A stretch of DNA of 64,000 bases from the IMG/VR virus record IMGVR_UViG_3300025141_000026. One strand, given 5' to 3'. Made by a program: the position numbers and the translations under genes. The notes beneath the pieces are model-generated. The model saw only the letters and a program-made list of their open reading frames with translations, did no database searches and was not told the origin of the DNA. Every line of letters starts with the position of its first letter. Position 1 is the stretch's first letter. Positions 1-64,000 of the stretch are shown here, in pieces. Source of the DNA: a virus.

Positions 1-143
1 AAGAACTTGTGCGGCGTCTCTGATATCTTGACCGCTGGGTTCTTTACTTTTGTCACTACATATGTTGAATCGCCCCCTAGTAACAACTCAAATCTGTACT
101 TTCTTTTAGGCTCTAATCTTGCATCTGACCAAAATGTAGGCAT
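1..143 (-). CDS. Tail tube protein (gp19-like), 5' part; runs off the window edge
   Basis: Not in the ORF track. ATG at 143 with AGGAGG upstream translates as MPTFWSDARLEPKRKYRFELLLGGDSTYVVTKVKNPAVKISETPHKF. The EPKRxxRF start is typical of tube proteins, and it lies directly downstream of the sheath gene. Confidence 0.75.
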   Translation of the reverse strand, partial: MPTFWSDARLEPKRKYRFELLLGGDSTYVVTKVKNPAVKISETPHKF

Positions 144-173
144 TTTGTTGGTCCTCCTATATTTCTTATGTGT

Positions 174-183
174 TATAAATAGT
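174..183 (-). promoter_or_regulatory. Putative late promoter motif ACTATTTATA (tail tube)
   Basis: Copy of the recurrent intergenic WCTAWTTA motif. Confidence 0.6.
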
Positions 184-205
184 GGGGGGCAGCAAAACCC
201 CCCAC
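182..205. terminator. GC-rich hairpin between sheath and tube genes
   Basis: GTGGGGGG-cagcaaaa-CCCCCCAC inverted repeat. The T-tract lies on the + side, so direction is ambiguous. Confidence 0.5.
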
Positions 206-215
206 CTCTTTTTTA

Positions 216-3137
216 TTAATCCTCGAATGAAGCTCCACTATTTGTGATATTGAAATCAATCGCAATATATTCAATTGCTTTAGTTGGCTTCAAGAAGATC
301 TTAGCGTATACGATATTTCTATCGATAAGCTCTGGTGTCGTTGTTGATTCGTCCAATACAACTTTGAAATCATCAAGTCCGAATCTAGCTTTTACAGACG
401 CTAGGAATGGTTTTACTTCTGATAGGAAGTCATTCCATGTTGACTGAACGTTTGGCTGGAAAAGAACTTGACCTGCCATTCTAGAAATTTGCTTCTTGAC
501 GAAATTCATCAATCTTCTCACATTGATTCTATCCAAAGCAGAAGGTGTAACTTGAAGCGTTTTTTGACCGAAGACTACAATTCCCTCATTCGGGAAGTTG
601 GCGATTGGATTGATATTTGCCTCATAAAGATTATCTCTCTCTTTGGAAGTCAGCCTTTGGCTTGTCCCAACCACAGGAAGTCCTGCATCTCCGTTAGAAA
701 GCCCACCTCTGTTGAATCCAGCAGGTGCGAACCAAAGTTCATCTTTTCTTTCTGTAGTAGCGAAGACTCCAATGGCAGCCACCGAAGGTGGAACCCAAAC
801 AAGTGCCCCTTTCTCTGGGTCTCTAATCTGAACCCATGGGTAGTAAGCACATCCGTAACTGCTATTTTCCTGAAGGATTTGGAGATTGTTAATAACGTTT
901 TCAAGACTTCCTCTTCTATCCTTTTCTGTACCAAGAGCTTCAGTATTTGGCTGGTAGCCTCCCTGAAGGTCAATAATTGCCAGTGCATCCGCTCTATCTT
1001 CACAAGTTCTAATAATTCTTGTGGTCAATCCTTGATTCGTAAGTCCCGGCATTGAAATCATGTTTGTATCTACAACTTCAGGATCAGCAACCGATGCGAT
1101 GGCGTGTTGAATTGAGTTGACGATATAGTTGGTTTTTGCCGAATCGGTGTCAGTTATCGCACTATTTCTAAATGGCTCCATCTCTTTTACGTTAAGACCA
1201 TCATTTCCTCCGAAGAGCGGTAGTGTAAACTGATCGAAACCTTTTTTGAGCATGGCACCAAAAGAGGAAGTTCCTCTATAAGATGTCGCGCCGGAGCGTG
1301 AACCGCTTACCCAGAACATTTCTCCCGGTGCTGCGGCAACAGAGCCAGATGTGGCAGATCCGCTAAGGTCATCAAGAGTAAAGATAAATGAGTTTGCTAA
1401 TGGAGATGTTGCACCCGTATCATTGAACTGGTTGTCATACAGATTAGCACAAAGGGCTCTGGAGTAGTCAATGTTAGCGGGCGAATAATCGCTAGATCCA
1501 GAAGACTTAGATGTGGTGTAACCAAAATAAGCCTTCGTTGATGATGGAGCACCTAAAGAAGTTGTTCTCGCAAGGTGACCGGGATAAATAATAGAAGCAG
1601 AAAGCCCTATGGCGGTGTTTACCCAGTCAATGTCGCCTGTCCCCGCAATCTCTTTTACTGGCGTGTCGGTGGGGTTGTCAATCTCAAGGAGGGATGAGGT
1701 CCACTTTGCTACTGCTTCGCCTTCGGCTGCTGTTCCATCCACATCTGAGACAAGTATAAACTGCTCATACTTAGCTGGTCCTCTAAAACCGGCTGGAAGT
1801 AATCTTTCATCTGAAAGACCGGTGTCAACGTTTTCATTTACGACTACACGAATGATAGAAGATAGGTTATTGAACTTTCCATACTCTCTGTATCTTGCTT
1901 CAGCAGCATCCCATTCAATATATTTATCACCAATTTTTCTCGCAACGTAATTTTCAGATTGTGGATCTAAATTACACTGTGTGTACCTTTCAACAAAGCG
2001 AACTGCACTGTCGGAATCTTTAGCGTTTCTAACGACAACTGTAAAAGACCCATATGGGGCGTCGTCTGTGGTAGATTCACGAATATCTTCAATTGAAATT
2101 TTGAACCTCTTCCCTTCATCGAAACCAGCATTGATAGTCTCAAAGTAGAACAGGTTTGGTGTTCTAGATGTTGATACTGCAAACGATCCAGTATCATTGC
2201 TTAAATCTTGTGAGAACACATATGGTGTTCTTGCAGCCCTCATAGGCTTCTGGTGGTCAGATCTCTTGCTACTTCCGGCTTCCAAAGGAAGAATAATTCC
2301 GTAAAGCCCGCCAGCAGCAGTGGTAGATTTATCATGGAGGTCGTGACCGGCTCTGCTGTCTGTGAGCCAATTTTCATAAGTTTGTCCAAGCCAATATCTT
2401 TCAGTAAGACCAGAGGCACCCACATGAGAGTTTGTCAAGGTTGGGTTTGTGTTGAAAACTTTTCTAACAAACTTATCACTTGCTTCATTGAAATTGAATT
2501 CAGTTGTGTATTGAACCACGCCGGTGGAGGTCTTTACGTCTACTTTGAAACCAAAATCAGTTCCGACACTCTTAACAACTCCTCCCATGGAAGATGTTAC
2601 AGCAGCAGCGGCACCGGGGGCTGAATCTTCACCACTAAGTGCAGGGTGACCATTCTCAAAATACCACACAGCACTCAAAGTTCCTGTTCCGTGCTGTGCA
2701 GCAGAACTTGATGGCCATATAAAGAGACCATAGGCACCACCGTTAGATGTAGCGCCAGCTACATATGTGGCGGCGGCGGTTTTCCAGCCAGCCTTGCCTG
2801 CGGCATCAGCGTCAGGAGCTTCAGTTCCAAGGAGACGAACAACATTCACCGGTGTGCTATTTCTCAAATATGCTTGAGCAGCATAAGCTGCATATGTTGG
2901 AGCGGTATAGTTACCATTTCTCCATACGTCGGAACCATCTCCACCGGGCATTCCCTCGCCAAAAATGTTGATAAACTCTGAATACGACTTGACTTTTACG
3001 GGACGCAAAGCCGGTCCTCTTTCTAATCTACCAATAACAGTTGGTCCGATGGCATCGCTAACTTTATTTAGCGCAGAGTTATCAATCTCGTTGATAAAGA
3101 CTCCGGGGGATACAAACTTGAATTGCTTAACTGACAT
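216..3137 (-). CDS. Contractile tail sheath protein (gp18-like)
   Basis: N-terminal FVSPGVFINEID; C-terminal YYPWV, WFAPAGFNRG, GQKTLQ..SALDRINVRRL and IEYIAIDFNI motifs. Confidence 0.95.
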   Translation of the reverse strand: MSVKQFKFVSPGVFINEIDNSALNKVSDAIGPTVIGRLERGPALRPVKVKSYSEFINIFGEGMPGGDGSDVWRNGNYTAPTYAAYAAQAYLRNSTPVNVVRLLGTEAPDADAAGKAGWKTAAATYVAGATSNGGAYGLFIWPSSSAAQHGTGTLSAVWYFENGHPALSGEDSAPGAAAAVTSSMGGVVKSVGTDFGFKVDVKTSTGVVQYTTEFNFNEASDKFVRKVFNTNPTLTNSHVGASGLTERYWLGQTYENWLTDSRAGHDLHDKSTTAAGGLYGIILPLEAGSSKRSDHQKPMRAARTPYVFSQDLSNDTGSFAVSTSRTPNLFYFETINAGFDEGKRFKISIEDIRESTTDDAPYGSFTVVVRNAKDSDSAVRFVERYTQCNLDPQSENYVARKIGDKYIEWDAAEARYREYGKFNNLSSIIRVVVNENVDTGLSDERLLPAGFRGPAKYEQFILVSDVDGTAAEGEAVAKWTSSLLEIDNPTDTPVKEIAGTGDIDWVNTAIGLSASIIYPGHLARTTSLGAPSSTKAYFGYTTSKSSGSSDYSPANIDYSRALCANLYDNQFNDTGATSPLANSFIFTLDDLSGSATSGSVAAAPGEMFWVSGSRSGATSYRGTSSFGAMLKKGFDQFTLPLFGGNDGLNVKEMEPFRNSAITDTDSAKTNYIVNSIQHAIASVADPEVVDTNMISMPGLTNQGLTTRIIRTCEDRADALAIIDLQGGYQPNTEALGTEKDRRGSLENVINNLQILQENSSYGCAYYPWVQIRDPEKGALVWVPPSVAAIGVFATTERKDELWFAPAGFNRGGLSNGDAGLPVVGTSQRLTSKERDNLYEANINPIANFPNEGIVVFGQKTLQVTPSALDRINVRRLMNFVKKQISRMAGQVLFQPNVQSTWNDFLSEVKPFLASVKARFGLDDFKVVLDESTTTPELIDRNIVYAKIFLKPTKAIEYIAIDFNITNSGASFED

Positions 3138-3188
3138 GTTGTTGTTCTCCTTATTATGATAAGTGTATTAGTTTACAATAATTTCTCT

Positions 3189-3198
3189 TATAATTAGT
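3189..3198 (-). promoter_or_regulatory. Putative late promoter motif ACTAATTATA (sheath)
   Basis: Copy of the recurrent motif. Confidence 0.6.
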
Positions 3199-3241
3199 GT
3201 GCTAAACTACGAAAACTCCAGTATCGTTTATTTTTATTTTT

Positions 3242-4159
3242 CTAACTGTATGGATCTTCTTCTGGTAGGTTCGGATTCCAGCCATCGGGGTATTTCCCAA
3301 CACCGGGATTGGTGGTCTTGTCGGAGGTGTGCCCCTCAACTGCGGTGAGATCTGCTTGTGATATGTTTTGCGGTATGTCGCCAAATATTGCCTCTTCTTT
3401 TGTAATTGCAACATCAACAATGCTCTCTCTGAAAGATATCCTTGGTCCTTCTTGATTTTCCTCTGATCCCAGTATATAACCAAGCACGTTTATGTTAAAT
3501 TGTGTCTCTATAGTGCGCTCATCTGCGCCCATTGAGGACAGATTGTTTTGCGGTGCGAAGTCTTCTGCTAAAAAAGCCTCATAACTGTGACCGTCCTTAT
3601 TTATGTTAAAATAGTTTATCCCTCCTCCCTTATTCAAGAAGGGCAAAAGGGCTTGATTCATTTGTTGAATGTACTGTGTGCGGATTGTCACCTGATATGT
3701 TATATACAAATAAACCGGCATTGGTATATAGGCATACTGGAATACTGTTTTAGTGGGGGGAGAGGGGGAATTTATTTGCCCCACGCTTTTTTTCAGTCTA
3801 GCACCTTCAAAATTTGAAGTTTTATCTTGATTGATCCTCTCTGCAACAGCGATTGAGTTGCCCATGACTCTACCGGGGACATTGCCATATATGCTCCCTT
3901 TCTTTGTGAGGCTTTTTTGCATAGCTGTTCTTTCTATGGTCAAAACAGGCAGAACAATGGTGCCGTCTGCATCTCTATACTCTTTATTTTTTTTGGCTTG
4001 AAAAGCTCTCTCGGCAGAAACCCACAAAACGGGCAGTTGTTCAAAGCCCTTGTTCCCAACAACGTGAGTGTTCATATCTTTAATATGATCTAGCATGGCA
4101 GCATCGATTGTTTCGATGGTTGACATTTTGATTGGTATGTCTTCTCTAAATTTGCTCAT
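3242..4159 (-). CDS. Tail terminator/sheath stabilizer (gp15-like)
   Basis: Lies between neck and sheath genes; carries LPVLTIER and MPVYLYITYQVTI..QMNQ motifs. Confidence 0.65.
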   Translation of the reverse strand: MSKFREDIPIKMSTIETIDAAMLDHIKDMNTHVVGNKGFEQLPVLWVSAERAFQAKKNKEYRDADGTIVLPVLTIERTAMQKSLTKKGSIYGNVPGRVMGNSIAVAERINQDKTSNFEGARLKKSVGQINSPSPPTKTVFQYAYIPMPVYLYITYQVTIRTQYIQQMNQALLPFLNKGGGINYFNINKDGHSYEAFLAEDFAPQNNLSSMGADERTIETQFNINVLGYILGSEENQEGPRISFRESIVDVAITKEEAIFGDIPQNISQADLTAVEGHTSDKTTNPGVGKYPDGWNPNLPEEDPYS

Positions 4160-4165
4160 ATATTA

Positions 4166-4684
4166 TTATGGGTATGAATTGGCGTTACCCACTATTCCTC
4201 CTGCTTCAAAAATACTTTTTCTTGCTTTTATACATTCCGCAGATATTTCTACTCTATGGTCGTTTTGACCAAATAGCTCTCTAGGCTCGTTTAGTATTAC
4301 AATTTCATAATAACTTTGCCCATATAAAATGAAGTCGCCCTCTCTAACAAACAAGTCTTGATCCTCGGTTAGCCTTCTTTTGTGAAAATGTATGTTTATA
4401 CGTGGTCTTCTGTTTATTCCAAGGTGAGTATTTTCTGTTTCGTAACCTTGCCATTCAACAAGTGCATAAACCCTCACAGGAGGCAAAAAAGTTTTGTTTA
4501 TAGCCTCCCCATATACTTCATGGTAGTCTGTATGCTCTAAGCTTATAGGGTAGTATAGTATTTGTTGTCCAATGACTCTTTCAATGAGTTCATCATTGAC
4601 TTGCTTAACAAGATCGCGCTCCTTTTTGCCTGTAAACAAAGGAGGTGGCGGCTGGTTCGGTTGTGACCACTTATTGTCTGACAT
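4166..4684 (-). CDS. Neck/head completion protein (gp14-like)
   Basis: GQQILYYP..VYGE and EGDFI..YYEI motifs; gene order. Confidence 0.7.
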   Translation of the reverse strand: MSDNKWSQPNQPPPPLFTGKKERDLVKQVNDELIERVIGQQILYYPISLEHTDYHEVYGEAINKTFLPPVRVYALVEWQGYETENTHLGINRRPRINIHFHKRRLTEDQDLFVREGDFILYGQSYYEIVILNEPRELFGQNDHRVEISAECIKARKSIFEAGGIVGNANSYP

Positions 4685-4688
4685 TCAT

Positions 4689-5963
4689 TTACCCCACAAA
4701 CACAGCAGCAGGTATTTGCTGCATAATTTTGTTTGAATTTTCAACAACCCCTGCACTATCTTCTGAAAGTTGTTGGTAAGTGAGTTGATTCAATACCTCT
4801 TTCAACTCCTCTCTTAATTTTTCCTGCTCTTCTTTACTTTGCGATATCAAATCAGACCCATTTAGCTGTATATCATTCCCCGGAATCGGTATTGAAGCAA
4901 ATTTTGATCTAACAAGACCTAGCATTTCTTTAGCTAATGCGAGGGCGAATCTTCTAATCCACTGCTTGCCAATACTGTTGATATTTGCATACGGTATATT
5001 TTGAAATGGAAGTGTGTTCATATTATTCACTCCGTCAATACCGGTATTGATATTTGGGTCATCCTCAGTATAAGGGTCAGAATCCACTGTAAACTCAACC
5101 CAGAAGGTGGTTGGAGAATAGTGATCTCTAGGAATAGGGAAGATCCTCAATTTATTATTTTTCAATTCATATGACCAATGTGACAGCCTTGTATATAACG
5201 CATCTTCATAAGCCATCGCCTGAGCCTTGTTTTGCCAAGTTGGGACTATCTGAAATGTTGAATCATCTGCATACTGTCCATATGTTGACAGGTTACCTAC
5301 GACATTCAAGCCCCCGTAGTAGCCATAAAATCTCCACATAGATGCAGGAGTTTTATAGAAAACTTTTCTAATTGTTACTTTTTTATTCGTAACTTTTCCA
5401 TAATAGGGCACACTAGCAGAAAGAGCAGAAGACCCTGAAATGATTTGTTGTAAATCATAGTCTTGCATACCACCTGTCATACTGAACGAGGCAGAATATA
5501 TTGGCGTAGTGCCCCCAATCCCAGCCTCGGTTGATATTCCGTTGGCTACAGTTTTAGCATATGCAAAATTGAATTTTGGGTACTTTAGCTCAATATTAGA
5601 TCCAGATAGACTTGTACCAGTTTCAAACTGACCGTCTTGGTCAAAAGTGCCTGTTGTTGCCCCCATCAAATCGGATAAGACATTCTTAGCTTGATGAGAA
5701 TTTACAATATATGAATACTCTAAAACAGCCTCTTCGTAAGCAGAATATATTTGGTGTTCTGTAATTTCTAAATCTAATACATCTCCCCCTAATTTTTTAT
5801 AGGTGTATGCAACTTGATCAACGGCTCCCGAAACAAAAGCAGTAGAAGTATACACTCCAAATGGTAACGGATTTGTTTCTGAGTTAACATTAGAGTGTGT
5901 GCCAGTGATTGGCAAAACAATAGCACTTGTTGTGCTAGCGGGTGTTAGTGTTGGGGCAGACAT
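4689..5963 (-). CDS. Neck protein (gp13-like)
   Basis: KLGGDVLDLE and WIRRFALALAKEMLGLVRSKF..IP..LNG motifs; follows the capsid gene. Confidence 0.8.
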   Translation of the reverse strand: MSAPTLTPASTTSAIVLPITGTHSNVNSETNPLPFGVYTSTAFVSGAVDQVAYTYKKLGGDVLDLEITEHQIYSAYEEAVLEYSYIVNSHQAKNVLSDLMGATTGTFDQDGQFETGTSLSGSNIELKYPKFNFAYAKTVANGISTEAGIGGTTPIYSASFSMTGGMQDYDLQQIISGSSALSASVPYYGKVTNKKVTIRKVFYKTPASMWRFYGYYGGLNVVGNLSTYGQYADDSTFQIVPTWQNKAQAMAYEDALYTRLSHWSYELKNNKLRIFPIPRDHYSPTTFWVEFTVDSDPYTEDDPNINTGIDGVNNMNTLPFQNIPYANINSIGKQWIRRFALALAKEMLGLVRSKFASIPIPGNDIQLNGSDLISQSKEEQEKLREELKEVLNQLTYQQLSEDSAGVVENSNKIMQQIPAAVFVG

Positions 5964-5980
5964 GCATAGATTCCTCCATT

Positions 5981-5990
5981 TATAAATAGC
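5981..5990 (-). promoter_or_regulatory. Putative late promoter motif GCTATTTATA (neck)
   Basis: Copy of the recurrent motif, just downstream of the capsid terminator. Confidence 0.6.
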
Positions 5991-6012
5991 TTGACGTTGT
6001 AGTAATAGAAAT

Positions 6013-6050
6013 AAAAAAACCCCGCTTCCAACCGAAATCAGAAGCAGGGT
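6013..6050 (-). terminator. Rho-independent terminator after major capsid gene
   Basis: Minus strand reads ACCCTGCTTC-TGATTTCGGTTG-GAAGCGGGG followed by T7. Confidence 0.8.
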
Positions 6051-6081
6051 CTTGTTTTTGTTACAGTTTGGTTAGTCGTTA

Positions 6082-7932
6082 TTAATCAACAAGATTGTGA
6101 CAAATAACCAATCCGTACATATCAGGACGTACCATCTTCTTAGCATAGCGTGTCATGACACCCTTACGCGGCACGAAGTCTTCCGTACCAAAGATGGTAG
6201 GAGTGACTTGGAGCGGCACGTATGGAGCGTACACATATCCACTTTCTAAGAAGCTTCCACCCTTGCGTCCAACAAGGATGACGTTTCTGATAAAGTAAGG
6301 ATCGACATAAATGTCAAACTTCTTACTAATCTGACCAACTTTTACAGCACCTGCGGAACCCTTTGGAGTGTCAGCAGCAACGCTTGCGCGGAAGCCACTA
6401 GTGAACTCAAGAATGTTCGCAACTTCTGGGGAACAAACTAAGAAGTTTGCGCCACCACGGAGTGTCTTTCTATGGATTTGAGCAGAAACATCATTGACTG
6501 TTTCGATCAAAGTTTCATACCATTCAGACACAGTACCTGTGAAGTCAGGTGGAGTAGTAGTGTTATCAATCTTGACACCAGATTCTCTGTTCAAGAATTG
6601 ACCCGGACGACGTGACCAGTGAAGAGTTGCAGCGGATGCACCCTTTACAAGATCATTGAGCAACTCACGGTCGATTTCAAGAGCAATTTGCTCAGAAAGG
6701 ATGCTTGTAAGCTCAACTTCTGCATCAAGGTTGTGGTAAGCTTGGAGATCTTGTCCAAGTTCTGGAGTCCACTTAGCCTTGAGCTTTTTAGTCACGGCAG
6801 TCACACTAACGGAATCAACTTTGATGTCGATCTCTGGAATAAGGTCAACTTGATTTCCGTTGAATTCACCAGCGGCAGCGGCTGCACCTTCAAGACCCCA
6901 CGGGGAAGTACCTGCAAGTGCTCCAAGTGCATCAGTACCAGCAACCTCAAATGCATCTGCGCGAGCAAAGGCAACTTGTGCGGTGGTACCGACATTGTTA
7001 AGTGCAGCAGACAGGTTAGTTGTCATTGCAGAAGTACCAGCGGAAGCCGTTCCTTCAAAAACAAGAATAATTGAAGTATCCGTTGTGTTTCCAAGGTCAA
7101 GAGCATTTACAGACTTACCAGCGCTAGCAGCACTACGACCCTTGAGTGTGGTCAAGCGGCGGACTTGGCGTCCCTGCTCCATGTCGCCACTACCGGTGTA
7201 TACAACAGTGATAAGATCGTTGCGATTGAATGCACCTTTAAGGTTTGCACAGGTTGCACTAAGGACAACAACAGACTTTCCTTGAAGATCTGGATCGTAA
7301 TTTACGAGATCGCTCAAGTAAGTAGTTGCGCCACCAAGTGAAGCCGGTGTCAAAGCGTTTTCAGCATCGTCATCAACACCAGACCCAACAACACCTTGGG
7401 CAATTTCGGCTACAGAAGCCAATGCCACGGTTCCCGTTGGGGATGAGTAACCATTGTTAAGCGCATAAAAGCTGCGTTCCGCAGCGGCTGCTGCTTTGTT
7501 TCCAGCACCGCCAAGGTTTACGCCGCCTGTAAGCTGTGCTCCGACAACTCCACCACCGTAAAGTGATTCATTCCGCCCTTGATCCAAGCGAGCATTGCTC
7601 AATGTGAAATCAAGGAAGAAAATGAGTCCCGATGGGAGACTCATTGGTTGAACTGAAATAAGTTCGTTAGCAACCAAGCTACCGAATACACGGCGAACGA
7701 TTGGAAATGCTACAGCAGCGAAGCCTTGAACGTCTCCGTGTGCCATGGATGAACTCTCACGAAGAAGTTCCTTCGCTTGGTTCTCTAAGAGGCGTGACAT
7801 AGACGCCTTTGTGCTATCGTTATCTAAACCTTCAAGAAGCCCGGTCTTTTCCCACTTATCAAGCAGGGCAGTACCTTCTTTCTGGAGGTCACGATTAACA
7901 ATACCTTCTGTTAATTTATCTAAAACTGACAT
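6082..7932 (-). CDS. Major capsid protein (gp23-like) with central insertion
   Basis: FPIVRRVF, VQPMSLPSGLIFFLDF, KLKAKWTPELGQDLQAYHNLDAEVELT, YAPYVPL, PRKGVMTRYA motifs. Confidence 0.97.
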   Translation of the reverse strand: MSVLDKLTEGIVNRDLQKEGTALLDKWEKTGLLEGLDNDSTKASMSRLLENQAKELLRESSSMAHGDVQGFAAVAFPIVRRVFGSLVANELISVQPMSLPSGLIFFLDFTLSNARLDQGRNESLYGGGVVGAQLTGGVNLGGAGNKAAAAAERSFYALNNGYSSPTGTVALASVAEIAQGVVGSGVDDDAENALTPASLGGATTYLSDLVNYDPDLQGKSVVVLSATCANLKGAFNRNDLITVVYTGSGDMEQGRQVRRLTTLKGRSAASAGKSVNALDLGNTTDTSIILVFEGTASAGTSAMTTNLSAALNNVGTTAQVAFARADAFEVAGTDALGALAGTSPWGLEGAAAAAGEFNGNQVDLIPEIDIKVDSVSVTAVTKKLKAKWTPELGQDLQAYHNLDAEVELTSILSEQIALEIDRELLNDLVKGASAATLHWSRRPGQFLNRESGVKIDNTTTPPDFTGTVSEWYETLIETVNDVSAQIHRKTLRGGANFLVCSPEVANILEFTSGFRASVAADTPKGSAGAVKVGQISKKFDIYVDPYFIRNVILVGRKGGSFLESGYVYAPYVPLQVTPTIFGTEDFVPRKGVMTRYAKKMVRPDMYGLVICHNLVD

Positions 7933-7948
7933 AGTTTTTTCTCCTTTT

Positions 7949-8968
7949 TTAGTTAATACCAGCTAAAATTTTCATCCTATCCGAATGTGGATTGGAATCC
8001 TTTTCTATCCTTCTAGGTAATGTTGTTGACCTTCTCTCAACTGCCTCGCTAAGTGATTTTGGCGCAACCTTTTTATTTGGTTGTGCTCCCACCGTGCTTT
8101 GAAGTGCCTCGAAAATTGTCTTTGTCTCTTCCACAGAACCAGACTTCATGATTGCCTCGACAATTTTATTCTTTTGTCGCTCATTCAACGAGTCGTCAAC
8201 CAAGACTTGGTTTGTGTAGAGTAGTTTTGCATTCTGAAGATTTACCTCCGTCAAGGTGTTCTTCATTTGCAAAAGCATTTCTTTGTATTTATCGGCTTTC
8301 TCTTCGAGTCGATAAATTTCTTTCTCAGCGCCCTCTAATACCTTTAGAGCTTCGCTGAGATCTTCATCTTCTTTTTCCTCTTCTTCTAGTTCTTTAACGT
8401 CAAGAGGTTCTTCAACTTTAGTTTGAAGAATATCAATTTCATGCTCAACGCTTGAATCTGGTCTTTGTAGCCAGCCAGCCTTTGTAGGCTCCATATCAAG
8501 TGTGAGTTCTTCTAAGATGTCTACAAGTTCTTCTTCAGTGATTTGAATGTCTTCTTCGAGTTCCTCTTCATCAAGACTCTCTGCTAGTGGAGAGTCTAGT
8601 GCGGGAATTCCCCCCCCCGCCTCACTATCTGTCGCCTGCATTTGTTGTGCCAATTGATCGAAGTCAATTTCAACTTCTTCTTCGTCGTCTGGGCATGGGC
8701 ACAGTTTATCACCTTCTGTGGAAGCAAGTGGCATCTGTTGTGCCAGATCCTCGCTGGACTCCAAGCCTCCGTCCAGACCAAGATCACCTTCATCATCGAG
8801 TAGCTCTTCATCTTCAAGGGGGTCCTCTTCGTCTTGTTCCAAAAGTGCTTCAACAGCGTTTTTAATTTCTGATTGGTACTTTTCAATAACGGATTGTTCC
8901 GCATTTTGTAGCGCAGCTTCTTTGAGTGCTTCTGCATCAACAATTGCTTGTTCTAACATATTAGACAT
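7949..8968 (-). CDS. Prohead core/scaffold protein (gp22-like)
   Basis: Acidic coiled-coil protein immediately upstream of the capsid gene; C-terminal RMKILAGI; many L/I-x-E sites. Confidence 0.8.
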   Translation of the reverse strand: MSNMLEQAIVDAEALKEAALQNAEQSVIEKYQSEIKNAVEALLEQDEEDPLEDEELLDDEGDLGLDGGLESSEDLAQQMPLASTEGDKLCPCPDDEEEVEIDFDQLAQQMQATDSEAGGGIPALDSPLAESLDEEELEEDIQITEEELVDILEELTLDMEPTKAGWLQRPDSSVEHEIDILQTKVEEPLDVKELEEEEKEDEDLSEALKVLEGAEKEIYRLEEKADKYKEMLLQMKNTLTEVNLQNAKLLYTNQVLVDDSLNERQKNKIVEAIMKSGSVEETKTIFEALQSTVGAQPNKKVAPKSLSEAVERRSTTLPRRIEKDSNPHSDRMKILAGIN

Positions 8969-9013
8969 TTTTTTGCTCCTGTACTTAAGTGCTTGTAGAT
9001 ATATTACATCGTT

Positions 9014-9023
9014 TATAATTAGT
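9014..9023 (-). promoter_or_regulatory. Putative late promoter motif ACTAATTATA (scaffold/capsid)
   Basis: Copy of the recurrent motif. Confidence 0.6.
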
Positions 9024-9046
9024 GGATAAAAAGCGAAAAAGCCTTT

Positions 9047-10000
9047 TTAGTTTATATCGGCGTATCCGTATATTTGTTGGATGGCTTTTAAGATCATCTG
9101 CCTCTCTTTTAGTGAATAATGCCTGTTGGAGAACATGATGAATCCAATGTCGCCCTGAAGGAATCCATTATGGATATTTTTGAACACCCTCATCTGGTCG
9201 GCATCGAAGCCTTTTGCAGCCATTGTGTTTGACGCACTGGTGGTCACTTTGTTCTCGTTGAACCCATTTCTCGTTGTTGGATTAATTCCGCTAACGGCTT
9301 CTTTATCATAGGCTAACATCGTAAAGGTGTCTGCGGCTCCGGTCTGACCGGCATTTATCTGCCACTCGTAATATGATAACATAAACTGCCCTGCTGCTGT
9401 AGGTAATTCAGGGGGTGTAGAGCCAGCAGTTCCAGTCACATTATAATAATTATCAGTATTGAAGTTATCAGGGTCAACTCTTCCGAAGACCTCGACTCTG
9501 ATTTGATCCGGAGTCGCTTGATTGTAGGCTGCAAGACCAAATCTTGACTTTGGAGCAACCCCACCTGAATCTGCTCCGAATGGACCTTGATCTGTATCGT
9601 TTGCTGTTGCCTTGAATAACAAATATACACTGGGTGTGCTTGTCCAATCTATGTTTGCCTCTGCATCGCTAGCGTCGGCGGTTCTAAAAACATCATCGGA
9701 GCCGTCGCCTCGCAAAGTAGGGCGACCATTTAGACCGCTGTGGATATAGTGTGGTTTTGCATCGGCAGTTGCTTGATAAAGTTTTGTTTGGTCTGGTCCT
9801 TTATCAAACCACGATGTGACATCAGCGTCGTTTGCAATGCCGGATAGTTCTGGTTGTGTGGCATCATACCAGCCCTTAATATCGCTGGCACCGAAATGTC
9901 GGATGATTCTATCTGGACCTACGTCAGCAACTCGGCGTTTTCCAGCCTGAGTGGAAGAGATAGATTTTGCTCTTTTAGATCCAAGACCATTCCTGTTCAT
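9047..10000 (-). CDS. LamG/concanavalin-like virion (decoration) protein
   Basis: WYDA...DVTSWFDK...P.Y...GLNGRP.L and GDIGFI..NR motifs typical of phage LamG-like domains. Confidence 0.5.
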   Translation of the reverse strand: MNRNGLGSKRAKSISSTQAGKRRVADVGPDRIIRHFGASDIKGWYDATQPELSGIANDADVTSWFDKGPDQTKLYQATADAKPHYIHSGLNGRPTLRGDGSDDVFRTADASDAEANIDWTSTPSVYLLFKATANDTDQGPFGADSGGVAPKSRFGLAAYNQATPDQIRVEVFGRVDPDNFNTDNYYNVTGTAGSTPPELPTAAGQFMLSYYEWQINAGQTGAADTFTMLAYDKEAVSGINPTTRNGFNENKVTTSASNTMAAKGFDADQMRVFKNIHNGFLQGDIGFIMFSNRHYSLKERQMILKAIQQIYGYADIN

Positions 10001-10003
10001 TCA

Positions 10004-10420
10004 CTAGCCCACCCCGACAGAGCCAGACCAATTAGCTCTCAGTTCTCTTGGTTGGATGCCTGTAAGACCAGCCACAATAGAGGCTGATGTTTCTGATGCG
10101 GTGTCGCTCAAGAGATAAAGATTTGTAACCCTAAACTCCCCAGTATAAGAGTCTCCGTTGTCCAGTGTAAAGTAGTAATTACCACTCCCCGCTGCTGCTC
10201 CTATGACCCCCAAGGAGCTAAAACCAAATCTTAGCGGAACGTTTGCACCCGTGTTAGTGTTTGAAATTGTTACGAATTTAGTAACAAAAGGAAAAGCTAC
10301 TTCTGTGGGGGTACTCCCGGCAGCCGCCACGTTAAAAGAGGCTGTTGCATATGGTATACCAGAAATCTGATATGACCCAACATTTCCCAAGCCTTTTGAA
10401 TATTGATAATAATTGCCCAT
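10004..10420 (-). CDS. Hypothetical protein, probably virion structural (beta-rich)
   Basis: 138-aa Gly/Ser/Thr-rich ORF within the head module. Confidence 0.5.
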   Translation of the reverse strand: MGNYYQYSKGLGNVGSYQISGIPYATASFNVAAAGSTPTEVAFPFVTKFVTISNTNTGANVPLRFGFSSLGVIGAAAGSGNYYFTLDNGDSYTGEFRVTNLYLLSDTASETSASIVAGLTGIQPRELRANWSGSVGVG

Positions 10421-10660
10421 TTATCTTCCCCTCTCTAATTGTAATTCTTTTGCCTTTTTATTGGCTACTTCTCTTTCGTGCGCTCTTTTTCGAGCTTGTC
10501 TAATTCTTCTATTTTTATCAGATTTTTTTTCGTGAAACTTGCGTTCCCTAATTTCTTCCATTACTCCGGATTTTTTTACTTTTCTAATAAATCTCTTTAT
10601 CATCCTTTCTGGATGCTCTCCGGGTCTTAAAGTAACTTCTACATTAACTGGTTTAGCCAT
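10421..10660 (-). CDS. rpsU: Ribosomal protein bS21 homolog
   Basis: 79-aa basic protein V.LRPGE..ERMIKRFIRKVKKSGVMEEIRERKFHEKKS..RR matches the bS21 pattern. Confidence 0.88.
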   Translation of the reverse strand: MAKPVNVEVTLRPGEHPERMIKRFIRKVKKSGVMEEIRERKFHEKKSDKNRRIRQARKRAHEREVANKKAKELQLERGR

Positions 10661-11078
10661 TTTTTATTTCTCTCCAAGTGTCGCCAAATATTCCTGCGAG
10701 ATCAGATATATCAACACCGGGGTCGCGTGGATCTACTCCACTTAGTGCCCCTTTTGGGTTTGTTGTTCCAACTTCTCCCGCTGCTGACAGGGGGTTTGTT
10801 CCTTCAAAAACGTTAACCCCGTTCATAGAATCTCTGCCGATTGCATCTAACATTTTTTGTCTCTGCTCTTTTAGGTTTGATAAAGCCTCAGACTCTCTTT
10901 TATTTACAGAGGGCTGTGTAATCTCCTTTTTAGGTTGTTCCACAATTGTCTCTGTAGATGATAACCCCAGAGCAACCTCTGAAATAACTTTGGACAAAAC
11001 GCCATCCTCCAAAAGAGACTCTTGTATGCACTCTTTTACAATGGGTTTTATCAGTCTTTTGAGATCCGATTTTCTCAT
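10653..11078 (-). CDS. Hypothetical head-associated protein
   Basis: N-terminus MRKSDLKRLIKPIVKECIQE resembles the leader on 28813-29723; located in the head module. Confidence 0.6.
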   Translation of the reverse strand: MRKSDLKRLIKPIVKECIQESLLEDGVLSKVISEVALGLSSTETIVEQPKKEITQPSVNKRESEALSNLKEQRQKMLDAIGRDSMNGVNVFEGTNPLSAAGEVGTTNPKGALSGVDPRDPGVDISDLAGIFGDTWREIKNG

Positions 11079-11681
11079 TTAGTCCTCCAAGACATAATTC
11101 AAAGCACGATTGATTCTATCTGCTTTCGTAAATATTTGTTTTTCAACGCCTTCCTGCAATCCCATATAAGCGCCGGGTGTTGATGGTTCAGAAACAAAGT
11201 CAAAACAAATGAGTTGAAAATCTTCTTGAACCGTTACGGTGCCATTTGTACCTTCAGATACAGAACCAAGACCTCTAGAGGAAATGCCTAGAGAGACACC
11301 GGAGTCAACCAAAGATCGAAGAACGTTGCCTGATGGGGTATCTAATACTTTGACCTTACCCATGACAGAGTTTCCATCCCACCACACATCTGTAACAAGG
11401 TGGGAAGCGTTCTTAAGATTGATTACGGAATCATCTGGGTGGTCTAATTCACCCAAAGCCCTTCGTTCTTTGACAAGCTTGTCATAGTTTTGCATCTCGC
11501 GACGTAATACCTTTTGAGGATATACTCTGCCATTTCCATTTTGAACTTCAGCCTCTTGTAACTTACCGGTAAGAATCATTCCCCCATTAGATACAAATTT
11601 CTTTTCTTCTTCCGTGAGGAGATCTTGGCAAACACCACCTTCACAAAGTTCATAATATTCTCTCAAAAGTTTCTTTGACAT
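11079..11681 (-). CDS. Prohead protease (gp21-like, S77)
   Basis: NGNGRVYP, ALGELDHP, NASH, GISSRGLGS, DFVSEPSTPGA motifs. Confidence 0.95.
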   Translation of the reverse strand: MSKKLLREYYELCEGGVCQDLLTEEEKKFVSNGGMILTGKLQEAEVQNGNGRVYPQKVLRREMQNYDKLVKERRALGELDHPDDSVINLKNASHLVTDVWWDGNSVMGKVKVLDTPSGNVLRSLVDSGVSLGISSRGLGSVSEGTNGTVTVQEDFQLICFDFVSEPSTPGAYMGLQEGVEKQIFTKADRINRALNYVLED

Positions 11682-11716
11682 AATCTATTTCCTTATACGG
11701 GCGTGACCCGTCTGAG

Positions 11717-11767
11717 CTAGGACCCTTTACAACATCTTCTAACTGGTTGTAATTTCCAACGCTTCAT
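11717..11767 (-). CDS. Possible 16-aa peptide MKRWKLQPVRRCCKGS
   Basis: ATG preceded by GGAGGA; fills the gap between two genes and is followed by a hairpin. Confidence 0.45.
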   Translation of the reverse strand: MKRWKLQPVRRCCKGS

Positions 11768-11768
11768 G

Positions 11769-12077
11769 TTATCCTCCGTTGATTTTTATACCAGAATCAT
11801 CAAAAATCATGCTAATAATATATGATGTTCCAGAAGCTAGCCAACCTAGAATCAATAAATTGGCGATATTATAATCAAATGTAAATAGTTCTGTAAAACC
11901 GTTTATACCAAACAAAAAGACTCCAGCCCAGAAGCCTGTGCACATGGGGCAATGAACGAGCTTGCCAAGCCATTCAGACTTCTCTAGAATGTACTCTCTT
12001 TGTTTTTCAAATATGCTGCCGTAGACTAGGATTTGAGTCAATCCGTATGAAGTGAGAATAAAATATAAAAGTTCCAA
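11769..12077 (-). CDS. Small CxxC membrane protein (DUF1360-like)
   Basis: Three hydrophobic segments with CPMCTGFW. Likely start is TTG at 12077 with GAGGT upstream; the ORF-track start at 12173 overlaps the upstream gene. Confidence 0.55.
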   Translation of the reverse strand: MELLYFILTSYGLTQILVYGSIFEKQREYILEKSEWLGKLVHCPMCTGFWAGVFLFGINGFTELFTFDYNIANLLILGWLASGTSYIISMIFDDSGIKINGG

Positions 12078-12090
12078 AATACCTCTCTTG

Positions 12091-12651
12091 TTATCTGTAT
12101 TCGTAATATAACCCGTATGGAGCCATGCCGGGGAAGATTGAGCCTTTTGTTTCCTCTTGTGGGACCTCTCCAAGCTCAGTGGAGTGTTCTGCGTCTGGTT
12201 CGATCAACTCTTCTTCAAATTGATCATGATGTGCTTTCACATATTCGTAGTATGGCTTTTCTTCTTCTAAAAATTTAGAAATGTTGTACAAAACACTTTG
12301 AGTGGAATCGACGCCTTCCACTTTTGATTCTGGTATTACGCCCTCCAAGGAGTTATATACATTACCTCCTTGCACGGAATCTAATTGTATGACTCCTTTA
12401 TTTCTTAAGAAAGAAAATAATCGATCTTGAGCTTCGTAGACATGCTTGCTGTGCGTTTCTTTGGCAAAAGATACAACCTTATTAGTCTCAGGTAAAATAG
12501 CAATATCAATCTCTGGGTGGTCAAAAATCATATAATTTCCATCCAGAGTCTTTCTAATGTTCATAGAAACAGTTGCTTGGGGCTCTTGCTTAACCTCTTC
12601 TTGTGGTGCTTCTTTTTGGGCGGCTGCGCCTATTTTTAGTGTTAGTGCCAT
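12091..12651 (-). CDS. Hypothetical head-module protein
   Basis: 186-aa ORF coupled to the upstream gene by a TAATG overlap. Confidence 0.7.
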   Translation of the reverse strand: MALTLKIGAAAQKEAPQEEVKQEPQATVSMNIRKTLDGNYMIFDHPEIDIAILPETNKVVSFAKETHSKHVYEAQDRLFSFLRNKGVIQLDSVQGGNVYNSLEGVIPESKVEGVDSTQSVLYNISKFLEEEKPYYEYVKAHHDQFEEELIEPDAEHSTELGEVPQEETKGSIFPGMAPYGLYYEYR

Positions 12652-13475
12652 TAGTCTTGTATCTCTCTAGCTAAGTTTTGCACTCTCAAGACTTTCTTTA
12701 CCATATCCATTGATACGGGGCTTTCCTTAAAAGACTCAAGAATATTGAAAATTGCTTTGCTCTTTTGAAGCATTTCTGTGTCCTCTGATATTTCTTTTAC
12801 ATCGCTGCTTTCGGAAAGAACATTTTTCAATCTTCCGATTTCCTCATTCAAGTATATGTTCAAATCAAGACCATTGTCTGAAAAGGACATGACATATTTT
12901 TTAAGTAGCTTCTTTTGCTCCTCGTGCAGTTCTGCTGATTCGTATTGCTTATTGTATCGCTCAACAAATTTTTTGATTATTAAATTATCGACCTTGCCGC
13001 TCTTGCTTTCTGTCAATTCATTAGAAGAGGTTAGTGTATCTAGAATTGTAGCCTCTAACAAGACTTTCTTTTTTGGGGACAACGAATCATTGAATATTTG
13101 ATGTATTGTTGCTATGCTTTTATAATTTGGCACGAATTGAGAAAATACATCAGGCGTAAGTTCTTTATTGATTTTATTGATTAGAGCACTTTGCTCTTGA
13201 AATATTTTATCTTTGTCCAATTGATTGTACTGACCCTTTGCCTCATAAATCAATTTTTCAGCAATGTACGGCTCAAGCCCTGAATTTTCTTGTAAGGATT
13301 TATAAATTTCTAATTCTTTTTTCAGGAGGGTGCCTTTTCCAAAATGTTCCTTAACAATCTTGCTGATTTTTATTCCATGATCAGATCTTTTCTGTATGAC
13401 GGATTTTGTCAACTCCCTGACCAAAACCTCAAACAAGAATGCGGTATTTCTTTTTTTATTATGCTTTAGCTTCAT
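12651..13475 (-). CDS. Hypothetical protein downstream of portal (KHNKKRNT N-terminus)
   Basis: 274-aa helical ORF overlapping the portal 3' end. Confidence 0.7.
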   Translation of the reverse strand: MKLKHNKKRNTAFLFEVLVRELTKSVIQKRSDHGIKISKIVKEHFGKGTLLKKELEIYKSLQENSGLEPYIAEKLIYEAKGQYNQLDKDKIFQEQSALINKINKELTPDVFSQFVPNYKSIATIHQIFNDSLSPKKKVLLEATILDTLTSSNELTESKSGKVDNLIIKKFVERYNKQYESAELHEEQKKLLKKYVMSFSDNGLDLNIYLNEEIGRLKNVLSESSDVKEISEDTEMLQKSKAIFNILESFKESPVSMDMVKKVLRVQNLAREIQD

Positions 13476-15396
13476 TATCTTTGGACTCCAATTCGTTTAT
13501 AAGCTTCTTTATTTCTGTATTTACTTCAAAAACTTTTTTTTCTTCGCTTTCATAATTAGCTTCTCGACCTTCGTAAATTCCTTTTGCAAGTTCAAAACCC
13601 GGAAGAATGTCTCTAACACTTCCAATGCTGTCTCCAGCATATTTACTCTTCATGTTTCTTTTGCGATGCCCAGCAGGGTTTTTACTTATGCGCGGAGTGT
13701 AATGCTTTCCTTTTGATTTAGCAGTTGTGGTCATGGTCCTGCCGCTGTCATCTCTTTTAGCTGGAAGTTCTTCTCCGCCGGCGTCAGGTGTTGCTAAGAG
13801 AACGTCATCTTCTCCACCACCCTCGTCGCCTCCAAGGTCTTCGCCACCTCCAAGATCCTCGTCACCCCCAAGGTCGTCGCCTCCAAGGTCTTCTTCACCA
13901 CCTAAGTCGCCACCCATGTCTCCTCCGCCGCCAGCACCTTCGGCAGCAACAGCCTCACCAGCGGCATCAAGAAGAGCTTGTACTTTTCTGTCGTGGAACA
14001 TTTCTCTCTGGACTCGTAGAAACTCCTCATCAGACAAGTTAAAGATGTTTTGTGCAACCCAACGCTTGCTAAAGAACCCTTCTGTTGCGTTAGAAGCAAT
14101 TTCAAATTTAGTTCTCCAGTGTTCAAGCTCTTGTAACTCAGCGATTCTAGAAGGGTTGTTTAGGTATAGCTTGAAAGAAATAAGATCCTCTTGTCTAAAA
14201 CCGAGGGTATAGAGGTGGATGATGCCTATCTTTTCAAGCTCAGTTATAATTGCTCTTTGTAATCTTTGAATGGTTCTGGCAAAGCGAATATCCTTTTGAG
14301 CCAAAGTTGTTTTATCTTCAGCGCCCTCATCTGAAGTTGTCAGATAAGCAGCAGGAATCTTAATTGCTGAAAAAAGTTTGTCTCTCAGGTACTTTACATC
14401 ATCAATATCTCCTGTGTAGCTTCCTCCAGCCAAAGTTTCTATTTTAGAACTTACGTTTCCTCTCGTTGGTATAAAATAATCTTCCTCAACAGACATTGGA
14501 TTATACCTCAGATCAACTCTACCCGTTGCCGGGTCAACAACTTGGTTACGCTTCATCTGAGTCATCACTTTTTGCATGTATTGCTCGATATCTTGCGGAG
14601 CTATATTGCCAACATCAATGTAAAATACACGGCGTTCGGGGGAGCGAACAATTCGGTAAGCCATCATTGCATCTTCAAGGAGGGTGAGTTGCCTCCAGAT
14701 TCTCCGTGCAGGTTCTAATACTGATGTGCCGTATGGAGCATACTTGTCGTTACCTAAAATCCTGAAATGCCCCATTTGCCAGTTCTCAAATGTGAGACCA
14801 CCCGAGTTCCATTGGTATTGGACATAATTCGGATTTGTTTTATCTTCACCTTCGAGTCTTTCAATTTCAGCAGTTGGCAAACCAATTACATTCGTAATTC
14901 CCATCTTTTCATCAATATCAAGATAAAGAAAGTAATCACCAAACTTGCACATTGTTCTGCACCAGCCGAACAAATTATGATCAATGTTTAGGACATTGTG
15001 GTACAATGTCTCTAGAACGGCTTTGATTTCATCATTTGAACAATCAATACGCAAAAGTTCTTGCAGTTCCGAAGATGTCGTCATTTCATCGGCGTAGATA
15101 TCCATTGCAGAAGCCAACTCGGGCATATATTCCATTTGATCAAAATCAGCGTACCTTTCTGCTCTGCTAATGCTCCCCATTACAGAATTCATTGGATAAC
15201 CACTCAGTGGCTCATAGGAGGCTTTCTTGAACGACATCCCGCTGGCTGATGTGAAGTCATATTTGTTCAACTGTGCCCTGCGAAGTCTACGGGGGGTTTG
15301 AGCACGATAATTTACGATTGGTCCAGAAAAAAGTCTGGTTAATCTTTTGAAAAGTGGAGAATTTGCTTGTCTTGGGTTTTTATGTTGGTCAACCAT
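13459..15396 (-). CDS. Portal protein (gp20-like)
   Basis: YGTSVLEPARR.WRQL.LLEDAMMAYRIVRSPERRVFYIDVGN, EDYFIP, DDVKYLRDKLF motifs. Confidence 0.95.
   Translation of the reverse strand: MVDQHKNPRQANSPLFKRLTRLFSGPIVNYRAQTPRRLRRAQLNKYDFTSASGMSFKKASYEPLSGYPMNSVMGSISRAERYADFDQMEYMPELASAMDIYADEMTTSSELQELLRIDCSNDEIKAVLETLYHNVLNIDHNLFGWCRTMCKFGDYFLYLDIDEKMGITNVIGLPTAEIERLEGEDKTNPNYVQYQWNSGGLTFENWQMGHFRILGNDKYAPYGTSVLEPARRIWRQLTLLEDAMMAYRIVRSPERRVFYIDVGNIAPQDIEQYMQKVMTQMKRNQVVDPATGRVDLRYNPMSVEEDYFIPTRGNVSSKIETLAGGSYTGDIDDVKYLRDKLFSAIKIPAAYLTTSDEGAEDKTTLAQKDIRFARTIQRLQRAIITELEKIGIIHLYTLGFRQEDLISFKLYLNNPSRIAELQELEHWRTKFEIASNATEGFFSKRWVAQNIFNLSDEEFLRVQREMFHDRKVQALLDAAGEAVAAEGAGGGGDMGGDLGGEEDLGGDDLGGDEDLGGGEDLGGDEGGGEDDVLLATPDAGGEELPAKRDDSGRTMTTTAKSKGKHYTPRISKNPAGHRKRNMKSKYAGDSIGSVRDILPGFELAKGIYEGREANYESEEKKVFEVNTEIKKLINELESKDNEAKA
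13812..13932 (-). repeat. Degenerate ~18-nt tandem repeats encoding GG(D/E)(E/D)DL in the portal C-terminus
   Basis: Protein reads GGDMGGDLGGEEDLGGDDLGGDEDLGGGEDLGGDEGGGE. Confidence 0.8.
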
Positions 15397-15402
15397 TTAT
15401 TT

Positions 15403-17007
15403 CTATCCTTTGTAGAGCCATTCAAACTGCTGCTGTTCTTTTATTTTATCACCTTTTTTCACTTCTTTATACCCCTTTTGCCCCGGTATAGTGGTGTTGA
15501 GTGATGTTTTGGTAGAGATCATAGAACTAATAAACGCTTTATTATATTCCATAGCTCTTTTATTTGTTGCTAGTGCAGTATCTTTTACCCAACAAGCAAT
15601 TGCGATACTCATGGTCAAATCATCATTATAACCTCGCATCGCCTGAGCCCTACCATTATTCCAAATAAAAGTTCTCAGTTCATTAACTAAGCGAACTGAA
15701 CGTAAAGTAATTAGTTGATTTCTTACGAATTCCTCTAGTTTAGCGATAATTAGTGGTCTAGTTTTCATTGACGTAGTAAAACCAGCCACAGTGTTGGATT
15801 GATGCTCTGCAATCACTTGCTCGATATATTCATGAGTGGACTTGACTGAGTAGTACAAGTTGGGATATTCATATTCATTTGTTAGTTTTTCCAATACAGA
15901 AAAGCCAATATTGTTATTCTCAACCACAACGAGGCATTCACCATATTCTCTTCCGGTTTGGCTTAAGAGACTAGCGTACATTTCCAGATTTGGCTTTCCT
16001 TGATATTCAGCTACCTGCTCCATGGTGTCTACGTTAATAACATGAAAAGCAGAGTGGTCTCTCCCATCGCCTCTCGCGACGTCAGCCACCAACACGTAAC
16101 TAGCGCCAGTTTGATATGGCTCCCAGATCCACAAGTTTCTATCAAAGCCTGTTTTATATTTTGGTTCGCAAATAGTATGCTCTTCCATATTACTAATATC
16201 TTCTGGGTGTATGACGGATTCGCCAGACGTATTGAAATTGCACTCAAGCTCTTGAGCAATCTGCCTTCGAGACATATTCCGAGTTTCTTTATCGAACCAC
16301 TGCTTATCTCTATCTGGATGTGCATCCCATGGTAACACTGTTGGATGAAAATCATTATTTTGTGTCTCTGAGTCGGAATAGGTCTGGTGGAACCAGTTAC
16401 CAACACCATTAGGGGTAGAAAGTGCGATGCAACGACCACCGGTGGACAGTGTGGGATACAAACCAGTCCATAATTCATCTAGACCCTCGACGTGGGCTGC
16501 CTCATCAACAACAAGTAATGACAGTGCTTCCGAACGACCGGCGTCACCAGATGTCGAAGAAGCTTTGATCTGGGATCCATTACTAAGCTCAAATGACGCT
16601 CTATTGTCAATTGAAACGTCAGCTATTCGGACCCATGGGGGAAGGTTTTTTATCATGCTTTTTACCTTTTTTACAAGGTTTGTTGCGGTTCCAAATTTGG
16701 TTGCAATAACAAGAATGTTTTTATCTCGGTGAAACACCATCATCCAAGCAACATAGGCGGCAACAATGGTAGAGATACCAAGCTGTCTTGCTTTTAGAAC
16801 GATATTGAATCGATAATCATTAAAGTCTTCTAGCAGATCTGCTTGAAAGTCAAAGGTCTTGAAAGGTATTTGCCCTTCAAGGGGGTGTGAAATTTTTACA
16901 TAATTGTTTATGAAGTGTGTGGGGTCTTTGCCACATTTGATAATCTCTTGGACTATTTGTTTTTTCGATAATTGGTATCCAGCCATCTCATGACCTTTGT
17001 TCTTCAA
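15403..17007 (-). CDS. Terminase large subunit (gp17-like); start may be ATG at 16986
   Basis: KARQLGIST Walker A, LLVVDEAAH Walker B, STPNG motif, ADVARGDG.D nuclease motif, NDDLTM. Confidence 0.95.
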   Translation of the reverse strand: MKNKGHEMAGYQLSKKQIVQEIIKCGKDPTHFINNYVKISHPLEGQIPFKTFDFQADLLEDFNDYRFNIVLKARQLGISTIVAAYVAWMMVFHRDKNILVIATKFGTATNLVKKVKSMIKNLPPWVRIADVSIDNRASFELSNGSQIKASSTSGDAGRSEALSLLVVDEAAHVEGLDELWTGLYPTLSTGGRCIALSTPNGVGNWFHQTYSDSETQNNDFHPTVLPWDAHPDRDKQWFDKETRNMSRRQIAQELECNFNTSGESVIHPEDISNMEEHTICEPKYKTGFDRNLWIWEPYQTGASYVLVADVARGDGRDHSAFHVINVDTMEQVAEYQGKPNLEMYASLLSQTGREYGECLVVVENNNIGFSVLEKLTNEYEYPNLYYSVKSTHEYIEQVIAEHQSNTVAGFTTSMKTRPLIIAKLEEFVRNQLITLRSVRLVNELRTFIWNNGRAQAMRGYNDDLTMSIAIACWVKDTALATNKRAMEYNKAFISSMISTKTSLNTTIPGQKGYKEVKKGDKIKEQQQFEWLYKG

Positions 17008-18001
17008 ATAGTTTTGCTAATTGATTTTTAGTGTATCCTCTGCGATTAAGTTGTCTAGCCAACATCTTGGTGGTTCTACTGATGAGCTTTTGGAGCTTTT
17101 GTTCGTCACGCACAATGTTTTGTAGCCCGGAATCTTTGCTCAACAATTCTTCATTATCAATTAGAAATCTAGCGACAATCTTTCCTATTGTTGTTGCATC
17201 TTTTTCATAGCCTACAAGATTGCATTTATCGTGCGGCTCTGACCGATCTGGAAATTTGTCAGCACTTGAGGCAAACTCTCCGCCGGAGATTGGTTTGCAG
17301 GAGTCGGGGTTAACTCTTTGAGCCACTGTGGAGTCATTTTGGTTTTCAGGGTCTAATACAACGACTGAGGTTTTCTTTCCTTTGTCGGTAGTGTACACAT
17401 ATGATTTGCCTTTTTGTACCTGCTCCTGTTCGTGTAGCATTGTTGCAACTTCAGCAACCGGTATCTTTTTACCGCCCAAATATTTTGCAACCTGTTGTGC
17501 GATAGCCACGGCAGACGCTTTATCAAGTCCCGCTTGCTGGAAATATTGCGCTAAACTTGTTTCGCCTTTTTGTCCGGGTCTTACAACAGAAACTGGTGTC
17601 TTCTTGCCGGGAGCCGAGGCTGCCCTTTTTGCACCTTGCTCACCAGAACATTTATCAATAGGCTTGCCAGCTTGGTCGGCAAAGGCTTCTGGCTTTGCTG
17701 CAAATTCACTTCCTTTTTTCGGAGCACATGTGTTGGGATCGATCTTTATGGCTGCTGTGTAACCATTATCATTTTCCGGATCAACAACCGTTACAGCAGA
17801 TTTGTTTCCAGTTTTTGATGTGTATACAAAGCTGTCGCCTTTTTCAATGTTGTCTTCACTGCCCTCTTCAGCGTCAGACGGTTTATCGCCTTCGTCATCG
17901 CCTTCTCCGGAGCCTTTTACTCTGCCCACGGCGGCTTTGAACCTATCAAGGAAGCCTCTTACGTCTTCCTCTATCATTTCTCTTGTTAGTTGATCGCTCA
18001 T
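16988..18001 (-). CDS. Hypothetical protein with a duplicated ~65-aa domain
   Basis: Two KG.S.VYT...G.K..V.V.DPEN.N...C.P..G.EFA...F...DKC repeats. Confidence 0.75.
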   Translation of the reverse strand: MSDQLTREMIEEDVRGFLDRFKAAVGRVKGSGEGDDEGDKPSDAEEGSEDNIEKGDSFVYTSKTGNKSAVTVVDPENDNGYTAAIKIDPNTCAPKKGSEFAAKPEAFADQAGKPIDKCSGEQGAKRAASAPGKKTPVSVVRPGQKGETSLAQYFQQAGLDKASAVAIAQQVAKYLGGKKIPVAEVATMLHEQEQVQKGKSYVYTTDKGKKTSVVVLDPENQNDSTVAQRVNPDSCKPISGGEFASSADKFPDRSEPHDKCNLVGYEKDATTIGKIVARFLIDNEELLSKDSGLQNIVRDEQKLQKLISRTTKMLARQLNRRGYTKNQLAKLFEEQRS

Positions 18002-18597
18002 ACTTTATATAAATCCTTGAGAGTTTGACCGCCTTCATCTTTAGAAGAGTAGTTGCTAGGCTTCTTTGCACCCGAATAAGAGTCCTTTGCTGTCTGCATA
18101 AAATTCTTGATGGCTGAATTGAGATCTTTAATTTGTGGATCTTTGTTTCTATCCACCTCCTCGACGCCAAGAACATCGCCCAAACCACCAATTTTGTAGT
18201 GTTGCTGTGCAGTAACATCGGTTCTTTGTCTAGAAATGCTTTGAACAAGAATATTTATCTCGCCATCTTTAGTCAAAGAGAGTGATTCGCCAGTGACTTT
18301 CTTGTATTCTTTAGCCAAAAACTTTTTAATGTTTTCAATCATAGAAGCAATGTCGCTTTCAAATTTATTATCTTGGTGTACTTCCTTTAGAGGATACTCG
18401 GATTGATAGCTGATTTTTAGACGGTTGCCAGCGATTGTACATCCAAACCCATCCATAACTCTCCTATCTGTGATCTTTACTTCTTCTTCTCTTCTCAAGC
18501 CAACTTTGATTGGCTCTCCATTTTCATCCAGTGCTCCATCATATGAGTTAGCGAGCACCTGTGAGATTCCTCTTACAATTTCTAAAGCTGTTGCCAT
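17998..18597 (-). CDS. Hypothetical protein
   Basis: 199-aa ORF with GAGGAG RBS and an upstream late-type motif. Confidence 0.7.
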   Translation of the reverse strand: MATALEIVRGISQVLANSYDGALDENGEPIKVGLRREEEVKITDRRVMDGFGCTIAGNRLKISYQSEYPLKEVHQDNKFESDIASMIENIKKFLAKEYKKVTGESLSLTKDGEINILVQSISRQRTDVTAQQHYKIGGLGDVLGVEEVDRNKDPQIKDLNSAIKNFMQTAKDSYSGAKKPSNYSSKDEGGQTLKDLYKV

Positions 18598-19007
18598 TAT
18601 TTTTCTCCTCGACTATAGTAATTAGATAAAAACTCTACTCTTTCATCTATGTTTAGCCACCTTTGTTCTTTGCCTTCGACGAATTTTAAGTAGCAACGAT
18701 GGCAGCAATCGTACTTATTCATATAAACGTCGTCCTTTTGCTCAAAGGAATAAACAAAGCATGCAGGGCATGTCCTATCTTCCTTGTTAGTAAGTAGTTT
18801 TTTTGAAACAAAAAAACCATTTGCTTGAATTTTCTCATCATATGTGCTGTTTTGAAGTTCTTTCTTATGTATTTGTTTTATTTCTTCAAGATATTTTTGC
18901 TCTTTTTCTTGAGTCCAAACAGATCTTGGGTTTTGTATTGTTTCTGCGCCGTACTTCTTGGCAATTGCTTGTTCTAATCTAGCAATGTAATTTAGATCTT
19001 TCTTCAT
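18597..19007 (-). CDS. Hypothetical protein with Cys cluster (CxxC...CCxxC)
   Basis: CPAC and CCHRC motifs suggest Zn binding. Confidence 0.65.
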   Translation of the reverse strand: MKKDLNYIARLEQAIAKKYGAETIQNPRSVWTQEKEQKYLEEIKQIHKKELQNSTYDEKIQANGFFVSKKLLTNKEDRTCPACFVYSFEQKDDVYMNKYDCCHRCYLKFVEGKEQRWLNIDERVEFLSNYYSRGEK

Positions 19008-19016
19008 ATTGGGTGA

Positions 19017-19928
19017 TTATACTTCTATTTTATCTAGCTTTTCACTTATAAGTTTTAATTTATTTTCTAAATCGGATATCTTTTTATCTTGTTCTTTTAC
19101 GCCCTCGACCAAAAAAGAAATAATGCGTATGTAATCCATACTATTAGCAAATTCAGAGTCGGCTGACCACTCTACAATTTCTGGTAATACTTTTCCGACC
19201 TCTTCTGCAATGAAGCCATAATCCTTTTTCCCTGTGTCCTTCCAATTATAAGAAACTCCATTGAGTTTGTTGAGAGTTCTGATCGGATTGTCTAAAGGTT
19301 CTATATTTTTTTTGAACCTGATAGAAGAATAGGAGACAAAAGCATTCGCCTTGACTTTTCCAGACACGTCGCTCGTGTCCGGTAGGGTTAGCCCATGAGT
19401 GGCAGATGGTGTGCCGATTGCTAAATGCTTGTCTATGTGGATAACCGCTCCGGACAAAACAAGCCCTCCAGTGGAGGAACCTGATATAACTAAAGAGTTT
19501 GTGTCACTGTAAAATATTCTTGCCTCATTGTTTGGACCAAAATTAAATGAACCTGCGGATCCGGTGCTTGTAAACTGAAGTTCTCCTCCAATTTTGAGGG
19601 GGGACGCACCCTCTAAAGTTCCAGCAATTTGAATTGTAGAACCTGACAGCACAATTCCGTTGCTTGACCCGGAAATCACTAGGAAGTCATCGCCATTTTC
19701 ATTATACTCTATGAAGGCATCATCATTGGTTCCAAAGACCAACTTAGTATCATCGGAGATTTTTAAGTCTGTTTCATCAAAGGTGAAAGATGGGACACCA
19801 CGAGAGGCTCCAGATCGATTGTACTGTATTTGCTCACTATCTCCACCCGCAGCAGTGCTGTCAAAAGCTTGCTCTTTTCTACGAATGTAATTTTGAAGCT
19901 GTCCAAGGGTTCTAAATCTTCTAGCCAT
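19017..19928 (-). CDS. Fibre-like protein with C-terminal intramolecular chaperone (peptidase S74)
   Basis: SSIRFKKNIE..LNKLNGVSYNWK..YGFIAEEV..LPEIV followed by a coiled coil. Confidence 0.85.
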   Translation of the reverse strand: MARRFRTLGQLQNYIRRKEQAFDSTAAGGDSEQIQYNRSGASRGVPSFTFDETDLKISDDTKLVFGTNDDAFIEYNENGDDFLVISGSSNGIVLSGSTIQIAGTLEGASPLKIGGELQFTSTGSAGSFNFGPNNEARIFYSDTNSLVISGSSTGGLVLSGAVIHIDKHLAIGTPSATHGLTLPDTSDVSGKVKANAFVSYSSIRFKKNIEPLDNPIRTLNKLNGVSYNWKDTGKKDYGFIAEEVGKVLPEIVEWSADSEFANSMDYIRIISFLVEGVKEQDKKISDLENKLKLISEKLDKIEV

Positions 19929-20364
19929 CGTTCTTTATCTCCACCGCGATTGCAAACACGGATATAGATATAATTATGCCGCCAAGTACCCCACCAGCCA
20001 ACCACCAGTGAGAATAATCATTGGGCGATTCAAGGGCTAGCTCTTGAAGTCTGCCAATTTCTTCATCTTTTATGGTTATAAGTTGGTCGTATCTTTTTGT
20101 TGCAGACTTCAATTTTATGTCGCTAATCTGTAAATCAAGCTCCAGTTGTGCGGATAGCAGCTTTATTTCTCTGTCTATCTCTAAGCGACATTCTTCTACG
20201 GTGTATTTCTTATCGGTAAGAACTTTAGCTGCTGCCGTTGGGTCCATTAGAACACCGGTAAAAGGTGCAGGATCTCCTTTTTTCAATTCAGTTATAACTC
20301 CCTCTTGTGCCCAAGCAGGGAAAGCAAAGAGTATAACTAAAAATATGGATAGTAGTTGTTTCAT
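19921..20364 (-). CDS. Exported membrane-anchored coiled-coil protein, possibly a spanin component
   Basis: Likely start at 20364 (ATGA overlap). Signal peptide MKQLLSIFLVILFAFPAWA, coiled coil, C-terminal TM helix. Confidence 0.5.
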   Translation of the reverse strand: MKQLLSIFLVILFAFPAWAQEGVITELKKGDPAPFTGVLMDPTAAAKVLTDKKYTVEECRLEIDREIKLLSAQLELDLQISDIKLKSATKRYDQLITIKDEEIGRLQELALESPNDYSHWWLAGGVLGGIIISISVFAIAVEIKNDG

Positions 20365-20870
20365 TTTAGCCTCCACCGCCATTTTCCTTTTCCATCTTCA
20401 TCGTTTCCATCTTCATCGCTGGTGTCTATTTGCACTGCCCGTTTTTCTTTTTCTAGTCTCGCCCAAACGCCTTTGCCGTCTTCTGTCTGTGCTTTGTCGC
20501 TATACAGGCTTCCTTTGCCGAGGACTTCCATAACTTTTTCATACAAATCAGTAGCATAAAAGCCACCACCCTTTACTTTGCGAACATTACCAACAGCATA
20601 ACTTTCTCTAAATGGGGCAACGCCTAGATAAGCAATAGGGATGTCTTCTTTATTCACAACAAAAAAGAGCACATCGCCTTTGGGCAACTCAAAACTTACC
20701 AACTGGTTTCCTTCCCACTCTCCAAGATCTTTTCTCTCACCTTTACTTGGGGCGTGTTCTTTATAAAAGTAATCAAGCGACTTTTGTATTTCTTCCTGAG
20801 AAGTAGCAATAGTATCAAAAGCCTCTACCTCGTCTATGAACCTTTTCCAGTTTTCAAGTAGTTGTTTCAT
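20361..20870 (-). CDS. Leader-bearing protein, possible GNAT-like domain
   Basis: Leader MKQLLENWKRFIDE; GGGFYATDLY...LYSD..QT..G..VW.RL pattern. Confidence 0.55.
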   Translation of the reverse strand: MKQLLENWKRFIDEVEAFDTIATSQEEIQKSLDYFYKEHAPSKGERKDLGEWEGNQLVSFELPKGDVLFFVVNKEDIPIAYLGVAPFRESYAVGNVRKVKGGGFYATDLYEKVMEVLGKGSLYSDKAQTEDGKGVWARLEKEKRAVQIDTSDEDGNDEDGKGKWRWRLK

Positions 20871-21154
20871 TTTAGCATTTCTCTAAACTTAGGATCGTAA
20901 AGCAATCCATCAAGTTGCGATGAGTATCCCTTATCAATAAGAAGATCAATCAAAGAATCAACATCCATTTCGTTTTTTGATGCGACGGAAGCAAAATAAT
21001 CTTTGAGTTGACCAAACAACTCTTCCTCTTCCACTTCTCCGCTATAAAAGCGGTCAACCAACTCATCCGTAATCACACCAAGTTCTTGCGGAGTGTTAGC
21101 ACCAAGTCTAATCTCATTTATGTATTTGTTCCAGTTTTCAAGTATTAGTTTCAT
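20867..21154 (-). CDS. Leader-bearing hypothetical protein
   Basis: Leader MKLILENWNKYINE; ATGA overlaps at both ends. Confidence 0.7.
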   Translation of the reverse strand: MKLILENWNKYINEIRLGANTPQELGVITDELVDRFYSGEVEEEELFGQLKDYFASVASKNEMDVDSLIDLLIDKGYSSQLDGLLYDPKFREMLK

Positions 21155-21783
21155 TTTTTTACTAACTCCTTATTTACGATATCATAGCCTTCCACAACGC
21201 CCACATTCACATAGTCAAAGCCGTCGAGGAGGCATATTTTTTGTGGTCCGAACTTGCCGCCCAACTTATAGTATGTGCTGACCTGCCCTACCACCTCTGT
21301 GAATAGCGCTGGTATTGCTTTTTCTGGAAGGGTTTTTAGATGCGTGTTGTATGCTGCTAACTCTCCCCTTAGATCAAACTCGGTTCCACGAGAACCAATC
21401 GCTTGGATGTGGGACATATAATCGTGGATTGCTCTAAACTTTGCGTTTGTAATCTCATCAAAAATGGCGTGATCTGCGTCAATAGTGGCGACCCTCATAG
21501 TGCCCGTGCTCTTAACATCTTTCCTTAGTTCGTCTGCGCTTTCATATGGATGGTAATCAACGAACTCAACATCTACCTTAGACTGGATTTGATTGAACAT
21601 CTTCTCAACAAAAGGAGTTAATGCTTCGTAGTGGGGGACTGCTCTTTGTTCAAAATCAGGAGCAGCAAGGTAGGCAGTACCCACCAAATCAGCATACTTA
21701 GTCCAACCGTTCTCTCCGGGTTTAAGCATTAGCTTCTCGTTGATTGCGATGAACTTTCGCCATTCTGTTAGTAGTTCTTTCAT
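21151..21783 (-). CDS. Leader-bearing protein with HDxxxH/E motif (possible metal-binding enzyme)
   Basis: Leader MKELLTEWRKFIAINE; NAKFRAIHDYMSH...F..RGE.AAY..H...LFTEVVGQ. Confidence 0.65.
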   Translation of the reverse strand: MKELLTEWRKFIAINEKLMLKPGENGWTKYADLVGTAYLAAPDFEQRAVPHYEALTPFVEKMFNQIQSKVDVEFVDYHPYESADELRKDVKSTGTMRVATIDADHAIFDEITNAKFRAIHDYMSHIQAIGSRGTEFDLRGELAAYNTHLKTLPEKAIPALFTEVVGQVSTYYKLGGKFGPQKICLLDGFDYVNVGVVEGYDIVNKELVKK

Positions 21784-22190
21784 CTATATTCCTCGCTCCA
21801 ATCAAATCTATTTTCACCGCTATAAACATGTCTAAGATAGTTACTGTGGGAGCCACTGTATACATAAGCATCAAAATAGTCTTCGCCATTCAGCCACTTT
21901 TGAAAGATCCTGTGATTGCCGTCATCAATAATTAATTGTTGTTTGTCTGTATTATAAAAAAGAACTGGTAAGCCTTCTGTCATACTAAGTTCTTCCTTTC
22001 TTACATCCCCTATTATGTGCTCGCCTTGGGATTTAAGCATACTGAGTGATTTCATTGGGATATCCTTGACTAAGACCCCTTCTTCTCCCTCTTCTTCGTC
22101 AAACTCTTCTTCACCACGGATGACTTCATCGGGAAGAAAATCTAAATTCTCTTTCAAAAAGTTTCGCCACTCTGTTAGTATCTCTTTCAT
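21780..22190 (-). CDS. Leader-bearing ParB/Srx-like domain protein
   Basis: Leader MKEILTEWRNFLKE; PVLF...IIDDGNHR motif. Confidence 0.65.
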   Translation of the reverse strand: MKEILTEWRNFLKENLDFLPDEVIRGEEEFDEEEGEEGVLVKDIPMKSLSMLKSQGEHIIGDVRKEELSMTEGLPVLFYNTDKQQLIIDDGNHRIFQKWLNGEDYFDAYVYSGSHSNYLRHVYSGENRFDWSEEYR

Positions 22191-22783
22191 TAGTAGTCCT
22201 CTGGGTTTTCATCTGTGATGACAACATTTTTGTTTGTCTTTGCCTCAACCCAATCTCTCACAAAGTCGTCAACATCTTTAATCTCAGACATTCTTGTTTC
22301 AGGAGAAAGCCCCCCTAAATACTTTCTATAATCGCTGTCGATCTCATCCATCACTTTCGGGTCTATTGTGTCTGATAGGTGTGGATCTACATCAAGAAGA
22401 TCCAGAACAATGTTCTCTGGACGGAAAAAGCTTTTTCTATCTTTTGGCTCTTTGCTATCGATCCAATTAAACAACCTTATAAGCAGGGCGTTTCCAGATT
22501 CTTTTGTTTTCTTTGCTGCCTTTTTTGCACCTCTTGACTTTGCGGCGACATTGATCGCGGACACGGCTGGACTAAGTTGGGCGATGCCACTAAGTTGGGC
22601 GACACCTTCAACCCCAACTGCCTTGAACATCTCTTCTTTTGCTTGTTGATCTTCTACAAAATCAGACATGCCCATATAAAGATCACTAAACCGAGCGATT
22701 GTCCAATCTTTTGGATACCTTTCAGCAAAAGATTTTCTTTCTTCCTCTATGAATTTTCTCCATTCTGTTAGTAGTTCTTTCAT
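22190..22783 (-). CDS. Leader-bearing hypothetical protein
   Basis: Leader MKELLTEWRKFIEE. Confidence 0.7.
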   Translation of the reverse strand: MKELLTEWRKFIEEERKSFAERYPKDWTIARFSDLYMGMSDFVEDQQAKEEMFKAVGVEGVAQLSGIAQLSPAVSAINVAAKSRGAKKAAKKTKESGNALLIRLFNWIDSKEPKDRKSFFRPENIVLDLLDVDPHLSDTIDPKVMDEIDSDYRKYLGGLSPETRMSEIKDVDDFVRDWVEAKTNKNVVITDENPEDY

Positions 22784-22794
22784 TTCTTTCTCCT

Positions 22795-23208
22795 CTAAAA
22801 CTTATGCAAGATTGGGGCAAACTGTCTCAATGCTTCTGGTGATCTGCCTACGGTTAGGATCCTCTTTGCCAAGATTTGTCCGGCTTCCTCATCTTGCCCT
22901 TCTTCAACCCACTTCTGAAAAGACTTCTCAATCCACTCACCAAAGGTAGCCATATCATCAGCAAACTGCACAGGGTCATCAACACCCTGAAACGACCGTT
23001 TTAGTTGTCTGGCTTTTGCACTAACGGTTCCCATTTCTCTACTCCAACTGGAGCCTTCGTACCTGTCATAATCTATTTGTGTGCCGCCATCAATCGCATT
23101 CGTGATGGTGTCTGCTGCCTCCAATGTTCCGGCGATATCCTCTTCAGAGAATTCAGCAGAGTATGATTCATTTATAAACTTTCGCCATTCTGTTAGTAGT
23201 TCTTTCAT
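22795..23208 (-). CDS. Leader-bearing hypothetical protein
   Basis: Leader MKELLTEWRKFINE. Confidence 0.7.
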   Translation of the reverse strand: MKELLTEWRKFINESYSAEFSEEDIAGTLEAADTITNAIDGGTQIDYDRYEGSSWSREMGTVSAKARQLKRSFQGVDDPVQFADDMATFGEWIEKSFQKWVEEGQDEEAGQILAKRILTVGRSPEALRQFAPILHKF

Positions 23209-23218
23209 TCTTTATCCT

Positions 23219-23722
23219 CTAAAACTTATCCAGTTGTGCTCCCAAGGCTACAAGCATGTTGCCTGTCTCATCTTCTGCGATCCGTCGCAAAATCTTATGT
23301 GCCTTTGATTGCAGAATATTTTCATAATCTTCTGTATTGTTTATCTCTATCATCTCATCCACATTTCTTTCCAGCCAATCAACAAAGGTTTTTAGTGCCT
23401 TTGCTTTGTCCTCGTCTTCTTCTTGGACTTCGTGGTTCTCAAACCAGATGGAAGTGTAGTCAAGTATTTTACGCATCTCTGGTCTAACATACCTCTCTCC
23501 TTCTCCGGGCGAACGCTTAGTCGGCGCAAAGAACCTGAGATCCTTGGCTTCATCTGGGTATAGAAATGCATACATGGTGAAGACTTTATTGAGTACAGCG
23601 TCCATTAGATTATCCAATGTCGTATCTGGTTTGGCAAAGAAATCTCTGGACGACTGTTCTCTATCATAGACATCCTCGTATTCATTTACAAACTTTCGCC
23701 ACTCTGTTAATAGTTCTTTCAT
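23219..23722 (-). CDS. Leader-bearing hypothetical protein
   Basis: Leader MKELLTEWRKFVNE. Confidence 0.7.
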   Translation of the reverse strand: MKELLTEWRKFVNEYEDVYDREQSSRDFFAKPDTTLDNLMDAVLNKVFTMYAFLYPDEAKDLRFFAPTKRSPGEGERYVRPEMRKILDYTSIWFENHEVQEEDEDKAKALKTFVDWLERNVDEMIEINNTEDYENILQSKAHKILRRIAEDETGNMLVALGAQLDKF

Positions 23723-24114
23723 CCTTTATCCTCCGCCCAGAGTTGTCTCATATGGTCAGGAATTGGGACTGGCTCTCCATCTCCATCAATACGAACAAAA
23801 GTAATCTGTGTTGAGCAAACTGTCTTCTGTGTGCCATTGTAAACACTATGCCTTCTGGCTTCTAGGTTTATCACAACAGACGTGTTGCCCATTTTCTCGA
23901 CTTCGCCATAGATCTTAATAATTTGAGTTGGTCTTGCCGGTGCAGTAAATACAACTTCTGACATGTGAACGGTAACCATTCTTGGTGTACCACATATTTC
24001 TGATGCAAAAGCAACTCCTGCCTCATCTAGCCAAGCTAGCATCTGACCTCCGAAGAGATTACCATGATAGCCTAAGTGCTGAGTCATGACTTTATGTGTC
24101 GATATAAGTTTCAT
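23719..24114 (-). CDS. Acyl-CoA thioesterase (hotdog fold, YciA-like)
   Basis: HGNLFGGQMLAWLDEAG, VT.HM..V.F..P, GNTS, TFVRID..G.P.P motifs. Confidence 0.85.
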   Translation of the reverse strand: MKLISTHKVMTQHLGYHGNLFGGQMLAWLDEAGVAFASEICGTPRMVTVHMSEVVFTAPARPTQIIKIYGEVEKMGNTSVVINLEARRHSVYNGTQKTVCSTQITFVRIDGDGEPVPIPDHMRQLWAEDKG

Positions 24115-24308
24115 TTTGATCCCTTCTTATTGTTTTTGCGTATGTTTTTAATAACCGCTTTGTTATAATCTACATTTTTCGATACTGATTCTACCTTTGC
24201 TTCAAGCGAATCTAATCTGTATATTGTATTATAGTAGAAACCACCCATAAGAGCAACGATGCCCCCTATTGTAATTATGGTTTTGATATCCAAAGTAACC
24301 TCTTTCAT
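24111..24308 (-). CDS. Small membrane protein with coiled coil
   Basis: N-terminal hydrophobic helix followed by heptad pattern. Confidence 0.6.
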   Translation of the reverse strand: MKEVTLDIKTIITIGGIVALMGGFYYNTIYRLDSLEAKVESVSKNVDYNKAVIKNIRKNNKKGSK

Positions 24309-24706
24309 TCGCTTCCTCCCTCAACATGCACAATGCCAAACTTGTCTGATATCAGCTTTGCGAGGTTGCTGGGATCTTCACTGTTCTCAGCCACTAGCTT
24401 TTTGACTTCTTCTCTTTTCTTGTCAGTAAGCTCTTCTTTCTTGCCCTCGTATTCTTTTTCTATTTTCGCAATGATTTCATGGTACTTATCAAGAGCTTCA
24501 TCCCTTAGAGCTATCTCTTCTGCGTGGTTATCATTTAGCGCATCAATTTGTTTCTTATGGCTATCCTCTTTCACCTTCAAAACTTCTTTGACTTTATCGG
24601 CACGTCCCTTAAAAAACACCCATACACCGATGGCATATACAATGCCAACTAATATTTTCCAGTATTTTACAACAAAGTCCTTTGCTTTTTTCAGAAAACT
24701 AATCAT
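24305..24706 (-). CDS. Inner-membrane-anchored coiled-coil protein (i-spanin-like)
   Basis: Single N-terminal TM helix then a charged coiled coil; next to holin-like genes. Confidence 0.5.
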   Translation of the reverse strand: MISFLKKAKDFVVKYWKILVGIVYAIGVWVFFKGRADKVKEVLKVKEDSHKKQIDALNDNHAEEIALRDEALDKYHEIIAKIEKEYEGKKEELTDKKREEVKKLVAENSEDPSNLAKLISDKFGIVHVEGGSE

Positions 24707-24863
24707 CTTTTTTCTTTAAGTAGTATTGAACAGAAGCCAAGCCACACAGGATACCCGATATAAGCCACAACATTATATTGTAAGGTTCATTCAACAAGAA
24801 CCCTACGCCAAAATATGCTAGCCCAGCGGTGAAAATACAGAGTGGCTTGTCTCTACATACCAT
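24699..24863 (-). CDS. 54-aa two-TM membrane protein (holin/antiholin-like)
   Basis: Not in the ORF track. MVCRDKPLCIFTAGLAYFGVGFLLNEPYNIMLWLISGILCGLASVQYYLKKKDD overlaps both neighbours. Confidence 0.55.
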   Translation of the reverse strand: MVCRDKPLCIFTAGLAYFGVGFLLNEPYNIMLWLISGILCGLASVQYYLKKKDD

Positions 24864-25038
24864 GCTTCCAAGCCTTCGCCAAATCTACAGCGCCTTGGGA
24901 GCCAATATAAACCAAGCTGATTGCAACCCAGTCACTCGAACTAAGATTGGCAAAAGCCAGCAAGCCTGTGGCTGTACCCCATACCATTAATTTTCTTGAT
25001 ATTAGTTTAGATAACAACTTGTCTAATGAGTGTCTCAT
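24853..25038 (-). CDS. Holin-like small membrane protein
   Basis: SRKL..W and YIGSQG.VD pattern, two TM helices, GAGGA RBS. Confidence 0.55.
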   Translation of the reverse strand: MRHSLDKLLSKLISRKLMVWGTATGLLAFANLSSSDWVAISLVYIGSQGAVDLAKAWKHGM

Positions 25039-25057
25039 ATCTATTTCCTCCGTTGAG

Positions 25058-25066
25058 GTAATTAGT
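25058..25066 (-). promoter_or_regulatory. Putative late promoter motif ACTAATTAC (lysis cassette and leader array)
   Basis: Copy of the recurrent motif. Confidence 0.5.
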
Positions 25067-28000
25067 TACTGAGATACAAAAGCGAATCCATCATTTTTCT
25101 CAATTTCAATAGTGGTATCAGCAATGTCCTTCAGGCTATCGACATGCGAGATCAACAAAACTATCTGATAGTAGTTCTTGACCATATCCACAATACGAAC
25201 AAAACCTTCCATGTTTTCCGCATCAAGGGCTGTTGCTGGTTCGTCAAGAATAAATAGGTTGGATTTAGGCAATGACGACACAGAAAGCAGCGCTAGTCTG
25301 ATTGCCATTGCAGCAATTGTTTTCTCAGCGCCAGATCCCATCTCAATAGGTCGTGGGTCATGCTTGGGGTGCTTGATAAAGATGTCAAGCTTGTTGCCAT
25401 CATTTTCAAAGAAGACCTCAAAGTCAACAACGTTAGCCAACACCTTTGAAATCTCATCATTGATGATTGGCAACCTCTTCTTAATAATATCATACGAGAT
25501 GCCATTAGAGTGCATGCAACGCATAAACAAATCATAAGCAGTATACTTGGTTCTTAGATCCTCCAAGTTTGCCTGTTGCTCAACCAAGTTGTTGAGCCGT
25601 TGTTCCAAAGAGCCATGCTGCTTATAAAGTTCTAAGATTTCGTTTCTGCATTCTTCGTATTCTTGTTTTTCTCTCTCCATTCTTTCTGTAGCCGCTCTTT
25701 TCTCTCCTGAAAGAATTTCCAGATTTTCAATAACTTCTTTGTTCTCTTCATATTCATTGATCTTTGCCTCCAGTTCTTTTATTTCAACTTCTAAATTTGT
25801 TTTTTTGGACTTGCTCTTCTCTATGTCAAGCTCAATACGAGCCATCTCATTTGAGAGATTGTTCTTCTTCTCGACAACCTTGTTGTATTTGGCTAAATGG
25901 CTGTCCACAATATCTGGCTGTAGGGTGCCGATATCCTTTTCTATTTTCTCCTTGTTGTTGTTGAGGAGGGTAATCTTCTTCTTGCTTTCTGGAAGAAGTT
26001 TTTTATGTGTATAAGCGTCTCGTATAAACCTACAATGAGAAAACTCAGAACCACAAGGGACTTCTGATAAGAGTGCGACTTTCTTTTCAATTCCTTCTTG
26101 CTCCCTTTCCTCTATACTTATTTCTGAAATGATATTATCGAGATCTTTTCCCTTGTCATTAATAAGTTCTTTTTTAGTTTCTAGTTCATCAATATCAAAG
26201 TTATCCAAAAACTGAATTATCTTTTGGTAATGGTCTAGCTTTTGTTTGTGCTGATCCTTCTTTTCGGATATGTCAATGTCAGCGATTTGTAGTTCGTTGG
26301 ACTTGATTTCTTTATCCTCCACGACCTTTACAATATTTATGATGCTTGCTGGCATTGACTCAATCTTTTTTGTCAAGGCAGTAATTTCATTGCGTATCTC
26401 TTCAATCTGGACTTTGTATGCGGCACAGGCTTTCTTTTGTTCTTCAGTTCTTCCAGCATTGTCGTTTAACAATAGTTGAGCAGCCTTGATGTCCTCATCA
26501 TAGTCTTTGCCCTCTAGTGTTTTCAGAGCACCTCGAAGATCTGATGCATCATCTTTTGCTAGCTTGAACTTCTTTTCAAAGATATCCAAATCCAAAAACT
26601 TTGCTAAGATTTCTTTACGTTTTGTAGATCCTTCATTGATGTATGAAAGAGATCCCATCTGAGATGACATAGAGGTCATTAGGAAGTCATCCATTGTCCC
26701 CAAGACCTTTTTGATATTTTTGTCGGTCTCATTTCTTGTGGTGCCATTTAGAACATCTATATCTTGTGTAATCAAGTTTTGTTTTGTAAACTCAGTCTTT
26801 GTTTTAGCTTCAAGCGTCTCTTCGCCCTTCAGCTTTTTGAGATACTTCTCTGACTCTCTATGGATGCTGTACGTGTCATCCCCAACAGATATCTCAACAT
26901 CTGCGGAACACATTTGCTTGTTCTGGTTGATTATGTTGAGATTCTTTCTCTCGTTTTTAGATGTGGAATTATACATCCCATAAAGCAGTCCGTCGATGAT
27001 GGAAGACTTACCAGAGAAGTTCTTGCCAAAAACTCCCACGACCCCATTCAACTTGGTGAAATCAATGGAGTTTCCTTCTCCATAATTGAACAGGTTATCC
27101 CAAGAAAACTTTCTTAGATTCCAATTTACGTTCCTTGTGATCTCCTCTTCTTCTTCAGCAACGGCATTGTATTTTCTATTAAGCTCATAAACCTTTTCTA
27201 AGGTCTGATCGTTAGCTTCATAGTCTTTGAGATACTCATCAATGAACTCTTCCTGAACAGCTATGTCACGAAGGTCCTCTTTTTTCAAGGTGTGGGTCAT
27301 ATGGTCAACGCTAGAGTTGCCACTCGCACGATTCAAGAATGTGATTGACTCTGGCTTGAACTTGGATTTAGCAACATCAATAGCCTTTCTCATCACATCG
27401 AGAGGAAGGTTATTGTTTGTAGCCAAACGAAGTCTTGAGCCGTTTGGAAATGATAGAGATCTAGGGATCTTGCCCTTCGGTGTCAAGTCGATTGTAATAA
27501 ACGGCTTAGGATTCAAAAGCACATGGTGCTTGCATGTATAGTTATCCTTGTCCTTTACATCCCATACCAGATATCCCTTGTCGTTCGTTTCTCCAAAGTT
27601 TTGCTGGACTGTTGATCCCGCATAGCGGATCTTACCTTTTGCATCGAGGGTTTGGTTGGTCTTGTGGATATCCCCAAGGAAAGCATAATCAAAATTATTA
27701 AAAATAGAAATGTCATAGTCGCCATAGTCCATTGTCCATCCGATGTCGGTTTGGCAACCGCTGATGGAACCGTGATAGAGAGCAATATTTACTCTATCAT
27801 AATTAGTTGGCTCGACCCAATTATCGGTATCAAACACAGACAAAACATTCAAAGCAAAATTGTCATTTATGACAGTTTCGCCTGACTCTTTAAGTAAATG
27901 TATGCTTGGGTGCGCCAGCGCTTCCACGATTGGGGTGATGGCATCTTGACGACTACTGTTCTTTAGATTGCCATCGTGGTTTCCCAAGATAATATAAGTT

Positions 28001-28215
28001 GGCGCAATGTCACCTAGACTGCGAAAGAAGTCGGTTGCCATCTCCACAAACTCTGGTGAGATCTGGGTCTTGGTGTGGGCAATGTCGCCACAATGGATAA
28101 TACAATCCACCTTTTGTTTTCTCAGCTTTTTGTACATCTGTTTGAATACTTCTTTATATTCAAAGTGATATTTCAGATTGCGGATATGGGTATCCGCTAT
28201 ATGAGCAAATCTCAT
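25066..28215 (-). CDS. Fused Mre11/SbcD nuclease - Rad50/SbcC ATPase (gp47-gp46 fusion)
   Basis: ADTH, GD, GNHD and GDIH metallophosphoesterase motifs; Walker A GKNFSGKS; long coiled coil; SGAEK signature; ILDEP; ISH. Confidence 0.92.
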   Translation of the reverse strand: MRFAHIADTHIRNLKYHFEYKEVFKQMYKKLRKQKVDCIIHCGDIAHTKTQISPEFVEMATDFFRSLGDIAPTYIILGNHDGNLKNSSRQDAITPIVEALAHPSIHLLKESGETVINDNFALNVLSVFDTDNWVEPTNYDRVNIALYHGSISGCQTDIGWTMDYGDYDISIFNNFDYAFLGDIHKTNQTLDAKGKIRYAGSTVQQNFGETNDKGYLVWDVKDKDNYTCKHHVLLNPKPFITIDLTPKGKIPRSLSFPNGSRLRLATNNNLPLDVMRKAIDVAKSKFKPESITFLNRASGNSSVDHMTHTLKKEDLRDIAVQEEFIDEYLKDYEANDQTLEKVYELNRKYNAVAEEEEEITRNVNWNLRKFSWDNLFNYGEGNSIDFTKLNGVVGVFGKNFSGKSSIIDGLLYGMYNSTSKNERKNLNIINQNKQMCSADVEISVGDDTYSIHRESEKYLKKLKGEETLEAKTKTEFTKQNLITQDIDVLNGTTRNETDKNIKKVLGTMDDFLMTSMSSQMGSLSYINEGSTKRKEILAKFLDLDIFEKKFKLAKDDASDLRGALKTLEGKDYDEDIKAAQLLLNDNAGRTEEQKKACAAYKVQIEEIRNEITALTKKIESMPASIINIVKVVEDKEIKSNELQIADIDISEKKDQHKQKLDHYQKIIQFLDNFDIDELETKKELINDKGKDLDNIISEISIEEREQEGIEKKVALLSEVPCGSEFSHCRFIRDAYTHKKLLPESKKKITLLNNNKEKIEKDIGTLQPDIVDSHLAKYNKVVEKKNNLSNEMARIELDIEKSKSKKTNLEVEIKELEAKINEYEENKEVIENLEILSGEKRAATERMEREKQEYEECRNEILELYKQHGSLEQRLNNLVEQQANLEDLRTKYTAYDLFMRCMHSNGISYDIIKKRLPIINDEISKVLANVVDFEVFFENDGNKLDIFIKHPKHDPRPIEMGSGAEKTIAAMAIRLALLSVSSLPKSNLFILDEPATALDAENMEGFVRIVDMVKNYYQIVLLISHVDSLKDIADTTIEIEKNDGFAFVSQ

Positions 28216-28223
28216 CGTTCTCC

Positions 28224-28610
28224 TTATAGTCTGATGTTCTTTTGAAGGTGGTCCCCTGCTTTACGCATGTCAGTCTCCAACTTGTGTAAATAAGCGGAAA
28301 TCAAAACAAAGCGAGCGACAAATTCAATTTCGTCCCCCGGCAACACATCACCAAATTTTTTATCTTCAGCGTTCTTGTGTTCGTAAATGTAGTTGAATAG
28401 ATATTGCTCTGTCCTTATGCCGACTTGCGCTCCCAGTTTATCATGGGGCGAGTGACAAGGTTTGCACTGTGCGACCCAGACGTTTGATTTAGTTCGCATA
28501 ATTGATGCGTCTTGTGCCTGAACAGTGATGGGTATAAACAGTAGTAGAATAAAACTACTTTTTAGTTTTCTTAGATTTCTTCTTTTTAGGAGGCTTTGCA
28601 GCATTGTCAT
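28224..28610 (-). CDS. Exported c-type cytochrome-like protein
   Basis: Signal-peptide-like FILLLFIPITVQA-Q, CKPCH heme-binding motif, C-terminal L..DEIEFVARFV helix. Exact start uncertain. Confidence 0.55.
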   Translation of the reverse strand: MTMLQSLLKRRNLRKLKSSFILLLFIPITVQAQDASIMRTKSNVWVAQCKPCHSPHDKLGAQVGIRTEQYLFNYIYEHKNAEDKKFGDVLPGDEIEFVARFVLISAYLHKLETDMRKAGDHLQKNIRL

Positions 28611-28782
28611 CCCTTATCTTAACCACGAATGGTTTCAAATTAGTAGTATCTGAAAGTTTCCTGACCTTTGCTTCCGAATGGACTGCTGACAGTTCGCTTC
28701 TCTTTCGATCTGCTTCTTCAAATGAAGAAAACTTAGCAACAGTGGTCCATGGTCTACTTACAGTTTCATTCTCTTTTGACAT
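28555..28782 (-). CDS. Small basic hypothetical protein
   Basis: 75-aa ORF with GAGGT RBS; Lys-rich tail. Confidence 0.6.
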   Translation of the reverse strand: MSKENETVSRPWTTVAKFSSFEEADRKRSELSAVHSEAKVRKLSDTTNLKPFVVKIRDDNAAKPPKKKKSKKTKK

Positions 28783-28809
28783 TCTAACCTCTCTTTTTTA
28801 TATTGTCAA
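28781..28809 (-). promoter_or_regulatory. Sigma70-type promoter
   Basis: TTGACA (28809-28804), 17-nt spacer, TAGAAT (28786-28781). Confidence 0.55.
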
Positions 28810-28812
28810 GAA

Positions 28813-29373
28813 TTATTTTTCGTCTTTTGCGTCTAGGTATGCGGCGACAGCCATTTGTTGCCTCTTCTTTTTGCCTTTACCTTTGAATTGCGGTGCCTTA
28901 GATTTGTAGAAGTCATCCACATATGCACCTGCTCCGTCAGATGGCTTTAGTTTTTCTCCAAGCCCCAACTGAGCTTCTTCCTCTTCTGGTCACTGTTCTT
29001 GTAAATCGTCATCTTCGTTTACTGTTCTTGGGGAATCTAAAGTTTCACCGCTAGTAACATCTTTGACAACAGACATAAGAAACTCAACTGCTTTATCGTG
29101 CATGTCTTGCGGATCTTTTGAAACAGGTTCTCCAGTACCAGCATATGTTTGAGCTACATCTGTTGGCGTAGTCATTTCTTGGTATGCTGCACCAATAGCT
29201 GCTTCAAGATTTTGAATAGTCTCTACGTCAATACTTTCGTCCAATTGTTCGTCTTGTTGTTCTAACTCTTCTTGGACTTCTTCTCCAAACATCTCACCAG
29301 CTTCTTCGTTTGTAAGAACAACTTGAAGCTCTTCTCTAATGATTTGTTTAAGTCTTGCTTTTGTCATTTTCAT
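28813..29373 (-). CDS. Putative selenoprotein B (127 aa + UGA + 58 aa), probable internal head protein
   Basis: In-frame TGA at 28990-28992. The frame continues as PEEEEAQLGLGEKLKPSDGAGAYVDDFYKSKAPQFKGKGKKKRQQMAVAAYLDAKDEK to TAA at 28813; a SECIS-like hairpin follows the TGA. Confidence 0.6.
28960..28976 (-). promoter_or_regulatory. SECIS-like hairpin 2
   Basis: AAGCUC-AGUU-GGGGCUU starting 13 nt after the in-frame UGA; one bulged G. Confidence 0.55.
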
Positions 29374-29723
29374 TTATTTGATCTCTCCTTGTCGTCGTCA
29401 TCTTGCTTGGCATGCATATGCTCATTTACAAGAGTCTGCTCGATGTCTGATTCTGTCAAGTTTCTGATGATTGTATCACCAAATTTCATATCATAAACGC
29501 CGATATCGCCATTCTCATTGAGAGAGTGCCAAAGAACTTTTCCAACGGCGTTTTTTTCGTTGATTCCGTATCTTTCCTGTAAAGCTGAACTCAGCTTTCC
29601 TTCCTTCATTCATTTGTGTTTGAGGTCGTCAAGTTCCTTTTCAAGTTCTTTCTTTCTTTTCTTCTCAGCTTTTGTGAGTTCTTCTGCGATAATCTCTTTT
29701 AATCGTTGTTTTGTAATTTTCAT
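29370..29723 (-). CDS. Putative selenoprotein A (37 aa + UGA + 79 aa), probable internal head protein
   Basis: ATG at 29723 with RBS gives MKITKQRLKEIIAEELTKAEKKRKKELEKELDDLKHK, then TGA (29610-29612) in frame with MKEGKL...EHMH; a SECIS-like hairpin follows. Confidence 0.6.
29581..29598 (-). promoter_or_regulatory. SECIS-like hairpin 1
   Basis: Perfect 7-bp stem AAAGCUG-AGUU-CAGCUUU starting 11 nt after the UGA. Confidence 0.65.
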
Positions 29724-29732
29724 GTTATTCCC

Positions 29733-30671
29733 TCATAATGAATTTATAGCTTCGTAGAGTAAGTAGTTTTCATCATTCAAAAAAGAAGCCCTAGATTTTC
29801 TCTGCAAAAACTCCTCTTTTGACATCTCGCCAACATCGGTATATGGGAGTATGTCAATCTTGTATACTTTTATATCATAGGACAGCAATTTCTGTATGAT
29901 TCTCCTCGTCTTTTTCTCTGCGTCGGGGTCAAGTGCTAAGTATACATCTGATCCGTGATTTACTATGTCTTGAAATAGTTTTCCATCTTCTTTAATATAA
30001 GAGCCAAGAATCGGAATAGCATTGGCTCCTGCAACAACTGCATCAAATACACCCTCGACAAGAGTGATATCTTTTGTCCAATCAACCATTAGTTGGTTGA
30101 ACACAATATTCTTTGATACTGGTGGGTTCTTGTACTTTGGAAATGCATCGCCGTAAGCTCTGCCAACAAAATAATTTAGACAGCCTCTGTCATCAAACGA
30201 TGGGATCATAACTCGACCAGCATACTCGCCCTCTGAGCAATAGCCCATCTTCCAGTTGATAATGTCTTCTTCGGAAACATCACGGCTCTTCAAATATCTT
30301 TTGACTCGTTTGGTGTCATAGCAATCGCTTGCACTGACAAGAGACTTGAATTCTCTTGGCAAGCGTACTTTTATTGGTGGGTCAACTTCTTCCTGAGCAA
30401 ACAGGGAGTCAAAGTCTAGGATATTGGTGCGGTTGGTTAGTTTGTCCCACTCTGCCAATTCATCACGAGAGCCAAACTTTCTGACTAACCTGCGAATATC
30501 ATTGCCGCTCGTTTCACAGATCCAGCATTTGTATTTGTTTTTTGGTATGTTTACGGAGAGTTTCTTTTTGTGGTGATTGCAAAAGCCGCACTTAAAAATG
30601 TATTCTTCACCAGATGCATAATATCTACCCAAGGCATCACTGAGAATGTTTACTTTTTTCTGCTCTGACAA
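29733..30671 (-). CDS. DNA primase (Zn finger + TOPRIM)
   Basis: CGFC...CWIC Zn finger, YLKSR, RVMIP, KYKNP, LVEGVFD, LDPD motifs. Confidence 0.9.
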   Translation of the reverse strand: MSEQKKVNILSDALGRYYASGEEYIFKCGFCNHHKKKLSVNIPKNKYKCWICETSGNDIRRLVRKFGSRDELAEWDKLTNRTNILDFDSLFAQEEVDPPIKVRLPREFKSLVSASDCYDTKRVKRYLKSRDVSEEDIINWKMGYCSEGEYAGRVMIPSFDDRGCLNYFVGRAYGDAFPKYKNPPVSKNIVFNQLMVDWTKDITLVEGVFDAVVAGANAIPILGSYIKEDGKLFQDIVNHGSDVYLALDPDAEKKTRRIIQKLLSYDIKVYKIDILPYTDVGEMSKEEFLQRKSRASFLNDENYLLYEAINSL

Positions 30672-31201
30672 ATTTCGTATCCTGCTTTTGCTATAATAAT
30701 ACTGTCAGCAATGTCATAATATTTCGGTTTGAGATTGCCTGATTTTGTATACTCTACAGTAAATTTAGGTTCGCTGTCAAGCAAAAACTTAACAACTTGT
30801 TCTTTTGCCTTTGTGCCTTTTTTGATAGTAATACCACAGGATTTACGAGCAGATGAGGCGGAAAGATGTTCTGGCTTTATTCCAAGTTCCCTAAAGCAAA
30901 GATATGTCACAACTCCGTTGAAAGATGAGAGCGTTGATAGGGTTTTGGCTGATGAGAAGCCAGAGCGGAACATTTGGAGGCTTTGCTCGATAAAAATGTG
31001 AGAAAATATATCACTACCTTCATACCATGTTTGGTGACGAAGGTGTCTTACTGTTTCAAACACTTTTTGATATTTTGCATAAATGTCTGGATAGTGGTTT
31101 TTATTTCGCAAATCCAGTGCGTCAGTTTTTATAATTTTGCCGTCTTTGTCGAGAATTGTTATGCCAATGATACTTGTTGAAATGTCTAAGCCTAAAATCA
31201 T
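30650..31201 (-). CDS. RuvC-like Holliday junction resolvase
   Basis: ILGLDISTS..G, IFIEQ, K..V, DIADS motifs. Confidence 0.8.
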   Translation of the reverse strand: MILGLDISTSIIGITILDKDGKIIKTDALDLRNKNHYPDIYAKYQKVFETVRHLRHQTWYEGSDIFSHIFIEQSLQMFRSGFSSAKTLSTLSSFNGVVTYLCFRELGIKPEHLSASSARKSCGITIKKGTKAKEQVVKFLLDSEPKFTVEYTKSGNLKPKYYDIADSIIIAKAGYEICQSRKK

Positions 31202-31206
31202 ATATA

Positions 31207-32394
31207 TTATATATCAAGTTTTAGCTTAAATGTAAACTCCCTGTCTTCAGTTTTTTTGACAGGGTTTGCAACTTTAGCAACGCCGATGAGGTTTTTGTCT
31301 TTGTCATAAATTCCAACTCTAGAAATAAATGTTTGTTTTTCAAAAGACCCTGTTGGATCAGCATATGAACTCGAAACAATATTTTTTATTGGTATTCGGG
31401 GGTTTTCTTTGAATTGAGTTGAGTTCGTTTTGCTACCAAACGTCGTTATTCTAGAATTATAATCAATGTATGTTGGGTTGCTGGAGTAATTCAATTGCCC
31501 TTTGGGTGCATGCGCTAACATTGTCAAAACAGGAATATAATTAGTCCCCTGAAAAGACATGTCAAAACTTGATGACGGTACATTATGTGATGGGTATGAT
31601 CCCGTCGTTCCAAAATAGATCCATTTAGCAGTTGTGCTGCTCCCACCAACGACATAATCCTCTTGATGAGAAGATATATTCCAGCTACCAGTTAGCAATA
31701 CAAATCCTTCATTGTATAGAACAACCCCTGCGATTGAACCAGAACCTGTTGAGCCTTCGGGACCTGTTTGGACCAATTCTCCATTCTTCTTTATATCTTT
31801 GCATTCAGCAGCTAGGGTTCCGGTAATATAAAACTTTAGACTAACTGTGCCTTTGTCTATTGAAGACCCATAAAAAATAGAGGGAATGCTAATCATAGAA
31901 ATGTTTTGCTGCCCCTTGTCAAATCCAAGAAAAGAAGAACTGTATTCATAGTGACCACTTAGATTCTTGTAAAAGTTTAATGTATTTTTTAGTGCAAATA
32001 ATCTTGGCTTGTTAACAGTGGTACCGACAATATCTACTGTACCACCATCTAAGTAATCTCTTGATATGCCAGCGGCTAAAGGGTAGGTTCCTGTGATTGT
32101 AGTCCCGTATTGAAATTGGTTGAATGCGTTTGTACTAATAGTCCTAAAAGATGTTCTACTGCCTCCTTTTGTTATAAAGGGGTAGATGAGGCTATCACTT
32201 GGTCTATCTATGTTTAGTTCATACAAACTGATTGAGCCGGGTGATACATGTTTCTCGTTTGCAGAAAAGGACCCTGATCTTTCTTGTTTGTTGTTATAAA
32301 ACACCTTTGAATCATTTATATAAAACTGTACATAAGGATGTGTTTCAATCCGATTGTAGAAAGTATCATTTTGTTTAAAAGTATAATAGAACAT
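31207..32394 (-). CDS. Virion/baseplate structural protein
   Basis: C-terminal NYSSNPTY...ISRVGIYD...LIGVAKVANPVKK..FKLKLD, paralogous to 32436-33488. Confidence 0.65.
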   Translation of the reverse strand: MFYYTFKQNDTFYNRIETHPYVQFYINDSKVFYNNKQERSGSFSANEKHVSPGSISLYELNIDRPSDSLIYPFITKGGSRTSFRTISTNAFNQFQYGTTITGTYPLAAGISRDYLDGGTVDIVGTTVNKPRLFALKNTLNFYKNLSGHYEYSSSFLGFDKGQQNISMISIPSIFYGSSIDKGTVSLKFYITGTLAAECKDIKKNGELVQTGPEGSTGSGSIAGVVLYNEGFVLLTGSWNISSHQEDYVVGGSSTTAKWIYFGTTGSYPSHNVPSSSFDMSFQGTNYIPVLTMLAHAPKGQLNYSSNPTYIDYNSRITTFGSKTNSTQFKENPRIPIKNIVSSSYADPTGSFEKQTFISRVGIYDKDKNLIGVAKVANPVKKTEDREFTFKLKLDI

Positions 32395-32435
32395 AGAATT
32401 ATTATCCGCTTACAAATAAATAGTATATCTGCGCT

Positions 32436-33488
32436 TTAATAATCTAATCTAACTCTAAGAGTGAGTTCGGTGTCTGGTTGTTTCTTGATTGGCTCTGAAA
32501 CTTTTGCCACTGCCAGAAGCTCATTGTCAGCAGAATATAAACCAACAGTTGTTATGTAAGATACCGGCATATCAAAGGTATTTGTTTTTACTCTTATTTT
32601 ACTTCCGGATAAGTAGGTTGGATTCGTGCTATAATTGAAATCATTGTGGTTAGCTCTACAAAAATAAATTGTCGAGTTCAATTCCGTGGTGTTATTGAAT
32701 GCAAGATTGTGCCAAGAGTTTCTGATACTATCGCAAGAAGCAGAAATGGTGGCACCAGACAACACAGTGTTTACGCTGCCTGTGTCATATCCCGCACCAG
32801 AGAAACCAAACTCGCCATCCCAGATGGATGATGTAAGGACAGCAATTCCAGCTTGGTAATATACGTGACCAACGCCTGAGTTCACATTGGGTGTTGCTGA
32901 TGACGTGTAAAGAATGCCGTATTCGCCAGCAGGAGAGTTGATTCTAAATTCATTTTGAGCGTTGTGATCAGCGATTGATTTTGCATCAGTCCTTGCAGAC
33001 GGAATCCCCCCTGTATAGAATGAAAACGACACGGTTCCCTTCTTGACCTCATCCTTGTTTAGCAGTCTAGCAAAGTTGACAAAAAATACTTCTTTCATCT
33101 TTACACCACCGCCTGCGATGTCTCCATCTTGATCAAATTGTCTAATATTTCCTGTTACATCATGACCTACCAATAATTGAGCCATTTGATTGTAAATATT
33201 GATTTTTTTGTTTTGATCCGCAGCAACAGCAGAGGACTTAGAGAGGGCAGAATCATTCGCATATCCGCAAGTTATATCATATATGTGGTTTGCGGAAGAA
33301 CTGAGATATGGGTAGTCATAAACAGATTGGAACATTTCATGTCCATAATTTTTGATATTAGACGAAGTTGTAGATCCTTCGTTATAAGTCCCAGAAACAA
33401 TTGTGCCTGTGATTGGGATTGCCTCGTGTAATAGAGTTCTAGTTGAAGTAATGTCGTTGTTTAGAAATGTTTTATAAGTTGTTGCCAT
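32436..33488 (-). CDS. Virion/baseplate structural protein
   Basis: FNYSTNPTY...YITTVGLY..NELLAVAKVSEPIKK..RVRLDY. Confidence 0.65.
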   Translation of the reverse strand: MATTYKTFLNNDITSTRTLLHEAIPITGTIVSGTYNEGSTTSSNIKNYGHEMFQSVYDYPYLSSSANHIYDITCGYANDSALSKSSAVAADQNKKINIYNQMAQLLVGHDVTGNIRQFDQDGDIAGGGVKMKEVFFVNFARLLNKDEVKKGTVSFSFYTGGIPSARTDAKSIADHNAQNEFRINSPAGEYGILYTSSATPNVNSGVGHVYYQAGIAVLTSSIWDGEFGFSGAGYDTGSVNTVLSGATISASCDSIRNSWHNLAFNNTTELNSTIYFCRANHNDFNYSTNPTYLSGSKIRVKTNTFDMPVSYITTVGLYSADNELLAVAKVSEPIKKQPDTELTLRVRLDY

Positions 33489-33502
33489 TTTGTTTCCTTA
33501 TC

Positions 33503-34453
33503 CTATATCTTTTTCAAAAATCTGATTGGTAGATCTATTCTATACCCAGTTGTTGCCCCACTAATTCTCACTGTTGAATCAATGTAATAAAAACTTGTTC
33601 CAGCACTACCGATTCCTAAATCACTAGCAGTGATGGTGTCACCCAGTTGTGTAAACAAGAAGGTGCTTGAATTTAGATCTATTGAGGCTTTGATTCTAAA
33701 TAAAATTCTAGTCCCTCTTGGTCCTGCGACTGCGGTTGCGCCTTGTTCTTTTTTCGTTGGGTTACTAAAAGTTCCAACATATAGCGTGTCAGTGTTCAGA
33801 GTTAAATAATAACTAGCGATCTGATCATCGTCGATAAAACTGACCTTTGCTGTTTGAGCAGTCTTTGGTGAGTAAACTTGCCCCAGTCTATTATCAATTT
33901 CAACAATGTATTGGGTTTCCACTAAATCTGCATCTAATGGGAAAGTTCGTGGGATTTCAGTTGTGTCCAAACCTTGATGTGCTGCAATGTAATTTGCTTC
34001 ATCATTAGGGCTCGCTCCAAAAAGAACTCCATTTGGTACAGCGTTGCCATCTTGTGCAGTTATTACATCGTTTTGTGTATCATCATCTACCAAGATCAAA
34101 TAAGAAGTTCCATCACCAAGACCACTATATGGTGCTGCAACGGAACCTGCTGTGACTTGCTTGATTATTGGCAAATACAAGAGGTTTGTTCTTGGAACAG
34201 AAATCAATTTTGACTTCATCAAAGAAGTGTTATTTGTAAAAGCTTCTAGCACGGGGGTCTGTAAGATAGAAAGATCATAATAAGCTGAACCACTGGCGTT
34301 GTTCTTGTCGTACAACTGATAGTTGATTTCATCGTCGCCTAGAGCAAACTTTGCAATTCTAAAACTGCCATCTCCTCTTGCTAATCTATGCCGACCTGTA
34401 TCCGTCAATACGGCATCCAAAATAATATCTCCGCTGTTATCTAAAAAAGCCAT
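33503..34453 (-). CDS. Virion/baseplate structural protein
   Basis: MAFLDNSGDIILDAVLTDTGR..LARGDGSFRIAKFALGDDEINY N-terminus, related to that of 41877-42989. Confidence 0.65.
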   Translation of the reverse strand: MAFLDNSGDIILDAVLTDTGRHRLARGDGSFRIAKFALGDDEINYQLYDKNNASGSAYYDLSILQTPVLEAFTNNTSLMKSKLISVPRTNLLYLPIIKQVTAGSVAAPYSGLGDGTSYLILVDDDTQNDVITAQDGNAVPNGVLFGASPNDEANYIAAHQGLDTTEIPRTFPLDADLVETQYIVEIDNRLGQVYSPKTAQTAKVSFIDDDQIASYYLTLNTDTLYVGTFSNPTKKEQGATAVAGPRGTRILFRIKASIDLNSSTFLFTQLGDTITASDLGIGSAGTSFYYIDSTVRISGATTGYRIDLPIRFLKKI

Positions 34454-34469
34454 GTTATTCCCTCTTTCT

Positions 34470-34495
34470 GTAAATAGTGCTACTGTTTAAATAGT
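34470..34495 (-). promoter_or_regulatory. Two tandem putative late promoter motifs ACTATTTA
   Basis: Copies at 34470-34478 and 34487-34495. Confidence 0.55.
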
Positions 34496-34519
34496 CAGTT
34501 TTTTTCAATTATCCCAATA

Positions 34520-37500
34520 CTATGGTCTGTGTTTTGAAAATAAACCGCCTTCCGCATTTTCTGCTAAGTTGTTTTGTTGTTTTTTGGTAAATGTTATATT
34601 CAAATCTATTTGCTTGCCGGATGACTTTGAAGTAATTCTTATCTTAAATTTTTTGCCCCATAAAGCAGTTTGTGCAGTGCCTAGATTTATATCGCCCTCT
34701 GTTCCGATCTCCCCATAGTCATATGCAGACGGAAGAGGGCTATCGCTATTTGGAACACTTAGTAACGTCTGTTGAAAGACTGGTTTTACTTGTAGATATT
34801 TTTTGAAACTTTTACCAACTTCTTTTATGTCAGGTTCGTCAAGTTCAACAATATTTTGTATCATATATACTGTGCCACCGTCGTCAACCATCTCTACTTC
34901 AAATATAGGAGAGGGATTAGAGACGTGTCCATGAACATCTACCACTCTGAACATATAATAATATTTCTTATTTGGTTTTATATCGTCTCTTAGTGACGCT
35001 GAATCTGTGCTTACATGACCCACCTCTGCTTCGTGGAAGCCATCAATGGTGGTTAGTAAGTTATCCGCGAAATCAAAATAGCTTGATGGCTTCTTGTCTA
35101 TTCTGTAGACTTCAAAATATCCACCATCTCCTAAAGGATCATCACTCTTATACGCTATTGGTGGTTCAGAATCGAACGGGGTTATTTTTACCTTTTGAGA
35201 TTCAGCAATTTTTAGGTATTGCTCCTTTTCTTCTGGGTCGATTATGATTGGTTTCATAGAATACTCGCCCACATTTTGATTAAGGTTGATCAATAATTTA
35301 TTATTTAGACCTTTGTACGGAGTTATGAGAGCATCCGGAAACACAGGGGGCTTGTCTATAACTACACCCCTAGAAGACCCATAACTAAGTCTAAGTAACC
35401 TATAGTCTGGGCGGTATCTAATTTTTACTTTGGCTGTCATGAAATTGCCACCTATTTCACTTATTGTTGGATCAACATGTGCACTGGTGAATATGTTATT
35501 ATACGCTTTTTTGCTGTCAAATAAGTTTTCTGTCAGTGTCAAAGTTTCAGAATCAAAATTCAATTCAGCACCAGTCCTATCAGTGGGATCTACATCGCTA
35601 GCTAATATAGTGGAGCCTTCCGCAAACACACTTTTCTTATTAACGTCAATCTGTGGTTTTGGCTCCGTTGGCTGACGAAGGGGACCTGTGCCTGTGCCGG
35701 GGAGTGATTCAGAATATTTTGCGATATCAGAATAATCCGTACCATCAAAGTTCATCTCTGAAATGATTTCGGGTGTTTTATACTCATAATTCATTCCAAA
35801 TGATAAAACAATTGCAGTTATATCATATTGATATTGTATTCCATAGCTAACTTGAGTATCAATAAACTTTATAACATCTGTTTCACTTGAGTTTAAGAAG
35901 TAGTATTCTTGTATTAGGTCGCCAACAGTTCCGTCTTCTCCAACTTGTCTTTTTCCCACCTCATACATTATGGTCTCTGTATAATTGCTGTCGCCAGACA
36001 TCATAGCAGCAAAAGATCGGTGGTGTTGTTTTTCTAATTTTTTTATTTTTCCATATAAAATAGCAGACAACATCACTCTCTGCATCTCATTGGATGGGCT
36101 AGAAAGTAAAAATTCTTCGTTTTCGTCTTTTGCAACAAAGATTGAATTTTCACTAAACATATTTTTTAAATCAGAACTATTGAAAGTGCTTTTTACATAG
36201 TCAATTTGCTCTTGAGTCAGTCCAAAATTGCTAACAGATCCAGCTTTCCCATCTCCTATCAAGTTGCCAAAGTCTACAGAGGCTAAAAACGCAATCATAC
36301 TAGTTGTGTCTACAAGTGTGTTAGTGTCTATCTGCAATTCGGAGGTGGTTTTTTTATCTCCTTCAAAATTAGAAAAACTTGTTTTCTTTTCTACAATGGT
36401 AAAAGGGATTTTTTCCCTCATGACATTTGAATTGTTATCAAAAAGAGATTGGTCTGAAAACCTTTTGCTGTTATTTATTGAGTAGTACCTCATAAAATGA
36501 TTGGACAAGGCAGTTTGCCTCAGTGTGTCGCCAACAACATTAGTAACACCAGTGCTAAATTCTAATTCATTATACATTGGGAACATAAATTTTTGATCAT
36601 TATAATTCTGTAATATATCGGTGTCTTGCATAGGATAGAATACTAAGTTTTGCTTTTTACCTACACTCTGATTCAGTATGTTCAATTTATTTGGAAATTG
36701 TTTTATCTCATTAGTCAAATTGCTAGACCAATAATTGAAATATTGCCCCGAAGCTGCTGGTGCTTCTTTAAGATTATTGTTTTCTAGTATATTGTTTTCG
36801 TTTATCTTCAAAGCGTCGTAACTAAATTCGCTAACTATACCGTCCAAAGTTATTATTCTTTCGTACCTCAAGAAGTCAGGATGTTCGTCTGTTACGTTCT
36901 TTGACGCAAACGAAGCAATAAAAACATACATATTCGGCAGCAAGTTTTCTGGGACATTGTGATCCATTATTGCATCTTCGTATGATTTTATGTAAAAGTT
37001 GTACTCCGAACTTACAGAGAAAAAAGGTGTTTTTATACCTAAATTCATCTGTGATAATTCGCTCTGATCTTCTACAATTGGTGTATAAGAATCTACAACG
37101 TGATCAATGTATTGTTGGTTTGGATTTAGCCACGGGGAGCATATTTCTTGAGGTCCAAAAGTGTTCGATATACTTGGATCATTTGCACTCAATTCAGCAA
37201 AATCTAACAGGGCTGCACAGGGTCCTTTGGATACCTCAGAGCCCACTGGTGGGGGGAGAATTGACAACTTTCTTTTCCACCAATCTTGTATCAACATCAA
37301 AATTTGTTCTGATTGTGTTTCTATAACTTTCTCGATGTAAATATCTACTGATTCCTGTAAATTTAGGTTGCTGCCCTGTACGCCGTGTTCCTTTATTGTG
37401 GCGTTTGTCATGCTCAGTATGTCTTCGTTACTCATCGCTCCAAAAGTTTGTTTTATTTCGTCTTTAGATACATTAAAAACCCCTTGAGCAAAAGTTCCAT

Positions 37501-37957
37501 ACAACCAGTTTGAGTCTGGTGTTATATACATTGTCTGCTCATATTCCCCCCACACTTTGTTGTTTAATAATTTTGGTTGTTCATAGTAAACCGAGTATGG
37601 GATTTGTGCTCTTGCGGGGTCGGCACCGGGGATATCTTTTCCCTTTACCTTTCCTATATCGTTACTCAAGAAGACAATATTTGATTTATCATCTGTAAAA
37701 GTCCAGTATTTCCCGCCTATGTCTCTAAGTGTATCTGCAACATCGCCACCAGCCCCTCCCCAGAATGTTCCATAATCAAAATTTAATCTATTTTGAGATG
37801 TCCCATTTTCAGAAAAACTTGTGCCAATAATGAGTTTTTTTTCATTTGTTATCCCCAACGGTATAAAAGAGAAAGTCTCTGGGACTTCTACAGCACCAGT
37901 CTTTAGGTCTTTGGGGTTTATAAGTATTTTGGGCGGTTTTGGTATCTGTAGTGTCAT
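34520..37957 (-). CDS. Large hypothetical protein, probably virion structural (FN3-like C-terminal part)
   Basis: 1145-aa ORF with KKYYYMFRVVD.HG..SNPS motif. Confidence 0.6.
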   Translation of the reverse strand: MTLQIPKPPKILINPKDLKTGAVEVPETFSFIPLGITNEKKLIIGTSFSENGTSQNRLNFDYGTFWGGAGGDVADTLRDIGGKYWTFTDDKSNIVFLSNDIGKVKGKDIPGADPARAQIPYSVYYEQPKLLNNKVWGEYEQTMYITPDSNWLYGTFAQGVFNVSKDEIKQTFGAMSNEDILSMTNATIKEHGVQGSNLNLQESVDIYIEKVIETQSEQILMLIQDWWKRKLSILPPPVGSEVSKGPCAALLDFAELSANDPSISNTFGPQEICSPWLNPNQQYIDHVVDSYTPIVEDQSELSQMNLGIKTPFFSVSSEYNFYIKSYEDAIMDHNVPENLLPNMYVFIASFASKNVTDEHPDFLRYERIITLDGIVSEFSYDALKINENNILENNNLKEAPAASGQYFNYWSSNLTNEIKQFPNKLNILNQSVGKKQNLVFYPMQDTDILQNYNDQKFMFPMYNELEFSTGVTNVVGDTLRQTALSNHFMRYYSINNSKRFSDQSLFDNNSNVMREKIPFTIVEKKTSFSNFEGDKKTTSELQIDTNTLVDTTSMIAFLASVDFGNLIGDGKAGSVSNFGLTQEQIDYVKSTFNSSDLKNMFSENSIFVAKDENEEFLLSSPSNEMQRVMLSAILYGKIKKLEKQHHRSFAAMMSGDSNYTETIMYEVGKRQVGEDGTVGDLIQEYYFLNSSETDVIKFIDTQVSYGIQYQYDITAIVLSFGMNYEYKTPEIISEMNFDGTDYSDIAKYSESLPGTGTGPLRQPTEPKPQIDVNKKSVFAEGSTILASDVDPTDRTGAELNFDSETLTLTENLFDSKKAYNNIFTSAHVDPTISEIGGNFMTAKVKIRYRPDYRLLRLSYGSSRGVVIDKPPVFPDALITPYKGLNNKLLINLNQNVGEYSMKPIIIDPEEKEQYLKIAESQKVKITPFDSEPPIAYKSDDPLGDGGYFEVYRIDKKPSSYFDFADNLLTTIDGFHEAEVGHVSTDSASLRDDIKPNKKYYYMFRVVDVHGHVSNPSPIFEVEMVDDGGTVYMIQNIVELDEPDIKEVGKSFKKYLQVKPVFQQTLLSVPNSDSPLPSAYDYGEIGTEGDINLGTAQTALWGKKFKIRITSKSSGKQIDLNITFTKKQQNNLAENAEGGLFSKHRP

Positions 37958-37985
37958 GGATCTAGATGCTTCCTTTATTCTCTAA

Positions 37986-40900
37986 TTAGATTTTCTCCAT
38001 ATTAATGGCTTCTTCTTGGTAATCATCTGCGGGTGGACCACCTGCGGGTCCACCTAAAATTCCTTGAAGATTCATCCCTCCAAACGGACCTGCAACGGGA
38101 TTATCAGGGTTGAGGGCACTATTGCCGTCTGTAATTATAGAATTTTTCTCTGCTTGTATTTTTTCCTCTTCGGTCGGTTCTGTAATTGGAGGCAAGCTAT
38201 TTGCGTAATCCGCTGGGTTGTCATCTTCGGTTATTACCGGTGGCGGTGTTGAGACCGGAGATGACTGGGTGAAGCTCCCGTCATAAGAGGAAGGTTCGAG
38301 TATAAAAAACTCATCGAACACAGGCATTTCCAAACACTCCATTGGAACAATCCCATGCTCTGGCTTTGAATACGTCCTAAGTCTACAAAACATTTTTTTA
38401 CCTATGGAAGATGTATATGTCTCGGCATCTAGGGTCTTCCATATTGGACTATTAATTTGAGGCACATCAGGCGGAGTATCGATTACCATGGCAACAGAAA
38501 ATTCCATCGGAGTTGAAGGGGGGGGAGTAGCCCTTTCAAATCCTGCTAAGTATTCTACCCTTTTTATATTGCGATAGTTAAACCCAAAAACTGCTTTATA
38601 GTACGGATCTGTTGCCGGATTGCCATCTAAATTTCCCCACTTGCTTCTCACTCTAGCATCTGGGTTGTTTTGAAGTATCAACGCTTTTATTGGATTTGGT
38701 AACTCTCTAAGCCTTTGCCTCATCTTGGCAACATTCATTATGCCATCTTGCTGCAATAAATCTTTTTTTACTTTTCCAATTATGTTTGGGACTGGTCTAG
38801 TGTTTGATGATTGAAGGGTTACATTAAAATATCTAAAATCAAAGTTTGTCTCTTTAGAGTTCGTCTCTTGTGATGGTTTTTTAGTAGACGCTAAACCTCC
38901 ACACTGACTAGAATAACCATATATAAAGCTCAAGAAAGTCGATACTTCTGCGCCGCCTTTATATGATATGCTTAAAGGATTGTCCTGCACCTCACTCAGT
39001 TTTATATTGTTATTTTCTAGTGGGTCAGTATCATCTATTTCTTTTCCTAAATAAAGTGACATAAAAAGACCTGAATTATCAATTGTTGTATCTTGGGAAT
39101 TGGCTAATACATTATCCATCACTGCTACACAGTTTTTATTAGTTAATATTTGTTGTGCATGGTATTTCATCTTATCTGCCGCTTGAGATAATAACGTCTT
39201 GGTGTTTTGATTTACAGACGTATCATAAGGTGGAAGAATAGAGGTGTTGTTGTAGTTCATTATCTTTGTAGCCATATAACTATACCCCTTCTTATCGTAA
39301 AATGGTTGTGCGACAGGAGAGCCTTGGAATGGTGTTGAATCTTGCAAAAGAGAGTATTGAGGGGGCGTCTTCCCAGTAACATCTTCTGTGTCTCCTCCTG
39401 AAGAGACTCCGATGTTGATGGCAGAAGGAGATAAGTAAGAGAACAAACTATCGTATATAGTCCCCGGCACAACCGACTCTCCTGTGTCTGTGTCCACCAT
39501 GTCAAAAGACGATGGGTTTTCTACTTTGAAATATTTTAACATCTCTTGCCTCAGTCTTTCATTGAATGCCTGTCCGGGGATTGTCAACAATCCCCTGCCG
39601 GATGATGTAAATGATTTGCCGGTTGGTGTTAGGAAGTCATATCCATATTTTTTTGGAACTTCCGTGTCAAAAATATCATCAATCCAATATTGAATTTTTA
39701 TAATTCTTTTATCGGGTCTGCTTGACAGCACATTATCTGCCGACACCGCCAATTTTGTAGAGCCAGCCGCAATTTGACTAATTGCTGAAGAGTTCAAAGA
39801 AGTTCCTACCACTTGTGCTAATTTTGCTGCCGCGTTTAACAATAAATTCAGCAAAGTCTCAATCCCTCTTGGTGTCCCAGTTAGAGGTCGTGTCATTAGT
39901 ATCAATCTTTCTTTAGTGGACTCGCTGTCAAACGTTGTTGAATCTAGCTTGTATTCGTTTATAACATTTGTAAGTCTGTTACTAGCATACTCCCACGGTT
40001 TGAATTCCTGACCGGAATACTTTTGGTTTAGTGTGTCATTGAATTTTCCTGTGCGCGTATTATAATAGATATTTGGCGTTGTCGCCAATGTGTAATAAAT
40101 GGATAGTGCTTTGTAAGCCTCGATCAATTTTATAACACTGTTGATTATATAGATGCTTGATCGATCTAATATTTCCATTTCTATTCCATATTGATACTTA
40201 CCATCTGTAAAGTTTTTGATTTGAAAATCATCGGCTGCAAAATATCTAAACCCAAGAGTGCCTACATCAGACCCCATGTCTGGTGCTGTGATGTTTACTT
40301 CTTGTATACTGTTTGTATTTGCTGTGGGGTTTGAGCTAAAATCTCCTGCCATTCCGTTTTGTAAAATCTTTTCAGATCCCATGCTTATTGTGGAGATTAC
40401 CTCTTCGGCATCAATGTGTGGCTCCCCCAAGTAGCCAGTTTTGAAAGGTATCTCTTTAGCGTTATATGTCCCCAATCTATTTGATCGTGGAACAACATCA
40501 ACTCTCTTTCTTTTTATGGACATATTCAATACTTGTGCAAACAACCTGTGTGACATTAGGCTAAAAACGTTTGTTGTTTTGGGCAATATGCCACCATATA
40601 AAGTAAGGTCTCTAACCAGCGAATAATAATCAACCCCGAACATAAATCTAGCATTTCCATCAAAATCTCTAGAAACATAATTTTTTGTAAAATAAGGTGG
40701 CGATTTATAAGCGTCAGTCTTGTCTCTCGTTACTTTATGTGCATTAGCTAAAGAGAATTCGTTGCTTTGTAAAAAAGATAAATTAAATTTTATTTTTTGT
40801 ATTTCTTCAGAAATTCTAAAATCTTGTATTTTATTGTTAGAAACTGCTTTTTTCACCAACTCTTGTGCGGTTGCTGCGTCTGGTTCTGTGTAGAACAGGT

Positions 40901-41873
40901 TGTTTACTTTATAGACTTGACCGGTCCATATTTCTGAAGTTGATTTCAGCATATAAATGAAGTTTGTGCTCGCTATTTTGCCATTGCGAAATATATCTTG
41001 TACGGCTCGTTTTCCCACTGTGGGGCTGTTCAATTTTAGAAACGAAAGGTCTAGCCCAAACGTGTCTTCCATATTTTGCAAGTTTAGAGAACATGCAGCC
41101 ACAACAGACAAATTATTTGGTGTATCTGTTGAATATTGATAAGTCTTACTAAACCGATAATTTTTTATCTTTTTTCCACTGTCGTCCACTTCTAGTTCCG
41201 CAGATAGGGCAGATTGTTGTAGGACGCCTTTTAGTGTCATTTTTTCACTTGTTATCGTATTTTTTTCAACGAAAGATAAGACTTGGCTAGAAACACTTGT
41301 GGCGTTTGCTCCCGACTTATATTGAAGACCCGAATATGGTGTTTGGAAAGATTCTTCTTTTAGACCCATTCCAATTAGTTTTTGCTTCTCTTCCTCTGTT
41401 AGAAGCCCTTGTTGTATTAGAGGTATGATAGCAAACATTAGATTGAATTTCAAAATACTTTTGTTATTTTCTGTATCTATATTTGATCCTACTGATAGGA
41501 TTTTAGACGCCAAGGTATCTTCTAATAAAACAAAATATGTATTAGTGTAGTTTTGCAGATCTCCATCGTTGGACCAAGTGGATAAAAGCTCCCCTATTGA
41601 TCCATCAATACCATCTTTTATCACATAATCAACAGTTATTTTTAAAGATTTGTCTGTGGGGATTGGATAACTAAATTCTTCGTAGTATTCCTCTATTCCA
41701 GTTTGAATCCCTTCAGAAATACTTGTTGGAGCTTTTCTATTTGTGTGTGCAAGAATACGATCTTTTTTATCTGCGCGGAAAACGGATCTCCCGTTCTCTA
41801 AAGTTACTTTGTTAATGTATATCGATGGTACAATATTACCAAAAATACTCTTGTCGTTACTTAATACTGCCAC
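37986..41873 (-). CDS. Large hypothetical protein, probably virion structural
   Basis: 1295-aa ORF within the tail/baseplate cluster. Confidence 0.6.
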   Translation of the reverse strand: MAVLSNDKSIFGNIVPSIYINKVTLENGRSVFRADKKDRILAHTNRKAPTSISEGIQTGIEEYYEEFSYPIPTDKSLKITVDYVIKDGIDGSIGELLSTWSNDGDLQNYTNTYFVLLEDTLASKILSVGSNIDTENNKSILKFNLMFAIIPLIQQGLLTEEEKQKLIGMGLKEESFQTPYSGLQYKSGANATSVSSQVLSFVEKNTITSEKMTLKGVLQQSALSAELEVDDSGKKIKNYRFSKTYQYSTDTPNNLSVVAACSLNLQNMEDTFGLDLSFLKLNSPTVGKRAVQDIFRNGKIASTNFIYMLKSTSEIWTGQVYKVNNLFYTEPDAATAQELVKKAVSNNKIQDFRISEEIQKIKFNLSFLQSNEFSLANAHKVTRDKTDAYKSPPYFTKNYVSRDFDGNARFMFGVDYYSLVRDLTLYGGILPKTTNVFSLMSHRLFAQVLNMSIKRKRVDVVPRSNRLGTYNAKEIPFKTGYLGEPHIDAEEVISTISMGSEKILQNGMAGDFSSNPTANTNSIQEVNITAPDMGSDVGTLGFRYFAADDFQIKNFTDGKYQYGIEMEILDRSSIYIINSVIKLIEAYKALSIYYTLATTPNIYYNTRTGKFNDTLNQKYSGQEFKPWEYASNRLTNVINEYKLDSTTFDSESTKERLILMTRPLTGTPRGIETLLNLLLNAAAKLAQVVGTSLNSSAISQIAAGSTKLAVSADNVLSSRPDKRIIKIQYWIDDIFDTEVPKKYGYDFLTPTGKSFTSSGRGLLTIPGQAFNERLRQEMLKYFKVENPSSFDMVDTDTGESVVPGTIYDSLFSYLSPSAINIGVSSGGDTEDVTGKTPPQYSLLQDSTPFQGSPVAQPFYDKKGYSYMATKIMNYNNTSILPPYDTSVNQNTKTLLSQAADKMKYHAQQILTNKNCVAVMDNVLANSQDTTIDNSGLFMSLYLGKEIDDTDPLENNNIKLSEVQDNPLSISYKGGAEVSTFLSFIYGYSSQCGGLASTKKPSQETNSKETNFDFRYFNVTLQSSNTRPVPNIIGKVKKDLLQQDGIMNVAKMRQRLRELPNPIKALILQNNPDARVRSKWGNLDGNPATDPYYKAVFGFNYRNIKRVEYLAGFERATPPPSTPMEFSVAMVIDTPPDVPQINSPIWKTLDAETYTSSIGKKMFCRLRTYSKPEHGIVPMECLEMPVFDEFFILEPSSYDGSFTQSSPVSTPPPVITEDDNPADYANSLPPITEPTEEEKIQAEKNSIITDGNSALNPDNPVAGPFGGMNLQGILGGPAGGPPADDYQEEAINMEKI

Positions 41874-41876
41874 TTT

Positions 41877-42989
41877 CTAGCACTCCTCGATTTCTTCTTC
41901 TGTTACTCCACTATCATAAACATCTTCCAGACTACTTTCTACAGTTCTTCTGATTACATCTAGGTCTGGGCATTCGTACATGTCATCATAAATATTACCG
42001 TCTTTTCTTTCGTCCTGTATGACTGGGCAAATATCTTGTTCTGCTATTTCAAAATCAGCATTTATATCAAAGAAATATTTTATAAAAGAAGTATCTCCCG
42101 TTATATTTGGCATCTTGAGTTTTGGTTCTCCAGTTAGGGAATTTGATAATACCTTTTTAGGGAAATACATAGGAGCCAAAATATCTTTTTTCCTGCTAGT
42201 GATGTCAAGAGAATCAGTCATTTCGTACACTTCAATTTCAAAATTATCATTTTTGAAGTCTACATTCAATTCTTCAAGCTTTATTAAAAGTTGTTTTTGA
42301 GCAACTTTTATGCTAGTCCCATCCGGAAAGTCCAACACATCAACAACATAATCACTTTGTATATTTCTCAACCTTTCCTCTCGGGAGGCTGCTTTTCTTT
42401 TTTCTGTTTGTGCTTGTCTAAAAGCTTTTGTTTCTTCCTCTGACTGTATTGAAATAATGTATTCTAAATCTATATCTACTTGTGGTATTTTTTTAGGTAC
42501 CGCATCGGCAGAGCTAGTTAGCAATGAAGTTGACCCACTTATTTCACCCTTGTACATCATCAGTTTCCATGCTGGGATAAAATCGCTACTCAAAGAAGAA
42601 TTTGCTATACAATTATATGAGGAAAAATTTCTATCATTTTTTACTTCAAATTCTTTTATGCTTGGAGATTTTTTGCCAACAAACACAGCGTTCCCCTCAT
42701 TGATGAACTCCCCTGATCTTATCAACATGTTGTTTCTTTGTATTTCTGTTTCTATACCGGCAAACACGTATTGTGTTTTAGTTCTTGGCATTTCTTTGAT
42801 TCTAACCTCTATTTCGTTTTGTTTGCTTCCGGTCTCGTTTGTCATTCCGGCGAACTGATTGTCGTAAATAATATCATCATCATAAAAAGCATAGTAGTAA
42901 GGTTCAAATTCTCCTTTGGAGAGTAGTTGTTTGCCATATTGCGTAAGTTCTATTTCTAGCACATCTTCTTTTTTGTTAAAAAATGTCAT
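41877..42989 (-). CDS. Hypothetical baseplate-associated protein
   Basis: MTFFNKKEDVLEIELTQYGKQLLSKG.F...YYAFYDDDIIYD N-terminus. Confidence 0.6.
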   Translation of the reverse strand: MTFFNKKEDVLEIELTQYGKQLLSKGEFEPYYYAFYDDDIIYDNQFAGMTNETGSKQNEIEVRIKEMPRTKTQYVFAGIETEIQRNNMLIRSGEFINEGNAVFVGKKSPSIKEFEVKNDRNFSSYNCIANSSLSSDFIPAWKLMMYKGEISGSTSLLTSSADAVPKKIPQVDIDLEYIISIQSEEETKAFRQAQTEKRKAASREERLRNIQSDYVVDVLDFPDGTSIKVAQKQLLIKLEELNVDFKNDNFEIEVYEMTDSLDITSRKKDILAPMYFPKKVLSNSLTGEPKLKMPNITGDTSFIKYFFDINADFEIAEQDICPVIQDERKDGNIYDDMYECPDLDVIRRTVESSLEDVYDSGVTEEEIEEC

Positions 42990-43000
42990 TTCTACTCTCC

Positions 43001-46000
43001 CTATAATATTGGTTCATTGCCAATATCATTTATTTTATTTTCAACTTCTTTGTCCGTTTGTCCCCTGTCTATATCCCCTGTATTGAGAAAGACTTTCTTC
43101 ACATCCGCTGGTGAAAAGGATTGGTCTTTGGCTAAATCGGGATCCTTTTTCTTAGGTGGATCATTTATTTCTGGTGCTGGATCGACAGTTATATCTGGTG
43201 GTGTTATGGGGACATTGCCTCCGATTTGTACGCCAGCATCGATCTTTGCTAATTCCACCAAACTAAAGAAGTCATATGGCCAATTATAGCTATAAGTTGT
43301 CTCCTCCAATGCCCCATCAACAAATTTGTCCATGCCCAATGTTTTACTTATAGCATTATTATAACTATATTTTGCTCTCTGTTTTACCTTGAAGATCATC
43401 CATCTGACCTCTTTTGTGATTGACTTTCCTAGCAATAACTCATTGTTTGTAAGAAAGTGAGTTATCTTTGAAGTTTGTTTTTCGGCTTTTACAGATATCT
43501 TTGGCATAACTCCCTGCCATATATCAGCCAAGTCCTGCTTATCTAAAGTGTGGCTAAACTCAAATATATACATTTGAAATGGGGTTAGATTTTCGTTATT
43601 GATAAAGTCAAGAGACGGCGGGAAGACGTACTTCTGCATTCTTTCTATTTGATCAATAATAGAGTGACCCGGAGTATAAACCGCAGGATCTAATGGATCT
43701 CTCTTGCCTAAGATGGCATCTACAACATGGCGACCTTTTGTTTTTGCAACGACTAAATCTTCAGCAGGAACTAATGGATAGAATATTTTTTTATCCCCAT
43801 TCACAGTAAAAGGTATCGCCACAACTGCTTCAAATATTTCTTTCTCTCCAGTTATCTCCCCAATACGTTTCGCCTCAGTATTGGGGAACAAAACTTGCCT
43901 CAATGAACCGATCTGTGCTTCTGTAGTTGGTGATAAACCCAAGGCAGAAAGAGGGTTGCCCCCATTGAATGGAGGGGCAAACGTAGGAAATGGATCTGTT
44001 AAGTCGTAATATATACCCTCTCCAGAAGAAGGAAATTCTCCGTATCCTCTCCACATCCCACGAGTATGAAGGTTTGCGTCTGCAAATGTTGTTCCAGTGT
44101 TCCCACTGAAATTCATGACAGGACACTCGAACTTGGGAGATATCACCCATTTTGATTCTTCCTGTCCAACTTGTGTGGTGGTTGGTCTTCCAAGAGCGTC
44201 AAATGCAAAGACGGGCTTTCCAACCACATTGAAAAGATTCATTGATGAATTTATTTGCATTTGGTATCTTGTTGCAAGAGAGAACTGATCTGTATTGGAG
44301 CCGCCTTCTCCCGGTCCATTTTTGGTGGGATCAAGAATTCCGAATGTCAAGTAATTGCTCTGATCTAATTCATAATTATTGAAAAATGTTGATCCACTAG
44401 TTGCTATATAGCCAACAATCTCACTAAGAGTAAACGAAGAATTCTTTCCGCCCACATCTAATGATTCGTTTGGTGCTAATTCTGTAAATTCATGTGGAGA
44501 AAATTTACATCTAACTGTAGACTTGCCATAAAAATATGGTGGAGTATAGGCAGCATTGGCTGGGTCACAACGAAAAGCATTGTTCATTCCAAAGGTCAGT
44601 GTCGATCTGTCAGCCATTCTTTGTAAGAGCGGTGGACCATAATGAATTCCTCTTGCTGATGCGGTGTTTCCTTGTGAACTAGTATTATTTAACCTGTGTG
44701 GTCCTTCATACATAACCATATCTGGTGTTTTATAAAGTTCGATATCCATATAATAATTGACACCAGATAGAAAACTAGCCATTGAGGTTGATTCTATGTT
44801 TGAAAACTTGCCCTCTTCCAAAAAGAAATTTGGCACTTCAGCTAAAAAGTTGTTCATTGCTAATGTGTAGTTGTCTTTGTTGTTGCCGTTCCAAACAGCA
44901 TAAGCTCCACTAATTCGTGGGGCACCAGTGTACAATCTGGCGTCTAGGTAGTTTATTCTTTCGGGCTTGTCACTAACTGTGGTCAATTTGTTTTTTGATG
45001 CTAAATAATTTTGAGGATATAATAACGCTTCAAATGGTATTCTAAATGAGCCAGTATCCGTTTGGACAACATCTCCGCCCCCGGCACCACCAAAGTTATC
45101 GATATTTGTAGATCCAGTAAATGTCATCCAGTCAACAGCAATACCTGATTTGACTGTGTTATACAGAATACCCGGATTGAAAAAAGGTTGCATAAACGCA
45201 CTCACTCTTTCAGTGTTTGGATTAGAAGAGAAAATTTCACTTCCTTCTAGAAACGGAGCAAATGATTGTGACATTAGGCTTCCTAGCTGAACTGTCCTAT
45301 TCATTGGATAAAAGCCGTTGTATGGCAATAATTTCTTAATTCCACTGCACTTTACGGTTATCTTGGTTTGCTTGGCGACCCCATCATGTTGTTCTCGAAT
45401 AACGTCAAAGTGTTTGATAAAATCACTGTGTGTGTAGATATCAAAGAAATCGGCATCAAATGGGTCGGTTTCAGATTCCGCAGATTGGGATAAGTGCCCA
45501 CCCTCAAGTGTCAAGTATTTATTATTTTTAGACGTAGCACCAAAGAAAGTACCCTTATCTAGATAGTAGTCCATGTGTTGAGATATTCTAAATTCTGGGA
45601 GGACCGTGTGGTCTTGCCCAAACAACCTAATATCAGATGCATATTCTTCATAAGAATCGAACCATGGCTTCTTACCTGACAGTCTTCCTGTGTCCCAATT
45701 TGGAATAAACTCTGAGTAGAATTCTCCATCAGACCCTCCTTCTGCCGCAGATGACGACATGAAAGCGTGATACTCGTAAGTGAAGGAGGCTGTTGGGGAC
45801 AATAATGCGGTTCTATCTATTTGGTATTGCAACATTGATGTGCTAAAGCTATCTACAGAAAGTGCACCATGATTCGTCCCTGTGAGTTGTGAGTAATCAA
45901 TTGTTGCCCCTGTCATTCTATCTCCAACATCAAGGGGGTGAACACTAAAAGCAGTGGCGAATTCCGGTCTGGGCGTACCCACTACAGGGGGTGATAGTGT

Positions 46001-49000
46001 GATAAGCGTTTCAGTATAACCAAGTGCGTTTCTTGCTACGCCATCTGTTCTTTGTCTATTTCCTAGTGCGTCTCTCCAGAACGTTCTTTGATCTCCAAGA
46101 ATTGAAGTATAGTCAGTTGAGGTTATGTCCTCATTGTATGAAGTTCTTCCTCTTGTTTTTGCCAAATAGGTGTGTTGCTCTTTTGGGTATATTGTTTCTT
46201 TATAGATTAAGTGCCTAAACCCTTTTATTGGATTTGACGCTTGTGGGACTGTACCCTTTACTGTGAACTCTAATAAGTTATCATATACCTGCTGTCCCGG
46301 TGGCTCAATTCTATTCGCAGTATTCATGTCATTCATTAGGTCTGGGTTTGCAAAATAATCAAAATTATTAGCATATGAATGGTCAATTGAAAGTGGTGCG
46401 ATTTCTTTGTTATCGTTTATTACATTTAGAGCGTGTCGCATTGGCTTGTATTTTGAAGACAGCGGAGGCTCAATATAATTTTGTATTGTCAGTTCTGCGC
46501 CTAACATGTCATGTGTTTTGCCTTTTAGACCTTGATAGCTGTTGTCAGTCAAATCTCTATAATTCAACTTTGGAAAGATTGTTGAATTAAAAAGTGTTGT
46601 TGCATGACCCTTGTTTTTGCTTATAAAAGGCTTAGGGTTTCTAACTGACAATGAATATGTATTTGTGTCTTTTAAGTGTCTTACAATTGGATGATACATG
46701 TTTCTAATTTGCTTAAAGACAGGGAAACCGACTCCGCCACCAGCGTTTAGAAGACCTGCGTTCAGTAAAACACTTTCACCTATTCCGTTGGGGCCCATTT
46801 GTCCATTGTCCAAGAGACCATTTTGTATCGTGTTGTCAGAAAACTGTGTTGAATCTGCAACTACAATAGTGTTTAGACCCGCAAAATCTACCGGTAAAAA
46901 CCTGACCCCGGTGCCAATTGCTTGCAATAATGTTATCCCGTAGCCATAAGTCACTCCGGAACTACCAACCGCGCCAAAATTACTGGCGCTGGCAAAGTTT
47001 ACAGCAGATTCAAATCCACCAGCAGAAGAGGACACTTTACCGCTGTATGGAAAGTAGCCAAGACCAAATCCATTTGATGGGTCCTGAGATAACACAGACG
47101 CTGTGATCCAAGAATACTGAAAATCACTTCTTGGAATCATGTGGGTAATAAACCCATTATCAAACGTGGAGCCTGTTGCATAATCTTGATTTACAGTTCC
47201 ATCCGGGTTGAGATATGTTGCACCGTTGTTCATCTCAATTCTACGCAGTCTGTTCCTATATGTTTTATGGAAAGCGGGAGTGGTGGATGCCTGATTATCA
47301 TACCCGCCAAATGCTGTCCGTCTTGAAAGCAGTGACGTTAAGCCAAGCGAAGAGGTTGACCAAGTGTTTGTGCTTATCTCGACACCAAGGGTCTGGACTT
47401 GTTTTTTATATGCCCCAATCCCTCTAACAGATAAGTTTCTAAATGGCATTGCGTTGTATGCAGACATCTCTTCTGCAAACGGGTCTAGATATCCACGAGA
47501 CATTGCCTCGTAACTTCCCGGCGCAGAGAATCTTTCAACAAAGACTGTATCTGTTGTTTTTCTTTCCGCCAGTTGATAATCATAAAATAGATTTCTTACA
47601 AAAGATATCTCAGGTGTTGGCAGCAGTCCGGGCAGCAGTGTTTGACTTGTATATCCAAAACCAACCCCTTGCTGCTCTACAAAATATTTATTATTTGCTG
47701 TTCTACCAGAGGTTTGTAAAACATCGTATTGGTGAGAATAATTTCCAACTGGTCCGTGAAAAAGAGCACCATCCAAACGAGTGTCAACAGTCGCTGTTGT
47801 TTGCAAAATATTCTTGATTACAACGGGTCTTTTTGCTATAAAATCTCTATAGTAAGGAGCATTTATACCACCCAAAGCACCGACAGCGCCGTTATAATGA
47901 TTTCTGAACTGCATTTGGGAGTGCACTGTTGGAGGCAAGACTATTTTCCAAGCTTCTGGTCTATGATGCATGGAGTTTGTTGTAATATCTCTTCCGTCAT
48001 TTATTCTGACGTGTCTATGTGGGTTTCCACCTTCCCACCTTTCTGTAAAGGTCCCTTGCATTGGCTCTTCCGCAAGAGTTCCATATCCATCATGATGGTG
48101 GTTTACAACAACAACCTTTTGGTCTTTTGGATCCCCACTGCCTCCGGGTTCCCAACTGTTTAAATAAACATCAGTAGTAGAACCTGTGGTGTAAAGATTA
48201 AAAGGTACAATTGTGTTTATTTTTTGCACATCTAAAATGGCACCCGCTGTAACACTATATTTGTAACCGAATGATGATTTTACTTTATTTTTGTTTCTAA
48301 GTTCATCATTGTCAGCACAGTGGCGGTCGTCAGTGTGCCTGTCGTCTACATATAATTGACTTCCAGTGACCAATACTACATTTTGATTTCCGAATTGTAG
48401 AAACCCTTTCCAATAATCAACCTTTTTATTTGCATCAAAGTTTACACCACCCTTAATTTGCTTGGTGAATGAAACGCCTTCTCTGTATGGTTTTGACAAT
48501 TTACGAAGAACATAGGTTGACCCTTCGTATCTTTTTAGATATGATCCACTATTGTCTGTTGTCGCTCTATCTAAAATTGTTTGTCTACCTGTGTTCACAG
48601 AGGCAACACTGGAGCTTAGGGCAGCGATTGTTTTTTCTGCCCTTTGATTAAACCATAAGCAGTTATCTTTTTGCTTTTTGTCATCAGACACATCTGTTGG
48701 GGCATGCCCAAATTTCCAGTTATATGTAAGCTCATTGATACCAAGCGCTGGGACTTCTGGGTCTTCCTGCTTGGTTTCTAATGTTGGGAATTTATTTCTG
48801 TATGCATTTCTTTCTAGAACATGACTTTCGACAACTGTTCTTAAGTCATCTGCATAGTTTGCTGATACTGGGAAAAGCTGTTCCAAGAATTTTGTAATCG
48901 CTGCATCAATCCACTTATAGAAATCAACATATTTATCTAGATCAGGAGAGTTGCCTATACTTTCAAAAAATAGGCTTTTCAACTTATCCATGTCTTTATA

Positions 49001-52000
49001 CTGACCTCGGTACCTATTTACGGGCTCGCCAATCAAATTATTGAAATCAGCAATTGTGGCAAACATTCGTAGCATCTCATCAGATATGGTTTGATACATG
49101 CTTTTTTCTACCGCATAAAAATAGTCTATTGGTCTACTGTCCCTAGTAAATTTAAGATCATCTTGGTTGAGAATCTCGATCATATCAGAACTATTTATTA
49201 CTTCTGGTGCATCTAGTTTTGCTGAATTTGCATAAATGTGATCGACCACTTTTTCGTTATTTGGCTCGAAAAAATCACCACGACCTGTAAATTGATTTTG
49301 AACAATATTTCTCAGAGCGCCATATCGATCATCTGTAATCCCCTCGGCAAAATTTTGTGTTGTAGAGCCAGACGAAATATCTTCGACAACAAAGCGAGCA
49401 TCATAAGTGGTTGGTACCCCGCTGATGCCAGCGTCAGATCCAGTGACATTTGTAAAATCCCATTCAAAAATTAGAAGCTCTGATCTTGGGATATCAAAAG
49501 GTTTTACACTATTTTGAAAAACAAAAGCGCTTTTATATGGATGAAGAACTCCTTTACTGTCTGCATTTTTTGCATGAACTCCAAGTTCTTCATCCGTCAA
49601 GTAATCCATCCAAGCTCTAGTTGTGGAGATTCTTACGTCCGACTCTTGCAGCAAGCCTCCTGAGAAGTTTGTTCTGTGTGCTCCCAAGTACATACGCTTG
49701 GATCCGGACATGAAATTGTCTCCAATACTAGCGTTGACTGTTGTCGAGAGACTAAATTCATCCACAATGGTATCTAAATCAGCGTGTGCGCCGTAAAAAG
49801 ATAATTCATATGTCAGATCAGTATCGGCAGCAATTGAAGAATCAAGAGTGCCAGAATTTGTTCCTGTCAAGGCGTTTGCCCATGGATATTTTGTGGGTTT
49901 TATTCTAACCGCAAAATTCCACTTTTCATTATCATAAACATAATCGAATACACTACTTGTTAGATTTATGCCCATTGCAGAACTTGTCAATTGAAAATAA
50001 GCATGGCGTGAATCTCTTTCTGGTCTTACCGCATATACTTTAAATTCGGAAACATCCGGGTCATTCCAAGTTGTGTTTGCTTGACCCGAAGATCCGCCTT
50101 CGGCTTCTACTGCTGTGTGCATACCGTACAGCGATGATGACAGTTGTTCAAATGGTTGATAAAAAGGATCTCCGGGGTCTCCCTTATATGGGAAGTAAAC
50201 TTCAGATTGGAAAGTCATCCCAAAACCACCAGAAACCAATGCTAGTGCAGAAGGTATGTATGAATATGCGTTTGTATTATTATTTACACTAGATGTATAA
50301 TGGTAAATTGTAGCTGCTTGTCTATCAACATCCATAAAATCAACATATGTCTTTTTTAACGCAGAGGATCTAAAATTGTTTTTTAGTTCAAAATCTACAT
50401 TATTCCCATATAAATTCAAACGAATTAATTCTTCATCCACACCAAAGCATCTAACTAAATTTCTAAAAGATTTTTCTGTTCCTTTTGACTTTAGAATAAA
50501 ATTCAAATTGTTATAGATGTTTTGATAAATTTGATTTTTTATGTTATAAAGCTTGTCTTTATATTCTCTATCTTCGTCCCTTGAGCTAAGTTGTTCTAAA
50601 GCTTCCGCATCAGTAAAAATCTCCGGAACATCAATCCCGAAAGATTGAAGTGCATTCTTTATGAAAGGTTTTGGTTTACCACTAAAGCTGGAGGAATATG
50701 CGGGATATGCATTGGAGCCGGTTACTAATATGCTACCCTCGTCAGCATAATTTTTAGCTCTCAATTCCATAAACTTTGTGTAATTTGCATCTTTTACGTG
50801 AGGCAAAAAGTCTAATTGAAGTTGTAAGGTATCAAAATAGCTAGCCATTATTTGTATTATTTTAACTAAATTTGAAGCTCCAACCTCTTTGTCATCTTCT
50901 GCGATCCAATTTGGTAATGTTGTATGAATGGCAGAAGAGTTTCTTGCATCGTAAACGCTTCCCTCTTCAGACTTGTCTTTCTTAAGATTGAATACTTGGG
51001 GGTGAAACGAGTAAATGATTGGGTCTCTAAATTCTGTAAGAGATGCAGATGACTCTACCATAGCAGAACCAGTAAGTCGTGGACCAGTCTGAATGTCTGT
51101 TTTATCATAGTTCACGATTGTACCATTTGAAATTCTGCCTGAATAATCTAAAACTGTGGCATCATATGAGGCGTTTGTAGTGATGCCCTCGTTGAACTTG
51201 AAATATACACCTAAATCCGTGTTTGAATTATCAGTATTCGCACCTCCGTAAACTTGTGTAAACCAATTTCTACCAACCTCTTTTGCGGTTCTGGATTTTT
51301 TCCAAAATCTAAATTCATCTATCGCACCATTAAGTTGATTAAACCCATTAAAATCAGTTCTTGCAGTTGGTGCAAGAGCAATGGCTTTTACGGTGTTGTC
51401 AGGGAAATGTTTGTAAGCTCCAATATTAGCATTTAGTGCCCCTGTAACTTCCCCAATCGAAGAGCCGGTAAGAATTGAGTCTATGGGTTCTCCATTCACA
51501 TATGTTTTGATTCTTAAGGAGTTACCCTCATTTTTCACACTAAATGCAAGGTGATTCCAAGACCCTGTTGTGAACTGCGGAACGGATGCAAAGGGGAGCA
51601 CTGGGACTTTTTCGGCTCCGGAAGTTCCAGACATGTATGTTAAATGGAAATTAGCGCCATCAACCAATGTGAATTGTGCGCCTCCGGTGCCTCCGCCGGT
51701 ATTGAGATAATAATATCTTCTATCTATTAAGAATCTACCATAGCTACCACTTCGTATTGCAGTTGTAGTGCCCCCATCATCATTCCATAAATCAAACAAC
51801 ACACCATGCGCTACCGACGTGGGCTTGACCCACAACTCTACCGTGTTGCCCTCTGCTCCGTCAATGGAAAGATTTGATGCTCTTTTCCTTTCTGCATCAT
51901 AAATGTTTGCTGATGTCTGAGTATATGATGTTTTTGAAGAGGCTTTTGAATAAGTTTGTGATTTTGGTTGTTGGTCAAGAGTGTCCGCCGCTCCTGCTTT

Positions 52001-52468
52001 ATTAGGACCACCCTTCACACTAATGTACAACGGTCCAGTGTGGATTTGAGCGAAGAATTCCACACCAGTACCATCATCATTTTGTTTATACGCGGTGGGG
52101 CTGGTGCTTTGATCTTGTACATAGTACCCGTTTGTTCTTGGGTACAATTCATCGAACACATAGTTGTCAAAATATGATGCAGAATTGTGCCATTCTGTTT
52201 TTTCTTTGTGTGAACCGTCGTATGGATAAGTTCGATGAACGGCTTGAATAGCGTTTTCGTAATATTTTTCAGCAGACCCATAGCGTACAAAAGTTTCTGG
52301 TTTTGTGAAATCTACTTCTGGTACGAATCTGTCTTTTTCTTCTTGATAGGCTTCAATATAGCCAAAAGACTCAGCGTCTTGACTTGATGTGAGATCATTT
52401 ATATTTTTTGCAGATAAGACTTTTCCTGAGCTATCGTGCTTGTTGAATAAATCTTTTATTTTTGGCAT
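43001..52468 (-). CDS. Giant (3155 aa) baseplate/tail protein with LamG-like domains
   Basis: TVELWVK, WNHLAFS, GAIDEFRFW and YFKFNEG LamG motifs; KSKGTEKS..LVRCFG resembles a gp7-type wedge motif. Confidence 0.7.
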   Translation of the reverse strand: MPKIKDLFNKHDSSGKVLSAKNINDLTSSQDAESFGYIEAYQEEKDRFVPEVDFTKPETFVRYGSAEKYYENAIQAVHRTYPYDGSHKEKTEWHNSASYFDNYVFDELYPRTNGYYVQDQSTSPTAYKQNDDGTGVEFFAQIHTGPLYISVKGGPNKAGAADTLDQQPKSQTYSKASSKTSYTQTSANIYDAERKRASNLSIDGAEGNTVELWVKPTSVAHGVLFDLWNDDGGTTTAIRSGSYGRFLIDRRYYYLNTGGGTGGAQFTLVDGANFHLTYMSGTSGAEKVPVLPFASVPQFTTGSWNHLAFSVKNEGNSLRIKTYVNGEPIDSILTGSSIGEVTGALNANIGAYKHFPDNTVKAIALAPTARTDFNGFNQLNGAIDEFRFWKKSRTAKEVGRNWFTQVYGGANTDNSNTDLGVYFKFNEGITTNASYDATVLDYSGRISNGTIVNYDKTDIQTGPRLTGSAMVESSASLTEFRDPIIYSFHPQVFNLKKDKSEEGSVYDARNSSAIHTTLPNWIAEDDKEVGASNLVKIIQIMASYFDTLQLQLDFLPHVKDANYTKFMELRAKNYADEGSILVTGSNAYPAYSSSFSGKPKPFIKNALQSFGIDVPEIFTDAEALEQLSSRDEDREYKDKLYNIKNQIYQNIYNNLNFILKSKGTEKSFRNLVRCFGVDEELIRLNLYGNNVDFELKNNFRSSALKKTYVDFMDVDRQAATIYHYTSSVNNNTNAYSYIPSALALVSGGFGMTFQSEVYFPYKGDPGDPFYQPFEQLSSSLYGMHTAVEAEGGSSGQANTTWNDPDVSEFKVYAVRPERDSRHAYFQLTSSAMGINLTSSVFDYVYDNEKWNFAVRIKPTKYPWANALTGTNSGTLDSSIAADTDLTYELSFYGAHADLDTIVDEFSLSTTVNASIGDNFMSGSKRMYLGAHRTNFSGGLLQESDVRISTTRAWMDYLTDEELGVHAKNADSKGVLHPYKSAFVFQNSVKPFDIPRSELLIFEWDFTNVTGSDAGISGVPTTYDARFVVEDISSGSTTQNFAEGITDDRYGALRNIVQNQFTGRGDFFEPNNEKVVDHIYANSAKLDAPEVINSSDMIEILNQDDLKFTRDSRPIDYFYAVEKSMYQTISDEMLRMFATIADFNNLIGEPVNRYRGQYKDMDKLKSLFFESIGNSPDLDKYVDFYKWIDAAITKFLEQLFPVSANYADDLRTVVESHVLERNAYRNKFPTLETKQEDPEVPALGINELTYNWKFGHAPTDVSDDKKQKDNCLWFNQRAEKTIAALSSSVASVNTGRQTILDRATTDNSGSYLKRYEGSTYVLRKLSKPYREGVSFTKQIKGGVNFDANKKVDYWKGFLQFGNQNVVLVTGSQLYVDDRHTDDRHCADNDELRNKNKVKSSFGYKYSVTAGAILDVQKINTIVPFNLYTTGSTTDVYLNSWEPGGSGDPKDQKVVVVNHHHDGYGTLAEEPMQGTFTERWEGGNPHRHVRINDGRDITTNSMHHRPEAWKIVLPPTVHSQMQFRNHYNGAVGALGGINAPYYRDFIAKRPVVIKNILQTTATVDTRLDGALFHGPVGNYSHQYDVLQTSGRTANNKYFVEQQGVGFGYTSQTLLPGLLPTPEISFVRNLFYDYQLAERKTTDTVFVERFSAPGSYEAMSRGYLDPFAEEMSAYNAMPFRNLSVRGIGAYKKQVQTLGVEISTNTWSTSSLGLTSLLSRRTAFGGYDNQASTTPAFHKTYRNRLRRIEMNNGATYLNPDGTVNQDYATGSTFDNGFITHMIPRSDFQYSWITASVLSQDPSNGFGLGYFPYSGKVSSSAGGFESAVNFASASNFGAVGSSGVTYGYGITLLQAIGTGVRFLPVDFAGLNTIVVADSTQFSDNTIQNGLLDNGQMGPNGIGESVLLNAGLLNAGGGVGFPVFKQIRNMYHPIVRHLKDTNTYSLSVRNPKPFISKNKGHATTLFNSTIFPKLNYRDLTDNSYQGLKGKTHDMLGAELTIQNYIEPPLSSKYKPMRHALNVINDNKEIAPLSIDHSYANNFDYFANPDLMNDMNTANRIEPPGQQVYDNLLEFTVKGTVPQASNPIKGFRHLIYKETIYPKEQHTYLAKTRGRTSYNEDITSTDYTSILGDQRTFWRDALGNRQRTDGVARNALGYTETLITLSPPVVGTPRPEFATAFSVHPLDVGDRMTGATIDYSQLTGTNHGALSVDSFSTSMLQYQIDRTALLSPTASFTYEYHAFMSSSAAEGGSDGEFYSEFIPNWDTGRLSGKKPWFDSYEEYASDIRLFGQDHTVLPEFRISQHMDYYLDKGTFFGATSKNNKYLTLEGGHLSQSAESETDPFDADFFDIYTHSDFIKHFDVIREQHDGVAKQTKITVKCSGIKKLLPYNGFYPMNRTVQLGSLMSQSFAPFLEGSEIFSSNPNTERVSAFMQPFFNPGILYNTVKSGIAVDWMTFTGSTNIDNFGGAGGGDVVQTDTGSFRIPFEALLYPQNYLASKNKLTTVSDKPERINYLDARLYTGAPRISGAYAVWNGNNKDNYTLAMNNFLAEVPNFFLEEGKFSNIESTSMASFLSGVNYYMDIELYKTPDMVMYEGPHRLNNTSSQGNTASARGIHYGPPLLQRMADRSTLTFGMNNAFRCDPANAAYTPPYFYGKSTVRCKFSPHEFTELAPNESLDVGGKNSSFTLSEIVGYIATSGSTFFNNYELDQSNYLTFGILDPTKNGPGEGGSNTDQFSLATRYQMQINSSMNLFNVVGKPVFAFDALGRPTTTQVGQEESKWVISPKFECPVMNFSGNTGTTFADANLHTRGMWRGYGEFPSSGEGIYYDLTDPFPTFAPPFNGGNPLSALGLSPTTEAQIGSLRQVLFPNTEAKRIGEITGEKEIFEAVVAIPFTVNGDKKIFYPLVPAEDLVVAKTKGRHVVDAILGKRDPLDPAVYTPGHSIIDQIERMQKYVFPPSLDFINNENLTPFQMYIFEFSHTLDKQDLADIWQGVMPKISVKAEKQTSKITHFLTNNELLLGKSITKEVRWMIFKVKQRAKYSYNNAISKTLGMDKFVDGALEETTYSYNWPYDFFSLVELAKIDAGVQIGGNVPITPPDITVDPAPEINDPPKKKDPDLAKDQSFSPADVKKVFLNTGDIDRGQTDKEVENKINDIGNEPIL

Positions 52469-52470
52469 GC

Positions 52471-53985
52471 CTATTCTACCCTAAATTTAAAAGTTTCTGA
52501 ATGCTCGTGAGTTGTTCCATTTTCATAAGACAAGATGTTTATGTTATACGCATAGCCCGTTTCTAGGCACTCCATGTCTAAATCAAAATAACTTCCACTA
52601 GCATCATAAGACAGTTTTGTATATTTTATGCTCCCCGTCCCATAACCAATGGCTTCGACTCCATCTAGTTGCCTAGTAATCTTGTAGTATGCATCTCTCA
52701 AGATTGTAGGCTCGATTGCAGTTGTTGCCTTAGTGTAAATAGTTGGATTCCACGTTTGTGATCTAGTGAATATTCTGAAGCGAGCCTTTTCAGCTTTTGA
52801 ATAGTAAGGTTTCAAATTTGTTATGTTTATCACATAACCATCAGCTAAATTGTTACTATGTTGAGTCAAGTCTTTAGGGCTGAACCCTGACCCTGTGAAA
52901 TACTCAACGCTACCGCTGTGCCATACATCGTAAAGATATTCTGTCGCGGCAATTGATGATGTAAAGGCAAAAGAGCAAGAATAGATTCCTGTTGAAACAA
53001 AATTGCCAGTGATATTTGTATCTCCAACAGAAGCAACCCCGCCGCCTATGGAAAGACCAATCTTATCCCCCTCGGGTCCAGTAGTTCCAGAATATATGCT
53101 AACACGTATCTTGTTCTCTCCTACATCCGGTATATTTTTTGGTGCTCCCTTGATGTAATTATATAAATATAGATTGTTCAAATTGTCAGATGCTGGCGCT
53201 AGAGAACTGCTTAGATAAAAATCTGCCCTGTCATCTGTTTTGAAATCTTCCCACCGCGCTTCAATTACAGGTCTCTTGAAATAATATTCTGTCCCTCTTG
53301 CATAAAACTTCTTGTTGTAGTAGGACCTTTTCTCGCTTCCGTCTTCTTGACTAGATGTTAGAAACACTCCAAATCCAAAATTTCCGGGCAATTTTGATGG
53401 CGCTGCTCCAGCTATCCAATCTTCAACTGTATTTGACACATCTAACTCCAGATCTTCAATTCCTGTTTTGAAAGTTTGCTTATAAGTATAAACCTCGTTG
53501 CTGGTGCCAATTGTGCCTGTCATATAGGAGCCGCCTTCTGCGCTCCAGCTTGAGGTGCCAGCACTAGCGCTCAAGGCTACTATCCAGTTTGAATACCCAG
53601 TATCTATATAAGAATCAGCATCCAACCCATAACCTTCTTGCCACGATTGGGACACTGGGTTCACTACTAATGTATATTCTTTAGGAACTGTGAATGGGTG
53701 TCGAGCATTGAACATTCTGAGATAGAAATTTACACTCCCAGAGGCGGGAATTGTTCCATCATCTCTTGCTGCACTAATCTCATCGACTGGAAATTGTATA
53801 AGAATTCTTGATTTTTCTACAGTTGTACCAACACCTGCTGAACCACTTCCTTGACCATAAATAGAAAAAACTTGCAAAGAGTCTGCTAGTCCCTGATTTG
53901 ACCCCGTTGCTCGCAGTTGCAAACCTAGCTTAAAAGCATTAGTTATTGTATTGTCTAAGCTGGCAGTAAATCTGTGTATAGGCAT
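52471..53985 (-). CDS. Virion structural protein
   Basis: 504-aa beta-rich ORF directly downstream of the gp6-like gene. Confidence 0.6.
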   Translation of the reverse strand: MPIHRFTASLDNTITNAFKLGLQLRATGSNQGLADSLQVFSIYGQGSGSAGVGTTVEKSRILIQFPVDEISAARDDGTIPASGSVNFYLRMFNARHPFTVPKEYTLVVNPVSQSWQEGYGLDADSYIDTGYSNWIVALSASAGTSSWSAEGGSYMTGTIGTSNEVYTYKQTFKTGIEDLELDVSNTVEDWIAGAAPSKLPGNFGFGVFLTSSQEDGSEKRSYYNKKFYARGTEYYFKRPVIEARWEDFKTDDRADFYLSSSLAPASDNLNNLYLYNYIKGAPKNIPDVGENKIRVSIYSGTTGPEGDKIGLSIGGGVASVGDTNITGNFVSTGIYSCSFAFTSSIAATEYLYDVWHSGSVEYFTGSGFSPKDLTQHSNNLADGYVINITNLKPYYSKAEKARFRIFTRSQTWNPTIYTKATTAIEPTILRDAYYKITRQLDGVEAIGYGTGSIKYTKLSYDASGSYFDLDMECLETGYAYNINILSYENGTTHEHSETFKFRVE

Positions 53986-53986
53986 T

Positions 53987-55813
53987 TTATAAAATGACTC
54001 CTTTTATATCTTGTAGTGGAAATTTTATTTCCACAATAACATCTTGAGGCACCACAAAATATCGACCATCGGAAGACATATTATCGCGTATATTGAAACC
54101 TAAGTCAGAATACGCATCTCCAGTTTTTTGCTTTACCGTCACCTTTTTTGTATCAACAACGCCGTCTACATCGTTAATAGTTTTATAAATGTCGGTAATA
54201 TAAAATGCCTCGCCAATGTCTGGAAGAACAGCAAACCTTTCTCTAAGCTTTGTTATGCAAGTGGCAAGTATGTCAAACTTATTAGTTTCTTGATCTGCTA
54301 CTATAGCAAAGTCAATGCTGATGTTTAAAATTCTGGCATTCAGAATATCTATTGTATCATTGATCATTCTATTTTTGTTAAGCCATGTTTTTACATTTCT
54401 TTTTAAATTTGTACTAGCTTGAGCTAGCTTGCCATTCGACCCTTCTGCAATAAGATAAATATTCAAATTTCTTTTGAAAGAGTCATCATCTCGAACAACC
54501 ATCGCTCTTTTAATAGCGCCGAATTGTGGTGGCATAGAATAAATTGTTGAAACGTAATCTAGTTTTGTAACTGCTCTGTTCTGTGATGCATAATGATCAT
54601 ATATTCTTCTTTTCAATTCCTCAGAAGAGGGTGAGCTAACATCTCCAATTATTGGAGATTCATTGTTTACTTCTATAGATTGCCTAACAGTTTTAACTGT
54701 ATCTAAATTCAATTCAGTTATATTACTGAAATCTAATATGGCTCTAGAAGGCTTTGTCAATCTCCCTGTAGAGACATTGACATTATTTCTAGTATTTGTG
54801 CGATATATAATTGTAAGTTTTGTGCTAGCCGGAGAAATGCCCAACTTGTCAGTTTCAGTTAGCTTTGTAGGGTCAAAAGATGGATCCGTAACATAATTTT
54901 TTCCGTTTCTTTGGAGCGTTACTGTTCTTGGATCTAAAACAGATTCTGTTTTCAACTCTGTTTCTGAACCGAACCCAAATTGTAAAAACGTAGCGTTTCT
55001 TTTATCCTGTTCAACAACAAATCTTCTGGGGACAACAAAGGGTCTCATTAGCGCTCCGACCCTATCAGTGTCTGAGTTTTTGTTTGTTACTGGTTTGTAA
55101 ATAACGTTTTGAGATAAGTTATCAACTTCATAATATGTATGACCTTCTTGATCGACAACTGAAATCACTTCTGTCACCTTATCTGAAGATAATTGTATTC
55201 TTAGAAATTTTTGATAGCCGGGGACGTCTACAATGTCTCTTGTAAGCTCCCCTGAAACTACATTGCCAAAAGCTTTTACGGCATAAGAAGTTGGGGTACC
55301 AGTAGTATCATCAACTTGTGCCACAATAATTTGATTATTAGAGTCGGCAAAATTAACATCCTCATCCAAAATGAAACCAACATTCTCCGTTGTTCTAAAT
55401 TGGCTGCCTTTTCTGAGTATTGGCATATATCTAGTGTCAGGTCCGATACCAACTGAGGCTACGGGGACAATGACAAAGAATGACGCGACTCCAGAGGAAG
55501 TGGGATTACCTCTAAATTTGTATCCCATTTGTTTTCCTAATTTTACAATGCTATCATACTCTAAAGCTGTTGGAAGGAAAGATTCATTCGCTTGAAAATC
55601 AGTATAAAATGATAAAATGTCTCCAATATAAGCCACAGTATCCAGCAATAAAGAACCCACACCAGCTTCATTGAAGTCTTGAAAGCTGTCGGGGTAATAT
55701 CTTTTTGCGTATTCTACTAGATCTCTTTTTATTGTATCGAATTCTCTGCTAGTGTATTTAATTGGAACTAGCTGATTATCTCTCTTCTTTGTCATCTGGG
55801 ATGTCCTCTTCAA
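53987..55813 (-). CDS. Baseplate wedge protein (gp6-like); start probably ATG at 55795
   Basis: Y..REFDTIK..L, DFNEAGVG..LLD..AYIGD.LSFY, QNRAVT..DY motifs. Confidence 0.88.
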   Translation of the reverse strand: MKRTSQMTKKRDNQLVPIKYTSREFDTIKRDLVEYAKRYYPDSFQDFNEAGVGSLLLDTVAYIGDILSFYTDFQANESFLPTALEYDSIVKLGKQMGYKFRGNPTSSGVASFFVIVPVASVGIGPDTRYMPILRKGSQFRTTENVGFILDEDVNFADSNNQIIVAQVDDTTGTPTSYAVKAFGNVVSGELTRDIVDVPGYQKFLRIQLSSDKVTEVISVVDQEGHTYYEVDNLSQNVIYKPVTNKNSDTDRVGALMRPFVVPRRFVVEQDKRNATFLQFGFGSETELKTESVLDPRTVTLQRNGKNYVTDPSFDPTKLTETDKLGISPASTKLTIIYRTNTRNNVNVSTGRLTKPSRAILDFSNITELNLDTVKTVRQSIEVNNESPIIGDVSSPSSEELKRRIYDHYASQNRAVTKLDYVSTIYSMPPQFGAIKRAMVVRDDDSFKRNLNIYLIAEGSNGKLAQASTNLKRNVKTWLNKNRMINDTIDILNARILNISIDFAIVADQETNKFDILATCITKLRERFAVLPDIGEAFYITDIYKTINDVDGVVDTKKVTVKQKTGDAYSDLGFNIRDNMSSDGRYFVVPQDVIVEIKFPLQDIKGVIL

Positions 55814-55829
55814 ATAAATAGATGTGTTT

Positions 55830-56237
55830 TTATAATTTTAGGTTCCTTGTGGCTTTTAGTGGAACTATAGTATATACGATCCTCATACCAACAAAATTAG
55901 GGTCTGAATTTTTACCGGGGTTTTCTAGAAACCCATCTGGCGTCTCAACGTTGGCACTAGAGAATACTATGTCGTCTATACGCACGAAGGGCATGTATTT
56001 TTCAACTTGTTGATTTATTTTTGCTCTTATTTCTGAGTAAGTTACAGGGTCATTTTGCTCAAATAAGAATCGACTAATACCAACACCAAATGTTGGATCC
56101 ATCACTCTCTCTCCGGGCATTGTCAAAAGTAAATTTTTCAAATTTTGTTCAACTAAGTCTGGAAAGTTTTTTACTAGTTTTATTCCGTCAAATTCATCAA
56201 GAACTATAGGTAATTTTGGAGTCAGTCCGTTAGCCAT
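55830..56237 (-). CDS. Baseplate wedge subunit (gp25-like)
   Basis: QNLKNLLLT.PGERVMDP.FGVGI..FLFE motif. Confidence 0.9.
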   Translation of the reverse strand: MANGLTPKLPIVLDEFDGIKLVKNFPDLVEQNLKNLLLTMPGERVMDPTFGVGISRFLFEQNDPVTYSEIRAKINQQVEKYMPFVRIDDIVFSSANVETPDGFLENPGKNSDPNFVGMRIVYTIVPLKATRNLKL

Positions 56238-56274
56238 GTTTATTTTCCTCAGATATAAATATTATTCATTTTGA

Positions 56275-59200
56275 TTATTTATCGTCACAAGACGAATCAT
56301 CAATTGTTTTTCCTTCTTCTTCTTGTTTCTTTTTTTTCTTTTTTACCTCTCCGGGTAGTAGAGGTAAGCTATATGCTACCATTCCTGTTGGTGTCATAGG
56401 TGGACCCCATCCAATAAAAGGTGGGAATGGTAGTGGGAAGTTCACGGGGTATAGTGCTGGTACTGATAACCATGTCATACCATCAATTGTGAGCCCAAAA
56501 TCGTCTAATATCGACATTAGTTTATAATGAGGGTCTGTTTGTCTAGCATACGCTTTTACCAATATCAGTGCTGCTTTGGCTGCTATTTTTGCTGCTATTG
56601 CACTGCCGCTTGGACCCTTTGAGGTCATCGAATTATTCTGATCTGCCATTATTCCCGCGTTCCCACCAGATTCTTCTATTTGCTTATCTTGCTTTGACCA
56701 CCACGGGTCGCCCGGAATCATATTGAAGAAGTTTGATCTAATCAATTCTTTAGTTTGATCATATGATTTTTCAAGATTGGGGTAATTTTTTGTAGACGCA
56801 ATAGTGTTGTGAATAAACAATAACGTTATAATTCTTTTTAATGGAATATCATATTCAAATAAAAGTCTATATTTTGCAGAATCTTTCAATTTTTTTCTCA
56901 AGAACTGAAATGCCAAATCGTTTACAGTTGTTGATCTGAGACCGATGGAAAGAGATTGCAACGTTACTTTCCCTCCACTAGAGGTTGAAATTGCATCAAA
57001 AAATCCAATATCGTTTTCTACAGTTACTAATGGAATTGGGAACAATTCTACAGAATTAGCTTGAATTGCTACGCCATCAGGCTTGTCTTCATCAAACACT
57101 TCAATATTTCCAATTATTTCGGTTATTTTGTAAGCTTTTTCTTTTCTAGCCTTTTGATCTACAATACCCCCCTTGGCGTTCGGTCTAGATGCGATTATGG
57201 AAGAGTTGTAAACTTCGCTAAATGAGTAGGCTTCGTCAAGAGGTCTTGGAATTGACGAAGATTCATTGAGAGTTTCTTGCACTAAATCATCATCGAAAAG
57301 TATATTTCTCCACGAATCGGATCCGCCGACATCCATCATACCAGTTAAAAACTCATCATTTAGATTATCACTAACCTTGGCTTTATCTCGTGGTGCGGGG
57401 GGTATATATACGAGCCTAATTCCATATTTGAAGTTTTTTACGAATTTGCTAAAATCAACTTTAGTCAAATCTAAGCTTGATTCTTCAATTATACTATCTA
57501 TCTTTTGTACGAGGGAGCTTATATTGACTGCGCCGGAAGTATAAGAAAAAGACTCTGGTGGTGGCTCCTCTCCGTTGAATACAATTGACTCGTTTATTGT
57601 GGCATCCGCATCTAAATTGTCTCTGCCTCCGACTCTATTGAACCAAGCTTCGCCAAAAGCTTTTTCCTCTTCATTCAAAAATTCGTTACCTTCTATAATC
57701 AAATCCGAGTCTTCTACTCTAACATACTTTTCTAAAATAAACCCTCCAGAGTTTTTGAATAATGGGTCAACTGGACTTAAGAATTTGAACTTATTTTTGA
57801 ATTCCGCTACACTTATTGAACCTACAGCTTCACCCTGCTCATTAGTTGTAACAGGCATGGTTTTTTGAAATCTATTTTGGCTTTTATGATAAGCTACATC
57901 TATTTCTGGGACAACGTTGTCTAAGAAAATATCATTTATCTCATCCATTGGTGGATTTATTTTTTTGTCTATCAGCGGTGCAATAATTTTTAGTTGTTCT
58001 TTTATGGTATATTTCATGTAAGTTATTGGACTGGTGCTGCTCTCAAACATGAGATCAGTCTCACTGGTGTTAGAGAGAGGGTCTATTAGCTTTTCTCCAT
58101 CCTCTTCTCTCTTCTTGAGATATTTTTCATTTTGAGACAACATCTCTTTATAATATTCTTGATCCTGTTTTTGAAGGTCGTGAATCACAAACTCTAAGAT
58201 AAATTGTACCAACGCATCATCTTTTATACTTTTTTCAAAACTGTACTTGCTAAATAAGAAAATTGTGTCGCAAACCAATTGAATGATTATCAGCCTAATG
58301 GATGCTTTTATTAAATTTACTAAATTTGTTTCTTCTATTGCTCCGGGCTTTGAACTGTTATCATTATCATCACAAGTGTTGTTATATTGTTGTTTTGCTG
58401 ATTCCTTCAAATTTTCAAGCGCTAATAGGTTGTCACAAAGATCTTTTTGAATTTGAATACTTTCACCGAGTTCTAAAGTTGCAAAATTCTCAACATTGAA
58501 AAGCTTTGACTGTGTTAGTTGAGATCCGAACATGTTGACTAAAGCAGCAAAATACGACGGTCTTTTTTGTCTAAAAAAGTTAAAAAACTGTTGCCCTGAA
58601 AGTGATCCAAAGTCTACGGTAAGACTGTCGCTAACAGATTCCCATTCATCTTTGATAATGTTCGCAAAAACTTGGTCTCTTTCGGTATAATTTGCAAAAT
58701 AAACGAAACCCTCCATTAGTTCCGTTAGGGCTGGGTCTATGTCTTTTGAGCCATCTATTGTAATATCAGGCGAGCTTCCAAGTATATCTTTCAAAGTAGA
58801 TAGAGTAGAGTCGCTTCTGCCTGTAGTGCTTCTGCCTGTATTCTTATTTTCCCCAAAAGATCTTTCAGTTGAAGTAGATGTTTCTTTTTCACCAAAGAAT
58901 TTTTGCGCCGACGATACGATATTTCCATCAATAAAGAATTTTACTTCTGAAGGGGCGTCATCACACGAGTTCTGTGTTTCGATGACTTGAGGTTCCGATG
59001 AGCCAGCTTGTTCATTAAAAATTCTTTTTGTTGTCGAATCTGCCTCCTCTTGGAAAAGACTCAAATCAGTGTTTGTTGTTCGTGCGTCTACGTTTATAAG
59101 CCCCTTTGCTGTTTTTTGAGGCAAAGCTATTGTCCAAGTATCTTGAACCACGCTGGATTCTCCTTCAGATCGCTTTTTAGAAAAATAATAAAAAGGATAC

Positions 59201-62200
59201 TGTTCGGTTTGGAGAGTTGTCCCCGGAAGGGGGTTCTCTGAAGCGCTTCCACTATCTTTATCGAAACTGTCAAGAGAGCTTTCAACTAGACCTTTTGCAT
59301 CATTTATATCAGACTGTATGCCTTTCATATTGCTGCTTATTGAGTCAAAATCAACTGAAAATGGCGAAGAGGGGTTGCTTTCTATAAAGTTCAATTTGTT
59401 TTTTAAAGATCCGGACACTTTTTGAAGATCGTTCAATAGCCTTTGTGCCTTTTCCAATTCTGCAAATGATTTTGATTTTACAGGTCTCGTTCCAGTAGGG
59501 ATTATTTTTAGTCCTTTGTTTTTCTCTAACAAGCCCTCCTGCTCATAAATAAAGCTAGTTTTTCTACTCAATAATTTTTTTACCTTTGGAGCAATTTGCA
59601 CATCGAGTCTTCTAAATGGAACTGCGATTTGATCGAACTGAGCTTGTTGCTCGCCTTCGAGTTCTCCCAGCAAGCCCGATTCAAAATCTGCATCAAAACT
59701 ATTAATCTTTAGTTGTTGTTTTAGAACTTCATACTGGTCCTCATCTACAGTTGGATTTCTAAACTTTTGTTCTGAATAAGTTTCCATTATTGAATTTGCC
59801 TCTTCAGAAAAGTTCATTTTGATTGGGTCAAATATAGCTTTGATTACCTTATTATTGAGGTAATCGATTGTGGGATGATTTTTATTTATAAAACCGCTGA
59901 TGGGTATGGATAAGCCTGTTGGATTAGAATTGACAGAAGATCCACAATTATCTATTGGATTTGGTAACTTGCCCTTTAGGACATCTGTACCAGCAGCAAG
60001 ACTTAAAAGTTCTGCTAATTTTTCTCTGTTTATTCTGTCCTCTTCATTTAGTTGTGTACTTATGCATTCATCATCTAATTTATCTTCCAAAGCAGTTTGT
60101 CGAGCGTTTCTTGATGCTGAAGTACCGGGGGAAAAATTATCTCCGAGAAGCATATCTTTTTCTTCTTCGCATAATAATCCACTGACATTTGGAAGTATGT
60201 CAGTTAGTGCAGTTCTAACATTGTCTAAAAGGTCCGGATTTGCTAATTTTCCTAAATCTCTAAATAATTGTTGGGTTGAAGAGTTGGTATTTATGGCTCT
60301 AAACATTACAGGAGATATGTCTTTGATCTTTCTATCAACAGCATCCAAAGTTTCAGTTTTAGGAATTCCCTCTAATAGATCAACAGCTTCTAAGGGGGTT
60401 ATTATTTCTGAAACTTGTGCGATGACCTCTTTTGGTGGATTTTTATCCATTTCAGCCTTCGGTATACCTATCGATTGAAACAGCCCATTAGCTCCGTCTT
60501 GAATAAGATTGTTTATATCTTCTCCGCCATAAATAATTGGTACTCCGTCAGTTCCATTCAAGCCAACATCAGTGGAGGTAGAGAAAATTTCATCGTACAC
60601 TACTTGTAACAATTCGCATGTGATTTCAATAAGAATTTCTGCCAATGTTTGATTTAAACCATCATTTAGTTCTTGAGTGATGCCCTTCATTGTGTCATCT
60701 ATTTTTTGAAGAGAAAAGTTTGGCAATGTTGGTGGCTTGGGAAGCTTAACTGCGGGTATATTTATAGACAAGCTTCCCGGTGATGGTATGTCTAAACCAT
60801 CTACAGAGCCTACAGAACTGATTGAATCAAAGATTTCCGGTATTGATATTTTTACTGCACTAAGTAAATCTTCAGGAGCAGTTAGCATTTTTATGAGGTC
60901 TGTTCTCTGTGAACTACATTCTGTTAAAGTGTTCTTGCTCGATGGATATTTTTGTGGGTTGTTTTGTGATAAGCAATTTGCATCCTCAACTGGTAATGTC
61001 GAATATTTTGGATCATCTATTTTTTCTGTGCACTGCTTGCTTGTAGGTTTCTGCAAATTTAAATTGCCAAAATATTCAACCAATTTATCAATATGATCGT
61101 CTGAAAAGCCTTCCAGTCCACCTATTTCTATCTCTCCTTTCAAAAAGTTTTCTGCTAATTTTATTTTACCTATTGTTATTGAGGGTAGCGAATTGAATAA
61201 TTTGCCCAGTTTCATTTCTCCCAGAGCAGGAGAGTCAATAGAAGCTAGAGCAAATGATGATTGCATATCTCCGAAAGACATGTTTTTCATTAGAGAGATT
61301 GAACCCAAAGATGCTAATTTTTGAATATCTATCTTATCAAACACTAAATTGAATAATTCTTCTAATCCATCCCCATTACTTGGGAGATTGCACAAAATAT
61401 CTGTAATTGCTGGTAGTGCTGCTGTAAAAGAGTCTCCAATAAAGTCCTTCTCTTTTGATCTAGTCGAAGCTAACTCTAATTTTAATTCTGGTGAGCCCAG
61501 TTCTATATCTTGTGATAATTTGCCAGAGGATGTCAGGACATCCTTTTCATCAAGTTTATCTGCCATTCTGTTAGCAGCGTTTTTTATTTGCCCAAGAGGT
61601 GCGGGGCTTGATAATATCACCTTTGGTCTAGGGTAGGTGTATTCTGACGCAAGAGTAGTCCATCCGTTATTTTGTGAAGTGTTGGGTTCCCCCATTTCTA
61701 TTATTTCATCTAGATATGACAAGTATGCTATTGTTCTAGAAAATTTTATAGGGCTAGATGATGTAAACTTATCAAAAAACTTCTTCACCCTTATCGGTCT
61801 TCCTGCTGAAGAATACTCAACATAGAGCACCGAGTAGTTGTCAGGAATGATGCCTATTTCTATCTCGTCTTCGGAATCCCTGCCGTATCTAATTCCGTTC
61901 TCTTCAATAAATTTTTGTAAAACAATTGGAAATAATCGAAGTCTTTTTATCTCTTCTTCTAAGTCTAAAAATTCAATTACACCAGTGAATTTTTCAACTT
62001 GCATTTGGTGAGCAGACATAACGTCTGTAGCTTTTTTTATCTTGTGAGATAAATTACAAGTTATGAAAGAGATGGTTTGAGTTGCATGATCTTTAGGAGC
62101 CTCAATTCTAGATTGCAGTGCATCAAAATATTTTGCTGGTATTCTTACAATCATTCTCAACTTTGATTCTGGTCTTGTGCCTAAATACCAGTTTGGTTGC

Positions 62201-64000
62201 TTGCCCTTGTAAAAAGGAAGCTTACTGTAAGCAAATTGAAAAATATCACTTGTCAAATAATCTAAGCTTTGTGATAAATTGTCATCATTTCTAAATAAGG
62301 GTTCTTTATTGTGAGAGCGCATCAAAACTTCAATTCCGCGCCTAATTGCAACTGGTTCTAAATCCTGTACTTTTGTAGAGCACTTTTCACTTCCCAAAGA
62401 ATCTATCTTTTGCCCACTTTCTGGATCTATTGGTTCTACAACTACCGAATAAGCTTTGAAGTAGTTGTCAAAAAATACTGTTTCATCCTTAAACTTTGAC
62501 CAATTTACGGGCTTTTTTGCTGATTCATAATCAATATACACTCTCTTCAGAGAGGGCAACTCACTGGGGAGTTTTGTGAGGAGACAAGATCGCACAAATA
62601 ATGGAGCTTTAGACTTATAAAATTTAGTATCTGGGTCAACGAATTCGACCCGATGGTATTTCCCTTTTCCCAAAACGATATACTCATCTGTGACTTTTAT
62701 GGTTGCGCCGGGAGTAAGTGTTGCAGCAATCACTTTTTGGCTGGAGCTTGGTCTTTTTGCTATTATTATTTTGTTATTTTTTAGATACTTGGAATAAAAT
62801 TTCTTCTCTTCAAAGTCACCATTTTTTACCTTATCTATTGCTAAGTTATTTATGTAATGTGTTGCTCCGGGGAATACGTTTCCAATTTGAAAAGGTTCCT
62901 GCTCTTCAGAGTCTGTCAAATCAATTTTTAGATTCTTGACTATTTGATCTTTTTTTGTAAATTCAAATGCCGCTTTGTCAGCGTCAAAATTACCCTCATC
63001 AAGATCTACAATATCTCCAAGAGGCTTATCTATTGCATGACCGGGAATAACAAGTTTTGGCAGCGACTCTACTGTCCCCCCGGTGTCCTTATCAAGTGTA
63101 AAAACTTTTTTTATAAATTCGTTATATTCGGTTAGAGCTTTGCCAAAACTGTGCTCTACTAAGCCACGAGGTTCGAGAAACTTGTCAATAAATGATTCAG
63201 CGTGTATTTTTATTTCACTCTTGTAGACTGGTGCCGACAAACTTGCGTCTTGGTAATTATCTTGTTGAAATGATATAGATGAATCTTTATCCCATAACGC
63301 AGACCATTCCATTACCCAATGTGGCTTATCATACGGGTCATTGAGTGGGTCATACAGTCCTGAAACGACTGATGTCCCAAGGTTGTTGGCATAGTATTCC
63401 ACTTGAGTGTCCGGACTTTCTGGTGAACTTGGATCATATTTTGTACCATAGGAGGGGTGCTCTTCTGGTCTCAAAATGCTTCGGTCTGGGTCTCCCTGTC
63501 TTGTGTCTTCCGGAAATGACTGTATATTAAACTCTTCTCCTATTGCATCTTTTACAGAGTCTATCCATTTTTTTGGTGGCTCTGTAATATAAGATGGAAC
63601 ATCTTTATAAACATATCCCTTTGATAGCATGTAAATATAAAATTCTTCACTAGCGTACATGGACATGACAGCGTTGACTAGTGATTTTTTAGCTGCTGTT
63701 GTTGTTGGGTTTGCATCAGGAGATACATCTGAGCCATACACCTCGGAAGCTTGAATCGCTTGGTCTGGATCATCCGGGTCACTTCCTAACCAATTGGCGG
63801 TTCCGAAAGAGGCATACAATTCACCCCATCCTTTAGACGTGCATACAAAAACTGGGTCTATGTCTTGGCTTACATTGAATCCTGTTCCTTGGTCATTTAT
63901 TGAAACCAATTTTTCAGTTATTACTACTTGTTTTGCTTCAGATGTATCTACATTACCAAATGCATCAGTAATAATACCTTCCATAGAAGTCGATATTTTT
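56275..64000 (-). CDS. Giant hypothetical protein (>2569 aa), 5'-truncated by the window edge
   Basis: The frame stays open from ATG 63984 to the window end; sits upstream of gp25. Confidence 0.7.
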   Translation of the reverse strand, partial: KISTSMEGIITDAFGNVDTSEAKQVVITEKLVSINDQGTGFNVSQDIDPVFVCTSKGWGELYASFGTANWLGSDPDDPDQAIQASEVYGSDVSPDANPTTTAAKKSLVNAVMSMYASEEFYIYMLSKGYVYKDVPSYITEPPKKWIDSVKDAIGEEFNIQSFPEDTRQGDPDRSILRPEEHPSYGTKYDPSSPESPDTQVEYYANNLGTSVVSGLYDPLNDPYDKPHWVMEWSALWDKDSSISFQQDNYQDASLSAPVYKSEIKIHAESFIDKFLEPRGLVEHSFGKALTEYNEFIKKVFTLDKDTGGTVESLPKLVIPGHAIDKPLGDIVDLDEGNFDADKAAFEFTKKDQIVKNLKIDLTDSEEQEPFQIGNVFPGATHYINNLAIDKVKNGDFEEKKFYSKYLKNNKIIIAKRPSSSQKVIAATLTPGATIKVTDEYIVLGKGKYHRVEFVDPDTKFYKSKAPLFVRSCLLTKLPSELPSLKRVYIDYESAKKPVNWSKFKDETVFFDNYFKAYSVVVEPIDPESGQKIDSLGSEKCSTKVQDLEPVAIRRGIEVLMRSHNKEPLFRNDDNLSQSLDYLTSDIFQFAYSKLPFYKGKQPNWYLGTRPESKLRMIVRIPAKYFDALQSRIEAPKDHATQTISFITCNLSHKIKKATDVMSAHQMQVEKFTGVIEFLDLEEEIKRLRLFPIVLQKFIEENGIRYGRDSEDEIEIGIIPDNYSVLYVEYSSAGRPIRVKKFFDKFTSSSPIKFSRTIAYLSYLDEIIEMGEPNTSQNNGWTTLASEYTYPRPKVILSSPAPLGQIKNAANRMADKLDEKDVLTSSGKLSQDIELGSPELKLELASTRSKEKDFIGDSFTAALPAITDILCNLPSNGDGLEELFNLVFDKIDIQKLASLGSISLMKNMSFGDMQSSFALASIDSPALGEMKLGKLFNSLPSITIGKIKLAENFLKGEIEIGGLEGFSDDHIDKLVEYFGNLNLQKPTSKQCTEKIDDPKYSTLPVEDANCLSQNNPQKYPSSKNTLTECSSQRTDLIKMLTAPEDLLSAVKISIPEIFDSISSVGSVDGLDIPSPGSLSINIPAVKLPKPPTLPNFSLQKIDDTMKGITQELNDGLNQTLAEILIEITCELLQVVYDEIFSTSTDVGLNGTDGVPIIYGGEDINNLIQDGANGLFQSIGIPKAEMDKNPPKEVIAQVSEIITPLEAVDLLEGIPKTETLDAVDRKIKDISPVMFRAINTNSSTQQLFRDLGKLANPDLLDNVRTALTDILPNVSGLLCEEEKDMLLGDNFSPGTSASRNARQTALEDKLDDECISTQLNEEDRINREKLAELLSLAAGTDVLKGKLPNPIDNCGSSVNSNPTGLSIPISGFINKNHPTIDYLNNKVIKAIFDPIKMNFSEEANSIMETYSEQKFRNPTVDEDQYEVLKQQLKINSFDADFESGLLGELEGEQQAQFDQIAVPFRRLDVQIAPKVKKLLSRKTSFIYEQEGLLEKNKGLKIIPTGTRPVKSKSFAELEKAQRLLNDLQKVSGSLKNKLNFIESNPSSPFSVDFDSISSNMKGIQSDINDAKGLVESSLDSFDKDSGSASENPLPGTTLQTEQYPFYYFSKKRSEGESSVVQDTWTIALPQKTAKGLINVDARTTNTDLSLFQEEADSTTKRIFNEQAGSSEPQVIETQNSCDDAPSEVKFFIDGNIVSSAQKFFGEKETSTSTERSFGENKNTGRSTTGRSDSTLSTLKDILGSSPDITIDGSKDIDPALTELMEGFVYFANYTERDQVFANIIKDEWESVSDSLTVDFGSLSGQQFFNFFRQKRPSYFAALVNMFGSQLTQSKLFNVENFATLELGESIQIQKDLCDNLLALENLKESAKQQYNNTCDDNDNSSKPGAIEETNLVNLIKASIRLIIIQLVCDTIFLFSKYSFEKSIKDDALVQFILEFVIHDLQKQDQEYYKEMLSQNEKYLKKREEDGEKLIDPLSNTSETDLMFESSTSPITYMKYTIKEQLKIIAPLIDKKINPPMDEINDIFLDNVVPEIDVAYHKSQNRFQKTMPVTTNEQGEAVGSISVAEFKNKFKFLSPVDPLFKNSGGFILEKYVRVEDSDLIIEGNEFLNEEEKAFGEAWFNRVGGRDNLDADATINESIVFNGEEPPPESFSYTSGAVNISSLVQKIDSIIEESSLDLTKVDFSKFVKNFKYGIRLVYIPPAPRDKAKVSDNLNDEFLTGMMDVGGSDSWRNILFDDDLVQETLNESSSIPRPLDEAYSFSEVYNSSIIASRPNAKGGIVDQKARKEKAYKITEIIGNIEVFDEDKPDGVAIQANSVELFPIPLVTVENDIGFFDAISTSSGGKVTLQSLSIGLRSTTVNDLAFQFLRKKLKDSAKYRLLFEYDIPLKRIITLLFIHNTIASTKNYPNLEKSYDQTKELIRSNFFNMIPGDPWWSKQDKQIEESGGNAGIMADQNNSMTSKGPSGSAIAAKIAAKAALILVKAYARQTDPHYKLMSILDDFGLTIDGMTWLSVPALYPVNFPLPFPPFIGWGPPMTPTGMVAYSLPLLPGEVKKKKKKQEEEGKTIDDSSCDDK

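What the first reader, a model, noticed from the sequence alone, without database searches (positions are those of the whole stretch)
28813..28992. Orphan 58-codon protein-like domain reachable mainly by UGA read-through
Seen: in this tightly packed genome the ~180-nt gap after the annotated stop at 28990 is an open in-frame segment encoding YVDDFYKSKAPQFKGKGKKKRQQMAVAAYLDAK, with no ATG near its 5' end. The context U-P-E-E-E-E mirrors C-P-D-D-E-E-E in the scaffold protein. I recall a similar DF.KS.APQFKGK..R..MA.AAY module in T4-like phage proteins (unverified). Inference: a basic, possibly DNA-binding module added conditionally.
Basis: partly seen in the sequence, partly recalled or inferred. 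Interest (0 to 1): 0.7.

Follow-up and report, generated by a model that had tools for sequence, protein, structure and literature searches.

The report
Portable UGA-recoding cassette in phage gene
In a marine T4-like phage, a small gene ends at a UGA stop followed by a conserved RNA hairpin and an in-frame basic protein module. The same stop-plus-hairpin junction recurs in 18 related viral sequences, so some ribosomes very probably read through the stop (possibly inserting selenocysteine) to make a longer protein.

Summary
On the minus strand, a 127-codon ORF (29373-28993) ends E-Q-UGA (28992-28990). The frame stays open for 58 codons: a 12-codon acidic linker, then a 46-residue basic module.

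This is not an error or a one-off nonsense mutation. The junction recurs in 18 distinct viral or metagenomic DNA contexts, this window included. The stop is always TGA, always in frame, and followed by C in 15 of 18.

- The module is under strong purifying selection (pN/pS 0.10 at saturated pS 0.81); the linker's pN/pS is 0.36.
- At least four loci have no in-frame ATG, GTG or TTG ahead of the module core.
- The linker is found only with the TGA. About 50 homologues fuse body and module directly and lack it.
- It holds a 5-6 bp hairpin, 11 or 14 nt after the UGA, with an invariant loop G then U/G. Rare codons maintain it (CGG, GGG).
- That meets three of four published bacterial SECIS criteria; stability falls short in this window.

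An earlier scan note calls the adjacent gene a selenoprotein. I confirmed its conserved UGA, a stronger co-varying hairpin, and Cys in distant relatives.

Verdict: programmed UGA recoding appends the module. Selenocysteine insertion about 0.5, near-cognate read-through about 0.3, own start about 0.1.

The parts
28993..29373 (-). Upstream ORF, the 'body' (127 codons). It starts with the leader MKMTKARLKQIIREE (29373-29329) and ends ...DDLQEQ. This is the short isoform if translation stops at the UGA.
   Evidence: 871 homologues. The leader is shared with tandem paralogues.
28993..28998 (-). Codons -2 and -1 (GAA CAG = Glu-Gln). They are invariant as amino acids but vary synonymously: GAA 8 / GAG 10 and CAA 10 / CAG 8.
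28990..28992 (-). The recoded stop codon UGA, followed by C (28989).
   Evidence: TGA in 18 of 18 distinct contexts; +4 is C in 15, G in 2, A in 1. Other TGA stops in the window are followed by A or G.
28954..28989 (-). Acidic linker of 12 codons (PEEEEAQLGLGE). It is present only in genes that carry the UGA and ends in L-G-E.
   Evidence: pN/pS is 0.36 in this frame against 1.2-1.8 in the other frames.
28960..28976 (-). SECIS-like hairpin AAGCUC-AGUUG-GGGCUU. The loop is 28970-28966, the stem starts 14 nt after the UGA, and the computed energy is -5.2 kcal/mol.
   Evidence: It is the only consensus structure from RNAalifold. 98.8% of cells are paired. The loop G is invariant and rare codons are kept.
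28816..28953 (-). Basic C-terminal module of 46 residues (KLKPSDGAGAYVDDF..APQFKGK..MAVAAYLDAKDEK). It is mostly predicted disordered, with a terminal helix.
   Evidence: pN/pS 0.10 across 13 split loci. Present in cyanomyoviruses and in 245 IMG/VR stretches. The AlphaFold2 model has low confidence.
28813..28815 (-). TAA stop of the extended isoform.
28966..28968 (-). In-frame TTG, a candidate independent start. It lies inside the hairpin loop and is absent from most relatives.
   Evidence: TTG at this codon in only 5 of 16 loci. L127, L132, L142 and L154 have no canonical in-frame start before the module core.
28918..28920 (-). In-frame GTG (Val of YVDDF), a second candidate start. It is GTT or GTA in several relatives.
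28781..28809 (-). Sigma-70-like promoter (TTGACA-17-TAGAAT, 11 of 12 matches) just after the module's stop, serving the next gene (28782-28555). The module therefore closes its transcription unit.
29370..29723 (-). Neighbouring gene with its own in-frame UGA (29612-29610) and a 7-bp hairpin AAAGCUG-AGUU-CAGCUUU (29598-29581, loop G and U at +23/+24). It is a probable selenoprotein and sets the context for the mechanism proposed here.
   Evidence: 19 loci, compensatory A-U to G-C changes; Cys in 5 distant relatives; -7.7 to -9.0 kcal/mol.

Best explanation
The stretch is the 3' part of one gene whose UGA is programmatically recoded. A portable cassette joins a protein 'body' to a C-terminal module. 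The cassette consists of hydrophobic-x-Glu-Gln, then UGA (usually followed by C), then an 11- or 14-nt purine-rich spacer, then a small hairpin whose loop carries an invariant G followed by U or G.

Most ribosomes stop at the UGA and release the 127-residue body. A fraction decode the UGA and add the acidic linker and the 46-residue basic module.

The decoder I think most likely is the host's SelB with Sec-tRNA(Sec), recruited by the hairpin acting as a minimal bacterial SECIS. The same route is probably used by the gene next door. Under this view selenocysteine would serve mainly as a translational valve that sets the ratio of short to long isoform, not as a catalytic residue, because many homologues fuse body and module directly with neither linker nor Cys.

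What is shown:
- the UGA is conserved;
- the frame relation is conserved;
- the hairpin and its loop are conserved;
- coding selection acts downstream of the UGA;
- the linker is linked strictly to the UGA.

What is inferred:
- which tRNA decodes the UGA;
- the isoform ratio;
- that the proteins are head-internal cargo with a capsid-targeting-like leader;
- that hydrophobic-x-Glu sites flank the linker and are cut by the phage's T4-type prohead protease.
For: **The junction is conserved.**
- There are 18 distinct DNA contexts, all with TGA where TAA, TAG, TGG and TGY were also allowed by the search pattern. C follows at +4 in 15 of 18.
- The junction joins three different upstream architectures to three different downstream modules.

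**The downstream frame is translated.**
- Module: pN/pS 0.10 at pS 0.81. Linker: 0.36. The same bases read in the other two frames give values above 1.
- L127, L132, L142 and L154 have no in-frame ATG, GTG or TTG before the module core.
- The linker exists only with the UGA. A search of 5.8 billion proteins using the junction region found only two continuous calls containing the linker. Both carry W at the TGA position, which I read as table-4 gene calls.

**There is an RNA element.**
- RNAalifold predicts a single hairpin, and 98.8% of cells are paired.
- The loop is R-G-[U/G]-Y-N in 18 of 18.
- The codons forming it are always CAG or CGG, GGG or GAG, and GCY. In this genome CGG is 1.7% of Arg codons, GGG 14.5% of Gly and CAG 23.6% of Gln.
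- Linker pS is about half that of the module.

**Fit to the published bacterial SECIS model (PMC13188914).**
- Loop of 3-9 nt, stem of 4-16 bp, G then G/U in the first loop positions, and 16-37 nt spacing are all met.
- The stem begins 11 nt after the UGA in 14 of 18, as in E. coli fdhF (PMC8659212).

**The adjacent gene points the same way.**
- It keeps a UGA in 19 loci, followed by a 7-bp hairpin with compensatory changes.
- Five distant relatives have Cys at that position.
- The two hairpins share AAGCU(G/C)AGUU in different codon frames.
Against: - No homologue has Cys, or any other sense codon, at this UGA.
- The site sits in an acidic low-complexity linker with no redox motif, and direct fusions show the residue is dispensable.
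- The hairpin is short. Only one-sided pair changes are seen, no double compensatory ones, and the covariation measures are not above shuffles.
- In the window the hairpin energy is -5.2 kcal/mol (-6.9 for +4 to +45). This misses the -7.5 threshold of the SECIS model, which only 4 of 16 hairpins reach.
- The spacing differs by 3 nt between lineages: 11 against 14 nt.
- A covariance model built from this cassette does not pick up the neighbour's hairpin.
- No tRNA-Sec or SelB was found in five related phage contigs, but these are only 10-66% complete.
- The host is unknown, so its Sec capacity is unknown.
- UGA followed by C is also exactly the context expected for plain leaky termination (PMC7026636).
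- The loci are related, so counts of 18 are not 18 independent events.
Confidence: 0.5

Rival explanations
1. Plain leaky termination (Q-beta A1 type). Host tRNA-Trp, or another near-cognate tRNA, occasionally reads the UGA because the context is weak: Glu at -2, C at +4. The hairpin is irrelevant or acts only as a roadblock. The outcome is the same two isoforms, but without selenium.
For: - The stop is always UGA, the leakiest stop codon, with C at +4 in 15 of 18 (PMC7026636).
- Ordinary TGA stops in the window are followed by A or G, never C.
- The -2 and -1 residues are conserved as amino acids, not as nucleotides. From my own recollection of the E. coli literature, this fits nascent-peptide effects on RF2.
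- There is no Cys homologue and no redox context.
- The hairpin is weak, and no Sec machinery was found in related contigs.
Against: - It does not explain why a specific loop G-U and the rare CGG and GGG codons are kept across lineages with saturated synonymous divergence.
- It does not explain why the linker occurs only together with the UGA.
- It does not explain why the geometry fits the bacterial SECIS model, next to a gene that shows a Sec/Cys pair.
Confidence: 0.3
2. The downstream segment is a separate small gene. It is started on its own at the TTG (28968) or GTG (28920), or by ribosomes that terminate at the UGA and reinitiate nearby.
For: - The window has an in-frame TTG preceded by a purine-rich GAGGAAGAAG stretch, and also an in-frame GTG.
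- In many other viral proteins the module stands at the N-terminus as M-P-L-K-P-S-D-G....
- SynMITS9220M01_157 starts only six residues before the DFYKS motif.
Against: - No start codon holds a conserved position. TTG at this codon occurs in only 5 of 16 loci.
- L127, L132, L142 and L154 have no in-frame ATG, GTG or TTG before the module core.
- The frame relative to the upstream ORF is kept in 18 of 18.
- The linker codons are under coding selection in that frame.
- The TTG lies inside the conserved hairpin loop.
Confidence: 0.1
3. The segment has no function. It is a nonsense mutation, an assembly or sequencing error, or a decaying remnant of a formerly fused gene.
For: About 50 homologues are uninterrupted fusions of body and module, so a fused ancestor is plausible.
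Against: - The TGA is identical in 18 distinct contexts from many samples.
- The module after the stop evolves at pN/pS 0.10 with pS 0.81.
- The split genes carry an extra conserved linker that the fused genes lack, which is the opposite of decay.
Confidence: 0.04
4. General reassignment of TGA, either through genetic code 4 or 25 or through a phage suppressor tRNA that switches the code late in infection.
For: Database gene calls translate this TGA as W (P0016, P0102). They do the same for the neighbour gene's TGA.
Against: - Those W residues are table-4 gene calls. The same proteins also read W at terminal TGAs, for example the tail K-W-K from AAATGAAAATAA.
- In the window, 12 of 51 ORFs end in TGA, mostly in ATGA stop-start overlaps. 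ORFs of 3155, 2569 and 1295 codons contain no TGA.
- The window contains no tRNA genes.
- Related phage contigs encode only tRNA-Met, Arg, Asn, Leu and Ile.
Confidence: 0.03

Closest known systems
Bacterial SECIS-directed selenocysteine insertion (prototype E. coli fdhF; bSECIS consensus of Zhang and Gladyshev as summarised in PMC13188914)
   Same: - An in-frame UGA conserved among homologues.
- A stem-loop inside the coding sequence directly downstream.
- A small apical loop with G then U/G in the first positions.
- 16 or 19 nt between the UGA and the loop.
- The stem starts 11 nt after the UGA in 14 of 18 loci, as in fdhF (PMC8659212).
- C follows the UGA.
- Incomplete efficiency would yield both terminated and extended products (PMC7026636).
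   Different: - There is no Sec/Cys pair.
- The UGA lies in a dispensable acidic linker between modules, not in a redox or metal site.
- The stem is only 5-6 bp, and the energy is mostly weaker than the -7.5 kcal/mol criterion.
- The whole unit behaves as a portable junction between varied bodies and modules.
- It is in a phage. My searches of the paper library found no reported selenoprotein in a virus of bacteria.
Programmed UGA read-through of the Q-beta coat gene giving minor protein A1
   Same: - A phage structural-type gene.
- UGA read by a fraction of ribosomes.
- Two products that share an N-terminus, the longer one carrying an added C-terminal domain (PMC8310308).
   Different: - Q-beta is an RNA phage whose read-through relies on near-cognate tRNA-Trp and needs no conserved downstream hairpin.
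- Here the phage is a large dsDNA myovirus.
- Here the stop comes with a conserved structured linker that is absent whenever the stop is absent.
Fixed-ratio C-terminal extension by recoding in dsDNA phages (T7 gene 10A/10B, lambda G/GT frameshifts)
   Same: The logic is the same: a recoding signal at a domain boundary yields a minor, C-terminally extended isoform of a virion-related protein (PMC8310308 mentions T7 and lambda frameshifting).
   Different: Those cases use -1 frameshifting on slippery sites. Here the frame is kept and a stop codon is decoded.
T4 internal proteins with a capsid targeting sequence, cut by the gp21 prohead protease
   Same: - A short shared N-terminal leader ends in I-x-E, and it heads many unrelated small proteins.
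- The phage encodes a Peptidase_S77 protease (116 bits) and a gp23-type capsid protein.
- The junctions have hydrophobic-x-Glu on both sides of the linker.
   Different: - There is no sequence homology to T4 IPI-III.
- Packaging and cleavage are untested.
- The cleavage specificity is taken from my knowledge of T4, not shown for this phage.

Membership tests
Bacterial selenoprotein gene with in-ORF SECIS | In-frame UGA conserved across homologues, with the reading frame continuing under selection | tested here: met
   TGA in 18 of 18 distinct contexts. Downstream pN/pS is 0.10 for the module and 0.36 for the linker.
Bacterial selenoprotein gene with in-ORF SECIS | Apical loop of 3-9 nt on an upper stem of 4-16 bp immediately downstream of the UGA (PMC13188914) | tested here: met
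   Loop of 5 nt (3 nt in some folds) on a 5-7 bp stem in all loci.
Bacterial selenoprotein gene with in-ORF SECIS | G in one of the first two loop positions, usually followed by G or U | tested here: met
   The loops are GGUCU, AGUUG, AGUCU, AGGCU and AGUUA. G is at position 2 in 18 of 18; the next base is U in 17 and G in 1.
Bacterial selenoprotein gene with in-ORF SECIS | 16-37 nt between the UGA and the apical loop | tested here: met
   16 nt in 14 contexts and 19 nt in 4, the window included. This is at the lower edge of the allowed range.
Bacterial selenoprotein gene with in-ORF SECIS | Minimum free energy of -7.5 kcal/mol or lower | tested here: not met
   In the window the hairpin is -5.2 and the +4 to +45 region is -6.9 kcal/mol. 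Only 4 of 16 hairpins reach -7.5. The neighbour gene's hairpins all do, at -7.7 to -9.0.
Bacterial selenoprotein gene with in-ORF SECIS | Cys-containing homologues aligned to the UGA (a Sec/Cys pair) | tested here: not met
   No homologue carries the linker with a sense codon. The only continuous calls read W, which I attribute to table-4 gene calling. The neighbour gene, by contrast, has Cys in 5 distant relatives.
Bacterial selenoprotein gene with in-ORF SECIS | Sec machinery (selA, selB, selC, selD) available in the host or the phage | not testable with these tools
   The host is unknown and no whole genome is held for the window. No tRNA-Sec above cut-off and no SelB domain were found in five related contigs that are 10-66% complete.
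Programmed stop-codon read-through (Q-beta A1 type) | A leaky stop context (UGA followed by C) that is conserved | tested here: met
   C at +4 in 15 of 18. The other TGA stops in the window are followed by A or G.
Programmed stop-codon read-through (Q-beta A1 type) | The downstream frame is coding and has no independent start | tested here: inconclusive
   Coding is shown. L127, L132, L142 and L154 have no canonical start, but the window itself has a TTG and a GTG in frame.
Programmed stop-codon read-through (Q-beta A1 type) | Extended protein detected, with Trp at the stop position | not testable with these tools
   No proteomic or ribosome-profiling data were available.
T4-type internal head protein (capsid targeting sequence cargo) | A short N-terminal leader ending in hydrophobic-x-Glu, in a phage with a gp21-type protease | tested here: met
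   The leader MKMTKARLKQIIREE is shared by paralogues. Peptidase_S77 scores 116 bits against a cut-off of 27, and Gp23 scores 241 bits.
T4-type internal head protein (capsid targeting sequence cargo) | Packaged in the head and cleaved at the leader | not testable with these tools
   This needs virion proteomics.
Pfam DUF6321 | A match to PF19846 above its threshold | tested here: not met
   The window's module has no Pfam hit. In Sf-CH8 the module lies at about residues 281-312, upstream of the DUF6321 domain at 330-400.

The most novel reading that the evidence does not exclude
A lineage of marine T4-like phages uses the host selenocysteine machinery in two ways. One is for a true selenoprotein, the neighbouring gene. 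The other is a portable translational valve: a minimal UGA-plus-SECIS cassette placed between protein modules sets the ratio of short to extended isoforms of head-internal cargo proteins. The Sec-containing linker would then be trimmed away at flanking hydrophobic-x-Glu sites by the prohead protease. This would be both the first selenoprotein system in a virus of bacteria and a non-catalytic, regulatory use of Sec insertion.
Probability: 0.35. Interest if true: 0.9.

Novelty: new variant of a known kind. Interest (0 to 1): 0.8.

Why it matters
Stop-codon recoding is textbook for RNA phage Q-beta and for cellular selenoproteins. A conserved, modular UGA-recoding junction in large dsDNA phages is not something I found described.

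- **Annotation.** If the cassette works as proposed, hundreds of marine viral genes are mis-annotated as a truncated gene plus an orphan gap. Some are instead mistranslated under table 4.
- **Biology.** The phage would be tuning the dose of a basic, possibly DNA-associated, module on its cargo proteins.
- **Selenium link.** If decoding depends on SelB, phage protein composition would be tied to host selenium status. The cassette would then also be one of the smallest natural SECIS elements, which is useful for engineering.
- **Testability.** The claim can be tested directly with a reporter assay and with marine metaproteomes.

Tried and rejected
- **Pfam and PHROGs** on the body, the module and the fusion gave no significant family.
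- **blastn against the phage collection** found no match for the locus.
I could not fetch the DNA of the ENA proteins that end in ...EQ, or of P0016 and P0102, so their 'W' could not be checked at the DNA level. I first took that W as evidence for TGG. I dropped this after seeing W also at terminal TGAs (P0102) and K-W-K tails that match ATGAAAATAA.
- **No whole genome is held for the window**.
- **Rfam** found nothing relevant in the region.
- **Folding the window sequence alone** is not distinguishable from shuffles (z = -0.84). Only the alignment reveals the hairpin.
- **The covariance model of the cassette** finds only itself in the window, not the neighbour gene's hairpin.
- **tRNA-Sec and SelB searches** in related contigs were negative; the sub-threshold hits are tRNA-Leu(UAA).
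- **A co-occurrence test** used phages whose neighbour-gene homologue has Cys. Only 2 distinct loci turned up, neither with the cassette, which is too few to conclude anything.
- **The genome-contig scan** hit only the module, in MAG contigs of mixed taxonomy, so it gives no host inference.
- **The AlphaFold2 model** of the read-through protein was poor (pLDDT 54.8), so I made no fold search.
- **Frameshifting, an intron or an intein** were not pursued, because the frame is continuous.
Full report
**1. What is in the sequence**

All genes in this part of the window lie on the minus strand. A 127-codon ORF (29373-28993) ends GAA-CAG-TGA, with the TGA at 28992-28990. The same frame then continues for 58 codons to a TAA at 28815-28813. 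The extension has two parts:

- a 12-codon acidic linker, PEEEEAQLGLGE (28989-28954);

There is an in-frame TTG at 28968 and a GTG at 28920, but no early ATG.

**2. TGA is an ordinary stop elsewhere in this genome**

- Twelve of 51 ORFs end in TGA, mostly in ATGA stop-start overlaps.
- ORFs of 3155, 2569, 1295, 1145 and 1049 codons contain no TGA.
- The window has no tRNA gene.

Whatever happens at 28990 is therefore site-specific and not a change of genetic code.

**3. What kind of phage this is**

The window encodes:

- a tail sheath, a gp23-type major capsid protein (Pfam Gp23, 241 bits), a portal and a large terminase;
- a Peptidase_S77 prohead protease (116 bits) and a baseplate wedge protein;
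- a primase, a RuvC-like resolvase and an SbcCD fusion.

It is a large marine T4-like myovirus. The identical 127-residue protein sits on a contig of 163,563 bases.

**4. The module is real and widespread**

- tblastn finds it inside proteins of the cyanomyoviruses Sf-CH5/CH8, P-TIM68 and SynMITS9220M01.
- In Sf-CH8 it lies upstream of the DUF6321 domain and is not that domain. In SynMITS9220M01 it forms an N-terminus.
- IMG/VR holds 245 stretches that encode it. These occur at N-termini (M-P-L-K-P-S-D-G...), at C-termini, or directly behind a 16-residue leader.

**5. Homologues of the body**

A search with the read-through translation found 871 relatives. They fall into classes:

- About 50 of the best 120 are uninterrupted fusions of body, often a further 60-residue middle domain, and the module. 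They are joined directly, as in ...EMEE-KLKPS.
- About 40 end abruptly in hydrophobic-x-E-Q.

For every member of the second class whose DNA I could reach, the E-Q is followed by TGA, an in-frame linker of 11 or 12 codons, and then a module. The search pattern also allowed TAA, TAG, TGG and TGY at that codon. Even so, 18 distinct DNA contexts were found and all are TGA. The next base is C in 15, G in 2 and A in 1.

The same junction connects three kinds of body to three kinds of module:

- the basic KLKPS module;
- a second basic module ending ...YATATKIAKEKK (L135, L154);
- a hydrophobic one (L145).

The junction itself is therefore the conserved unit.

**6. The downstream frame is translated**

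Across 13 split loci the module has pS 0.81 and pN 0.081, giving pN/pS 0.10. The same bases read in the other two frames give 1.5 and 2.8. The linker gives 0.36 against 1.2-1.8, and its third codon positions vary most. This rules out a decaying remnant.

**7. Independent initiation is unlikely**

- No in-frame start occupies a conserved position.
- The window's TTG codon is TCT, GCT or TTA in most relatives.
- L127, L132, L142 and L154 have no in-frame ATG, GTG or TTG before the conserved core of the module.
- No promoter-like site precedes the module. A strong one follows its stop and serves the next gene.

**8. The linker exists only with the UGA**

A second search of the 5.8-billion-protein set was restricted to the junction region. 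Only two continuous proteins contained the linker, P0016 and P0102, and both have W at the TGA position.

These W residues are not evidence for TGG:

- P0102 also has W where relatives have their terminal TGA.
- Continuous calls of the neighbour gene carry tails such as K-W-K. That is exactly AAATGAAAATAA, the stop overlapping the next gene's ATGAAAATA, read under table 4.

The likely explanation is that metagenome gene callers chose table 4 on short contigs. Direct fusions never contain the linker. The linker therefore behaves as part of a recoding signal and not as a protein spacer.

**9. The RNA element**

- RNAalifold on 16 junctions predicts a single structure: a 5-bp stem A-G-C-Y-C / G-R-G-Y-U with a 5-nt loop.
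- 98.8% of cells are paired. The changes are one-sided only (U-G, C-G, U-A), there is no double compensatory change, and the covariation measures are not above shuffles.
- Codon choice gives stronger evidence. The three codons that build the stem and loop are always GCY, CAG or CGG, and GGG or GAG. In this genome CGG is 1.7% of Arg codons, GGG 14.5% of Gly and CAG 23.6% of Gln.
- The amino acids vary there (Q/R, L/S/A, G/E), yet the loop G is invariant and is followed by U in 17 and G in 1 of 18.
- Synonymous divergence in the linker is about half that in the module.

**10. Comparison with the bacterial SECIS model**

The published consensus (PMC13188914) asks for four things:

| Criterion | Result here |
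|---|---|
| Loop of 3-9 nt on a 4-16 bp stem | Met |
| G then G/U in the first loop positions | Met |
| 16-37 nt between the UGA and the loop | Met (16 or 19 nt) |
| Energy of -7.5 kcal/mol or lower | Not met in the window (-5.2; -6.9 for the region); met by 4 of 16 hairpins |

In 14 of 18 contexts the stem starts 11 nt after the UGA. That is the distance described for the minimal E. coli fdhF element, whose conserved loop bases are G23 and U24 (PMC8659212). In the window the distance is 14 nt.

**11. The neighbouring gene**

- Its UGA (29612-29610) is kept in 19 distinct loci.
- It is followed by a 7-bp hairpin with loop AGUU, with the loop G and U at +23/+24.
- L140 and L144 show a compensatory A-U to G-C change made by a Lys-to-Arg change plus a synonymous Ala change.
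- The energies are -7.7 to -9.0 kcal/mol.
- An exhaustive profile-free search found five distant relatives with Cys in H-x-C at exactly that position.

I therefore agree that the neighbour is a credible selenoprotein gene. The two hairpins share AAGCU(G/C)AGUU in different codon frames. However, a covariance model of my cassette does not detect the neighbour's hairpin.

**12. Weighing the decoders**

Both Sec insertion and near-cognate read-through predict a conserved UGA, a weak termination context and two isoforms.

For Sec:
- the conserved loop G-U;
- the spacing from the UGA;
- the strict link between linker and UGA;
- a Sec-type gene next door.

Against Sec:
- no Sec/Cys pair;
- a position in a dispensable acidic linker;
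- a weak stem;
- a 3-nt difference in spacing between lineages;
- no tRNA-Sec or SelB in five related but incomplete phage contigs, which encode only tRNA-Met, Arg, Asn, Leu and Ile;
- an unknown host.

My estimates are about 0.5 for SECIS-type decoding and 0.3 for plain read-through, so about 0.8 that the UGA is programmatically decoded. I give 0.1 to an independent start and the remainder to non-function or code change.

**13. What the proteins may do (inference)**

- The body starts with a leader, MK(I/M)TKxRLKxIIxEE. The 37-residue N-part of the neighbour gene and many tandem paralogues in related contigs share it.
- The leader ends in I-x-E.
- Both sides of the linker also show hydrophobic-x-E: L-Q-E before the Q-UGA, and L-G-E before the module.
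- From my knowledge of T4, the gp21 protease cuts after Glu in L/I-x-E, and the capsid targeting sequences of internal proteins end that way.
- This phage has a gp21-type protease.

I therefore propose that these are head-internal cargo proteins. The basic module, or the whole extension, would be supplied in sub-stoichiometric amounts through the UGA, and the linker may be excised. The AlphaFold2 model is poor (pLDDT 54.8). It shows only helices in the body, disorder across residues 109-166 and a terminal helix, so it neither supports nor contradicts DNA binding.

**14. Literature**

In the library I found:

- viral selenoproteins reported only for poxviruses, and Q-beta as the phage read-through example (PMC8310308);
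- marine selenoproteome surveys that report few or no viral sequences among selenoprotein families (PMC9402790, PMC1088965);
- no paper on a phage selenoprotein.

This is absence within one library, not proof of novelty.

**15. Limits**

- The 18 contexts are related to one another.
- No expression data exist.

Noticed in passing
window 29370-29723 (-): The neighbouring gene is a 37-codon leader peptide, then a UGA (29612-29610), then 79 codons. A 7-bp hairpin with an AGUU loop follows the UGA, which is kept in 19 loci. There is a compensatory A-U to G-C change. Five distant relatives have Cys (H-x-C) at the UGA position. It is a probable phage selenoprotein.
   Followed up: partly
database proteins P0016, P0102, P0212-P0300: Public metagenome gene calls translate these phage TGAs as W. 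They also run through terminal TGAs, giving tails such as K-W-K. Table 4 was evidently chosen on short contigs. Such W residues can be mistaken for TGG.
   Followed up: partly
window 7949-8968 (-), motif near 8695: The acidic scaffold-like protein just upstream of the capsid gene carries L-C-P-C-P-(D/E)n. The motif is conserved in relatives down to about 45% identity. One relative (L284) has a stop codon inside the acidic run. The motif's role and any link to the U-P-E-E-E context are unknown.
   Followed up: partly
L135:1759-1900, L154:1651-1800, L145:1860-2000: The same E-Q-UGA-linker cassette precedes other C-terminal modules. One is a second basic module ending ...YATATKIAKEKK, which is also found directly fused in P0012 and P0077. 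Another is a hydrophobic, membrane-like segment.
   Followed up: partly
L104, L118, L122, L094; window 29329-29373 and 29679-29723: Arrays of tandem genes all begin with the leader MK(I/L)TKxxLKxIIKEE and then have unrelated bodies. This looks like a cargo-tagging sequence.
   Followed up: no
L014:1459-1647, L015: A minimal gene consisting only of a leader (MKNSKLRALVKEIIQE) fused directly to the basic module.
   Followed up: no
window 28781-28809 (-): A near-consensus sigma-70-type promoter (TTGACA-17-TAGAAT) lies directly after the module's stop. It precedes a 75-codon gene with a lysine-rich tail (28782-28555).
   Followed up: no
window 28224-28610 (-): A 128-codon ORF with a signal-like N-terminus and a CxxCH motif. 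It has a weak Pfam cytochrome c hit (E = 0.034, below threshold).
   Followed up: no
window 25066-28215 (-): A single 1049-codon ORF combines SbcD-like (residues 1-385) and SbcC-like (residues 181-1047) regions.
   Followed up: no
L025:1471-1645: A 57-codon module-bearing segment starts right after a TGA followed by C and has no ATG before the module core. There is another stop one codon upstream, so how it is expressed is unclear.
   Followed up: no
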